DNA from: Eledone cirrhosa
Taxonomy: Eukaryota
NCBI GenBank assembly: GCA_964016885.1
Contig: OZ024743.1
Span: forward strand, 360,468,001-360,532,000
Length of the DNA stretch: 64,000 nucleotides
Reading direction: 5' to 3'
The notes below the pieces were generated by a model. The model had not been told where the DNA came from. It made no database searches and was given only the letters and a program-made list of their open reading frames with translations. Positions 1 through 64,000 of the stretch are shown piece by piece. Position 1 is the first letter of the stretch. The number at the start of each line of letters is the position of its first letter. Made by a program: the position numbers and the translations under genes.

Positions 1-619
1 CTATTGAGCATCGTATTTGAAGTCCTTGACATTCAAAACTCCAGTCGACCTGATTGTCAAACATATCGGATATTATTCTCATCACTATAATAAAAAAATA
101 TATACATAATTATCTTATTCGAATATAGGAAGTTCTAGGGGAGCTGTATTAAAATAAAGGCTTACGCCTTCTAGAGGTAATCTAATAGTACCACGTAACT
201 ATATGATAAATATTTCGCTATTAATAGTTTTATATAAAATTAGATGAGAGGTGGTGGACAAACCATGTAAACAGCAAATATAAACGGGAGGAATTTTAGT
301 TGTAGATTATGCTAAACAATAGGTAGAATGAGGAGAGATCAAATACACAGATACAAACACATACACATACACACCACGGATATATATATATATATATATA
401 TTAGAAAGTGCATTTTTTTTTTTTTCTTTACAAAATGAAAAATAACCGAGGTGTCCTACACGAGCGAAAGTATAAAGAAAAAAAAATGAAATCGAAAATG
501 CAACTGGATTCTTATTTTAAAATATATATATATATTTATTTTGTTCCATTATCGGTTTCGCAGTTCTTCTGCTTTTCAAAAGTAGAGTTGAGATGGTGGG
601 TCTGTGGTTTTTCTCATAT

Positions 620-1312
620 ATATATATAAATGAAAATATAGAAATTATTGTGAGCAAGAGGCCAACAGTATTTCATAATTTATAAGTGACTATAACGTCA
701 AAATGGAAAATAATTAACGTAAGATATGGGAAAATAATTCAAACTCAATTTTTAAAAAATCAAGACAGATTTTATCCACAGATTTTGTGAAATCTAGGGA
801 AAAAACCAACAGAATAAAATAAAGCTTAAATACTCATCCTTCAATTTGGAAAAACTACAAATGCTCTATATAGTCTTAAAAAGACTATTTCACGGTTGGA
901 ATCGTTCCTCAGTAGAGCTCAAAGTCGATAACCCATATACTGCCAAAATATGCCAAAAAGGGAATTTAAAAGCAGGCTAGTTCACCTCGTGCGGAATTAT
1001 AAAAATAAACACACATGGAGAGACATGGCTGGTGACGTCAGAATGAGACGAATATCTATTTACAAGTAACAGCAGTCAAAAACATTCCGAAACATCTCTA
1101 CAAAATGTAAGGAGTTCAGCAAAATAGCAATATTATCGCGGTTTTTAAAAAGAAAAGACCGGGATTAGTCACAAATAATTTTAAGCACTCTAGGAAAAAT
1201 TTCGAGTATAAATATAAATGAAAATATAGAAATTATTGTGAGCAAGAAGCAAACAGTATTTCATAATATATAAGTGACTATAACGTCAACATGGAAAATA
1301 ATTAACGTAAGA
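620..1312. repeat. ~590-bp dispersed repeat with partial head-to-tail duplication, flanked by (TA)n; second copy at 8650-9305
   Basis: ATATAAATGAAAATATAGAAATTATTGTGAGCAAGA starts at ~624 and again at ~1212; a colinear diverged copy lies at 8650-9305. Confidence 0.75.
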
Positions 1313-1524
1313 TATATATATATATATAGGAAAACAGGGAGAAAGAGACGATTATTAAGAAGAAAAATATATTTTTTTCCTTTTTTATTTCTTTCTCTCT
1401 TTTTTCTGGGTTAGAAAATGATGAAAACGAAATGTTTTACTTTGTGTGAAGTGTTAAGGTATTAGTTGATTTATTTGTTATTTAACAATGGCATTTATTC
1501 ATTTATTTATATATGTAATAATTG

Positions 1525-1568
1525 TCTATTACCGGTTTCAGCATTTTTATGCATTATCAAATGATAGT
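1525..1568 (-). ncRNA. Minimal hammerhead-ribozyme-like motif in PLE 3' UTR (U3-A8 core variant); copy at 6533-6576
   Basis: Minus strand TTGATAA-t-GCAT-aaaa-ATGC-t-GAAA-CCGG-TA; stem I is weak. Confidence 0.5.
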
Positions 1569-1651
1569 GATATGTATTAGTGTGGTGTCACACATGTTAA
1601 AGAGAAGGTGCAGAAAGAATAATGTTATTTACAAACAAGGTTTATGAAGTG

Positions 1652-1800
1652 AAAAGAAAAAAGAAAAAAGAAAAATGAAAAAAGAAAAGATGAAAAAAGA
1701 AAAAAAGAAAAAAGAAAAAAGAAAAAAGAAAAAAAGAAAAAAGAAAAAAGAAAAAAGAAAAAAGAAAAAAGAAAAAAGAAAAAAGAAAAAAGAAAAAAGG
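1652..1800 (+). repeat. (GAAAAAA)n purine tract expanded within the PLE 3' UTR
   Basis: Direct reading; the equivalent tract in the pLTR copy (~6660-6690) is much shorter. Confidence 0.9.
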
Positions 1801-4800
1801 TAAAAAAAAGGGCGTAATGCAGAGCGTAAAAGTCAATGTGAAAGAAAAAATAATGTTATTTACAGGCATAGTTCATGAAGTTAAGCAGATCAAAATGTGT
1901 TAATATAGCAAGAGTGCTTAGTTGATCCATGGAGGCAAATGGTGGACTGATTTCCCTTTTGATATGATTTCCCTTTTTAGAGAGTTAATATGCAGGGGAA
2001 AGACATTCTTGCTGGATCATATTTAATTTATTTAAGAAAAAGGATTAGGTAGGGTGTGAAGGAGGTAACTCTTGTAAATGTTTGATTGGTTGTTGCAGTT
2101 GCAGTTTCGTCCGATTTTTAGTGCATTAAGTAGAGGTTGGAATTTGTTAATGGAATATGTTTCCTTATTGGTACGATGGATGAAGTTAGCGTTGTCTATT
2201 AATTTGTAAATGGGGAAAATGTTAAAGTCTGGATGTTGGTTGTGTGCACAATTGTCGATATATTCATTAAATGCAATCTTTCTGTATTCCTGTATTTTAA
2301 TTTATCATTTATGGACGGTCATACGTTGACGGGGGCTGTTTTTTTCTTGTTTTCTTGATGAGGATGTCGAAGAAAGGGAGTTGTTCATGGCTGTAATCCA
2401 TTTTGAATTGTAAGTTTGTGTTGAGTCCATTCAGAAGGGTTTTAAACTCAAACAGTTTATTTATACTTTCATGCCAGAGGATGAAGCAGTCGTCCAGATA
2501 TCTCTTCCAGTTCTTTTCTATGTGTTGGTAGAAGTGGTTGCCATATCTGTCTAGAACTTTGCGGTAGAGAGTGGTTTCCAAATATCCCATTACAAGGTTG
2601 GCGTATGAGGGGGCTACTTTGAGAACCTGAGCAGGTCAAAACATAGATTAGGTTTTCAGATGCACATGTAAAGTTGTGTTTAACTGTGAAATGTTGTCCT
2701 TGTTTAAAATGGAATGTTGACCCTTCTATTAGATTTATGTATATGCCACAGTTGGGCCTTCCGCATTTTCTTACTGTAGGGTTCATTGTGAGGGTTTGTT
2801 GCATTTTGGCTTGTGTGAGGGTGTTTTTTATGGATTTAGGTTGTCTTTTGCTCTTTATGATGTTGTGTGTTTGGAGTATTTTCTTCATTCTTGGGTCTCT
2901 TTTTAGTAAAGAAATGTTCTGGAGGATGGTGTCGAATGCCTCATTGTTGAGGAGGTTGTATGTGGAGATGTATGGTAGAGTTTTTTGTTGCGGTTCATTA
3001 CTGGGTTTGGAGTGTCTGAGTTCCTGGATGTCTAGTTTTAGGGCACGTTGGAATCCATTGTTGATTAGGGATGGTGGGTAGTTTCTGCTGATAAATGTGC
3101 TTTTTAATTCTTCTAGTCGTGTGTAGCATGTGTATTTATCTGAAACTATTGTGCAGATCCTTCTGGCTAGGTTATAAGGAATTTCCATTTTGGTGTGTCT
3201 AGGGTGGCACGAGTTGAATGGGAGGTATTGTTTGGAGTCTGTGGGTTTGTAGTATATGTCTGTTTCTATTTTGTTGTTTGTTTTCTTGATGAGGATGTCG
3301 AAAAAAGGGAGTTGTTCATGGCTGTAATCCATTGTGAATTGTAAGTTTGTATTGAGTCCATTCAGAAGGGTTTTAAACTCAAACAGTCTATCTATACTTT
3401 CATGCCAGAGGATGAAGCAGTCGTCCAGATATCTCTTCCAGTTCTTTTCTGTGTTGGTAGAAGTGGTTGCCGTATTTGTCTAGAACTTTGCGGTAGAGAG
3501 TGGTTTCCAAATATCCCATTACAAGGTTGGCGTATGAGGGGGCTACTTTCGTGCTCATGGCTGTCCCAGATTTCTGTCTGTAGTATTTGGCATTGAATTC
3601 GAAGAAATAGTTTTCCAAGATGAATTTGAGTCCCTCCAACACAAATTCTTTAGGGATGAGTTGTGGGAGTTCACTAGGGAAATGTTCAAGCCAGAATTGT
3701 ATTGCCTCTATACCTACGTTGTGTGGGATATTGGAATATAAATTGATGACATCAAAGGTTACTAGTAGGGTATGTTCATTATTGAGTGTTGTTGGGAGGG
3801 GGTTGAGCATGTCAAGGTCGTCCCTTATGAAGCTTTTTATGTGTTTTAGGAAAGGTTTAAGCAGAATATCTAGGAAGTTGGTTGCTGAGGCGGTGGGTTT
3901 CACATGTGGTGCCTGCTATTATGGGTCTTAATTTAAGGTCATCAGGGGGGGGGGGGGGCTATATTGATGTAAACGTCTGTGGCTTGCTTGCAGGCCCTAC
4001 CTTTTCCTTCGCTTTTGTGTGTCTTTGGGATACCGTAGACGAGGCTGGTTTTGCTTTTGAAATTGGTGATGTAGTTGTATTCCTTTCTGTAAGGCCTTCT
4101 TTGTAAAGGGTTGTAAGTGGTTTTAGGTTTCTCCTTATTTTCTGTTGTGTGTAGTGTTGGGCCTTTTCATAATATGTTTGGTTTTCTAGAGTTGAGAGTA
4201 CTAGAGTTGTGTAATAATCTGTCTCCATAATGACTACTGCACTCCCTTTATCTGCCTCTTTGATTGTTAGCGTCTTGTCTTTTTTTAGACTGTTAAGACC
4301 ATTCCATTCTTTTTTGCTTAGGTTTGGTTTTTGTTTATGTTTGTGTAGGTGGTGGTATGGGTAATTAGTAATGTGTTCGCAGAATTGATCGAGGAATTTG
4401 TTCTTGCCTTTTGGTGGGGTGTAGTTGCTTCTATTTCTGGCTATTGAGTCATCCTCATTGTATTTGTCGAATAGTTGTTCGCTGAGTCTTAGTTTTCTAC
4501 AGAATTCTGCAATATCTTCCTTCATTTCGGGATAGTTTGGTTGTTGCGGAGTTGGTATACATTTTAGACCTTTGGAGAGTATGTTGATTTGGTCTATTAT
4601 TAATTCTTTAGAGGTTAAATTGACAATTTTTATTGCATTTTGTGTCTCCTGTGTGTTTTGTGTTATCTTGTTATCCTGTGTCTGTGTGCTGTGTCTAAAA
4701 AATGATTACGGAAGTTGTGATGGCTGTTGAGGTTTGGATGTCTCTTATAGTTGTATTGGCCCCTGCTGTTGTTGTAAGATGGTATGTAGCTGTGGTGGTT

Positions 4801-6341
4801 GTTGAGTTTAGGTCGTATTGTGTGATTGTATTGAGCCCTGCTGATGTTGTTGTAGGGTGTGTAGATTTGATGGACGTGGTTATAGGGTGTGAAGTTGTGG
4901 TGGTTGTTGAAGTTGGCTTGTATCTTATGCTTCTGTTGAGCATTGCTGTTGTTGTAGGGTGTGTAGACTCGGTGGTTTTTGTAGTAGGGTTGTCTTGTGT
5001 GGTTATATTGAGTCCTGTTATTGCTGTTATATGGTGTGTGGCTATGGTGGCTGTAGTGGTTAGGGTGTCTCGTGTGGTTGTATTGTCCCCTGCTGGTTTT
5101 GTTGTAGTAGGATGTGGTTAGTGGGGTGGGTAGATTAGAGTTTCCTTATAGCTGGTGTGTGGTTGTGAGGCCCTGTGTGATATGTGTGGTAGTTGTGTAT
5201 TTTGGATTCTATGTTGGAAGTAATGATGGTTGTGGGTTTGTTGTGTGTGGATGTTAGGAGGGTTGTAAGTGTGGGGTATTTTATGGTTTTTCCTGGTGGG
5301 AGAGAAGTTGTAGTGCCAATCTTGTAGCTGATGTTTCCCTATTACTGTTTTTGTTGCTTGGGAGTCCGTGTGGTAGTTGTGTAGAGTATGTAGGAGGTAG
5401 GGGCAAGGTGATGCCTTCTTTTGTTGGTATGTGGGGAGGTATTGTTTTTTTGTTGTTGTGGTTGTTGTGTGGTGTTTCGGTGTTGATTGAGTTTTCTTGT
5501 TATTATGGTTTTAATGAAGGGGTTCTTGGATGTGTGTTCTTTTTGGAAAAGTGTTTCATAGTTAGAGAACCGGGTTTCGTTTATTTCCCAGCGTTGAAGC
5601 GATTTTAATTCTTCCTTATTACAGTCCTCTAACCATAATTTTGAAATATTTTCTAGGATGGTGTCTTTGGTTATATTGATAATTGCTAGATTAATCTCAT
5701 CGTCGATTGATTTGATCCTAACTTCATTTGCTTGGGCTCTCAATTTAAGGAGTTCAATTTCGGTTTTTATGTTATCAAGTTCCATTTTTTCCGTGAGGTG
5801 TCTTTGTGTCTCTGGTTCGTTTGGGATGGATTTAATTTGTAGTTTGCGGGCGATGATTAGTGGGGATGAGTTAATCCATTCTTCATAGATCTCCGCTTTG
5901 TTATTGTTTTGTATCATCTTCCAAAAGGAGAATTTCCTGTTTTTAAGAGATGTGTACCATTGTGGTATTAATTTGTTTTTTATTTGGTAAGTTGTAAGTG
6001 TATTAGTGTCATGTGTATTTTCGTTCGTTTGAATAGGGTTGTGCTGTTATTCAGGTGTGTTTTTATTGTTTCACATAAGTTATTGATATTGTCGTTGATT
6101 TCATAGGATGTGTATTTGGGGATTGTTTCTTCACTTGGAGAGTTAAGTTTGTTGGTGAGTATTGACAAATTAGAGTTAATTTTGTGTAGTTCTTGGAGTA
6201 TCTCTTGATTGATGCTAATGAGAGTGGAGTCTGTTATTGTTTCAGTAGGCATTTTCTGTATCTCGTTTGGGAGTGAATAATAATAATAAAATGTGGAGAG
6301 GAAGCACACGAGTTAGAATATATATATATATATATATATAT

Positions 6342-7522
6342 GAAAACAGGGAGAAAGAGACGATTATTAGGTAGAAAAATATATTTTTCTCCTTTTTTAT
6401 TTCTTACTCTCTTTTTTCTGGGTTAGAAAATGATTAAAACGAGATGTTTTACTTTGTGTGAAGTGTTAAGGTATTAGTTGATTTATTTATTATTTAACAA
6501 TGGTATTTATCTATTTATATATGTAATAATTGTCTATTACCGGTTTCAGCATTTTTATGCATTATCAAATGATAGTGATACGCATTAGTGTTCTGTCGCA
6601 CATGTTAAAGAGAAGGTGCAGAAAGAATAATGTCATTTACAAACAAGCTTTATGAAGTGAAAAAAGAAAAAGAAAACGAAAAGAAAACGACCGTAATGTA
6701 GAGCATGAAAAGTCAATGTGAAAGAAAAAATAATGTTACTTACAGGCATAGTTCATGAAGTTAAGCAGATCAAAATGTGTTAATATAGCAAGAGTGCTTA
6801 GTTAAACCATGGAGGCAAATGGTGGACTGATTTCCCTTTTTAGAGACTTTTTAGAAAGTTAATATGCAAGGGGAAGTAATTCTTGCTGGATGATATTTAA
6901 TTTATTTAAGAAAAAGGATTAGGTAGGGTGTGTAGGAGGTAACTCTTGTAAATGTTTGATTGTTTGTTGCAGTTTTAGTTTAGTCCGATTTTTAGTGCAT
7001 TAAGTAGGGGTTGGAATTTGTTAATGAAATATGTTTCCTTATTGGTACGATGGATGAAGTTAGCGTTGTCTGTGAATTTGTAAATGGGGAAAATGTTAAA
7101 GTTTGGATGTTGGTAGTGTGCACAATTGTCGATATGTTCACTAAATGCAAACTTTCTGTATTCCTGTATTTTAATTTGTGATTTATGGACGGTCATACGT
7201 TGACGGAGGCTGTTGTTTGTCTGTCCTATGTAGTGCTCTTGATAACCTGAGCAGGTCAAAACATAGATTAGGTTTTCAGATGCACATGTAAAGTTGTGTT
7301 TAACTGTGAAATGTTGTCCTTGTTTAAAATGGAATGTTGAACCTTCTATTAGATTTATGCATATGCCACAGTTGGGCCTTCCGCATTTTGTTACTTTAGG
7401 GCTCATTGTGAGGGTTTGTTGGATTTTGGTTTGTGTGAGGATGTTTTTTATGGATTTATGTTGTCTTTTGCTCTCTATAATGTTGTGTGTGTGGAGGATT
7501 TTCTTCATTCTTGGGTCTCTTT
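6342..7522 (-). mobile_element. Direct pseudo-LTR of the Penelope element (EN 3' half + 3' UTR)
   Basis: Closely similar to 1328-2900; ORF 6975-7508 has an intact LIYVLTC..YIGQT..LRQR..VH..E.YFINKFQPLLN GIY-YIG domain. Confidence 0.93.
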
Positions 7523-7699
7523 TTATATATATATATATGTATATGTATATACATACATATTAAAGTCATCATTCTCAATCGAGTATGATTTCGTAGTATA
7601 TAACATGCTTTCACCGAGGGTTCTAGATTTAGAAAGAAAATCTGTCCCATGATGCAACGGAACATTGAATATGTGACATTTGGAATCAGGAAGAGCTCC

Positions 7700-8100
7700 A
7701 TTAGCACTTTACATAGACAACGAAATAAGAAAGGAAAATGGACATCGGCACCATTTGAACACAGGGACATTGGACTGATATCCAGCAGATATCCAAATCT
7801 CTAAGACTCCACCAATCGACAGCCTTATGTATATATTGCTGCCCCTGGCTACCTGACTGCACCTCCCTGACACAAAAAGAACCAGGAGTATGAGTGCCAA
7901 ACCTCTAGAACACATCCGACTCGGTTTATTACAATGGAACCTGAACTAGCCAGTCTCTCCTCCCTGACCATGCCACCAACCAAGATCCATTGTATACTTT
8001 CTGTGAAAATTTATAGACCTTTAGCTTGACACGAATAGAATATCATTCCCTGTAACCCTATATTCTTCACCCTGTCACTTTATAGCTGGGTCCGAATACG
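7700..8100 (-). pseudogene. Highly decayed CR1/L2-like RT fragment
   Basis: Scattered motifs GLQG.I, QWILVGG....SSG, LILLVLFV, W....CKVL in CR1-like order. Confidence 0.3.
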
Positions 8101-8649
8101 TTTGAATGCATGGTAGTTACAACGCATTCAATACGTAGTACAACCCCTACCAGCATAACCAACTGGTAGGACAAATTTGAGGAGAACAGTCATTCAAAGG
8201 CTACGAGCAAAAATGAGAGCAAAGGACTACCATGATCGCTTTTGAGTGAAAAACAACAAACAAAATAAAACACATTTTTTCTTGTGTTTTATTTTTTCTT
8301 CTGTGCCTTTTCCTTAATTCTATGGGAATGTGTTTCCCATCATTCCGTTCGTATACAACTATTATGCAATATGCACCTGATGATGTTACCAGGTTCATAA
8401 GTAGCCTGGACATTTCAATGTCCATAGTGTTTGCAGAAATTAATAATTGAGGGAAGTTAATCTATCCGGCCTCCTGTCACTTTACTCTGTAATATAATGT
8501 TTAACATCCTTCCCGTACCACCAGCATAATTCTACTCAAAGTGAATGAGTTGCCTAAAGTCAAGTGCTTTCCTACTATTACATCATGGATAACATTTCAG
8601 AATGAGCAAATTCACCCAGTGGTGAACCACCAAATTTAAACGTACATAT

Positions 8650-9298
8650 ATATATAAATGAAAGGTATAGAAAACATTGTAGCGAAAAGCCAACAGTATT
8701 CCATAATATATAAGTGACTATAGCGTCAAAATGGGAAAATAGTTAACGTAAAATGTGGGAAAAATAATTCAAACTCATCTCAAAGAGAATCAGGATATAG
8801 ACTTATCCACAGAATTTAGTGAAATCCAGGGAAAAATCAATAGAGCCTTAACTCATGATAAAATAAAGTTTAAAATACTCATCCTTCAATTTGGAAAAAC
8901 TTCAAATGCTCTGTATAGTCTTAAAGACTATTTCACGAAAACTTTCAGTGGAGATGGTCACAGTTGGAATTCGATCCTCAGCAGAGCTCAACTCGATAAC
9001 CAGGATTCTCACAGATTAATAGCCCAAAAAGGGAATTTTTAAACAGGCTAGTTTATCATGCGTGATTATGAAAAATAAAATGCAGATGAGGAAAGACAGG
9101 GCTAGTGACGTCAGAATGAGACGAATGTTTGTTTACAAGAAAACAACAGTCAAAAACATTCCGAAAAAAACCTCTACAATAAGGAGTTCAGCAAAAAGGA
9201 AAATATTTTCGCGGTTTTTTATAAAAAAAAAAATACCGGGATTAGTCACAAATAATTTAAGCACTCTAGGAAAGAAATCCGAGTATAAATATATAAAT

Positions 9299-9305
<7 letters not shown>
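8650..9305. repeat. Second copy of the 620-1312 repeat family
   Basis: Colinear similarity; bounded by (TA)n. Confidence 0.75.
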
Positions 9306-9903
<598 letters not shown>

Positions 9904-10029
9904 ATATGTATGTATGTATGGATATATATATATCTTTGTCTGTGTACGTCTGTACGTGTATGTGTACATGTCTATGTCTGTCGGATATCTATATCCTCCT
10001 ATTATTATTATTATTATTATTCGAACATT

Positions 10030-10606
10030 TGCTGTCACGTGTAACACATATCCGGTTATCGACTGTGTCCATTGTCCAGATAGCCACGCCGTCCTCCTTT
10101 AAGGAGGAGGAAGGGCAGGCAATTTTCCTCTGCCTGGTGGCCATGGCGAAAGTGATTGTATGGTGGACAAGGTTGAAAGGATTGAAGATGGACACTTTCC
10201 TCTTCGGCGAATCCCTGATTAACTTTTTCAAATTTCACTTGAAGAGGAAAATCAGGGTGGAATGGCAAGTGCTGTCTTCTAGTAAGTTTGTTGAAAGGTG
10301 GGTGAAAGTGGCGAATCAGGTCCAAGTGAAGGGGCCAGCTCTGAGTATGCGCCTGTAGACTCAGGAGTGGAAAACTAAGATAGGGAAGCTTACCCTCGTG
10401 GTCAGGGTGGCCGTGGGCTTTTGTGTCGTTTTCTCCACGAGTGACTCTTGGAAGTTACCCCCCTATTGGGAAATTTTGTTGTTTGAATTTTTTAAACATT
10501 TCTGTCTTCTTGTTATAACCTTTTTTACACGGTCAAAACCCACTTTGCATCGTCCTGCACCGTTATGTGCCCTCTGTAATGTTTTTCTTTGTGGCCAATA
10601 AAGAAA
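10030..10606 (+). mobile_element. 3' fragment of L1/Tx1 LINE (same family as 11086-14472)
   Basis: [26 protein letters not shown] matches the C-terminus of ORF 13810-14472; shared 3' UTR; AATAAA near 10597. Confidence 0.9.
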
Positions 10607-10627
10607 CCATTATAATTATTATTATTG

Positions 10628-10817
10628 ATGGCGGTGAATTGGCAGTATCGGTAGAAAGTTGGACGTCATGCTTTCTAGCATAGTTACGTCCCTTTACGGT
10701 CTGAGTTCAAATCCTGTCGAGGTTAACTTTGCCTTTCATCCTTACGGGGTCGATAAATGAAGTACCAGTAATGTACTGGGTAATTGCTGGCCTTGTGCCA
10801 AAAGTAGAAACAATTAT
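10628..10817 (+). mobile_element. tRNA-derived SINE with Meta-type central domain (octopus-like family)
   Basis: A box TGGCAGTATCGG, B box GAGTTCAAATCC, GCCTTTCATCCT..GGGGTCGATAAA..AGTACCAG, tail GGCCTTGTGCCAAAAGTAGAAACAATTAT; several copies in the window. Confidence 0.85.
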
Positions 10818-11085
10818 GTTTATTGATGGCAGCACCCTCTACGCGGAGGGCTAGGCATGCCGTGGCTAACGATGCGCAGACATCTCCAGATATTCTGCCT
10901 AAACGGTGAACAGGTGTGGTCGCCGTTTATCAGAGGGCCTTTCCGTAGCTTCTTTCTTTGACGAGGGAACATCACCAAACAATATTCACGGATATTCTCG
11001 TGGAGAAACCCAACAATAGTCGGAGGCACAGGTAATTTTTTTGTACCTCTCCCCTCTCACTTGTTTTCCTCCTATCCTAGCCAAT

Positions 11086-14000
11086 ATGGCTACTCTCAGA
11101 ATAGGTAGCATAGATGTACGTGGCCTGGGGTCGTCTTGGAAGCAGGGGCACCTGCTGAACGATCTCAGGTCGCTACACATAGATGTAGTGGCCACCAGCG
11201 AGACCAGAATCTCCGAGGCACGGCCCTTCACACCGATCTTCAGCGGCTACGATGTGTTCGCATCTGCCAGCCGTCCTAGATCGGGGGGAAGATTTGCTGT
11301 GCTATTCGTAGAGGTTTGGATCTCGCCATACGGGCTATCTTCCTGGACCCAAAAGGTAAGTTGGTGGTGTTGGACGTGACCAGCGGAGACGGGCAAGCTT
11401 TCAGGCTAGTGGCCGTCTATGCCCCGACAGGAGCAGGGAGGCTAGATTTCTTCCGGCGTCTGGAGACCTTTCTTGGAGCGTCCAGCTCTTAGTGTTAGTG
11501 GGCGACTGGAACGGGATCTTAGATGCATGCTGTGACTGTGTGGGATAGGCGGATAGGCGAGGAGGGTGCAAGAGCCTCACCAACCTGCTCAGGCATTTTG
11601 AACTGTCTGACAGGTACCGATTGGATATCCCGAATGTGCCAATGTGGACTTGGACACCGCATCGGGTCATCCAGATCATATCTAGATAGAGTATTTTGTA
11701 GGGAAATAGATAGGTCTAGCATAGGCTGTCCACAATTCAAGATAATCAGCTACACGGACCACAAATTCTTGATCTGTGTAGTTGACTTAGATAGGCTTCA
11801 TAGACGAGGACCCGGCTACTGGAAGCTAAACGCGTCATTACCAGCGCGCAACCTACAGAGATCGGATTAGCGAACTAGTTAAACGGACGTTGACGGGAGC
11901 CATCGTCAACAACAAGTGGTGGTTGATGTGAAAAGAACGATTAAAACAGAGTCCATTAGGTTTAGTAAGGCTTTAGCAATAGAGAAAAATAGAGACCAGG
12001 GAGAACTAGTTAGAAAGTTAGACGAGGCGCTTAGCAAAGACATCGCGGCCGACGTACTTGCGGCGAAATTGGCCCTTGACCAATCCTTCAATGGAAAGAA
12101 CGAAGGCTGCGTTGTCAGAGCTTGGGTGCGTGCTCTCAGACACGAGGGGACGAAAGCCGTTCAATGGGCCCGAGTGGCGGAGGCGCGTCGTGGTAACAAA
12201 GCCACGATCGGGTCTTTGGTGGACCACGACGGACGCATTCTACTCCTTTCTGGGCAAATGTGTGAAGCTTTTCAGCGACACTTCGCTCAGTTGTTCGGGG
12301 GGCAGCGCGGCAGGATCGAGGGATGGACTCTAATGTCTACCTCGACGGACTGCTGCGGTTCTCGGCCACTGAGGCGGAGTGTTGCAAAACGCCGATGACA
12401 GCAGCTGAAGTATGGGAGGCAATAACTGGCTGCAAAAGGGGTAATTCGCCTGTTTTGTATAGTCTGCCCTATAAACTTTACGTACAGATGCAAGACTTGT
12501 TCGGAGGCCTCTTGGCGACGTCTACTGTAACTCGCAACAGAACGGGAGAATTCCCAGCTCTGGGAGCCGAGGAGCGGTGGCACTGCTGAAAAAGTATCGG
12601 AACAAGGGGGATAACATAAATAATTTCAGGCCCATAACTCTGCTAAACAGAGTTCAAGATTTTGGCCAAGGTGCTAACAAAGAGGTTGGCGATTGTCATT
12701 GGTAGTCTGGTGAGAGAGGCGCAGACATACGCCATTCCCGACAGATCCATCCACGACAACCTCCACCTCATGTGATACATCGTTGAGAGGGTAGCTAGGG
12801 AACCTGGCACGGGTGGGTCCTTGATCAATTTAGATCAGTCGAAAGCTTTCGATAGGGTCGATCATCGTTATTTGGCGGCGGCTGGCTTTGGGACGGTTTT
12901 CTGCTTTGAGACCGTCTTCTGCTCTGTGGTGAGAATGAAGGCTCACCTTTCGCAACCGTTCAACATCATGCGCTCGGTCCGCCAAGGATGTCCCCTATCG
13001 TCCCTCTTGTACTTATTGACTCTCGAGCCATTACTGCATAAACTGGAGACGTTGAGGGGGCGGGGGTTACGCGCGAACTAGGATGCGGAAGTTATGTGTC
13101 AGCATGTGCGGACGATGTCACCGTAGTGGTGTCGAACGCCAAACACATCGAGGCGATCGGCACTACTCTAAGAGAATACGAAGCGGTGACAGGAGCAATG
13201 ATCAACCAGGAAAAGTTGGTGGGCCAGCAGCACGGCACTTGGAGAGACAGGTCCATGCCGTCCAACGCCGTCGTCGGGTGCTGAACGGACGGACCGGTTA
13301 AATTGCCAGGGGTCTGGTTCGGTCCGGACCTCCAGACGGACAAAAACTCGGACAAGGTGACGAGCAGGGTGGCTTCTCTCACCCAGAAATTGGCAGAGAG
13401 GAAGCTATACCTGAAAGGTCGAGCGGAGGTGGCTAACGCGTAGATTGCGTCCGTCATCTACTACCACCTGACTGTCGTGCCTTGTCCTAAGCCTCGCCTG
13501 ACTGCGCTGGAGCGTTTGCTCTTTCGCTTTTTGTGGAAGGGACGAGCTCCGATGGTCAGGCGGTCCACATGCTGTCAACACCCGCTACGTGGAGGGCTGG
13601 GCATGCCGTGGCTTATGATGCGCAGACACGCGCTCAGGCAACGACATCTCCACCTCTTCGGCGACGGTGATCAGGTGTGGTCGCCATTTGCTAGATGCGT
13701 CTTTCCCCAGCTCGTCTCCTTGACGGAGCTGCCGTCCTGGGTCAAGCCAAGACCGAGAGGGAGCTCTTGAAGACTGGAATGTCTTCAGGCACACACACCC
13801 CTCGACCAATTGGGTAATGTAATCGGTGGAAACTCCACCTTGGCGTTCTATAGAGGATTAGTGGAGGGGAAAAGCGACGATGTACTTGGGGAAAATTTAT
13901 GCGTCGACGAAAATCAACTAGCCAATCTCTTCGGAAGAACTTTTAGGCTGTGGCCTATGGACAACTTCCAGAATTCCCTAGCCTGGCGGGGCTACCGAGG

Positions 14001-14722
14001 AGCTTTGCCAGTTCGGGATAAACTCTACAGGCATGGAGGTGCCGTCAGCCGGGCATGTCCGAGATGCGCGCAAGGCGACGAAACCGTCCTGCATGCACTC
14101 GCCCAGTGTCCGAGCATTGCTGACTTGTGGGTTTATGTCGAACACGTGCTGTCGCATGTAGAACGGAATCGACTATCAGATGAGTCTATCGTGGGAATTG
14201 AACCGCCCTCTTCCTTTAGCTTGGAAGGCCAGGCAGTTTTTATCTGTCTGGTGGCCATGGCGAAAGAAATAGTATGGTTGACGCGTCTGAAAGGGCTGAA
14301 GACGAGCACTTACCTCTTCGGTGATGCCCTGATTAACCTTTTCCAATTTTATTTGAAATGGAAAATAAGGCTAGAGAGGGAAGTGTTCTCTCTCCAGCTT
14401 TTTATTAAAAGATGTGTGAGAGAGGCAAGAATGGCCCGAGTGAATGGACCTCTTCTGAATATATGCTTGTAAATTGAAGGTGGAAAACTGGCAGAGGACA
14501 CTTGCCCTGGTGGTCAGTGTCACCGTGGCTTTTGTTTAATGTGCTTTCTCCATGATGGCCCTCGGAAGCCTCCCCCCTATTGGGGAATTTTTCATTGTTC
14601 TTTTATTACATCCTCTGTTTTTGTTTTTTTACACGCATAAATGCCCATTTGTGCCGTCCTGTATTGTCCTGTACTGTCCTTAATGTCTACTTTATGTGAA
14701 CCCTTGTGGTTAATAAAGAAAA
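11086..14722 (+). mobile_element. L1/Tx1-clade LINE ORF2 (APE endonuclease-RT-zf-RVT), frameshifted, with 3' UTR
   Basis: MATLRIGSIDVRGL, SYLDRVF, YTDHK, GPGYWKLN, FRPITLLN, LDQSKAFDRVDH, SVRQGCPLS, CADDVTV, GGLGMP, CPRC...ETVLHALAQC. Confidence 0.95.
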
Positions 14723-14771
<49 letters not shown>

Positions 14772-14773
<2 letters not shown>

Positions 14774-15411
14774 AGTTGCATTCATCTTGCTTTATGTTCA
14801 TACGAGTTATCACCAAGTCACAACCAGTGACCTCAAGAGAAAACAAGGTCCGCCATGTTCAAGAAAGAACATACATACTCACACATGGATCTTTAGTGTT
14901 TAGACTTGTGATGTACTTATATTGACAGAATCTTCCTTAGTATATGGACAGTTCCCATTAGTACTATCTTTTGTATTTCTCCTATACGCGTGTTTCCTGG
15001 GATTTTCGATAAGTAATCATTAGACCCCTTAGGTATCATTCCCAGAGCGCCTACAACCACTGATATTGTTTTAATTCTCAATTTCCACATTTTTCCAATT
15101 TCTATCTCCAGGTCCTTATACTTGCTCAATTTTTCAAATGTTTTTATAGATACATTCTTGTCTATTGGAACGGACATATCAATTAGCAGGCATACCCTCT
15201 TTTTAAAGTCCTTCAATATTATATCAGGTCTATTTGCATCTATTTTTCGGTCTGTTTGGATGCTAAAGTTCCACAAGATTGAGATGTGATCTTTTTCAAG
15301 TATGGGAGGTGGTTGATGCTCCCACCAATTCTTTTGATGGGGCAGGTCAAAATGCTTACACATTATCCAATGTATGTATTGTGCAGCTCTGTCATGTCTG
15401 TTTAGGTATTC
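14772..15411 (-). mobile_element. R4/Dong element 3' fragment (RLE domain + 3' UTR), copy 1
   Basis: NRPDIILKD..LLIDMSVP..K.SKYKDL; bounded by (ATT)n. Confidence 0.93.
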
Positions 15412-15413
15412 TG

Positions 15414-15449
<36 letters not shown>

Positions 15450-15451
<2 letters not shown>

Positions 15452-15806
15452 AGTTGCATTTATCTTGCTTTATGTTCATACGAGTTATCACCAAGTCACA
15501 ACCAGTGACCTCAAGAGACAACAAGGTCCGCCATGTTCAAGAAAGAACATACATACTCACACATGCATCTTTAGTGTTTAGACTTGTGATGTACTTATAT
15601 TGACAGAATCTTCCTTAGTATATGGGCAGTTCCCATTAGTACTATCTTTTGTATTTCTCCTATACGCGGGTTTCCTGGGATTTGCGATAAGTAATCATTA
15701 GACCCCTTAGGTATCATTCCCAGAGTGCCCACAACCACTGGTATTGTTTTAGTTCTCAATTTCCACATTTTTCCAATTTCTATCTCCAGGTCCTTATACT
15801 TGCTCA

Positions 15807-15810
<4 letters not shown>
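15450..15810 (-). mobile_element. R4/Dong element 3' fragment, copy 2
   Basis: Near-identical to the 3' ends of copies 1 and 3; bounded by (ATT)n. Confidence 0.93.
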
Positions 15811-15849
<39 letters not shown>

Positions 15850-15851
<2 letters not shown>

Positions 15852-18800
15852 AGTTGCATTTATCTTGCTTTATGTTCATACGAGTTATCACCAAGTCACA
15901 ACCAGTGACCTCAAGAGACAACAAGGTCCGCCATGTTCAATGAAGAATATACATACTCACACATGCATCTTTAGTGTTTAGACTTGTGATGTACTTATAT
16001 TGACAGAATCTTCCTTAGTATATGGGCAGTTCCCATTAGTACTATCTTTTGTATTTCTCCTATACACGTGTTTCCTGGGATTTGCGATAAGTAATCATTA
16101 GACCCCTTAGGTATCATTCCCAGAGCGCCTACAACCACTGGTATTGTTTTAGTTCTCAATTTCCACATTTTTCCAATTTCTATCTCCAGGTCCTTATACT
16201 TGCTCAATTTTTCAAACGTTTTTATAGATACATTCTTGTCTATTGGAACAGACATATCAATTAGCAGGCATCCCCTCTTGTTAAAGTCCTTCAATATTAT
16301 ATCAGGTCTATTTGCATCTATTTTTCGGTCTGTTTGGATGCTAAAGTTCCACAAGATTGAGATGTGATCTTTTTCAAGTATGGGAGGTGGTTGATGCTCC
16401 CACCAATTCTTTTGATGGGGCAGGTCAAAATGCTTACACATTATCCAATGTATGTATTGTGCAGCTCTGTCATGCCTGTTTAGGTATTCGGTTGGAGCTA
16501 TAGGATTGTACATTGAAATTATATGGTCAATGGTCTCTGGTTGTTTTTTGCATACACGGCATAATGGGCTGCATCCATTTTTATTACGTTGGCTTGGTAA
16601 TTTTTTGTTGGCAGACACTGATCTTGTGCTGATATAATCAGTCCTTCAGTCTCCGATTTCAGTCCAGAGGATGCCAACCACTGATGGGTTAAAGTTTTGT
16701 CAATATCAGGATTGTTAGCTCGCTCTGGGTATTTTCCATACAGAGGCTTTTCTTGCCATTTCTTAGCCAGTTTCTGTAGCAGTTCTTTCTTTGCAGTTAC
16801 TTTTACCTGCTTTGCTTTTTCTGTGTTTTCCATTTCAGCAGTAAATGGGACTTCTGAAATTTGTAGTCCATTACTGTATCTTTGTGCATCTTTTGTAATG
16901 GAATATGATCTTTTGATGCTTTCGTGTTTCAAAACGAATTTGATCATCCAATCATGTGATTCCCTTAGATATGTAGATAATCCAATTGTTGCAGTTTTCA
17001 ACGCAATGTCTAACTGGATTAACCCACGTCCTCCTTCTTTCCTAGGGAGCTATATTCTATCTATATCTGCCTTAGGGAGATGCATTCTGTACCTGGTTAA
17101 GAATTTTCGAATTTTTGTATCGAGCCTACGGATCACTGTGCTTGACCAGTTGATGACATTGTAACTGTAGGTTACTACTGGTATGGCAAGCGTGTTTATG
17201 GCATCGATCCTATTCCTTGCATTCAATTCCGTTCTTAAGATTGCTCCTACTCTGCGGTAACATTCCTTCCTTATCCTTTCCCTCATTGTCGAGTGCTTGA
17301 TTCCGTCTGCTTCACAAACACCTAGATATTTGTAAGTTTTTTCTTGATCAAGTTCTCTTATCACGTTCCCCCGATCAAGATTAATGTCTGAACTCTTCAG
17401 CAGCTTTCCTCTGGTGAACGTTGCTTTGGCGCATTTATCTAGTCCAAACTCCATTTTAATGTCTTCATCATTTTTTGCAAATAGTTTCAGGTCATCCATG
17501 TAGAACAGGTGATTAATGGTTTTGTCATAGACTTTATATCCATGTTTTGTTTCATTGAGCATTTTACTTAATGGTATAAGTGCGATGCAGAATAAAAGCG
17601 GTGATAAAGGGTCACCCTGAAAAATTCCACAATTAATATTAACTTCTCCAGCTTCCAGTGATTTTGTTTCACTATTCAAAAGGAGTGTCGTTTTCCATGT
17701 CTTCATACTGAATGACAAAAACCTCCTGACAACAAAATCTCTAAACATATCTCAATGCAACTGTGTGGCAAACTATCGAATGCTTTTTTATAATCTATCC
17801 AAGCAATCGATAGATTTTTGTGTCTATTATGACAATCTTCCAGTATCATTTTGTTAACCAGAAGCTGATCCTTACAGCCATATGAGCCTTATTTACACCC
17901 TTTCTGCTCAATGGGAAATAGGTCATTTGTTATCAGGTGGTCATATGTGTATTCAGTTAGGACTGATGTTAAAATTTTATACATTGTGGTCAAGCAAGTT
18001 ATCGGTCTGTAATTTTTGGGATTGTTTGTCTCATCATTCTTCGGAAGCAGGAATGTAATGCCGTTAACTAGCCATGATGGTATCTTTTCTGGCTCCTTAA
18101 CTATTTCATTGTAAAGTTGGGCTAACAGTTCATGAGACTCTGTGAAGGCATTTATCCAAAAGTTTTGTATTTTGTCTTTTTCTGGGGATTTCCATTTGCT
18201 GGTTTTTCTTAGAGCCAAGGGCAACTGTTCAACTGTTATATTTTCCCATATTTGTTCCTCAAGGTGAGCTGTATCTTTCATTTGTCTGTCTGCCCATGGG
18301 GCATGTATGTTATGAACTTTTTCTTCGGCCCAGATCTTTTCCCAGAATTCTTGCACTTCCTCCTTGGGTGGTATTGATTTAGCAGTTATTGTTGACTTAC
18401 CAATTTTTCTGTAGAAGTTTCTTTGGTTGTTTTTGAACATATTATTGACCTTATAGAATCTAGATCGTGTTTCAAAGCGCCTTATACGAGCAGCTTTGGC
18501 CGACACTTTTTGCTTGATTATTTCTATCAGCATGTCTATGTCACATGTTGATTTTATACTGTACTTTTTTTTCAATTTTCTAAGTTTAATTTGTTTAACA
18601 TGTTCACCTACTTTATAGTTTGTTAAAATTTCTATGTCAGATCGGAGAAGGTTTATTTGGCGATTGATGTTCTCTTGCCAAGTAGATTTCTTGTGGGAAT
18701 TCCTTTGTTTTTTCATCTTCACTCCACATAAGTGAGTGGTGACTTTAGCCGATGCATAATAGAGATGATTTAAATCAGTAATGTTTAGTTTGTTTGTGAT

Positions 18801-19175
18801 GATAATGTCTTTGAGAATTATGATAGTCTTGTGTATTATCTTTTGGTTCTGTTTGGAGTTCTTGATCTTAGGGAGGGTGTCTCGTTGCCCCATGTCAGAT
18901 TCTTTCATTTTCATCCATTCGATCATAATTTCATCCTTCAAGTTGGCAAGTTCATTCTCATTCATTTCTTTATTATTTACGATCTCATTATTTTCATTTG
19001 GAGTTTCATCCTGAGCATGCACTCCCTCCACTTTTTCGATCCTTTCTTTAATTTGTTCTGTTGCCAGTGATTCCGCCCCAACCCTGGGGTTCGAAGTGTT
19101 ACAGTTTACCTCGTTTTCACTGACACATGTTTCATTTTCCCTTCGCTGAATTTGTGCTAATAGCTTGATCTGATC

Positions 19176-19177
<2 letters not shown>
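15850..19177 (-). mobile_element. R4/Dong non-LTR retrotransposon (RT, CCHC finger, RLE), 5'-truncated and frameshifted
   Basis: NYRPITCL, EQKGC, GIFQGDPLSPLLF, HLFYMDDLKL, YKYLGV, CRVC...ETIDHI, RPDIIL; (TAA)n on both sides. Confidence 0.95.
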
Positions 19178-19240
<63 letters not shown>

Positions 19241-19248
19241 GTTGTTAT

Positions 19249-22200
19249 TCCTTGAATCTCAGTCATTGATGTTGGTTAACTGGAAAGTCCGTTGGAATGA
19301 ATATCAAGCCACTACCTGCAGCCTCAGATATTCAGGACGTATCGGAGGGTTCTTGCTGTTCCAAGCAAGCATGCCTTTTGAAGCGTTCCAAAAAGCGTGA
19401 AGGGGCCGATTTTCTTTAACCATCCCTGGAAACTTTTGGAGATAGTCCCCAGTGCGCCTATGACAATCGGGATCACTTTGACTTCATGGCAGTTCCAAAT
19501 CCTTTTCACCTCCCACTTTAGGTCCTGGTATCGGTTCTCTCCTTCTCTTGCACTCTCGTGTCGAAAGGGCAGGCCACATCCACAATCAGACACGATCTTT
19601 TTTCTTTGTCCACAACCACCAGGTCAGGTCTATTGTGTTCCAGTTTTTTGTCCGTCTGTATCCTAAAATCCCTCAGCACCTTCACCGGATTGTTCTCCAT
19701 CACCGCCTCTGGCCTATGCTCATACCATTTCTCAGAATGTAGTAAATTGTTTGCTTTGCACAGGTGCCAGTGGATCACCCTGCCCATCACATCGTGTCTC
19801 CCGCCCTTATAGTGGGTCTGGGCTAGGTGTTTACACTCGGACACAATGTGAGCCACAGTCTCCTCTCTCTCTCCACAGATCCTGCACATTGGGCTAGCCT
19901 CCTCCTTGTAGATATGGTGCTTCAACCACTTCGTTTTGAGGGCCTGCTCCTGCGCAGCCATTAGCATTCCTTCTGTAGCCTTTTTGAGGTCTCCTCTTCT
20001 CAACCAGTTCCATGTCTGTGGATCTCTAAATTCAGTTTTCTCAAAGAAGGTACTATGAAGGGATTTTCCCTTAAGGCTGCTCTTCCTCCTTGATGTTATT
20101 TCCTCCTTGGACATCCCCTGGCCTACTGTCCCCTCCTTTAGTACAGTTCTGAGCATTGGCTCCTTACTATAGGTCACGTATTTGTATAGGTTGTTTTTCT
20201 CCATCTGAACACAGTCCTGTATGCTGATAAGACCTCTTCCACCCTCAGATCTCCTTAGGTAGAGTCTATCGACATCACTCCTCTTGTGGAACATGTTGTA
20301 GATAGTCAATAGCTTCCTAGTCTTACTATCCATTTCTTTTTGTTCAGCAACATTCCATCTCAGAATTCCCGCACTGTACCTAATAATAGACACAGCTCGG
20401 GAATTTACTGCGCTTATGGCATTTCTGTTGTTCAGATGTGACTTCAATACGCTCCTTACTTTCCGAATGTATTCAGTTCTTAACAATTCCTTCATGTTTT
20501 TGTTCTTTATGCCATCAGCCTCCAGAACGCCCAAATACTTGTATCCTTCCTCAGAGTCAATTTCCTTTATCATCTCACCTGTTGGTATCTGGATCCCGTT
20601 ACTTCTGCTCAACCTACCCCTCCTCATCACAATGACTCCACATTTACTAATACCAAACTGCATACATATATCACTGCTGAAAATACGGACAGTGTCAACA
20701 AGCACATCCAACTCCTTCTCACTTTTCCCGAAGAGCTTAAGATCGTCCATGAAGAGGAGGTGATTGATGGTAAGCTCTCCCTTTCCCAACTTGTATCCTG
20801 CTCTCACTTTTCGCAGCATAATGGTCAAGGGCATCAGGGCAAGGACAAACAACAGAGGGGACAGGCTATCTCCCTGGAAGATACCTCTCTTGATCTTCAC
20901 GCTTCCCAAGGATACTCCAGTTGATGTCAACTCTGTCTCCCAGGACCCCATGCTCCTGCCCAGCAACTGTGTGATGTCATCTGCCACCCTGAAGATCTCC
21001 AGGCTTTTGGTGATCCAAGAATGAGGCACCATGTCAAATGCCTTTCTGTAGTCTATCCATCCCATGGCAAGATCAGTGTGTCTCCTCCTGCAATTCCCCA
21101 TTACCATCTTATCAATAAGTAACTGGTCCTTTGTACCACGTGACTTCTTTCGGCATCCTTTCTGTTCGTCCGGTAACATGTTGTTTGTGTGGAGGTGATG
21201 GTAGATTTCCTCAGACACAATGCTCGTCAACAGTTTCCACATTACGGACAGACATGTGATAGGTCTATAGTTGGTAACATCATTACCCTTGATTCGGTAT
21301 TTCATTATCAGAACTGTGGTACCTTTTGTCAACCACTCTGGCACCTCACCCGACACCAAGCAGTCATTGAACATGGCCGTCGGCTTCGGGTGGAGGGATG
21401 TTAAATGTTTAATCCAATACTCCTGCACACCATCTGGGCCTGGTGATTTCCAGTTGGTTAGTTTTTTGGCCTGCCCCTTAAGAGTTTCAACTGTGATACT
21501 CAAATCTGTTTGTTGGTGTGCCTACTCACCGATCTCCCTCTGTACTGTCTCAATCCACCCTGCCTGGACATTATTTCTAACATCCTGCTCCCATATTCCT
21601 CTCCAGAATGTTTTAGTTTGCTACGCCCCAGGGATCAAGTCGTTGCCTCTTTCTTTCCCCTCAAGCTGTCCAAACAGCATCTTCAGGTTGTTGTCGAACA
21701 TACGGTTCTGTTTATACTGACTGACTCTGTTCTCGTATCGCCTGATTTTTGCACTCTTTGCTACAATGCGTTGCTTCAGTTCCTCTATGATAATATTTAG
21801 CTTTTTCCTCCTAGTTTTGTACTTTATTTCGAGTCTGTTTTTAGTGCCTATGTTTTTTAGTGTCCCATTCAGTAGTGACTCAAGCTTTCCTATGTCATTT
21901 CTCATTTCCCCGATTTGACCACTCAGTCGTTTCTTCCACTACGGCTCTGCTCTTTCTTGTCTGTTGTTTCCTCTCGCTTTTATACCAAGTAGTTTCCTCA
22001 CCGTATTTGCTGTTGCTTTGAGGATATTGTTGCACTGGTGAAGGCTCCTCGCCTCAAAGTATGGGATGACTTTGTTTACCTTAGCTGTTGTTTCTTTTAA
22101 CTTTTTCCTGTCTACAAATCTTAGGTTCATAGGTCTCCCACTATCATTGTTCAATTCATCTACCACTAAATTTAGGATGTCAAACGAATCTTGTCCTAGC

Positions 22201-22835
22201 CCGTCAGCATTCATCTCCTCAGTGGCCGTATCTCTGTTCCAGGTATTATTTATCTCAGTATTCATATCATTGTCTGCTTCGGGTGGTTCCTCCGTTCTCA
22301 GGACCTCTTCACCTTCATTTCCCACTGGCTCGCTTGTCTGGCATACTACACCCGCCATCTCCAAGCCATTCTCTCTGCTCAGTTCCTCCAGTTCCAGCTC
22401 GCTTATCCACCCATTAGTTCTTATTACCCGAGCCTGCCCGGCCAATTTTTGTTCATCTAATTTAAATAGACCAATCTCGTTCCAGATGTTATGCATCCGT
22501 TTCCTGTAGCCCCTCTCCTTGGGGTTACTTTTCAGGTAACATTGCATAACAGTTCTATTCAATTCTTTCGTCCAGTTGGTTCTGGCCCCTTTCCTTCTTC
22601 TTCTTCCTCCGACATCAGCAGTATTTGGTTGACAGTCAGGTTCCTGCTGCTGAGCCAGGGGGCACCTGTTGGGTGAGAGTCTGTCACATGACGTTCTAGT
22701 CTCCATTTCACCGTTATTCGAACTGTTTATGTTCGATATTTAAACACTCTTATCGAGGATTGGCGAATGTATGGTTACATGGCCATCTGTGGATTCGCCG
22801 TTCCACTTGGCCCGTGTGTGGCATTATCACCACGC
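19249..22835 (-). mobile_element. Second, distinct R4/Dong family element, near full-length
   Basis: ORF from 22706 (WT.E.N..VM.CY...GYRKRM..IW) through KSPGPDG, GIFQGDSLSPLLF, FMDDLKL, CRIC..ETVAHIVSEC, RPDLVV to ~19324; (TAA)n tail. Confidence 0.95.
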
Positions 22836-23783
22836 TGTATACGAACACACATAAACAAACAAACACACAGGCAGAAAGGGCCCCAAAAATGAATAAGCAT
22901 AAGTTTCATTGTAATGTAGTGTTCGAATGTCTCACTTAGTTTTTGTTTTTTTAGTTTTAGTTTTTCCCCCTCTTCTCTGTCCGTCCGCCTGCTTCTCTCT
23001 TCATTCTTATTTTCTTTACGTTTTTTGATTTTTTTTTGTTTTTGTTTTTCTCTGTTTGTTTTTCTCGTTTTTTGCTGTTGTTGCCGTGCTGCTTTGGTTT
23101 TGTTGTTTGTTTTTTCTTTTTTCTTTTGAGTCTATCTATATATTTTGATGCCTTCCTCTTTTTTAATAGTAGGAATTCTATAATGTGGTGGCAGCAGCCA
23201 GCTGGGAGAGTGGTGGAATGGCGGCGGTAGCGATACTGAGACAGTGGTGGTGGTGATGTCGATACCGAGGCAGTGGTGGTGGTGATGTGATCGTATTACT
23301 GTAGTGATGGTGTTGTAGCGGTGGTAGCAGTGAAGGAGTGAAGGAGTGGTGGCGGCGGTGATGGGATAGTGGTTGTAATGATGGGAGTAGTGAGCGGTGG
23401 TGGTGAAATTGCCGTTATCTGGCTGTTGTATTTAGTATACACAGGTGATGTGGTGGGTGGTGTATCTAGTTTCTGGTGTTGGTGAGTTTGGCTGTTCTAT
23501 ATAGTGTAGACAGAGGAGAGGAGGGGGGGTTCTTCTTCCATTTATAGCCATTTTCTTTTTTGGATATACAGTGTACAATACAAAGTTGAATATTTGAATA
23601 GTTGAGCCTTATAACAATATATTTTGGGTCCGAATTTTTTTGGGCTCAAGCCGGGTGCTTTACGTAGCATTTGTACTAAGAGTTGTTATGTCACAAATTA
23701 TTTAAATATGTTAAAAATTCAAAACTTACGGGAGCGATTTCATGACCTCCGCCACCTCGTGCGTCTTCTTCCCTAATTATTAA

Positions 23784-23847
<64 letters not shown>

Positions 23848-23990
23848 GGAGTCTCATTGATGTTATTTAATTGGAAGGTTTGTTCAAATTCATATCAAGC
23901 CGCTAGCTGCATCCTCATATATTCAGTACGTATCGGAGGGTCCTTGCTGTTCCAAGCAAGGATGCCTTTTGAAATGTTCCAAAAAGGTGG
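23848..23990 (-). mobile_element. Short 3' fragment of the second Dong family, next to (ATT)n
   Basis: Similar to 19255-19395 (LLGTARTLRYVLNI-coding end and 3' UTR). Confidence 0.8.
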
Positions 23991-24314
23991 CTGGACTTCC
24001 TTGAAAACTGGCAATCGCTCTGTTTAATCAGCTCCTGATAATTACTGGAATTCTATAAGAATCCAGCTTCTATAATTTTCGACAGAAGCAGAGGAGTGCG
24101 TGGCTCTGATGAACGCCAACCTTCGTGAAACAGACTGTCAGCTTCTCTCTCTTATTTCGCCGAAAAGAAGTAAGTGACATACTCACTAATTTCAAACTGA
24201 TAGCGAATGGTCTTCTAAATGTTTTAAATTAAACATACGGTATATTACCAAATATAGTATACCTACATTCATATCGTCGTGTAGACGCGTTCTTGAGACT
24301 AGTAAAATGAGGTA

Positions 24315-24404
24315 TCCTCTTGATAAGTCGGCAGACCTCGCAAGGACTCTATATCTTTATGATGTATTGTTTTTGTTTATGCCACGAAACTACGTAGTCG
24401 AGGA
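24315..24404 (+). ncRNA. Type I HHR-like motif (U3-A8 core, palindromic stem III); copy at 26378-26470
   Basis: TCCTC-TTGATAA...GAAA-CTACGTAG-TC-GAGGA; TCCTC/GAGGA forms stem I. Confidence 0.65.
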
Positions 24405-24473
24405 ATCTAGGAGCAGTTTAGGTATGATACATTTTATTACTAATTATATCTAAATGTTTCTTCTCTCTTCATA

Positions 24474-24505
<32 letters not shown>

Positions 24506-24511
<6 letters not shown>

Positions 24512-25906
24512 TATTTTGTTTGACCCGTTTAGATTGTTCGCTTTTTTGGCTGAGGTGGTTAATGGCTTCTTAACCATCTTCACAGTTTTGTATGACCTTT
24601 TTAACTTATGTTTATAGCTCTGCTATCTTCATATCCATTGAGCGCTTGTCAACACAATTCGGAAGTTGCGTTTCGCTAATTTCTACCCGCCGAAATGCGA
24701 TTCTCACTAAATTTATATTTGTATTTATCTCCCAAGTCTAGCGATTAACCAGTTATTTTATTTTTTTTTTTTTAGTTAATTGTATTGACTGATTTATCGC
24801 TTAATTTTATTTTATAAACCACTCGGTCGAGAACCTAATTCGTTTTGTGCCATTTTTACAAATGTTTGCAATAACTACACATGCTCAATTCATTGGCCAA
24901 AATAAGGATTTTCTCCCCTTAGAACCTCACATGTGCTTCTATACGCTGTGAGACTCTGGCACACGCAGAACAAAATGCCTGTTGAGAAAGTGATATCCTT
25001 GTTCTATCATTATACCAAAAGCTTATTATTTCTTATAAGCAGACAGTATTATTGATTTAGTTGTCGCAGAAACCCTATATCGGAGTATACCATCTTTCTC
25101 GAGGGTCCGGGTAACTATTTCATATCTTATTTTGTTTGACCCGTTTAGCTTGTTCGCTTTTTTGGCTTAGGTGGTTAATGGCCTCTTAACCATCGTCTCA
25201 GTTTTGTATGACCGTTTTAACTTATGTTTATAGCTCTGGTATCTTCATATCCATTGAGCGCTTGTCAACACAATTCGGAAGTTGCGTTTCGCTAATTTCT
25301 ACTCGCCGAAATGCGATTCTCGCTAAATTTATATTTGTATTAATCTGCCTAGTCTAGCGATTAACCAGTTAATTTTTTTGTTTTTTAAGTTAATTCTATT
25401 GACTGATTCGTTTTCTGCTATTTTTGCAAATTTTTGCAATAACTACACATGCTGAATTCATTAGCCAAAATAGGGGTTTTCTCCCCTTAGAACCTCACAT
25501 GTGCTTTCATACGCTGTGAGATTCTGGCGCACGCAGAACAAAATGCCTGTTGAGAAAGTGATATCCTTGTTCAGTCATTATACAAAAAGCTTATTATTTA
25601 TTATAAGCAGACAGTATTATTGATTTAGGTGTCGCAGAAACCCTATAACGGAGTATACCATCTTGCTCGAGAGTCCGGATCACTATTTCAATCATATCTT
25701 ATTTTGTTTGACCCGTTTAATTGTCCGCTTTTTTGGCTTAGGTGGTTAATGGGTTCTTAACCATCGTCTCAGGTTTGTATGACCTTTTTAACATTTGTTT
25801 ATAGCTCTGGTATCTTCATAACCATTGAGCGCTTGTGAACACAACTCGGAAGTTGCGTTTCGCCAATTTCTACCCGCCGAAATGCGATTCTCGCTAAATT
25901 TATATT

Positions 25907-25910
<4 letters not shown>
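24506..25910. repeat. Tandem repeat, ~570-620 bp unit x2.4, between (TA)n tracts
   Basis: ATATCTTATTTTGTTTGACCCGTTTA at ~24506, 25122 and 25694. Confidence 0.92.
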
Positions 25911-25940
<30 letters not shown>

Positions 25941-25945
<5 letters not shown>

Positions 25946-26543
25946 CATTATAAAGAGAGAAGAAACATTAGATATAATTAATAAGATATATCATACCCAA
26001 ATTCCTTGACAGCGGTCAAGAAACAGAGCTAAGCCTCTTACAAGCATGAACAAAATACCACGTTGGCGGAGGCGGTACTTATATCAAAGCCGTAGAATGT
26101 ATATGTATGTGTCCGCATGTATCTGTGTGTTTCTGTATATTGTTTATAACTCCCTTTGGTAGAGTAACCATTGAAGTGTAGTGACTTCTCGCCATCCTAG
26201 CCACCTCTTCTACGGCGTTGATATAAGAACTCCCTCCGCCTCCGTGGTATTTTTGTCATGGTTGTAAGAGGCTTATCTCTGTTTCCTGACCGCTGTATCA
26301 CGTGATTGACTCCCCTTCCGCCTTTCGGGATTCTATCTCGCGTCCTATGGATGTGCTATGAAACTCTTAATGAGGCATCCTCTTGATAAGTCGGCCGACC
26401 TCACAAAAATTCTATATCTCTGTTTTGTAGTGTTTTTGCATAATATACCACGAAACTACGTAGTCGAGGAGTAATAAAGGAATTTGGGTATGGTATATCT
26501 TATTAAATATATCTAATGTTTCTTCTCTCATTATAATGTATTA
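25941..26543. repeat. Imperfect fold-back element (probable PLE terminus) containing an HHR motif
   Basis: 25941-26007 is the reverse complement of ~26477-26543; 26008-26098 is the reverse complement of ~26208-26298. Confidence 0.8.
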
Positions 26544-26719
26544 TATAGCTCTGATACTGAATCAATCTAATCCATTCGGATTATTTTGTCCCAGTTATTC
26601 ATAGAGCAACATCGGTTGAGGTTGGCACCACTAATTCAAGGATATATGTGGTTGTATTCATGTATATATGTGTCCGCGTGTATGTGTGTTTCTGTATATT
26701 GTGTATATATATATATATA

Positions 26720-28918
26720 ATATATATAATGAAAAATTTGAACAGGGACAGAACAGAGAGGCAGTACAATAAATGTTTATTAAATTCACGCTCAGGAGAG
26801 TGGGGGGTAGGTGGGGGACGACGTTTCGGGCATAAGCCCTTCCTCAGGTGAGAAGTGTGTGGGAACAGAGTTCAAAAGGTGTGTAGGGGAGTGGTGGAGA
26901 GACATATAGCGAAAGGAAACGGTGCGAATGAAAAAGTAACAAATAAAGACAAAAAATAAAAAAAAAAAATAAAGCATGATCAAAATACAAGGAATGAGAA
27001 AATTTAAAAATAAAGGCATGATCAAAATAAACTGAAATTAAAAGGGGTGTAAACAGGTGGTGGAAGGGTGTGGGGTGAGTAGGGGTGGTGGCGGGTGAAG
27101 TGGGGAGAGGGAGACGGGGTGTCCGAGCGGGGAGGGCTGAAGGTGGTGTGTGTGTGTAGGTGTGCGTGTGTGTGTGTGTGTGTGTGTATGTGAAAGTGAG
27201 GGTTGGGGGAAGAACGGGGTTGCATGTTCAGGAAGAGGTGTGTGTGGGGGGTGTTTTTGTGGGTCGGAGTGTCTGTGTGGATAGGGGGTGGGGGGAGAGG
27301 AATCAGGAGGCTGAGGGTGTAAAAATGTGGTGGGAAGCACGTGTGTGTGGGGTTTAAGCGTGTTGTGGGTGTGGGTGGCGTGTGGAGAAAAAAATGTTTT
27401 TGGGGTGTGTGTGTGGGTGAGTTATATAGGTGATGACGTAAGAGGATGCTTGAAAAGTTGGTAAGTTCCAAGGATGTTTGGAGATTTGGTTATAAGTCAA
27501 TTTCTGCGTGTGGGTAATCCATGAAGCGGTGGTCGGAAGAGGAGAGATGTGGGGCGCGCGCGCAACAGGAAGTGGTCAGCAGTGGGAGTGCTGTGGTCAG
27601 TTGGTGCTGGGAGGTAGTCAGAAGGGCATAGCAGCAGTCGGTGGAATGGTAGGGAGGCGAGGATGGGTAGGTGTGAGAGTTGGAGTGAGGAGGGTGTGTG
27701 TGTGTGTGTGTATTAGTAGGGGTGTTAGTGGGATGAGTGAGTGTGGAGCGGGGGTGTGGGTGGAGCGGGGAGAGAAGGGTGTGTGTGGTTCTATGGAGGG
27801 AGTGTGGTGTACTGGTGTGTGTGTGGTTTGGTGAAGAGGTGTTAGTGGGTGTTAGTATACGGGAGGTGGGGAGGGGTGGAATGCAGGTCTGAGTGGGGGT
27901 TAGTGGTGGTAGGGTGTGTAGAGTTGGTGGTGTACGAGGGTGTGTGGGTACGTGTGCGTGGGGTTGGGGGGTGTTAGTGATGTTAGTTGCGTGTGGGGTG
28001 GGTGGTGTAAGTGGGTGCGTGTGTGCGTGTGATAAGGAGGGGGGAGGAGGAGAAGAGGGGAAGGAAGGGATGTTAGTATGTTAGTTGGGGAAGGGTGGTC
28101 AGATGAGGGGTAGAGTGGAGGTGTTAGTATTGATAGTGTGAGGTGGACGGTGAAAAGGAGGGGTGTGTTGTGGTGTTAGTGGGGGATAAGTGTGGGGGGA
28201 GGGGGTCGGTCTAACGCTAAAGGAATAAGGGTGGGGAGTTCAGGCCGGGGGGGAGTGTGGGTCTGTAAGATGAAGATAGTTCGTTGTTCGACCGTAAGGC
28301 GATGGGCGGGTGTTCCGTGGCACTGGAGTAGGCCACAGACTGTGAGATGGCGTGCGGGTGTCCAGGGCCACCAAAGTGGCGGGCGATGGGGGAACTGCCC
28401 CCGAGACGAATATCCCGGAGGTGCTCCGTGACTCGGTACGCCAGGCGACGTCCCGTCTGTCCGACATAAGTCGTAGACTAGGTTGGAGGAGGTGAAGCGG
28501 AACGGGAGACGGTGGGTGGGTGTGTGGTGGCGTGGGGTGAGGGTGGTGGAGCGGAGGATAGCACGGGCGCGGGTGAGAGCGGTGTAGACGAGAGAGGGGG
28601 GGGGGTAACCTCTGCGGATGAAATGGCTGACTAGGGAAAGGGCCTGGAACTCGAAGTCAGCATCACGGCTACAGAGGCGGCGGATCCTGAGAAGTTGGGA
28701 GTAGGGAATGGAGAGTTTAGTGTGGGTGGGGTGGGAAGGGGAGAAGTCGAGGTAAGAGTGGGAGTCGGTGGGTTTGAAGAAGGCGGAGGTGACGAGGGAG
28801 TGGTGGGAGGGGTCGAAGGCGACGGAGATGTCTAAGAAGTGGACGTGGGTGGCGGAGATAGAGGTGGTGAAGTGGAGGGAGGGGTGGAAGGAGCAGAAGA
28901 AGGAGAGAAAGGAGTCGA
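26720..28918 (-). mobile_element. 5'-truncated, internally deleted Penelope-like element (Neptune-like) with a C-rich coding strand
   Basis: Minus strand encodes FHPSLHFT..HVHFLDI..FKPTDSHSYL..IPYSQLLRIRRLCS..RGYP and YVGQTGRRL..R..EHL..P.GLN; terminal HHR. Confidence 0.9.
26812..26852 (-). ncRNA. Minimal hammerhead ribozyme at PLE 3' end
   Basis: CTGAGGA-a-GGGC-ttat-GCCC-GAAAC-GTC: canonical CUGANGA/GAAA core with 4-bp stem II. Confidence 0.7.
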
Positions 28919-28939
28919 TATATATATATATAGTAATAT

Positions 28940-29075
28940 AATAATTGTTTCTACTTTTGGCACAAGGCCAGCAATTACCCAGTACGTTACTGGTACTTTA
29001 TTTTATCGACCCCCGTAAGGATGAAAGGCAAAGATAACCTCGGCGGGATTTGAACTCAGATCGTAAGGGGACGTA
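28940..29075 (-). mobile_element. Meta-type SINE copy (5'-truncated)
   Basis: Reverse complement of part of 10628-10817. Confidence 0.85.
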
Positions 29076-29098
29076 ATATAATAATATAATAATGAGAT

Positions 29099-29141
<43 letters not shown>

Positions 29142-29208
29142 CGTTATTCCGGGTTGAATCGGAGGTAACCACAGTAAGTAAGGTACTCAATACATAGCAG
29201 AGTATAAC

Positions 29209-29330
29209 AGTTTTAATATAGAAGAGATTCTACAGGACTAGAACTGTTTCATTCATTAGAAATCATCAGATTCCTGATGATTTCTAATGAATGAAACAGT
29301 TCTAGTCCTGTAGAAGCTCTTCTATATTAA

Positions 29331-29334
<4 letters not shown>
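29209..29334. repeat. ~61-bp-arm palindrome containing an HHR core
   Basis: Arms 29209-29269 / 29274-29334; CTGATGA at 29274, GAAAC at 29293. Confidence 0.9.
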
Positions 29335-29404
<70 letters not shown>

Positions 29405-29538
29405 CAGGAAAGAAGGTTTACATGGTTTGCTATACAAAAAAGTTTTTAATCACATAGCTTACATTTGTTTCACTGAGCTGGAATACCATAACTGGACTTC
29501 ACCTAAGTGGACTGCATTTAACTATTATTTGTTAATCC

Positions 29539-29600
<62 letters not shown>

Positions 29601-29739
29601 CCTCTCAAGCAGATCATCTTCTGTATTCCCAATCTTTGCTCCCTAAATACAGGAAGCCCTCAACCAATTCAAGCGGCTTCCCACCTACATTAGCAATCCC
29701 CTCTGGCTTCTCAACATTATCTGCCAAATATTTTGTCTT

Positions 29740-30228
29740 AGTCTCATTCAGCTCGAGATTGGTGTGGAAGTTGGACCTTCGTGAAGACCTGAAAATCCGC
29801 CTCTTTATTGCTGTAGTTTAGTCTGCGCTGCTGAACGTGTCTGAGACTTTGACACTGACCAACAAAATCACTCAGATGGTGGATGGGTGCTAGATGAGAA
29901 TGTTGAGGATGGCTCTGAACATTAATCAGTATACACTAAGGATTAAAAACTCAGAGCTGTATGGAAGCCTCCCTAACGTCAGCTCAAAAGTGACACAGAG
30001 GAGCCTGAGGTTAGCTGGACATGCTCACAGACATCCAGAGTTGACATTGCACTCAGTGCTCCTGTGGGAGCCCCTACATGGACACACTGGAAGAGGATGA
30101 CCAAGGTTAATGTATGTTGATGCCCTAAGGACAGACACTGGTCTGTTGGAGACGCAGGACATGGCAGCGATAATGAGGGACAGAGACCGCTGGAGAGACT
30201 CGTCCATGGATCTCGAGGATTTTACCCG

Positions 30229-30231
<3 letters not shown>
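29740..30231 (+). mobile_element. RTE-X/RTE LINE 3' fragment
   Basis: LKIRLF.AVV.S.LL..SET.TLT, RMLRMALNI, LRLAGHAHRH, LLWEP.HG..GRG, M.DRDRW. Confidence 0.85.
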
Positions 30232-30265
<34 letters not shown>

Positions 30266-30677
30266 CATGTATGCGAGTGTGTCGTTTCAACCTTAACCAG
30301 TGTTTCTCGATGATCCGAAGAGACAAAATAATCAGACTCGATAATCAGAGCTATATATCAAATTATAAAATAAGAGAAAATAATAGACACATTTTTCTTC
30401 AAATTCCCGACTGTACAGTTTCGTTGATCCGTATGCAACAATTGTACATTATAGATATGCATCAACATTGTGAGCTTATCAAGAAGACATCAAGGAAAGT
30501 ATTGTTTTCTAGACGCGTTTGTAGGAAGTGAGTAAATCTCTATAGGCGGAGGGAGGAATTAACACGTGATATATCGGTCAAGAAAGGGGACTGATTCCCT
30601 TGTAGCAAGTGGAAAGTATCTCAAAGGGCGGAGGGAGAAATTAATACATGATACAGAATTAATACAGAGGTCACAGT

Positions 30678-30721
30678 TTTACTTTTGAAAATCATTAGAA
30701 CTGTGAAACCGGTAAAGTAAA
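30678..30721 (+). ncRNA. Minimal type I HHR-like motif (U3-A8 variant); related copy at ~42060-42100
   Basis: TTTACTT-TTGAAAA-tcattagaactgt-GAAA-CCGG-TA-AAGTAAA; perfect 7-bp stem I abuts the core; stem II is weak. Confidence 0.55.
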
Positions 30722-33559
30722 TAAATATTCTTAACAGACTTCAGTTGCATTTTCAATTTCTTTTCCTTATATAAGCTAAATATGATACAGTATAATCGAA
30801 TTTTATAACAAGAAAAATCAAAGAAATATTATCATTTTATGCCCTCTGTCCAACTGCCGTTTCCATACCAACGGAGAAAATGTTTTCAAAATCATTTATA
30901 TGAGTCTCTATGTGTAAATAATAGGAAAAGTCACCCTATTTCAGAGAAAAATATGCTTCGATTCAAAGGTTATGCAAATATAAAGCCACCCCCGACAAAA
31001 GGGGCGGCACTCTGAGAGCCCCTCCTGGCATATTAGTGTTAAGACAATAACAATAATACCGATATTTGTTCAGAATAATTCCAATTACTTCTTTATATTC
31101 TACACTAACCTAGCTCTTGCTTTTCTAGTTACTTACCAGCATGAAATCCCTAATCGAGCAAATATATAGTCACAGTCAGAGCTATTCTAACTTTAAGAGT
31201 TTTCTAGGACTATTTCCTCTGGTCTATTGATTCTATATCATTTACTAGAGATTAGTTTGTCAGAAGTTTCTTTGCTACCTTTTGCAGGCGTATATTGTGG
31301 AATGGCAAAAGAAACCTACAGAGTATCTTCTGTTGAATATAATATCAATTTCATTCTTTTCCAAGACGTTTTTAAGGCATAATTTTGAAGGCATTAATTT
31401 ATTCCACCCTGTGAAGCGAAGCACGTTGATCACACATTCACGGATATCTGTTTCGGGAATATGAACATAGAATTATATTGATCGCCCCAATGCCTTAATA
31501 CCTTTCAACTTTTGTTTACGATGCTTAGCGTCTAATACAGTTGATGGTATTGAATGAAAGCGGACAGAAGGAGGTAGTTAAAGTGGAAAAAATCATTGAC
31601 ATGCCATGAGAGCATTCGATTTACTCTGTTTTAGAATTATTTCCAGTTGATGTATAATACACTATACAGTTTACCTTATCGAATTCTGCTGTTTTTGAAC
31701 AAAGATTTAGAAATAATTTTAAGGGGCTTCGATTTCCAATTCCGGATGTGTTTGGTAAAGATATATTTTCCATAATTTTCCCTTTCATTTCTACATTATG
31801 CCATTTATAGTGAGCTCTATAATTGTATTGAATTGTGTGACATAAGAAAAATTACCCTTGATGTGTTAACACTGCTGAGTTAATCTACATTAGATACATC
31901 AAAATTGGGTAGATAATTATGATATCAGTGTCTATTACGATGGAACGTTGAATGAGCTAGTCTTGTAATGTGACACATCTACCGCACCGTAGAAGAAATA
32001 CAATATATAATCTGTTGGTCGAATGTGTGATACCGTGTAGATTTCATATCTTCTTCTTTCTCTACTTCTTTATAAGAAACTATATTTATGTATCTTTGCT
32101 TTTTAACACACATCATTATCTAACTTTCTTTTATATTTTTCTCTCTTTGTCTCTCCTTTGGCTCGTCTCTCTCCGCCTCTCATTCAGTCCGTCTCTTTCG
32201 TTTTACTTGCTTTCATTAATACATAATTAAAGCACACTACATGCCAATAGATTACTATGCAATTCTTATACTAAATTACATCTTTCAGACAAAGTTGATA
32301 CCTTAATACTACAAAACATTTTCACCATATTTTCTTATAACAATATTCTAGTGATCTAATAGATTAAACCTGATCGACAGTGAATCATTAATCTACGGAT
32401 ATTTATTTGCTTCTGTATTTAAAGCTTTATATTCATTATTACTGTCTTTGTTTTGTATATTTTTCAGTATATATTTTCAGATATCGGCATAACATACTAT
32501 CTGACCGATTTATGTTCTGTAACAAAGTTGTTAGTTCGGTGACGCGATCGTAGCGAGTCGATATTTCAGCCTGTTTTTTTTTTCTTTTCCATTGAGACCT
32601 ATTCACTATGCTTTCATGGCTAAATTAGTTGAAAACACTTTGACGTCACACAATATCATGCCTCACATCACTTACATATTCATTGAGATTTATAGCTGAC
32701 TATAACCATCGTTATTTGTGACAAATGTGTTCAATGCAGCAGCAAATCTGATGGAAATGTTGAATATCAAGCCTGACTAAATCAGATTGCTTAAATATCT
32801 TAGTATTTAAAACCAAATTATCTATGAGTAGATTTGTTATTTTGTAGTTTTGCTGTTGTAGCTTATCTCCAAGAACGTTGTTGTTTTCTTCGGTTCAATT
32901 CATCTACGCAGAGAGCCCTTAAACTATTCTACAGCCGCACACGTAGCAGCTATAATTTCTCTCCTGAATGATCAGTCGTATGAATTTAATGATATTATAT
33001 GACATTTGACCTCTACTATTCACAATTCTGTGATTCGTCTGTGAGTGATGTAGAGGAGGATTATGTGTCCATGAGACAACGTAACACACGTGTATGTATG
33101 CCAGTGATGAGCACATACCCATATTGCTCCTCAAAAGTGCTCCCGAGCAAGAGCTCGATGTCGTCCCCAATGTCCTTGTTAATGACTTACGTTCCAGATT
33201 CCCAACTGACCACAAATGAAGACGTTGAGATTAATATACCTATTCGGTAATATTAACGATAAAATATTGGTCACTACGATCACTCGATAAGACTGTATGA
33301 ATGCATGTCTCTGACTCTCTTTGTTTTAGTGCTCGACATGGTACTGTAATGAATCAGCGCGTATCAGTAAATGGATCAAAGAAAAGTCCTATGTATCTCT
33401 GGAGGCAAACAACGCTAACTGTTGGTGACTGCACGTGTACAAAATAAGGAGAAAATTCCTTAGAGATTATGAATATACACAACTTTATTCTACATAAGTA
33501 CTAGAATCTCAACAACAGACCATTTATGGTCTACACCCTAGCGTCTCCGTTCATAGAAA

Positions 33560-34250
33560 ATTGGGAATTAAGCTACAATATGGATCTAGAGTCTGATCAT
33601 ACCACCAACACTGTTAATATTGTAATTCCTATGACCATCGCAAACCTGAGCTATTGTCAAACACACAAAATATAGCCTAAAGTAAAAAAATATCAATTTA
33701 AAAAAACTGACTGAATTAAGTTTACTAATTACTTAAAAGCAGTACTATTACACCACAGCAGATTTTACAATGTCTAATCAGCTGAAGAGCTAAATACAAG
33801 ACGACAAATAATTAGTGAAGAGTTAGAAGCATTTTGGGAAGAATCCAAAGATAAGCTCACAAAATTTCTATCCTCCACTTTCTCATCCAGATTTGACATT
33901 CAAAACTTACCGATCATTGAGTAATGCAAATAGAGGAAGACTATGCTGGCTTCGAACTAGCCATATACCTTTGAACTACATTCTATCAAGAACAGGTCGT
34001 AGTGATTCACCTCTACTTTCTTGTGGTGCCTTTCCAGAAACTCTTTGGTACTATTTCTTCCAATGCAGTAACTATCAGTCTGAGAGAGAGGTTATATTGA
34101 AACCAACCTATAAAAAAATTAATCAGATTAGAAGTTCAATACGTGGTTAAAAGTCTACCAATTTAAAAAAAAATCTTTGAGGACAAGGAAGCTACGAAAA
34201 GATTCAACAAGAGAAACTTCTAGCTGTTTTACAGTATTCCGTGTTACCTA
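33560..34250 (+). pseudogene. Internally deleted I/R1-group LINE remnant
   Basis: DLESDH (end of APE domain), then LRTSH.PLN..L.R....SP...CG..ETL.Y.F.QC..Y..ER C-terminal finger. Confidence 0.55.
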
Positions 34251-35245
34251 TTTTTCTTTTCGTTTTCATTTGTTATGCCTCTTCCTCGCATTAGTTTTCA
34301 ATATTTGAAAGCCTTATTTTCATTATTTTATTTTTCTGTTTTTCATTCTTATTTGTTTCCTGCATTACTTGTCTCACTAACTGTTTTTTGATTACCAACT
34401 GTAAGGAGGACTCGATACTTCCCCTAGTCTGTCATGGCTTACTAGCTCTATAAGGATGTTTAATTTGATTAAATATATAAATAAATATTCGACTGTCAAT
34501 GTTCCAATATATTAATGTGTCTGAAACTTTCTATTTCAATCCAGGTATCAGAGGAAATTTATTTTAACACAAAACCTATTTATATAATATCATGTCAATC
34601 ATTAACAAAACCTTAATTAATTACAGCAAGACTAATCGAGTGATATTACTGATAATTATTTTACGTAAACCGCTTATGATTGAAAGGCAAAATCACTCCC
34701 GGAAGAGTTTGATCTCCGAATTGCCATTCATTTGGTTTTAGTATAGCTACTTGTCACGTATTTATTCGATGCAACATTATTAATCGCTGCCATAATATGT
34801 AAATAAGTAATAGATAGTAATTGCAAGCAATCGACCGTTCATATTTGTTTGAAAGGTGTCCATATCAGCATAGTAAGATACGAAATTATTCAATAAATTT
34901 CAGCCAGAATGGCATGGAGCCAATAAATCCTTCTCTCTCTCTCTCTTATTATCATCGCTTATTTTAACGAATTTTAATAGTGGTCAGAAGAATGTTTTTC
35001 TCTGTTATCCCGTGTAACACCATCTACGAGTTATAATGCTATTATTAGAGAGAATACTGATGCTTATCCACTCAAAGAATTCTCGATTATTTCTCATTGT
35101 TTACAATGACTGGCGATAGTTTGATTTTAATAAGCAATTATATGCGAAGAAGCGGTATCCTAAACACACGCGCACATACTCACATGCCCATACGCATAGC
35201 TTCAAACAAACTAAATCTGTCATAGATATATATACGCACTAACTG

Positions 35246-35337
<92 letters not shown>

Positions 35338-35922
35338 GGGATAGAGGAGGGAAGGAGAGAGAGTTAGGCAAACATATGTCTGTACAAGATATATTCAATC
35401 ACAATAACAATACATAATAATTGGAAAATGCGAACAAAACAAAACATCTATACAATAAATACAATAGATATTTTCATAGTTATCATATAACTTTATCATT
35501 GAACGTAAGTATAGAGGATTGGCATTCATCCAGAAAGAAGATGTACGTTTAATGCATATAATGTCTTTGGTTGTTAATCCAAACACACACATTAACATAC
35601 AGTTTCTGAAATATTCAGCCTTGTACGCACACGAAGAAAGGAATTCCTGAAAGATATATTGTATTCAAAGATTTTGTGCTTAAGCTTCATGTGTGATATC
35701 TGACACGGCATGAATATTTAAAAGATTATTATTTCATACAGCACCGAATCATAGAAAGGCTTACATGAGTCCAAGAGTATAAGAATTAAGAACAGCACAA
35801 ACCCATTGTAATACTACACAAACTTAATATATATCTGCGTTCATGTATGCATGTATGTAAATGTGTACGCGTTCATACATACATACATATTACATACATC
35901 TACCTACGTATACAGATAAATA

Positions 35923-35984
<62 letters not shown>

Positions 35985-37599
35985 GAATACATATGTACAT
36001 ATACACGTCTGCCCATGCGTGCGTTTATATAAATGAATATGGCTGTTTCTACATTTGTGTTTGTGTGCAGTCTCGTAAAATTCACTATATTTGATATACA
36101 CAGACAGATCTTTCATATATTCGTACGACATAAAATTACTTAATTCATACAAAAATGCGAAAGGACGTCAGTACGCATATATTTGTTTGTATGTGTGAGA
36201 GCATGTGGTTATTTCTGTATTCGTGTGCTATATAGTGTAATAAACTCTCATGGTTCTGAGTCAACACAACCCTTTTGGATATCTAATTCCGTGATGTCAC
36301 TTCATTCATGAAAACCTAATTTTACGAGCGAAAGTATGTATCTCTATATGATAGATTAACTTAGTGAAATAGCAGCTAAAACTATTTCAAATAAACAATA
36401 CTATATTTAGTGTTTGGGGGATGATGTAAGTAATGTAGTCCTAGATACTCCTGAAATAGCAACTATGTTGCATCGGTATTACAATTGATTATATGTCAAA
36501 TAGGTGAAGTGTGCCCTATAGCCAAGAACAGCAAAAAGAGCAATGTACATGAACAATGACGATATCCGCTGGCACATTTCACATCAACACTGTATATGAT
36601 TCAATAAGACGGTGCATCGTCAAATTTGTTAAAGAGAATGTGTTATGGCTCTCTTTGTTCTGAGTTCAAATCTCGTCGTGGCCAACTTTTCCGCTTAAGC
36701 TTTTGTAGTTAAAACTAACGTACCGGTCTATTTGCGGGATCGCTTCTTCCACTGCCTCTCCTCCTGTTCTCTCCCTCTCTATTGCTTTGCTTCTCTGGTG
36801 GCTGTCTGCTGTGTTCAGGTCTGGAGATTGGCTCTGTCATATTTACAATGTCACAATTGTAACTCTCCGAATCCACGAGGTGTTCCGTGTCTATGGTTGG
36901 ATAGATATGATCCAATACAGCATAGAAATTTTACTCGAGTTCATGTTACATACAAACAATATAAATATATACACAAATATGAACAACGTAGCTTGTTCGT
37001 TTTTTGTGTTATTCCCACATTTTATATTTGCCCATAAACCTTGTGATGTTTATTTCATATCTAACTTTTAAATGAAGAATCGTATTTAATTTCTTTAATG
37101 CCATACGCCAAAATGCTCCTGACTCTAAATTAACATTAGTATTAAGATAATCTCTTCTATCAATGAGTAAACCTATAATTAAAATCCTTCCGTCCATTAT
37201 CATCCTTTCTTATTAGGATTTTCCGGTACTATATTGTACAATGTTTCCTTTCTTAGTTTCAGACTTAATGTGCAGATTGTGTGACCATTTAAATTAAACC
37301 ATGTTCTCGTGATTGCATGAACATCTTCAGTTACTTCCTAACTGGTGAAACGGAGGATGGGGTTTCTCTGACCAGTAACCATCCCAAATGTTCTCTAAAC
37401 TCCTCTAATCGCCATTATGTGGGTGTGGAATCTGATGATCATTTCAGTCTAATATACAAAAAAATGGATTATTTTTAAAGAAACGCTATTTCGGAAAAGG
37501 ATTGTAGCGGTACACCCTCTACTTTAAAAACAATGAATTAATATGAACAAGCGCTATTTCAACACAGGATCTACCGCTACTGAGAAGTTACTGAACAAA

Positions 37600-40222
37600 C
37601 AATAATTCAATACCGGATGCACCGTTGTACACTGCTACCAAATACTTGTTGTTTAGAGTTAGCTAACCTTTCTCTTCTTCATGTCCATTTGATAAATACC
37701 ACCCATTTTCACTCTCAATCTCTATCCATTTTTGCCCTCTCCCTCCCTTGGCTGTATCAGCTAACACTTCATTTCCATTTGCTCCGCAAACATTGTCGTG
37801 GATGCTGCCCCATCCAGAAACATCACTCAATACAGTGTTGGACGTGTCTGAGGCACCTGCCCAGCCTCCCAGCCTACAATTTCGTTCGAGTGCCACGCAC
37901 AAGAGGTGGAAGAAAGGAAAGGAGTTTCCAACCGTAACAATTTCTTCCATCTTTCTTGCGCCAACTTACAAGACGCGCATCCGAATCCCTGCATCACTTT
38001 CATTGCCCGCGATGCATAAGCCCAATAAAACCACATTTTGATCTGGATGCAGGAGTGGACACAAAGTCAGAAGAGAATGATGACTTAACCACACTCTACC
38101 TGGACGATATCTTGGAAGCTATCTCCCGTTTCAGGCAGTCAGGAAGAGTTATTGACAAGAACCACACTTTCGTGGCTGAAACGCTAGCGTCGTCCATCGA
38201 TCAGACTCTCAATCCAACAGCCGGCAATACTGGAACAATCTCAGTTTTGCGCCGCTCATATTTGGAGTCCCGATGATGAGGGAGGGTTTGGTCCACTCCT
38301 TGACATAGAGGTTCAGAGGCAACGTAGCTTCTTTCAAACAACCCTCACCAAACATCTTCATGCCACTCACAGATTGCCCATCTACGCCAACACCAGGAAC
38401 GCAGTCTCCTTGCAACTGAGCAAAAAGGCTCGGCGGCAGAGTCACTCCGAAACTAATCGAAGATGATGTTTCAGCTGCGTGGTGTATACGGGCCTTGACG
38501 GAAAGGGTACTACAGCACACACTGGAGATCCAGGTTCTCTCCTACGCAAGCACTCAGACCCCTCGAGCGCGTCAGTGACTTTACAGATCCCTGACAGTGT
38601 TGTTGTCTTCTCCACGTACGACGGGAATGAGACAGCAGCCCTAGCATTCTTCCCAAGGAGCAGTAGCAGTGTCTTCGGGCCGAGCTTCCTGGCTATGTTC
38701 CTGTCCTTCTTTTCTAAGCAGACTCTACAGCATTCAAGAAGAATGAGAATAACAGACAGCACATTGCAATAGGGAAAATATGCCGTTGACGTGAGGTGGA
38801 CGTGTTCTGCAGGTAGACCGTTGACAACCTGAGCGAGGTATTCATCTCTATTCAGCTCGGATAGGGAGTTACGTGTAGATGTGTTGTGCCAGCTCATGCG
38901 GCCAATCACATCATACACCGCACGCCTCATTCGAAACAGCACCTCTTAGTGAAACTGGACATGCGTAACGCCTTCAACATCTTTAGGTGGTTCCACCTTT
39001 CAGCGACGTGCTTTAGAAGCGCTTCCTCGTTGTATCGTCTCGCATACGTCTATTATGGGACAACCAGCACATTCTTGGCTGTTGACCAAAGGATTTCCAC
39101 CCCCCGGTGTCCAGCAATGGGACCACTCGCCCCGTTTCCTCTCGCGGTGCCTCTAGATGCCATGTTACACAGTCCGCACACTCTTTAATGTTATGTACTT
39201 GGATGCCGTGACTTTGTGATGCTCGCTTGAGTTTGTTACTGAGGAACTTGAGTGGGTTATCCCTGACCTAAGACACCTAAAATTAGATATCAACCTGTCC
39301 AAGTCCAAGGTTGTCTTGTGAAGCAGGCTGCCTGCATTCTCGGCTCTCTAATCCTTTTGAAAGCCATACGTGAATACCAAATATGCAGACTTGATGAGAA
39401 TGACAGAAAAACTGCGCTTCATCGAGCGTATCCGGTGCTCTTCCTCATAAGGAACTGCTGCACTCTCCCAATATTCCTCTTCGCGGTACACGGCGCGTCT
39501 TGCCACCTGATCGACTCGTTAAACTCGATGTCACTATCCGAAAATGTGAGGAACTCAACAGCAATGGTTGCTTCTTCAGCGCCGGTTGGCAAGAGGTAAA
39601 ACTTGCGAGAGCTGTGAGGCGAAATGGTAGTGCAAGCATTCCAACAGATCAACTTTCTTATGTTTCGAAGGGACAAATCCATAATTTCAAATGCAATGCG
39701 TTGTGACTAGTTCTCCACCTCCAAACGTTGGTCACATGCACGGGCTCCGCTCCCCCAGAATGTAGGGGAAAGAAAGATAGTCAAATACTGAGGCCTGGCC
39801 GACCGCTTCCTCTTTGCACCGGTCTCCGTCGAGACCTGTGGCGTTCTTGATCCCCGCTTCACTGATTCCCTTCGCAAAGTCGGAAAGACGGTGGTTTGAT
39901 TGAAGAGGCAGCTCCGTAAGTCAGGGCAACTGCTGCAGCGGTTTTTCTCTTGGTATTCGCCGCGGTAATGCCTTTGAGGTTTTCTATGCGGGGCCCGGCT
40001 GAGTTACCACTCAGACTGGGATGTAGTGTCAGTTTCTCTTCTTCCTTCTATCTTTTGTTGCTTGATCCATCTTCTTTTTCCTTCCTTCCATTTCCTGTTT
40101 TTTATTCCTTTCCTGTTTCCTTTAACAGTGTGCTTTGTTTTTATCAGATATTGCTGAATTATTTGTATATAGTGTCAACATTTTTTCATGACCTTGAGAG
40201 ATTTTCTATATTGAATAAATAA
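37600..40222 (+). mobile_element. Decayed CRE-clade non-LTR retrotransposon (RT + RLE)
   Basis: KL.EDDVSAA, TAFKKN...HIAIG, QLG.GV...AHAA, LVKLDMRNAFN, GVQQ.D, NVMYLD.VTL, K..KY.GL..RFLFAPVSVETCGV, LQR.SL.IRRGNA; 5' boundary uncertain. Confidence 0.85.
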
Positions 40223-43200
40223 ATTCATATTTTAAAAGAAATGTTGAATGGCTTTGACATTTTTATTAATTTTCGTAGTTTTTTTCCTGTTTTTGTTGCT
40301 AGCGTTCTTATTTATGTCGAGCTCATTCTTGACAGAGTAGAACGAAAAATCCTATAGACGGTGGATTGACGGTTTTTGAAACTGAATTCGTTGTGATAAT
40401 GCATTTAAACTTTAAGCGCTAGAATTTGATTTAATTAACATTCGACAGTAGCAATATTTTTACTGTGTAGTCAGAACGTCCATATCTATTTTCAGGGCTT
40501 CAGAAACAGGTGGGATGCAGCGAATATCGTCTTCTCAAACTAGAGGCCTATTCGGAATGCCATAGCGGGATTTGGATTCAGAACTCAAAGAGCCTGAATA
40601 AATACTGCAAGACAGTTCAACCAATATTCAAAGAGGTCTTACAATCTCCCAAGCCTTCGATTGATTATATATATTATCGACCGCGAAATGATAATACTCA
40701 AAGTCTGTTGTGGCTGGATTGAACTCAGAAAATAGAGATCTGGAACAAATACGGTCATGAATTCTGTTATTAACTCTAATATTTCTGCTTATTTGTCTCT
40801 TAATATTTGAATACAAATCGTTGAAGTATCCAACTTGTTACATTAAAGTATTCATTTTATTATTCGATTATCTGTTTTATCGCCAATACTCTTATCAGGT
40901 AACGAAATATCAGCAATTATGTCCAAGTAATAACAACGTACGAAGCTATTATAAATGTGACATCAAATTACAAATGGCAAAATTATGTAAAAATTCAGCT
41001 GTTAAGATTCTCATTAGTAATTCCCTGAATTTCATTTGTCAGATCAAGTTATTATATTACACCTTATTTTGTCTTTCTTGTGAGTAATGCGAAATTGCCC
41101 CGTCAAAACTTTCTCATCAACATGATGAATATATAAAGTGTATAGTTCTATTTATCTATTTATCTCTCTATCTAACTCCCTCTCTATCAATCATTTACCT
41201 TCTCATTTGCTGTCTCACATTTAACCCTCTCATTCTCTCTCTCTCTCTCTCAATATATATATATACATTGCTATTTCAGAGCTCCAACACAAATTTCTAA
41301 TTGTTGCTGGACCGGCAACCGCTCTGTATGTTAATGAGTTTAAACAGCTCATAAACTTAATTGGTATTCTATAAGAATCCAGCTTCTACAGACCCACATC
41401 AAAAGCAAAGGTTTATATCGCTTTGATAACCACTAAACAAGGAGAAACAATCGTCGGTTGTTTCCCTTTGATTTTGCTGAAGCTAAGTATGTTACTAAAG
41501 TCACTACCTTAAATTCATAGCGAAAGGCCTTCAAAATATTTTTAAATAAACATACAGTATTCTCCCCATCCTTTTTTTCTTGACCATTATCTTTTGTTTG
41601 CCACACAATTCTCTAAATGGCTACTAAAAAAAATCCCAATTACGGGCGCAAACTTTAATGTACATATTCACGTGAAAGTCATAACCAATCAAATTACATT
41701 TATAAAAAAACTATTTTGAGCCACTTTTTTAAGTGAAAAGAAACTCAATCACGAACTGGCGTGAAAGTCGATGTGCTTATTCACGTGACTGCATCAACCA
41801 ACCAGATTTCACTCATATATGAAACAAATAATCTGAGCCCCCACCCCCAACTCCCTTTTTTTCAAAGGCAAATATAATAAGAACTTTGTAACGCGTTCTG
41901 GCGCGAAATTTTTTATACTTATTCACGTGACAGTCATCAATCAATCAAATTACTTTTCTAAAAAACCTAGCATTTCGTGCCACTTTTTTCCACATAAAAC
42001 AGAAGTAACATTCGAACACCAACCAGATGCGAGAAAAACCACAAACCATCCATCTCAATTTTACTTTTGAAAAGAATAAGAACTGCGAAACCGGTAAAGG
42101 AACCAAATAAAAAAACTCCTTTTAGAAACCTCAAATGATTTGCAATTGCAATTCACCAGGCCCAATAAGAGGTGGTGTTGAAACTGTTGCAGTTCGGAGT
42201 AGTATACCTGTTCCCACATTAAACCATCTACTCATTCTTTAACGTATTATATACATTCTGAGTTGCGGATTAAGCCTCTATGTGGCTATTCAACCTATAT
42301 ATAGGTTGAATAACCGGCACGTACAGCGGGTGAACAAAAGAGTATCTGTAAACCTCGGTCAGCCCCTGGAAATGCAATTCCATGCATAAGTTGGATTCCA
42401 TTCCTTTCCGTGTGTGTATGTGTGTATGTGTGTTTTTTTTCTTCTTTGTTTTGTATGTCTCAGTTAAATTCTTCATGGTCAAATTTTCAATTATCATCTT
42501 ATTATTCCTATTTTGATCAGATACACTAATTTCTGTCTCCCTCTCACACCTATTTTCTCTTTTTATCCCTCAATCTTGAGTGCTTTCTTTCTATCTTTAT
42601 GAGTAACCCTACTATTCGATTACCCTCTATACTTTTGTTATTTATCACCTTAGTTCTCTAATTATTTATCATGTTAGTTCTCTAATGTTTCTGTTGTAGA
42701 ACTTCATACCCTTCTGTCATTCTCTATTCTTTTACCTCTATTATAACTTCTTCATTCAAGGCGATAACCAAATCCATTTTATTTAACTGTCTGCTCACAT
42801 GATAATTATAAGTTACCTCCCTTACATTATCTCTCAATTAAAAAATGTTAATGTATTCAATTTATATTCCTTTTGAAGTTCCGATGAGTTGCTCTATTTT
42901 TACCTATGTTAATTATTTTCAACTGAACCAGATCAATAATGATCTATAATCTTTTGATCCAGAAATATTGTAAACGGACATTATTATTATTAATATTATT
43001 ATTATTATTCTCTACATTTCTTACATCAAACTAAAATATGTTGACAATCTTTTAATAATGTCTTCCGTGTGAAATTTGTTATCTTGTTTTGCTTAACTAA
43101 TGAATATTTCCAGCTCTGTGCACCTAACCTCTGCATGAACCCACCCACCTAGCTGCCTTCCACTGCATATTGTACATTGAGCACATGCCTTTACGCTTTG

Positions 43201-45608
43201 GCTTCTAACTAATTCACTATCTCTCCTATCTCCTCTTTAAGATTGGTTACTCTTGAACTATATATATATATATACACACATATATATGTATATATATACA
43301 TATATATATATATATGTATGGAGAGAGAGGGTGGTATAGAGAAAAAGATAATCTATATTAAATCTATTTCAATAAATGTATATTTCTATGTATCAGACAT
43401 AGAACTACATATTATTTTGGGACAAATGCTATGAATTTGATTGACAAGTAATATAACAGTAGATTAGTAACACATTTCTAAAATTATAATAAACTTTTAA
43501 TTCCTAACTGAACCTCTTCATAGAATTATAAACGTATGATTAAATGACTCCTCATGTATTCTTTAATTGTATTAGCAACGGTTGTACAAATGGTACATCT
43601 GGCAGGGGAAACTGTACCTTAAAACTGCTCTCTGGAAAGTTACCTTCTTTCTATAGTTTTCTCCATTCGGATACCTATATTTATTCCTGAATTAGGAACA
43701 CATTTGTTACTTGATTATCGTATTACATAGAAAGTGTCATGGACGAACAGCAGAAATATTCAAGAACAGACCAATATCTAATAATGCATTTATCGAATAG
43801 ATCCTAAGATATTATTACCATTTATATATTATTACCATCTAAACGAAAATATGTCAAATAATAGTGTTTCGTTTGATTTTGCATTGAGTCCTACTACGCG
43901 TTGAAACATCGGAAGCAATAACCATAGTAAATTGTTAGGAAGTCGACTATCTAATTCCCGGCACGTAACGAAATACCACACCTACGCACTCACCAAATGC
44001 AGAACAATTGTGTATATGAACAACATTTAAAAAAAAAGGTTTTAAAAGATATATTCATAGCATTAGATTGTAAATAACAATTTTGAGAATCAATGAAACT
44101 TGCTTTTAATTAAAAAAAAATAATGAATCAAAATATTTATATACACCCCTCTTACACACATGCCGATTATTGATTTGAACAATCGGAAATATTAATCCGT
44201 AGTTAAAATGAAAAATGAATCAAGTAAAATAATCTTTTTCTCTTGTGTAAAATTTGACCTTCTAGAAATAAGGACACCCCAAAAAAGGAATATAGCTAAT
44301 ATCAAAGAAAATCGATGCACAAATATATTTCAATTTTTAGCTATGAATGAGTCAGGCTAAATTTAGTTCAAAACAGTTTTGGTGATATATTCAACGTTGT
44401 GTAAAATGGCAAACAGTCAGCGAGTAGTAAGTTTAAAGATGCTTTGTTGATATTTATAAAATTTATGATAAATGTAGCCGAGGAAATTATATATCATGGC
44501 AATTCGGAAGCTTCTGACTATGGGAACATATATTTAGAATGTTATAAATGAAATAATTGACCTGATATAAGTATAGTGATGGACTTATCAGACACGCGTA
44601 AGTCTATGAGACTTAGAAGTATTCATATGTGGCCATACTGTTACTTATTTCCTAGCATATGCATCTCTTTTATTTCGTTTCTCTTGAATAAAATGATCAA
44701 CATGCCCTGTCTAGATACAAAGTAATTTCATAAATTGAAAAAGATAAATGTGGATGAAAACTATCTAGCTTCTTGCAATTATCCCATGCTGGCTACGTTT
44801 TATACTGGAAAAGTTATATTGACTAATATACAAGATTAATATTGATTTTTAGTATAGGATCAACGTCACAAATCTTTCAGAAGGTTATAATATATGATAT
44901 TGACTTTAGCACTTAATTTGTACTTATTTTGTCTACCTGGCATAGATGAAAGACGAAGTCGACTGCGGTTTAATTTGAATAAATAATTCAAAGCAAGGTT
45001 CTGAAATGATGCAATCTATTTTGATCGCATCTCTAGCAAACATCTAAATATGTGCTTCTGAGGAAAAACCTATTTCCATGTGTACCCATTAGTGTTGGCA
45101 GTCATTTGTATTTATCGAAAAGTATCCAGGTGCCCTCTGCATTTCTGATGGAAAATAGAATATATCGAGATATTGATCTGAAAGGCATAACAATTTAAAA
45201 TAAATGTTTATTCTCAATAAATGTGTTTCACTCACAAAGTTGACTTAAAAACTATTGATATTTACATAAATATGAAAAAGAAATATAAAAACAAAATTAA
45301 ATAACGAGAAAAAAAGGAAAGGATGATGTAGGGAAGATCTGGCTGCATGGGAAAATAGAGGAAAGGATTATAAATGCCATAAATGAGAGGGAAAGGAATG
45401 CAAAAGCAAAAACTCTTGGGCCATCGAGAAATGGAGGGGGAGAGGCTACCGTGACGGGAATAAGTAAAAATTAGTAATAAGTATTAGTTAGTATTCAGTT
45501 TTAGTTTTAAGTTTTTACCGGTTGCGCATTTCTAATGCTTTTCAAAAATAATTTTAAGATAGGGCGCCCGTGATGTTTGCTCTAATATGTATATATATAT
45601 ATATATAT

Positions 45609-45910
45609 ATAAAATATTAAACAAATAATGAACAAACAATTCCTTATATTAAACAAAAAAAGTTCACTATTTAACGATCGTTTCTAGGGTATATATGTGT
45701 TATAATTGGTATGCATATTTAACAGATCTATGTACAAAATTATACAAAATTATACAAATTATCAAGATTAAATATACATACCTAACTCATATATACGCCG
45801 TCTTCAGAAATAATTATAACACATATATACCCTAGAAACGATCGTTAAATAGTGAACTTTTTTTGTTTAATATAAGGAATTGTTTGTTCATTATTTGTTT
45901 AATATTTTAT
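45609..45910. repeat. ~99-bp inverted repeat with HHR-like core on the minus strand
   Basis: Arms 45609-45707 / 45812-45910; minus-strand CTGAAGA (45807-45801) ... GAAACGATCGTTA. Confidence 0.88.
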
Positions 45911-46041
45911 CTTGACTCTGTATACCGTTTATCTTTCACCGAAATTGGATTTTCATTACATCTCTTCTTTCCATGATATCCGGAATACATTGAGTTCTTC
46001 ATACGGATTGGACACTACCGTAAACTCTTGGTAGATTTATC

Positions 46042-46102
<61 letters not shown>

Positions 46103-46178
46103 CGAAGGAAATGTGGTAAGGAACCAGGTGGACCATAACGCACCAAAGTACTCAAGACTTGGGGTAGTAGAGTGGGTA

Positions 46179-46304
46179 ATAGGAACCAGTAAGACCCCGA
46201 CGGCTGAGCTCAAGCCGTTTCGACGGCTAATTCTGGACTATTTAGTCCAGAATTAGCCGTCGAAACGGCTTGAGCTCAGCCGTCGGGGTCTTACTGGTTC
46301 CTAT
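46179..46304. repeat. Perfect 62-bp-arm palindrome carrying the 3' half of an HHR
   Basis: 46179-46240 is the exact reverse complement of 46243-46304; GAAA-CGGCT-tgagctc-AGCCG-TC. Confidence 0.92.
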
Positions 46305-46320
46305 ATATATATATATATAG

Positions 46321-47764
46321 TAATAATAATAAAATTGAAGACTAAAATCAAAAGAGGGCTCGATAAGGAAAATATATATCAAATATATAAGAACCGTAGA
46401 GCAAATACTTATTAAAATAACAGATTAAAGTTTAAGCAAAGAATCGCTGCTTTCACCCTTAACGGGATCTTCTGAAACTAACAAAGTCAATCTGTAAACG
46501 CAGAACTGGATATTTCAAAAAACGTTGCAACCGGAGGAAGACAGGAAGACGATACTTTGGTTCGTGGAAACGTTCGCTGGCAAAGAACGGGAAAAAACGA
46601 ATATAATACGTCATTAATAGGAGCGGTGAAAAACAATTACGCGCAAAGACAGAACCACGTTTATGGTATAAAAGAGGTCGTAGACTAATGTTCTCTTAGG
46701 TGGTGCATAGAGACGTTCTCTGGCAATGAAGGAAAAAACGAAGATAATAAGTCATATGTGGAGCGTGGAGAACAATAGCACGCAAAGACAAAACCACTTA
46801 AATGGTATAGCAGAAGTTGTAGACTAAAATTCTAACTAGGAGACCAAATGAATCTCCGCTACAGGGTTAAGAACAAAGTAAATAAATACAATACAGAAGT
46901 AATAGAAACAAATAAATACATACACGCAAACAGATACGTACATACACAAGCATACGCAAAACCTTACCATAGGTATACAAAACCACGCACATATAAATAT
47001 GTGTGTGTGTGTATGCTTGTGTACAAATAAATAAATAATTATATAAACGTATATAAGTAAATAAATACGTATATAACAAGCGCACACACATACCTACAAA
47101 TAAATACACGAATGTTCGGAGACGTAAGTCAACTAAAACAAGAAGTACACATATACACACACCCACCATACGTACGAACCTGCATACTCACGCAGACGCA
47201 AAACTCCCGTATACATATAGCCAAACCCTAAATGCCAGAATATGTAAAAAGTATACGCCATAACAGTCAAATATACGTACGAGAAGGTATACATACCTTC
47301 ACAAAACATACGGGTAATATATACTTACCTATGCAAATAAGTAAAGGAATAAACAAAACATATACTTAGCTCCCACATCAAGACGTAAAATATCCACGTA
47401 TAGATCGTGCTATCCGTTAGGGTATAACGTGGGGCTGTAATACAGGAAAGTTTTGTGCAATTTATGTTTACAAGCCGAAATTGCCTCAGATTTTTTGTTT
47501 AAGATGTGGTCTGTGGCGTAGAGTATTTCCAGGGCCTCAGCGGCGCAGAGGTCACATGGTCTTTTATTTCCGTTATACGATCTAGCTAGGATCTCCCAGT
47601 GTAACTTATATTGGGTGTGGTTGTCTTTTAGACTCCAGATATAAGCTGAAAGTGACGTCATATTCCTTCTTAGAGGGTAACGAAAAGAATGGGTATGCAT
47701 GTAAAGACGCTGCTTGAAACTATTGGCGGTTGATTCTTTGCTTAAACTTTAATCTGTTATTTTA

Positions 47765-47770
<6 letters not shown>
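46321..47770 (-). mobile_element. 5'-truncated PLE (Naiad-like GIY-YIG C-terminus) with inverted terminal copy
   Basis: FKQR...H..SF....TSLSAYIW.LK....W.IL...Y.....CDLC..E..I....LN..SE....CKH; 47730-47770 is inverted to ~46408-46447. Confidence 0.85.
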
Positions 47771-47827
<57 letters not shown>

Positions 47828-47830
<3 letters not shown>

Positions 47831-49360
47831 ATGATAATAAATTTGAAGACTAAAATGCAAAGAGGGCTCGATAAGGATAACTATATATCAAATATATAAG
47901 AACCGTAGTGCAAATATTTATTAAAATAACAGATTTAAGTAAATAATCGTTGCTTTCACCCTTAACGGGATCTTCTGAAACTAAAAATATCATTCTGTGA
48001 ACGCAGAAGTAAATATTTCAAAAAACGTTGCAACCGAAGGAAGATAAGAAGACGATACTTTGATTCGTGGAAACGTTCCCTGGCAAAGAACGGATAACGA
48101 CAAAGATAATACGTCATAATTTGGAGCGGTGACAACAATTACACGCAAAGACAAAAACACGTATATGGTATAAATGAAGTCGTTGTCTAATATTATATTA
48201 GGTGGTTCGTGGAGACGTTCTCTGGCAATGAACGGAAAAAACGAAGATAATACGTCATTATGAGGGGCGCTAAGAACAATTACACTCAAAGACAAAACCA
48301 CTTATATGGTATAACAGAAGCCGTAGACTAAAATTCTATTAGGAAACCGAATGATACCCGGCTTCAGAGTTTAGAATAAAGTAAATGAATTACAGAGGTA
48401 ATTGAAATTAAATATATACATGCACGCAACCATATACGTATATACACAAGCATACGCGAAAACACCCGCAAAGGGTATGCCAATACAAGCACGACACAAA
48501 AAAGAAAAAAAGAAATAAAACACGCATGCACATACCTACCCCACGCAACGCTTGTACGTATACGAACGTATACACCAAATACATATAAAAATATATATAA
48601 AAAAAAAAATATATGTGCGTGTGTGAGTGTGCGTGTATACATATAATTATATAAAAGTATAGAAATATACACACATAAATGGGTATAAACGCGCTCACAC
48701 ACATATAACCTGTAAATACACATATGTACGCAGAATTACGTCAACCAAAACACAAAGTACACATATACACACACCCTACATACGTACGAACCCGTATACT
48801 CACACAGACGCAAAACTCATGTATACGCATAACCATATGCACATGTACCAGTATATATAGTATGTACCAGTATATATAATATATACGCCATAACATATAC
48901 AAGCAAATATACGTAGAAGAAACTATACGTACCTTCACAAAGCATACAGGTAAAATATACTTTTCTATACAAATAAGTAATGGTATAAACATGACATATA
49001 CTTAGCTACCACATCAAGACGTAAAATATCCGAGTATAGTTCGTACTATCCGTTAAGGTATAATGTGGGGCTGTAATACAAGAAAGTTTTGTCCAGATTT
49101 TTTGTTTAAGATGTGGTCTTTGGCGCAGAGTATTTCCAAGGCCTCAGCAGCCCAGAGGTAACATGGTCTTTTATTTCCGTTATACGATCTAGCCCTAGCT
49201 AGGATCTCCCAGTGTAACTAATATTGGGTGTGGTTGTCTTTTAGATTCCAGGAAATATTTACTTCTTCGTTCACAGATTGATATTTTTAGTTTCAGAATA
49301 TCTCGTTAAGGGTGAAAGCAGCGATTCTTTAATTAAACTTTAATCTGTTATATTAATATA
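47828..49360 (-). mobile_element. Adjacent diverged copy of the same PLE, with a longer inverted terminus
   Basis: Colinear with 46321-47640; 49255-49360 is inverted to ~47915-48018. Confidence 0.85.
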
Positions 49361-49384
49361 TATATACATATATATATATATATA

Positions 49385-49828
49385 AAGTATAAAAGAGAAA
49401 ACACAGGTAAGCATTATGGAAGGATTTTATCCAGGTATTTACGACCGTTTCATTGGTAAGTGCATCCTTATATTGCTATAGTGCAAATAGCAGCCACTCA
49501 ATTATAATTGTTGTTTACGTCCACATTTTCAAAATAGTGAGTAAGTTGCTCTTGAAATAGTTCTTAATATATAGAGAAAAACATTTTTTTGGAATTGTAT
49601 TTACTAGTATAGAGAGAGAGGAAGAGGAATTAGAAGGTGAGGGGGCAAAAGGAATAGTATAGAGAGAGAGAGGAAGGGGGAGAAGAGTTAGGAAGTAGAG
49701 TGAAAAACTGAGATGGAGGGAGGATTAGAGGTGGAAGGATTCCTAGATCAGTTTTGATATGTAGACTTCATGTCGTGGAGTGTAGTGAGTTAAAGAGAAT
49801 TAAATTGATCATAGTGGGAGGGATGGAT

Positions 49829-49862
<34 letters not shown>

Positions 49863-50930
49863 GGGAAAGATATAAAGAGATAAATATATATATAAAAAAT
49901 AAAGATAAAGACAAAAATAATGACAAAAATAATGACAAAAATAAAAGCAAAGAAGGGGGAGAGAGAAGAAAAGAAAAGATAGCCAAAAAGGGGAGGGAAG
50001 GAAGGAAGAAAACGAAGAAATAGAAGAGGAATGAAGGAGAAGGGAGGGATATAGGTATTGGTTTATGTGGGTAATTAAAAGGGTTTAGATACAATAAGAG
50101 GGTATAAAGTCTAAGTATATGCAGTTTGTCAGTTGGTAGTAAGAGGTTAAGGGTTCGATTTGCACTTGTAGTGCGAAAACTTTTCTTAGAGTCTATGGTT
50201 ACAATAAATTGATCTTTCGATTTTATTGTTGAGTAACTTATTCTTCGAACTCAAAATGTGGAACAGTTCAAGGTCACATAATGTTTTCCACTTCAGGGTG
50301 TATTGATGGTTACTTTCCCTCAGTTGCCAGGTCTTGTTTGCAAGGGTAGTTACATAACGATGCTGGGAATGTTTCATTGCGTAACGGTGTGTATACCAAC
50401 GGGCTTTAAATGTATTCCCAGTCGCTCCGATGTAATACCATTTCTGGTTGGTTGTCTGATTCCACTGTGCATTGGTAACCCAGGTTAGACTGCATACATT
50501 CATTATGTAATGGATAGGTTTCAGGTAGGTGGCAGTTACAATTCTTGTCATGGGCAAGTTTGGCATTATTGGTGGGCTGCGATGCCTGTACAAGTGTGTT
50601 ACGTTTTGTTTGCCTATTAGTGGGTGGTTGAGTATTAGATATTCTGTTGTGTTCAATGGTGATTGTATTGTTATTGTTGTAAATTTGTGTTCTGGTGTTG
50701 TTATGTATCTTTTTAGCGTTAAGCATCTTAATGTGTGCTTCTATATTTGGTGCCGTGGAGTAAGATAGTCTAATAGATTTAGTGTTAAGGATTTTGCTGT
50801 ATCTATGTGAATCTGGAAAGTGCTTATTTATTATTCTAAAGTAGAGGGTAGGTTAGTACTAATAGAGGTGTTAAATATGGGGTTATACCAAATATATGGC
50901 TTTCTTAACCACGAACTGGAACACAATAAG
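49385..50930 (-). mobile_element. Decayed PLE remnant (Naiad-like linker + GIY-YIG)
   Basis: NCNC....PL.NEC.....YQC, YYIGATGNTFKARW..H, TTLA..W.L...LKWK, LN...E....CNHR. Confidence 0.75.
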
Positions 50931-50966
50931 CAATTTTCTGCTTCCCTAACTATATATATATATATA

Positions 50967-53270
50967 ATAAGATATATGAGAGGGATGAACACCGATAAAA
51001 GTGCACATGTATTCCAATTGCAAATAACCAAGTTAGTTAGGAACACATGTATACTTAATTCTGTGTTCATCCAATTATATGACACGGCTGGGAAAGATTA
51101 TTTGGGCTATTTAATTGTAAACAAAACTATTTTGAGTTTCTAACTCATTCTATGTTATTCTCGGCAACTTATGTAAAGCAACTTTAGTCACATAAACTCA
51201 GCTGCTATTTTTACCTGCATGAGTATGAGACGCGTTAGGCGCTTCAACATGTGCGTCTATATCAGCGCATCGTTCAGTCCTCTTAGAACCTTTGAAATGA
51301 AAGTTACGAATTTTCCTGCATACCCGCAGAAGAGCACAGGAATTCTGGCTTTCACTTAATAATTCTTGCAAACAGATTTATGTCTGCCCGGATATCATAG
51401 GCTATTGCCCGATATAGGTTTGTTATTTTTACTGATTTATTACTTTAAATCGAGTGAGGCAACCATATTGTTTTAAATCAGTATTTTTAAACCTCGCTAA
51501 CTTGGTCATTTGCAATTGGAACGTATGTATACTTATATCTTTGTTCATCCCTCTCATATATCCAATTATATTACACGGCTCGGAAAGATTCCCTTCTTTG
51601 AGCTATTTAATTATAAAAGAAACTATTTTGAGTTTCTAACTCAATCTATGATATTCTCGGCTCCTTATGTAAGGCTAACGTTAGTCTCATAAAGACAACT
51701 GCTATTTGTAGCTGCATGAGTATGAGACGCGTTAGGCGCTGCGACATGTGCGTTTATATCAGCATAGAACCTTTGAAGATTAAAGTACGAATTTACCTGG
51801 CTGCCCCCAGAAGAGCACAGGAATTCTGGCTTTCACTAAATAATTCTTGCGAACAGATTTATGTCTGTACGGGTATCAAAGGCTATTGCCCGGTATAGGT
51901 TTGATATTTTTATTGATTTATTACGTTAAATCGAGTCAGGCAAACCATAATGTTTTAACTTAGTATTTTCAACCTAGCTAACGTCATTTGCAATTGGAAC
52001 ACATGTATACTTATATCTGTGTTCATCCTTCTCATATAACCAATTTTATTACACGACTCGAAAAGCTTCCAATGTTTGAGCTATTTAATTGTAAAAAACT
52101 ATTTTGAGTTTCTAACTCAATCTATGATATTCTCGGCTCCTTATGTAAGGCTAACTTTAGTCTCGCAAAACAAGCTGCTATTTTTAGCGGCATGAGTATG
52201 AGACGCGTTAGGCGCTGCGACATGTGCGTTTATATCAGCGCATCGTTAAGTCTACTTAGAACCTTTGAAGTGAAAGGTGCGAATTTCCCTGGATACCCGC
52301 AGAAGAGCACAGGAATCTTGGCTTTCACTTAATAACTCTTGCGATACAGATTTATGTCTGTCCGGGTATCATAGGCTATTTCCCGATATAGGTTTGTTAT
52401 TTTTACTGATTTATTAAGTTAAATCGAGTCAGGCAAACCTTATTGTTTTAAATCAGTATTTTTAAACCTCGCTAACTTGGTCATTTGCAATTGGAACGTA
52501 TGTATACTTATATCTTTGTTCATCCCTCTCATATATCCAATTATATTACACGGCTCGGAAAGATTCCCTTCTTTTGTAAAAAAAACTATTTTGAGTTTCT
52601 AACTCAATCTATGATATTTTCGGCTCCTTATGTAAGGCTAACTTTAGTTTCATAAACCCAGCTGCTATTTTTAGCGGCATGAGTATGACAAGCGTTAGGC
52701 GCTGCGGCATGTGCGTTTATATCAGCGGATCGTTCAGTCTACTTAGACTCTTTGAAGTGAAAGGTCCGAATTTTCCTGGATACCTGTAGAAGAGCACAGT
52801 AATCCTGGTCCGAATTTTCCTGGATACCTGTTATTTTTACTGATTTATTAAGTTAAATCGAGTCAGGCAAACCTTATTGTTTTAAATCAGTATTTTTAAA
52901 CCTCGCTAACTTGGTCATTTGCAATTGGAACGTATGTACACTTATATCTTTGTTCATCCCTCTCATATATCCAATTATATTACACGGCTCGAAACAGATT
53001 TATGTCTGTCTGGGTATCATAGGCTATTGCCCGATATAGGTTTGTTATTTTTATTGATTTATTACTTTAAATCGAGTCAGGCAAACCATATTGTTTTAAA
53101 TTAATATTTTCCAACAGAGCTGACTTGGTCATTTGCGTTTGGAACACATGTATACTTATATCGGTGTTCATCACTCTCATATATCCAATTGTATTACACG
53201 GCTCGGAAAGATTCCCTTCTTTAAGCTATTTAATTGTAAAAATACTATTTTGAGTTTCTATCTCAATCCA

Positions 53271-53272
<2 letters not shown>
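50967..53272. repeat. Tandem array of ~480-500 bp units (~4.5 copies) with an inverted leading segment, between (TA)n
   Basis: ACTATTTTGAGTTTCTA recurs at ~51126, 51622, 52098, 52585, 53244. Confidence 0.92.
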
Positions 53273-53333
<61 letters not shown>

Positions 53334-53337
<4 letters not shown>

Positions 53338-53698
53338 AAAGAATAGAGGTGTAACACACAAGTTATTATATATTGGAAAACAGAATAGAAAATGCTGACA
53401 GATTGTTCACAGTTGAAAAATGGTTTAATTAGGAATAAAAGAGTATTATGTATGGGTTAGTATTCAGTTGTGGTTTTAAGTTTTTAAGTTTTTACCGGTT
53501 GCGCATTTCTAAATGCTTTTCAAAAATAATTTTGAGATAGAGTGTCCGTGTTGTTAGCTCAGATCAGAGCAATGCGCAACCGGTAAAAACTTAAAAACTT
53601 AAAACCACAACTGAATACTAACCCATACAATTACTAATATTCCTAATTAAACCATTTTTCAACTGTGAACAATTTGTCAGCATTTTCTATTCCGTTTA

Positions 53699-53705
<7 letters not shown>
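53334..53705. repeat. Fold-back element of the 9345-9750 family, opposite orientation
   Basis: Inverted arms ~53378-53506 / 53571-53705 between (TA)n. Confidence 0.88.
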
Positions 53706-53754
<49 letters not shown>

Positions 53755-54604
53755 CATACCTATATATAACAGTACATAATCTAATACTTAGTCTGTTCTA
53801 TTTCCTTCCCGGATATCATAGGTAATGACTACGAGATCTCAGATATAAAGTATCGCTAAAACATCACATGAACGTAAGGCTACTCGCAGATTTGTCATGA
53901 TAGAGATAAGCAACATGATTGGAGAAAGCATTATGTTTAGTGGGTATTTATTGATTGTTGTAGTTGGTAGTGTCTGTTTCTGTGTACTTGATTCATACCT
54001 TACAGGGTTTTCTTTGCTTTTATTATTGCAGGCTTTCAACAAATCAACTTCTGTATTGAAACCGGGTTTAATTCCAATCGACTATGAGGTTCATATCTCC
54101 GCCACATGGTACGTGTCATAACTTCATTACATTTGAGGCCTAGCACTATGAGAATTATACACTGAATGACAATTATAACTCAGTGCTATGGCATTTGTAC
54201 GTTACCCCTACAATATTTATATCATAGAGCTATGATATTTATAACACAAGTCAATAAGAATTAAATACCCCCCACCCCACCCCATGACATTTGTACTTCA
54301 GGTTTACGATATTTATGCAATAGTTCTAGCCAAGCTGTACGCCAGCTTATCCCAGCTTCATGAATTCTATACTACAATCTATGGAAACTATATTTCCGCT
54401 CTCTGAATTTTATTCAATGATATTTATTACTCAGCTCTATGCTATTCATGCACCATATCTATGATATATATATATATAACCTTTATCAGATTTATACTCC
54501 ACCTTAGCAAAGTATATGATAGTTTAAGCATTGTACCCCATTTCTACACAAGGGTCATACTCTAAGCTACAGAATTATCTCTAGCATACCAGGTAAATAT
54601 ATGT

Positions 54605-54800
54605 TATAATTGTTTCTACTTTTGGCACAAAGCCAGCAAATATCCCAGTACATTACTGGTAATTTATTTTATAGAGCCCATAAGGATGAAAGGAAAAGTG
54701 AACCTCGACGGGATTTGAACTCAAGCAATAAAGGGGCGTAACTCTATGCTGCAAAGCATGGCGTCCGATCTTCTACCGATACTGCCAATCCCTCGCCCTT
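54605..54800 (-). mobile_element. Meta-type SINE copy
   Basis: Reverse complement of 10628-10817. Confidence 0.85.
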
Positions 54801-54899
54801 ATAATTAAGAATATTTAAACTCTACCACGGTACTGTGTACTCATTCTCACGTCTGTCTGTAACACGGCCCAATATGTTGTAATCTATAGCATAAAATAA

Positions 54900-57800
54900 A
54901 TTTAGACTCTCCTCCCCCAATTTGACGTGTTTATATAGGATGTTCCTCCATCTTGGCCGAGCAGCTGCGAGGCCCTCCCAAGATTCTGTGTTGATACTCA
55001 TGACCTTCATATCTCTCTTCACAATGTCCTTGTATCACAGCCGATGTCAACCGTTGGCTCTCTTTCCAGAGGCCAACTAATATGTCTTTGGGGATGCGGT
55101 CATCATTCATGCGGTGGACGTGTCCTAGCCAGCCGTAGTCTGCGCTGTCGAAGCAGGGTAAACATGCTGGGAGGGTCTGCACAAATAAGGACCTCCGTGT
55201 TGAGCACTCTCTCATTCCGGGATATACCCACGATACGGCGCAGACTTCTAAGATGGAAGGTGTTGAGTCGCCTCTTCTGTATGGCGACCATGTCTCACTG
55301 CCAAACGGCAGCGTGCCGATGACACAAGTATTGTACACAGCCATTGAGGAAGGTAAACTGATGGACGGCGTTGATCTCATTGTCATCGAATTTGATGACT
55401 AGTGTTGCCTCTGTGGCCTGTTCCAAGACGTTTGTCTTCCCAAGGCTGATGGTCAGTCCAAAATCCCTTCAAGCCTGGGAGAACCGGTGCATCAGCGTCT
55501 GGAGTTCCTGATGGAAGTGCGTCGCAACTGCTGTATCATCGGTGCAAAATGATATCTCTAATTAGGGTTTTACGTACCTTTATCCTCGCTCAGAGGCGGG
55601 TGAGGTTGAACAGCTTGCCGTCTGATCTGGTAGGCAGGAAGATCCTCTCTGTTGCAGTGCCGAATGCATGCTTCAAATGTAGAACAAAGAAGATCCCAAA
55701 GATCGTGGGAGCAAGGACGCAGCCTTGTTTTACTCCGTTGCGATTGCTGAATGGCTCAGAGGGGCCCTCGTCAAACTGCACTGTCCCCTTCATGTTGGTA
55801 TGGAAAGATTCGACCATGCTCTGAAGTCCCGGTAGGCAGTCAAACTTTGCGAGGATCTTGACGAGGCCGTCTCTACTAACCAGGTCAAACTCCTTGGTGA
55901 GGTCGATAAAAGCAGCATACAGGGGCATGTTCTGTTCCCTGCATTTCTCCTGGAGTTGGTGGAGGGAGTCGACCACGTCTACTGTTGATCGCTTGGCTCG
56001 GAAGCCGCACTGTGATTCTGGGTACACATGGTCTCCCAGCTTCTACAGGCGGATCAAGATGACCAGTGCGAATACCTTTCCAACGAGACTGAGAAGGGAG
56101 ATGCCCGTGTAGTTGATACAGTCGCTTCTTTCGCCTTTGTTCTTTCAACCCTCATATCCTGTAGCACCGCACCTTTTTTCCAGCACTGGCAGAGGATCCC
56201 ATGCAGTGGCTGTAGTAGGTTAGTCCTGCATTCCTTGATCAGGTCTGGAGGAACCCTATCGACACATGTGGCCTTGCCTGAGGCCAAGCAGTTAATGGCT
56301 TTGTTGATCTCTTCCAAGGCTGGCTCAGCATCAAGCTTTTCCATGACAGGCAGGCACTCAAGAGTATCGAGAGCCGAGTGGGACACGATGTTCTGTCTGT
56401 AGTAGAGTTCCGAGTAGTGCTCCACCCATCTTTCCATCTGCTTTCACCTATCAGTGATTAATTCCCAAGTGTTGGATTTCAGGGAGTAGTTGTCTTGCTC
56501 TGGACCGGTCCCAGTGCCTTCTTGATGCCATCGAACATGCCCCTGATGCTATGTTCGGTACTCATTAGCACAGTGCCTTGCAGTCTGTTGAACCTTGCTT
56601 CTGGCAGCCCTGACAGTCTGCAGGTTCTTTTCCCTGGGTGGACGATTGTACTCAGCTAGGGCAGCTGGTTCGCTTCAATGACAGCTGTCATCCTGATGTT
56701 CATGGCCTGTGACCAGTCATATGACCTCAAGACCCTCTTTCCAAACGTAGCCAAGGCGTGCTGCGCATGATGTTTTTCAGCATTCCCCACTTCTCTGTAG
56801 CAGAGGGAAGGGAGAAGTTCTTTTTTGAGAGCCTCCATGAATTGCCTTACAAGTCCTGATTGGTACATATTGCTGACATCAACGCAAGGATTACCCTGTT
56901 TTGTCAGTGGATGGAATCTCCTCGGGTGCAGCCTGATCTTGCAACACACCAAGCAGTGGTAGATGCGTATGTGGGGAGCCTACTTGATGGCAGTACATCT
57001 GACCAGAATGAGATCCAGCAGGTGCCAGTGCTTTGAGCGTAGATGTCTTCAGGAAACCTTGTGTTGTGGCTTGGTGTGGTAGTAGGAGTTGGTGATGCAC
57101 ATATTGTGATAAATGCACAAATCGAGAAGGCACTGTCCATTGTCATTCATTTTTTCCACACCAAACAGTCCAAGGCAGGAGCGCCATCAGTCATGATCAG
57201 CACCCACTCTGGCATTGAAATCCCCAAGGAGAATGAGGTGATCTCTGTTGGGGGTGTTGCTGATAGTGGATGCAAGGTTCTCATAGAACCTATCCTTTGT
57301 GTCTGATGTGGAGGACAGACTTATGGCACCACCTGACGAGGGTGACGATCTGCGGTGGTGTTGAGGTGGAGACTCAGAAGTTTCGCTGAGCCGTTATACT
57401 CTGGTTTTACCATACTCGGCAGGCTGTTCTTCAATGCGAAGACTATTCCATGCTCTCTGGGTTCGTCTGAGCCACTCCCCTGCCAGTAGAACGTGTTGTC
57501 TGTTTCCTTCAGTGTACCTGAGTCAGTAATCGCGTTTCCTGAAGGGTGGCAAGGCCCACGTTCAGTCGCTTACGCTCCGTCTAAATCACAGCTGTTTTTT
57601 CTGCAGTCACTGATGTTAAGTTATTTGTTGGAAAGGTCAGTAATCATTGTCCGGACATTCCAAGTTGCCAATTTTAGAGCTTGTCTCTTTCGTTGCTTGG
57701 TTGTTTTACCTGGTGCAAAGTTTGCAGTCTGCTGTTCGGATGAATCCTAATCCTCATGCACCCAATCAGGATTGTCAGGTCAATCATGGTTGCTACTGGT

Positions 57801-57900
57801 AACATGTAACACAGTGCAACCTGTTCCATGATTGAGTCGTCGGCGACTAAACAGGCAACCCCACCAGGCTTGCTTGGGTGATTATTCGACATCCCACAGG
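54900..57900 (-). mobile_element. RTE-BovB-like LINE, decayed (APE + RT)
   Basis: KLATWNVRTM, WVEHYSELY, PESQCGFR, FIDLTK.FD.VSR, GVKQGCVLAPTIF, GSETW, WLGHV.RM.D.RIPK. Confidence 0.92.
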
Positions 57901-58029
57901 ACGAAAAGCAAAACCTTTCAATGGGCGGAGGAACTCATGTGAGTGGACGGCCTTCCATTAGCATGTACATACGTGGGTCACAGTCAGGTCTTGTTGTTCT
58001 GGTTTCTCTTGATTATCCTGCTACCAACT

Positions 58030-58590
58030 ACTATGCAACCCTGCCACATTGGGCCTGATGGAGGTTTTTAGCTTTGGAAGAGAGTCCATCTAGGAGAAGG
58101 AAAACTATGAATCCAGACCTCCGTTGCCTTGCACTGATATACAATCATGGGAAGGCTTCAGGAGTAACCCTTGTGGGAAAATGCCAGAGCCGGAGCCCTT
58201 AAGGCAGTGCATCGTTGATTACAATTTCGTTTTGGCAGCTCCTGCGAGAGCGCTGCTGCCAAACTGTAGCAGCCTCGCTGCTCCTTTGGATCCAGCAGCG
58301 TTGTACAACAACATCCTGTCATCCAAATCCCATCGCCCATGCTTGTATCCAGCCACTACATTCTATACAACACTCATCAATGCAATTTGCACTATACACC
58401 TGGAGAGGACACCCCAGCTTCGTCTATAGGCTGGACACAACGCGAGGAGCAGCAGTTCCCGGTGATAATCCTTCAATCATTTAGCGTAAATGCAAGGCGC
58501 CAGAGGTTCTCCCGATGTTGGGACAGATTTTCAGATCTCACTGGACAGCTATTACCCGCTTCAAGCTGGGCAGCCCCCAGCCAGTAAGTC
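58030..58590 (+). mobile_element. RTE-type 5' UTR segment in opposite orientation to the adjacent RTE
   Basis: CTAGGAGAAGGAAAACT..GAATCCA.ACC, GGCTTCAGGAGTAACCC, CAAGCTGGGCAGCCCCCAG resemble RTE/BovB 5' UTRs (from memory). Confidence 0.45.
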
Positions 58591-58603
58591 CCGTCACATA
58601 CAT

Positions 58604-58636
<33 letters not shown>

Positions 58637-58722
58637 CATGTATGTGTGTGCGCGCATGTGTATGTATGTGACGCGACTGTATATGTACATATGTATATAT
58701 ACACACATATATATATATATAT

Positions 58723-59041
58723 AATAATTGTTTCTACTTTTGGCACAAGGCCAGCAATTAACCAGTGTATTAGTGGTACTTTATTTTATCGACCCCATAA
58801 GGATGAAAGGCAAAGATAACCTCGGCGGGATTTGAACTCAGAATTATTATATACATATATATAATAATTGTTTCTACTTTTGGCACAAGGCCAGCAATTT
58901 CCCAGTACATTAGTGGTACTTTATTTTAACGACCCGTACGGATGAAAAGCAAAGTTAACCTCGACGGGATTTGAACTCAAACCGTAAAGGGACGTAACTA
59001 TGCTAGAAAGCATGGCGTCAACCCGCTACCGATACTGCCAA
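58723..59041 (-). mobile_element. Two tandem Meta-type SINE copies (58723-58842 truncated; 58863-59041 near full length)
   Basis: Reverse complements of 10628-10817. Confidence 0.88.
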
Positions 59042-59508
59042 TATAATAATGAGAGGTACGCACATCTGGAAGCGATCTTTCTCCGAGGAATTCCCTTGAA
59101 AAGCTGGCTTGCCTCACAACAATGTTGCATCTCTATGATGTAGGATTGTTGCATACTGACCAGCGAAACTCTACAGTCGGGACATTGAAGAAAAAATAGG
59201 TATACATCTGTGTTTATTACTTCTTCTTACTTTATAATTTGTTATATATATATACACACAGGAAAACAAAATGGCGTAGGACAGAACAAAGGAGAGGCAC
59301 AAAAACAAAGAAAAGAATCCCCAGTCACTGAAGAGGTCACAGAATGTGTGACGAAAGAACTTTGACAATATATAAACAACTATCTGGTTGTGGAACCAAC
59401 CAACCGGAAATTTATAAATTCCTAAATTTATAAATCTATTATAATAAATTGAAGTGAAAGCAGCTGGTGCGTGTGTTTCTTACTGGCAACATGACCCTCC
59501 CAAAATAT

Positions 59509-59613
<105 letters not shown>

Positions 59614-59984
59614 GGAGCATGTGTGAATTCCTGGGTACAGTTAGGCATATTTGAAAAGAGGAAATGAATGATTCAATTCTAGTTGGTGTTCTAAATAATT
59701 TAATTTTATAACATTACTATTTTATAACATTACTATTTTATAACATTACTATTTTACAATTTTACTATTTTACAATATAGAAAAATTGTATAATCGTAAT
59801 ATTATAAAATTGTATCTGAAAAATAACTGAACATGAATGTAGTGAGTCCTCATTCCACGACATTTGACTCGATTTAGATCCATCATTAACAGAAACAAAT
59901 AACATCTTTAGATAAGTAATAGTGACGTTTGAAGCTGCAAGCTGCAAGTCGATTCATATTGCACCATTGTATTTGGGTCATGTA

Positions 59985-60119
59985 CCTCTCTCCCGACCGG
60001 ATTGACATCTTTGAGCAGTGCACTTGCGAAAATTAAAAAAAAAAATTTAAAAAAGGAGTAGAGAAACAAGCGACCTCCCGGCCGCTTGCTCCTCTCCTTG
60101 AATTTGTTTTGCAATGCTC
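59985..60119. repeat. Left viral terminus: ITR-related motifs plus an imperfect hairpin
   Basis: CCTCTCTCCCGACCGG..GCAGTGCAC (59985-60023) mirrors the right hairpin arm; AAGGAG..CAAGCG/CGCTTG..CTCCTT stem at 60053-60099. Confidence 0.7.
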
Positions 60120-60133
60120 TTTTTTTAAATAAT

Positions 60134-60139
60134 TTTATT
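60134..60139 (-). terminator. Putative distal poly(A) signal of the viral transcription unit
   Basis: Minus-strand AATAAA ~67 nt after the NS1 stop (60206), just before the terminus. Confidence 0.5.
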
Positions 60140-60205
60140 GAAATAAAGAATACAATTTATGAAAATATTTCCTTTCGGAATTACCAATTATATAATCAAA
60201 GATAT

Positions 60206-61864
60206 TTAATATTCTGGAGAGTTTGGTATTGGTACCGCTGATGGAGAATTTCTATGTGAATCCATTAACTTGGCATATTTGGTCCATCTGCATTCGGTTG
60301 GTCTGTTTTCTTTGTCTGAGTCTTCTTCTTGGTCTGTTGATCCACATACGAGAGTGTCCCCGCTTCTACAAGGAGACGGAGTCAGAACTCTACTTCGTCT
60401 TTCTCATTCTCTTTTTTCTTCGTACTCATCTACAACAAGAGCGAGATTGTCATCAGAGGATGAACTATCTTCATTTGCTAAATTGAAGAAGCAATGTTCG
60501 TAAAAAAGTTCGTTCCAAATAAATGGATTTAGTTTTCTTTTGACGTATTGTAAGAAAGGTTATGCTGTGTTGAATATAAATTCTGTGTATCTTGTTACGA
60601 ATGCTAATTTTTCTGCTAAAGGAGCATTTTGGTCAAATTTATTGTTATACAAGTGGAGTACGTTTAACAAGTTGATCTTGTTTAAATTTGACAGCTACTT
60701 CTGTGTCAACACCTTCTGCTAATTTTTTGAAGGTTTGCAGTGTTTCCAATGTGAAGTTTGGTTCCTCTATTAAACCTATTTCAACATTTATTAAATTTTG
60801 GAAAGGGAAACTTGTTGTGCCTTGTATAGTTGATACATGTGTAAACATGTCTGTTATGCTTCTTGCAATCATGCTTTTGCCAGTATTTGGCAAACCACGG
60901 AAAGCTAGCAAGTTTTCTTTTTTTTTTTTTTTGCTAGCAAGTCCCATACACATCTGACAAATACGCATTCTAAAATGTCTTGCGTCATCAAGATTGATCT
61001 GAATACTTTTAATGACATGTCTCTGTTTAAGTAATTGTTATTTTCATCGAAATATTCCCAGTTCATGGATTCAAATTTTTCTTGAAATGTTTTATTTAGA
61101 GTTTTTATTTGTTCGCAATCGAGAACTTTTCGCATGATCGTGTCATACATTGGATGAGAGATTGCTTTCATAAAATTATCATTATTATTTCTGTTAAGCC
61201 AATAGGATTTCATATCTTGCTCGGTTCTAAATCGTTTGCTGGTGAATATGTAGGATAAGTAGTTAAATAACGTTAATGTTCTACCTGATCTTGTTTTAAA
61301 ATAAGGTTCTTCGTCATTTGGTTTCCTGCCTGTGTCGTTTGTTGCTGCTGAATTCGTTGGTTTTTCAATGTAGTCCATCTTGCACCATTCACCAAATTGT
61401 TTGCTTATTTTTTCTCTTCCTTGAATTATTAATTTTCGTGGTTCCTGGCAGAAGTAATTTGCCATGCTGGACGGGAATTTAACTCTCTGACATTCAGGTA
61501 TGTATCTTACCAGTTTCGTTGCCTTTTTGTATAAGCTTCTTATATATTTAAGTTTTTGTATCTCTCCAGGTCTTGTTGAGCTAGTCCAAATTATATGAAA
61601 ATGGTTGAACGCATTCCATTCTTTTTTCTGACATAGCGTAGTTTCTTTTGGATGGTAGATTACAGTTGCGGCATTACTTTGTATGAACTCTTTCATTTTC
61701 AAATTTGCGTTGCATTGGTATGTATTGTTCGGTGTTTCGTTTTGTCGGTCGTATTCGATTGCTTCCAATAACTATGGATTTATTGGTGACGTATCGTCGT
61801 TCCATCTGAAGTCGTCCTTTTCTATCCATGAATAGATGCACATATATAATTTATTTCCAGTATT
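60206..61864 (-). pseudogene. NS1: Parvoviral NS1/Rep main exon (HUH endonuclease + SF3 helicase), with stops and frameshifts
   Basis: HFHIIW (motif II), NYFCQ (motif III Tyr), GLPNTGKS (Walker A), IGLIEEP (B), FKKLAEG..VAVKFK (B'), TPLV..NN (C), AF..R, KLNPFIW; TAG at 61772-61774, frameshift at poly-T 60918-60932. Confidence 0.93.
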
Positions 61865-63450
61865 CTGCAAATGAAAGAGGTTAATTTGTATTATTACTCT
61901 AACGATAAGCTTGTCGGGTACTGCCGACTCTCGTTATTTCATAATTACGTAAACCTTGCGGCCATTTACAAAGATTTGTTTTAGCAGAGTTAGGAATTAC
62001 GGCATTGTCTTTACCCCAAGCCATCCAACCCATCATTTGTGGACTACCCGATATATATTCAAAGTCTATTTCTGATTCGTATGTTATTGTTATCATGAAA
62101 GATATTTTCGCAGGATTGTTTTGTGAATCTAGTATAGGAATAGAATCTAGCGCTGCTATTGGAGGTGGATTTGAAGGATTAATAGGAAATTGTGTTAAAT
62201 GCGAACGTCCTGTGTTTTCTTCTTCTGCTGTTTTATCAACTGCTAATTCTTTAGACCATGTTCCGTCTTTTGTTTGTGCCCATTGACTTTTTAGAGCTCC
62301 TGAATAAGTGTTAATTTCGCACGGTAAACCATTAGTTTGTAGTAACCCCTTAAGTTAAACCAACTAGGTGTTCTATTTACCCATGTGTACTGAGCTGTTT
62401 CTCCTGCATATATGAATGTACAATTCCCAGTATTCATGTATGATACGATTTCTTCTGCTGGTATTTCTTGTTCTGTTGGTGTAGCTGCTTTTGTATCTTG
62501 TCATAACCACCAGTCTTTACGAATTAATCTGTTTGTTGTAACGTTTACCAATTTGCCTTCATCTCTTGTCTGCGGTATATTATTTGTCCAGTTGTTGTTA
62601 AGATGTTTTATGTCATACGTAGCATTAGGAAATAATGCATATTTTGTGTCTACGTAATGCGTCGTCCAAGGTCTAGTGTTGACTGTAGTGTTAGTAGTTG
62701 TAGTGTTTTGTAAAGTTCCTAATTCGTCTGTTAACGGTACTATGTTTGATATTTTGTACCCTATCGATTTAACCCGAAAGTTGCTTGCTGGTGTTAAATA
62801 TGTTTCTAATTCTGCCATTGTCATACTAGCTTTTAAATCTGTGTATGGTATTAATGCAGCTCTATGTACTATTTTTAATTGAATATATTCGTTGTCGTGT
62901 TTTCTGTAGAAAGCTTTGTCAATAGGATGAACGAAACAGTTAATGTAATGTACGAATGTTCTTGAACATTCTTTTGGTTACTATCGGATATATAACTCCT
63001 GTTGAAGGTGGCTGATCTCCTGTAGCCATGGAAGCTGCACCTCCTGGTGCTGGCCCAACATGATGATCCCCCATGTTTTGAGATTCGTTTATTCCGCTAT
63101 CTTCTGATGTAACTGCGTCAATCAAATCTTGATCTGAAATGTCGCAAGTATCTTCTTTATTTTTTGTCGATTGTTCTTGTTCGATTCTTCTTTTTTTAGG
63201 AAAGACAGGAGGCATTAGTATGTTTTTTGCCGTAATTATATTCCTCACTAAGAACGACGATACCCCACTGATTTCTTTACTACACTCTATTAATTTGTTA
63301 TCTGCGTCTTGTGTTGATATATCTTGTGTATAATAATCTAAATCGTATTGTCTGCAGCAGTTATCTAATTCGTTAATAGGTTTCTTTAGAAAGTTATTAG
63401 TGTAAGGCCCACAGTAATTATAAAATGGTAAATGTAGTGGCATTACTTAC
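61865..63450 (-). other. Predicted phase-0 GT-AG intron of NS1 that contains the whole VP gene
   Basis: Donor GCG|GTAAGT at 63450; TTAAC-CTCTTTCATTTG-CAG| acceptor at 61865; the join is in frame. Confidence 0.75.
61899..63443 (-). pseudogene. VP1: Parvoviral capsid VP1 with N-terminal PLA2 domain, frameshifted
   Basis: YNYCGP..INELD.CC.QYD..Y....AD (PLA2-like), PKKRR NLS-like, Gly/Ala-rich GPAPGGAAS, LIPY.DL...MT.AEL...RVKSIGYKI (jelly-roll start); ORF pieces 63443-62940, 62824-62501, 62096-61899. Confidence 0.9.
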
Positions 63451-63621
63451 CGCTAATTCGTTCAACATTTCGCTATCTCTTGTTTTTAAGTCTTCGTAAT
63501 TCATTGTTGGTTTTCTGTTCCAGTGGAGTATCGTCGTTCTTTTTTGCTCGGATTCTTCTGCCTTTGTGATAGATTTTTCCGCGCAATTGTTAAGTTTTTT
63601 TGTTTTTTTGCAACGGGTCAT
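63451..63621 (-). CDS. Predicted NS1 exon 1 (57 codons); as an unspliced uORF it reads on to the stop at 63418
   Basis: ATG at 63621, ~120 nt inside the terminal hairpin; exactly 57 codons before the GTAAGT donor. Confidence 0.65.
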
Positions 63622-63737
63622 TTATTCTGCCTATGTCAGCCGATTTTAATATCCAATCAGAATTAATCTTAGTCAGCAAAATCTTTCCCGCCGCTTAGTA
63701 ATGAATACCTCCTCGTAATTTGATAACCTGTCTGCGC

Positions 63738-63907
63738 TGTGCACTGCCCTTTTGGTAAGGGAGACAAGCCGGTCGGGAGGGAGGGGGAGGTAACATTACA
63801 CAGTTATAGCGTAAAGGCTCTTCACGTTTGCCTATCCGCTAAATACTTAGAATTCCTCCACCTCCCTCCCGACCGGCTTGTCTCCCTTACCAAAAGGGCA
63901 GTGCACA
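63738..63907. repeat. Parvoviral terminal hairpin: 53-bp stem (52/53 paired), 64-nt loop
   Basis: 63738-63790 versus 63855-63907 are reverse complements with one mismatch; GC-rich against an AT-rich background. Confidence 0.93.
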
Positions 63908-64000
63908 ATAAACAATTCTTGTTTATAGTTTCGTTTACTAAATAAAGATGAGGTCCTTCTAAAACACATATACACACATGTAAAGACATGTATAAACACG

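What the first reader, a model, noticed from the sequence alone, without database searches (positions are those of the whole stretch)
59985..63907. Near-complete endogenous densovirus retaining both genome ends in a probable cephalopod
Most parvoviral EVEs are NS1 fragments. This one keeps NS1, VP, a 53-bp terminal stem and the opposite end in ~3.9 kb, with only scattered stops and frameshifts, so the ancestral genome can be reconstructed. Terminal signals outside both genes argue that the odd gene order is native. No target-site duplication was visible.
Basis: partly seen in the sequence, partly recalled or inferred. Interest (0 to 1): 0.75.

Follow-up and report, generated by a model that had tools for sequence, protein, structure and literature searches.

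The report
Parvovirus fossil: capsid gene inside intron
A nearly whole but broken parvovirus, one of dozens of related insertions in this probable octopus genome, carries its capsid gene ahead of its replication gene and likely inside an intron of that gene, the reverse of the textbook parvovirus layout.

Summary
The minus strand carries a ~3.96-kb endogenous parvovirus: a 170-nt hairpin (63738-63907), a PLA2-bearing capsid gene (VP), then NS1, then half of a different end hairpin (to ~59947). It has 4 stops and 4 frameshifts and no target-site duplication.

The VP-then-NS1 order is native. It holds at 16 of 17 places in this genome that show both genes, perfect head-to-head and tail-to-tail junctions put both hairpins outside the genes, and a database NS1 relative carries the VP C-terminus just upstream.

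New here: a conserved 18-codon exon ends at a GTRAGT donor 7-10 nt before the VP start, and a conserved acceptor lies after the VP stop, in frame with NS1. VP therefore likely sits inside an NS1 intron. No RNA was available to confirm this.

Copies differ under purifying selection (VP dN/dS 0.11-0.20) and show both hairpin-loop orientations, which points to many independent integrations. One 99.7-99.9% subgroup at four loci indicates very recent entry. The lineage fits no named genus tested, and 'densovirus' applies only loosely. I found no description of this layout in ten literature searches; the PmMDV paper could not be read.

The parts
63738..63907 (.). VP-side terminal hairpin: 53-bp stem, 64-nt branched loop; right host junction at about 63907/63908
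   Evidence: conserved in paralogs with the loop in either orientation, 7 rows one way, 5 the other, 1 not callable, of 13
63505..63737 (-). Inferred single promoter and leader region between hairpin and exon 1
   Evidence: position only; CCAAT-like and A/T-rich boxes seen by eye; not tested
63451..63504 (-). Predicted NS1 exon 1, 18 codons from a conserved Met; it is the conserved part of the short ORF 63621-63421
   Evidence: Met found exactly 54 nt before the donor position in 9 of 11 lineage representatives
61865..63450 (-). Predicted 1,586-nt intron, GTAAGT donor to polypyrimidine-CAG acceptor, phase 0 at both ends, holding the whole VP gene
   Evidence: donor in 7 of 10 representatives covering it, acceptor in 10 of 11, intron 1,575-1,660 nt in the 7 copies where both ends were placed; no RNA evidence
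61899..63443 (-). VP (capsid) pseudogene with N-terminal PLA2 domain; frameshifts near 62965 and 62345, stop at 62503; PLA2 active site degenerate in this copy
   Evidence: the fold of a natural paralog matches parvoviral capsids
60206..61864 (-). NS1 main exon (pseudogene): HFH motif, SF3 helicase; stops at 61774, 60562, 60406, frameshifts near 60930 (poly-A run) and 60645
   Evidence: paralog model matches AAV2 Rep40 at Z 20.2, rmsd 4.8, 246 residues
60134..60139 (-). Candidate polyadenylation signal after NS1
   Evidence: AATAAA listed, one of 10 on this strand; assignment inferred from position
60054..60099 (.). Small sub-terminal hairpin
   Evidence: similar sequence in L022 and L013
59947..60030 (.). 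One arm and the tip of the NS1-side terminal hairpin; shares a CCTCCCTCCCG-type block with the other end; left host junction near the tip
   Evidence: complete hairpin seen in L003

Best explanation
This is a decayed, nearly full-length insertion of a parvovirus whose own genome runs hairpin, short exon, capsid gene, NS1 main exon, hairpin on one strand, with the capsid gene likely nested in an intron of NS1. Shown: the order, the two different ends, the breaks, the conserved donor and acceptor in phase, and the many related copies. Inferred: one promoter near the VP-side hairpin makes one transcript; splicing joins the 18-codon exon to the NS1 body and removes VP, while the unspliced form would give VP by leaky scanning past the exon-1 start, so splicing would act as the early/late switch. 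Inferred: the copy entered the germline as a hairpin-ended replicative form joined to host DNA by end-joining, breaking at or near the hairpins without a target-site duplication, probably a few million years ago. The other copies are separate integrations of diverged viruses of the same lineage, the latest very recent.
For: Order VP then NS1 on one strand at 16 of 17 places with both genes among loci L001-L030 (overlapping loci grouped by hand), plus L040. Only 55 nt separate the VP stop from the NS1 Met, with no hairpin. 100% palindromes centred on the VP-side end (L005, L017) and on the NS1-side end (L003). GTRAGT at 63450 is the only such site shared by 3 or more of 11 representatives; 7 of the 10 GTRAGT sites in them are this one; the acceptor lies 21 nt before the NS1 Met in 9 of 11 (not placed in 2), although synonymous sites between copies are near saturation (VP dS 1.07-1.99). 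An exon-donor-ATG pattern has 17 matches in 3.0 Gb, control 0, one at a locus not used to write it. The N-terminal 176 aa of database NS1 P0005, read in the +1 frame, match the VP C-terminus (4 of 5 targets clearly above 12 shuffles, best 112 against 30). Both loop orientations among copies. VP dN/dS 0.11-0.20 in 10 pairs. Left junction bridged by public contigs.
Against: No RNA data, so splicing is a prediction. NS1 has its own Met just after the acceptor and could be translated without exon 1. None of the 192 fetched database proteins carries the exon-1 motif. 2 of 14 copies have a changed first donor base (hand count). A second parvovirus lineage in the same genome is also VP-first but shows no conserved acceptor by eye, and one of its copies has a TATA-like run between the genes, so VP-first does not require nesting. 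L027 shows NS1 before a VP fragment, and L080 has a lineage-1 NS1 piece before a lineage-2 VP. The same frame test was negative for P0014 and P0007. The right junction is bridged by 30 letters only. No free virus with this layout was found in IMG/VR or JGI scans.
Confidence: 0.8

Rival explanations
1. VP-first order is native, but NS1 is made from its own promoter inside the 3' part of VP; the donor and acceptor serve a minor product or leader.
For: NS1 has a Met 21 nt after the acceptor; lineage 2 is VP-first without an evident conserved acceptor; no fused protein among fetched records.
Against: Donor and acceptor are both phase 0, at fixed distances, and the 18-codon peptide is conserved across copies with near-saturated synonymous sites.
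Confidence: 0.11
2. The element spreads inside the genome like a rolling-circle transposon, using NS1, rather than by repeated infection.
For: About 37 helicase-positive places; a 99.7-99.9% subgroup at 4 loci with unrelated flanks; no target-site duplication, as for Helitrons (recalled).
Against: Most copies are 66-85% identical with purifying selection on the capsid too; breakpoints vary and many copies are rearranged concatemers; both loop orientations occur, as in viral hairpin transfer.
Confidence: 0.04
3. An ordinary NS1-then-VP parvovirus integrated as a circular or head-to-tail form and was cut so that VP comes first.
For: Concatemers are present in the family; L027 has NS1 before a VP fragment.
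Against: A permuted form would leave terminal sequence between VP and NS1; there are 55 nt and no hairpin, the hairpins lie outside in all copies examined, and the order is the same in independent lineages.
Confidence: 0.03
4. Assembly chimera of host DNA with a contaminating virus.
For: Right junction only borderline bridged; supporting runs may be the assembly's own sample.
Against: The copy is full of stops and frameshifts, its depth is like that of adjoining flank contigs, the left junction is bridged, and it lies in a 379-Mb contig.
Confidence: 0.02

Closest known systems
Family Parvoviridae, standard layouts (review PMC11357303, section 1.1.1 read)
   Same: Hairpin ends, NS1 with SF3 helicase, jelly-roll VP with PLA2, heterotelomeric ends, size about 4 kb.
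   Different: The review states that all parvoviruses have NS on the left and VP on the right, same-sense or ambisense. Here VP is upstream of the NS1 body on the same strand, likely within its intron.
Penaeus monodon metallodensovirus (Metalloincertoparvovirus; PDB 6WH3)
   Same: Best sequence match of the VP among solved structures (E 5e-8 over 57 residues); marine invertebrate host; small VP.
   Different: PmMDV lacks PLA2 and has 416-nt ITRs with a T-shaped hairpin (PMC11357303, passages and section 6.1). Its gene map could not be checked because the primary paper is not held.
Chaphamaparvoviruses such as MKPV, and SsChPV (Hamaparvovirinae; PMC6631224 passages; PDB 9NEK)
   Same: One promoter with large introns that choose between NS and VP products; 9NEK is the best Foldseek PDB match of the VP model (E 1.3e-10, 18% identity).
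   Different: Mirror image: there the order is NS-NP-VP and large introns bring upstream exons to VP; here the intron removes VP to reach NS1. The hamaparvoviruses described in PMC9896142 lack PLA2.
Unclassified 'parvoviridae sp.' from bird cloacal viromes (UniProt A0A8A4XCI9, A0A8A4XE40, A0A8E7G2L8, A0A8A4XDN7)
   Same: Top Foldseek matches for both NS1 and VP.
   Different: Only 17-20% identity; the source-type paper (PMC9896142, passages and one section) describes such genomes as monosense or ambisense and mentions no VP-first layout; figures not seen.
Earlier cephalopod and flatworm parvoviral EVEs (PMC5013282 passages and supplement hits; PMC6880638 passages)
   Same: NS fragments from Octopus bimaculoides and Sepia officinalis are listed; tapeworms hold 26 densovirus loci with ITR remnants.
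   Different: The cephalopod rows seen are NS fragments with no genome layout; tapeworm elements are NS1 then VP with two promoters.

Membership tests
Parvoviridae | Linear genome of about 4-6 kb with hairpin termini | tested here: met
   About 3.96 kb between a full hairpin and a half hairpin; both ends confirmed by palindromic junctions in paralogs
Parvoviridae | NS1 with SF3 helicase | tested here: met
   Pfam Parvo_NS1 above cut-off; AAV2 Rep40 and B19V NS1 are the top structural matches
Parvoviridae | HUH endonuclease domain in NS1 | tested here: inconclusive
   An HFH motif and a downstream conserved Tyr are seen in the alignment; the structure search was filled by the helicase domain
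Parvoviridae | Single jelly-roll capsid protein | tested here: met
   Model of a natural paralog (mean pLDDT 61) matches parvoviral capsids in all listed PDB rows, best E 1.3e-10
Parvoviridae | ssDNA packaged in T=1 virions | not testable with these tools
   No free virus found
Densovirinae | NS1 groups with classified members | tested here: inconclusive
   Best fold matches are unclassified at 17-19% identity; my tree held no classified references
Densovirinae | Ambisense, or monosense NS-then-VP layout | tested here: not met
   Monosense VP-then-NS1
Densovirinae | PLA2 domain at the VP1 N-terminus | tested here: met
   Phospholip_A2_4
Metalloincertoparvovirus (PmMDV) | No PLA2 domain | tested here: not met
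   PLA2 present
Metalloincertoparvovirus (PmMDV) | Long ITRs with a T-shaped hairpin at both ends | tested here: not met
   The two ends differ apart from a short shared block
Metalloincertoparvovirus (PmMDV) | NS1 identity of 35-40% or more to the type member | not tested
   PmMDV NS1 was not available as a named sequence
Hamaparvovirinae | NS1 monophyly with members; usually no PLA2 | tested here: inconclusive
   VP fold nearest to 9NEK and 3N7X among single-virus capsids, but PLA2 is present and no reference tree was built
Rolling-circle transposon (Helitron-like) | Fixed ends and a target signature across copies | tested here: not met
   Breakpoints vary within and around the hairpins; definition recalled

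The most novel reading that the evidence does not exclude
An undescribed lineage of parvoviruses of octopuses and other animals nests its whole capsid gene inside an intron of its replicase gene, uses splicing of one transcript as the switch between replication and packaging, and is still circulating and still entering this host's chromosomes today.
Probability: 0.55. Interest if true: 0.88.

Novelty: new variant of a known kind. Interest (0 to 1): 0.75.

Why it matters
Parvoviruses are described as NS-left, VP-right. A native VP-first genome with the capsid gene inside the NS1 intron would be a further basic layout for the family and a clear viral case of a nested gene. It makes a testable prediction: one splice junction in RNA data. 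The genome also holds a layered record of repeated infection by at least two deep VP-first lineages, including very recent insertions. This points to a living virus in a host group for which the aquatic-parvovirus review read here names no parvovirus (0 hits for octopus or cephalopod).

Tried and rejected
No RNA holder listed for the stretch, so expression and splicing could not be examined. IMG/VR scans with five queries found no relative except a papillomavirus-like helicase contig, L042; the one JGI scan gave 17 weak helicase matches only. A search for shorter proteins matching the NS1 N-terminus found none. The PmMDV primary paper was not held by DOI or PMC id. Ten paper searches: searches gave 0 papers; 32, 53, 99, 108 nothing relevant in the listings; others gave the reviews cited. 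None of the passages read describes a VP-first or VP-in-intron parvovirus; subscription journals, ICTV proposals and figures were not visible. Target-site duplication: only an imperfect 12-nt likeness 16-17 nt away from each junction, judged chance. An 84-bp inverted repeat around lineage-2 copy L077 looked like ITRs but borders retrotransposon-like sequence by eye and was rejected. HUH-domain structures did not appear in the VIA list, which excludes nothing. One search used wrong frames and was replaced. RAD-seq runs of other samples gave only sparse reads (depth under 2) and no junction evidence. Earlier findings: none by words or sequence.
Full report
Observation. The minus strand of 59947-63907 holds, in order: a 170-nt hairpin (63738-63907; 53-bp stem, 98% complementary; z -18), a short ORF, a capsid gene starting with a PLA2 domain (Pfam E 1.4e-12), and NS1 (Parvo_NS1 E 1.2e-12). 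Against natural paralogs, VP has 2 frameshifts and 1 stop, NS1 has 2 frameshifts and 3 stops. The PLA2 active site is degenerate in this copy. The left end aligns with the ends of paralogs L022 and L003 well above 300 shuffles each and corresponds to one arm and the tip of a simple hairpin that is complete in L003. The two ends differ except for a short shared block. No target-site duplication was found.

Is it integrated? A 653-nt public contig spans the left junction with no differences in both contig runs laid. A 6-kb contig enters the right flank with 30 letters on the viral side, one short of the tool's bar. Depth over the element is similar to that of these flank contigs. The runs may be the assembly's own sample, so they argue against a chimera but are not independent individuals. 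Two RAD-seq runs from other samples gave only sparse reads.

A family. The window lies in a 3.0-Gb genome. A DNA search gave 93 matches and a helicase search 47, about 37 places by my hand grouping, a lower bound. I examined the 30 best loci and further stretches. Of 17 places with both genes, 16 run VP then NS1 on one strand; L027 shows NS1 before a VP fragment. Most pairs are 66-85% identical. Among five copies, VP dS is 1.07-1.99 and dN 0.13-0.26 (ratio 0.11-0.20, 10 pairs), and NS1 synonymous sites are saturated. The divergence thus built up under selection, in replicating viruses, not by decay of one insertion. The VP-side loop occurs in both orientations (7 rows, 5 rows, 1 not callable, of 13), the flip/flop pattern of parvoviral hairpin transfer (established knowledge, recalled). 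One subgroup is 99.7-99.9% identical at four loci whose flanks share nothing (7 flanks compared), and includes perfect head-to-head and tail-to-tail palindromes, the forms expected of rolling-hairpin intermediates. Its contig depth is lower than seven germline copies would predict, which I cannot resolve.

The order is native. The palindromic junctions place both termini outside the genes, and only 55 nt separate the VP stop (61899) from the NS1 Met (61843). A second lineage in the genome, with NS1 about 25% identical, is VP-first at 4 of 4 places. Outside this genome, the long N-terminal part of database NS1 P0005 (34% identical, 89-kb contig) matches the VP C-terminus in the +1 frame for 4 of 5 targets (best 112 against a shuffle maximum of 30); the same test was negative for the short extensions of P0014 and P0007.

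VP inside an intron. Upstream of the VP start, copies keep an 18-codon reading frame that ends at GTAAGT or GTGAGT, 7 or 10 nt before the VP ATG: 12 of 14 distinct copies by hand count, the other two with a changed first base. In an alignment of 11 lineage representatives this is the only GTRAGT site shared by three or more (7 of 10 covering it; 7 of all 10 GTRAGT sites). A pyrimidine-rich CAG after the VP stop is shared by 10 of 11, against at most 4 for any other such site, and lies 21 nt before the NS1 Met in 9 of 11 (not placed in 2). Both ends are phase 0, and the intron measures 1,575-1,660 nt in the 7 copies where both were placed. A pattern of exon, donor and ATG has 17 matches in the genome and its control none; it was written from the copies, but one match is a locus not used. 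If the donor bases were kept only for their amino acids, synonymous changes would be expected at this divergence. In the window the predicted exon 1 is 63504-63451 and the intron 63450-61865. Splicing itself is not shown: no RNA run was listed and none of 192 fetched proteins has the exon-1 motif. Lineage 2 shows no evident conserved acceptor, so nesting is argued for lineage 1 only.

How it likely works. Shown: layout, ends, signals. Inferred: a single promoter near the VP-side hairpin and a poly(A) signal near 60139; the spliced RNA encodes NS1, the unspliced RNA encodes VP by leaky scanning; retention of the intron would favour capsid late in infection. Inferred: integration by end-joining of replicative forms, with breaks in the hairpins. 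Age: about 5.4% of single-base changes make a stop in these genes, so 4 stops in about 3,200 nt imply roughly 2% decay (0.6-6% by Poisson limits, hand calculation); the hairpin arms differ at 1 of 53 pairs. With a neutral rate of a few per billion sites per year (recalled) this is a few million years. The window copy most likely makes no working protein; a role as small-RNA template is possible but untested.

Relatives and placement. NS1 has 16 database homologues (78% for one, 32-46% for the rest, all unnamed). The only named full-length VP homologue is 'capsid [Octopus vulgaris]', 37% identical; a deeper search found 54 proteins at E 1e-10 or better. By sequence the nearest solved capsid is PmMDV; by fold it is the pipefish chapparvovirus, with the PstDV and PmMDV capsids next among single-virus entries. 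The nearest named predicted structures are unclassified parvoviruses at 17-20% identity. It is a parvovirus, but it fails the layout test for Densovirinae and the PLA2 and ITR tests for Metalloincertoparvovirus; no tree with classified references was built.

Literature. PMC11357303 (passages, sections 1.1.1 and 6.1) says all parvoviruses have NS left and VP right. PMC6631224 (passages) describes the mirror arrangement in MKPV, with large introns leading to VP. PMC5013282 (passages and first supplement hits) lists NS fragments from Octopus bimaculoides and Sepia officinalis. PMC6880638, PMC9896142, PMC11125579, PMC10267136 and PMC12115719 were seen as passages (one section of PMC9896142) and mention no VP-first layout. 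The PmMDV primary paper, ICTV proposals, figures, bioRxiv supplements and subscription papers were not visible and could hold a prior description; I recall, unverified, that the PmMDV paper placed an octopus element in its tree.

Verdict. A real endogenous parvovirus, member of a multi-copy family, with a native VP-first layout (about 0.93) and VP likely nested in an NS1 intron (about 0.85 given that). New variant of a known kind; interest 0.75.

Noticed in passing
L040:4461-7907; L081/L041; L077:2349-5460; L082:2050-5240: A second parvovirus lineage, NS1 about 25% identical to the first, is also VP-then-NS1 on one strand at 4 of 4 places showing both of its genes. The Sepia officinalis fragment in the supplement of PMC5013282 resembles it by eye.
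   Followed up: partly
L003; L005/L009/L017; L006/L012; L008: Young subgroup, 99.7-99.9% identical, at four loci with unrelated flanks, as rearranged concatemers with largely uninterrupted frames. The assembly holds its exon 1 seven times, but contig depth is only about 1.5-2 times that of the window copy, so some copies may be mosaic or duplicated in assembly; the tool warns that depth is no copy number.
   Followed up: partly
The window copy is solitary within its 64 kb.
   Followed up: no
window 61434-63793: Contigs of one sample differ from the window at 11 single bases and one gap within the element, which suggests a second allele that also carries the insertion; depths are low (5-12).
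   Followed up: partly
window ~54800-57600 (-): Decayed LINE with a reverse-transcriptase match (Pfam RVT_1, E 9.5e-14 at 55593-56042).
   Followed up: partly
window 58708-58979 and 59170-59490: Two copies of a short interspersed repeat, and a very high-copy repeat (contig depth near one million).
   Followed up: no
window 51069-52808 and 15415-16210: Tandem arrays with 487-bp and 400-bp units.
   Followed up: no
P0018: A 418-aa database protein with a parvovirus-type PLA2 N-terminus followed by an arginine-rich arm, resembling a CRESS-virus capsid by eye.
   Followed up: no
P0017 cluster (CAI9722210-15): Octopus vulgaris annotation has five near-identical records of this VP family with neighbouring accession numbers on a 177-Mb contig, perhaps another concatemer.
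   Followed up: no
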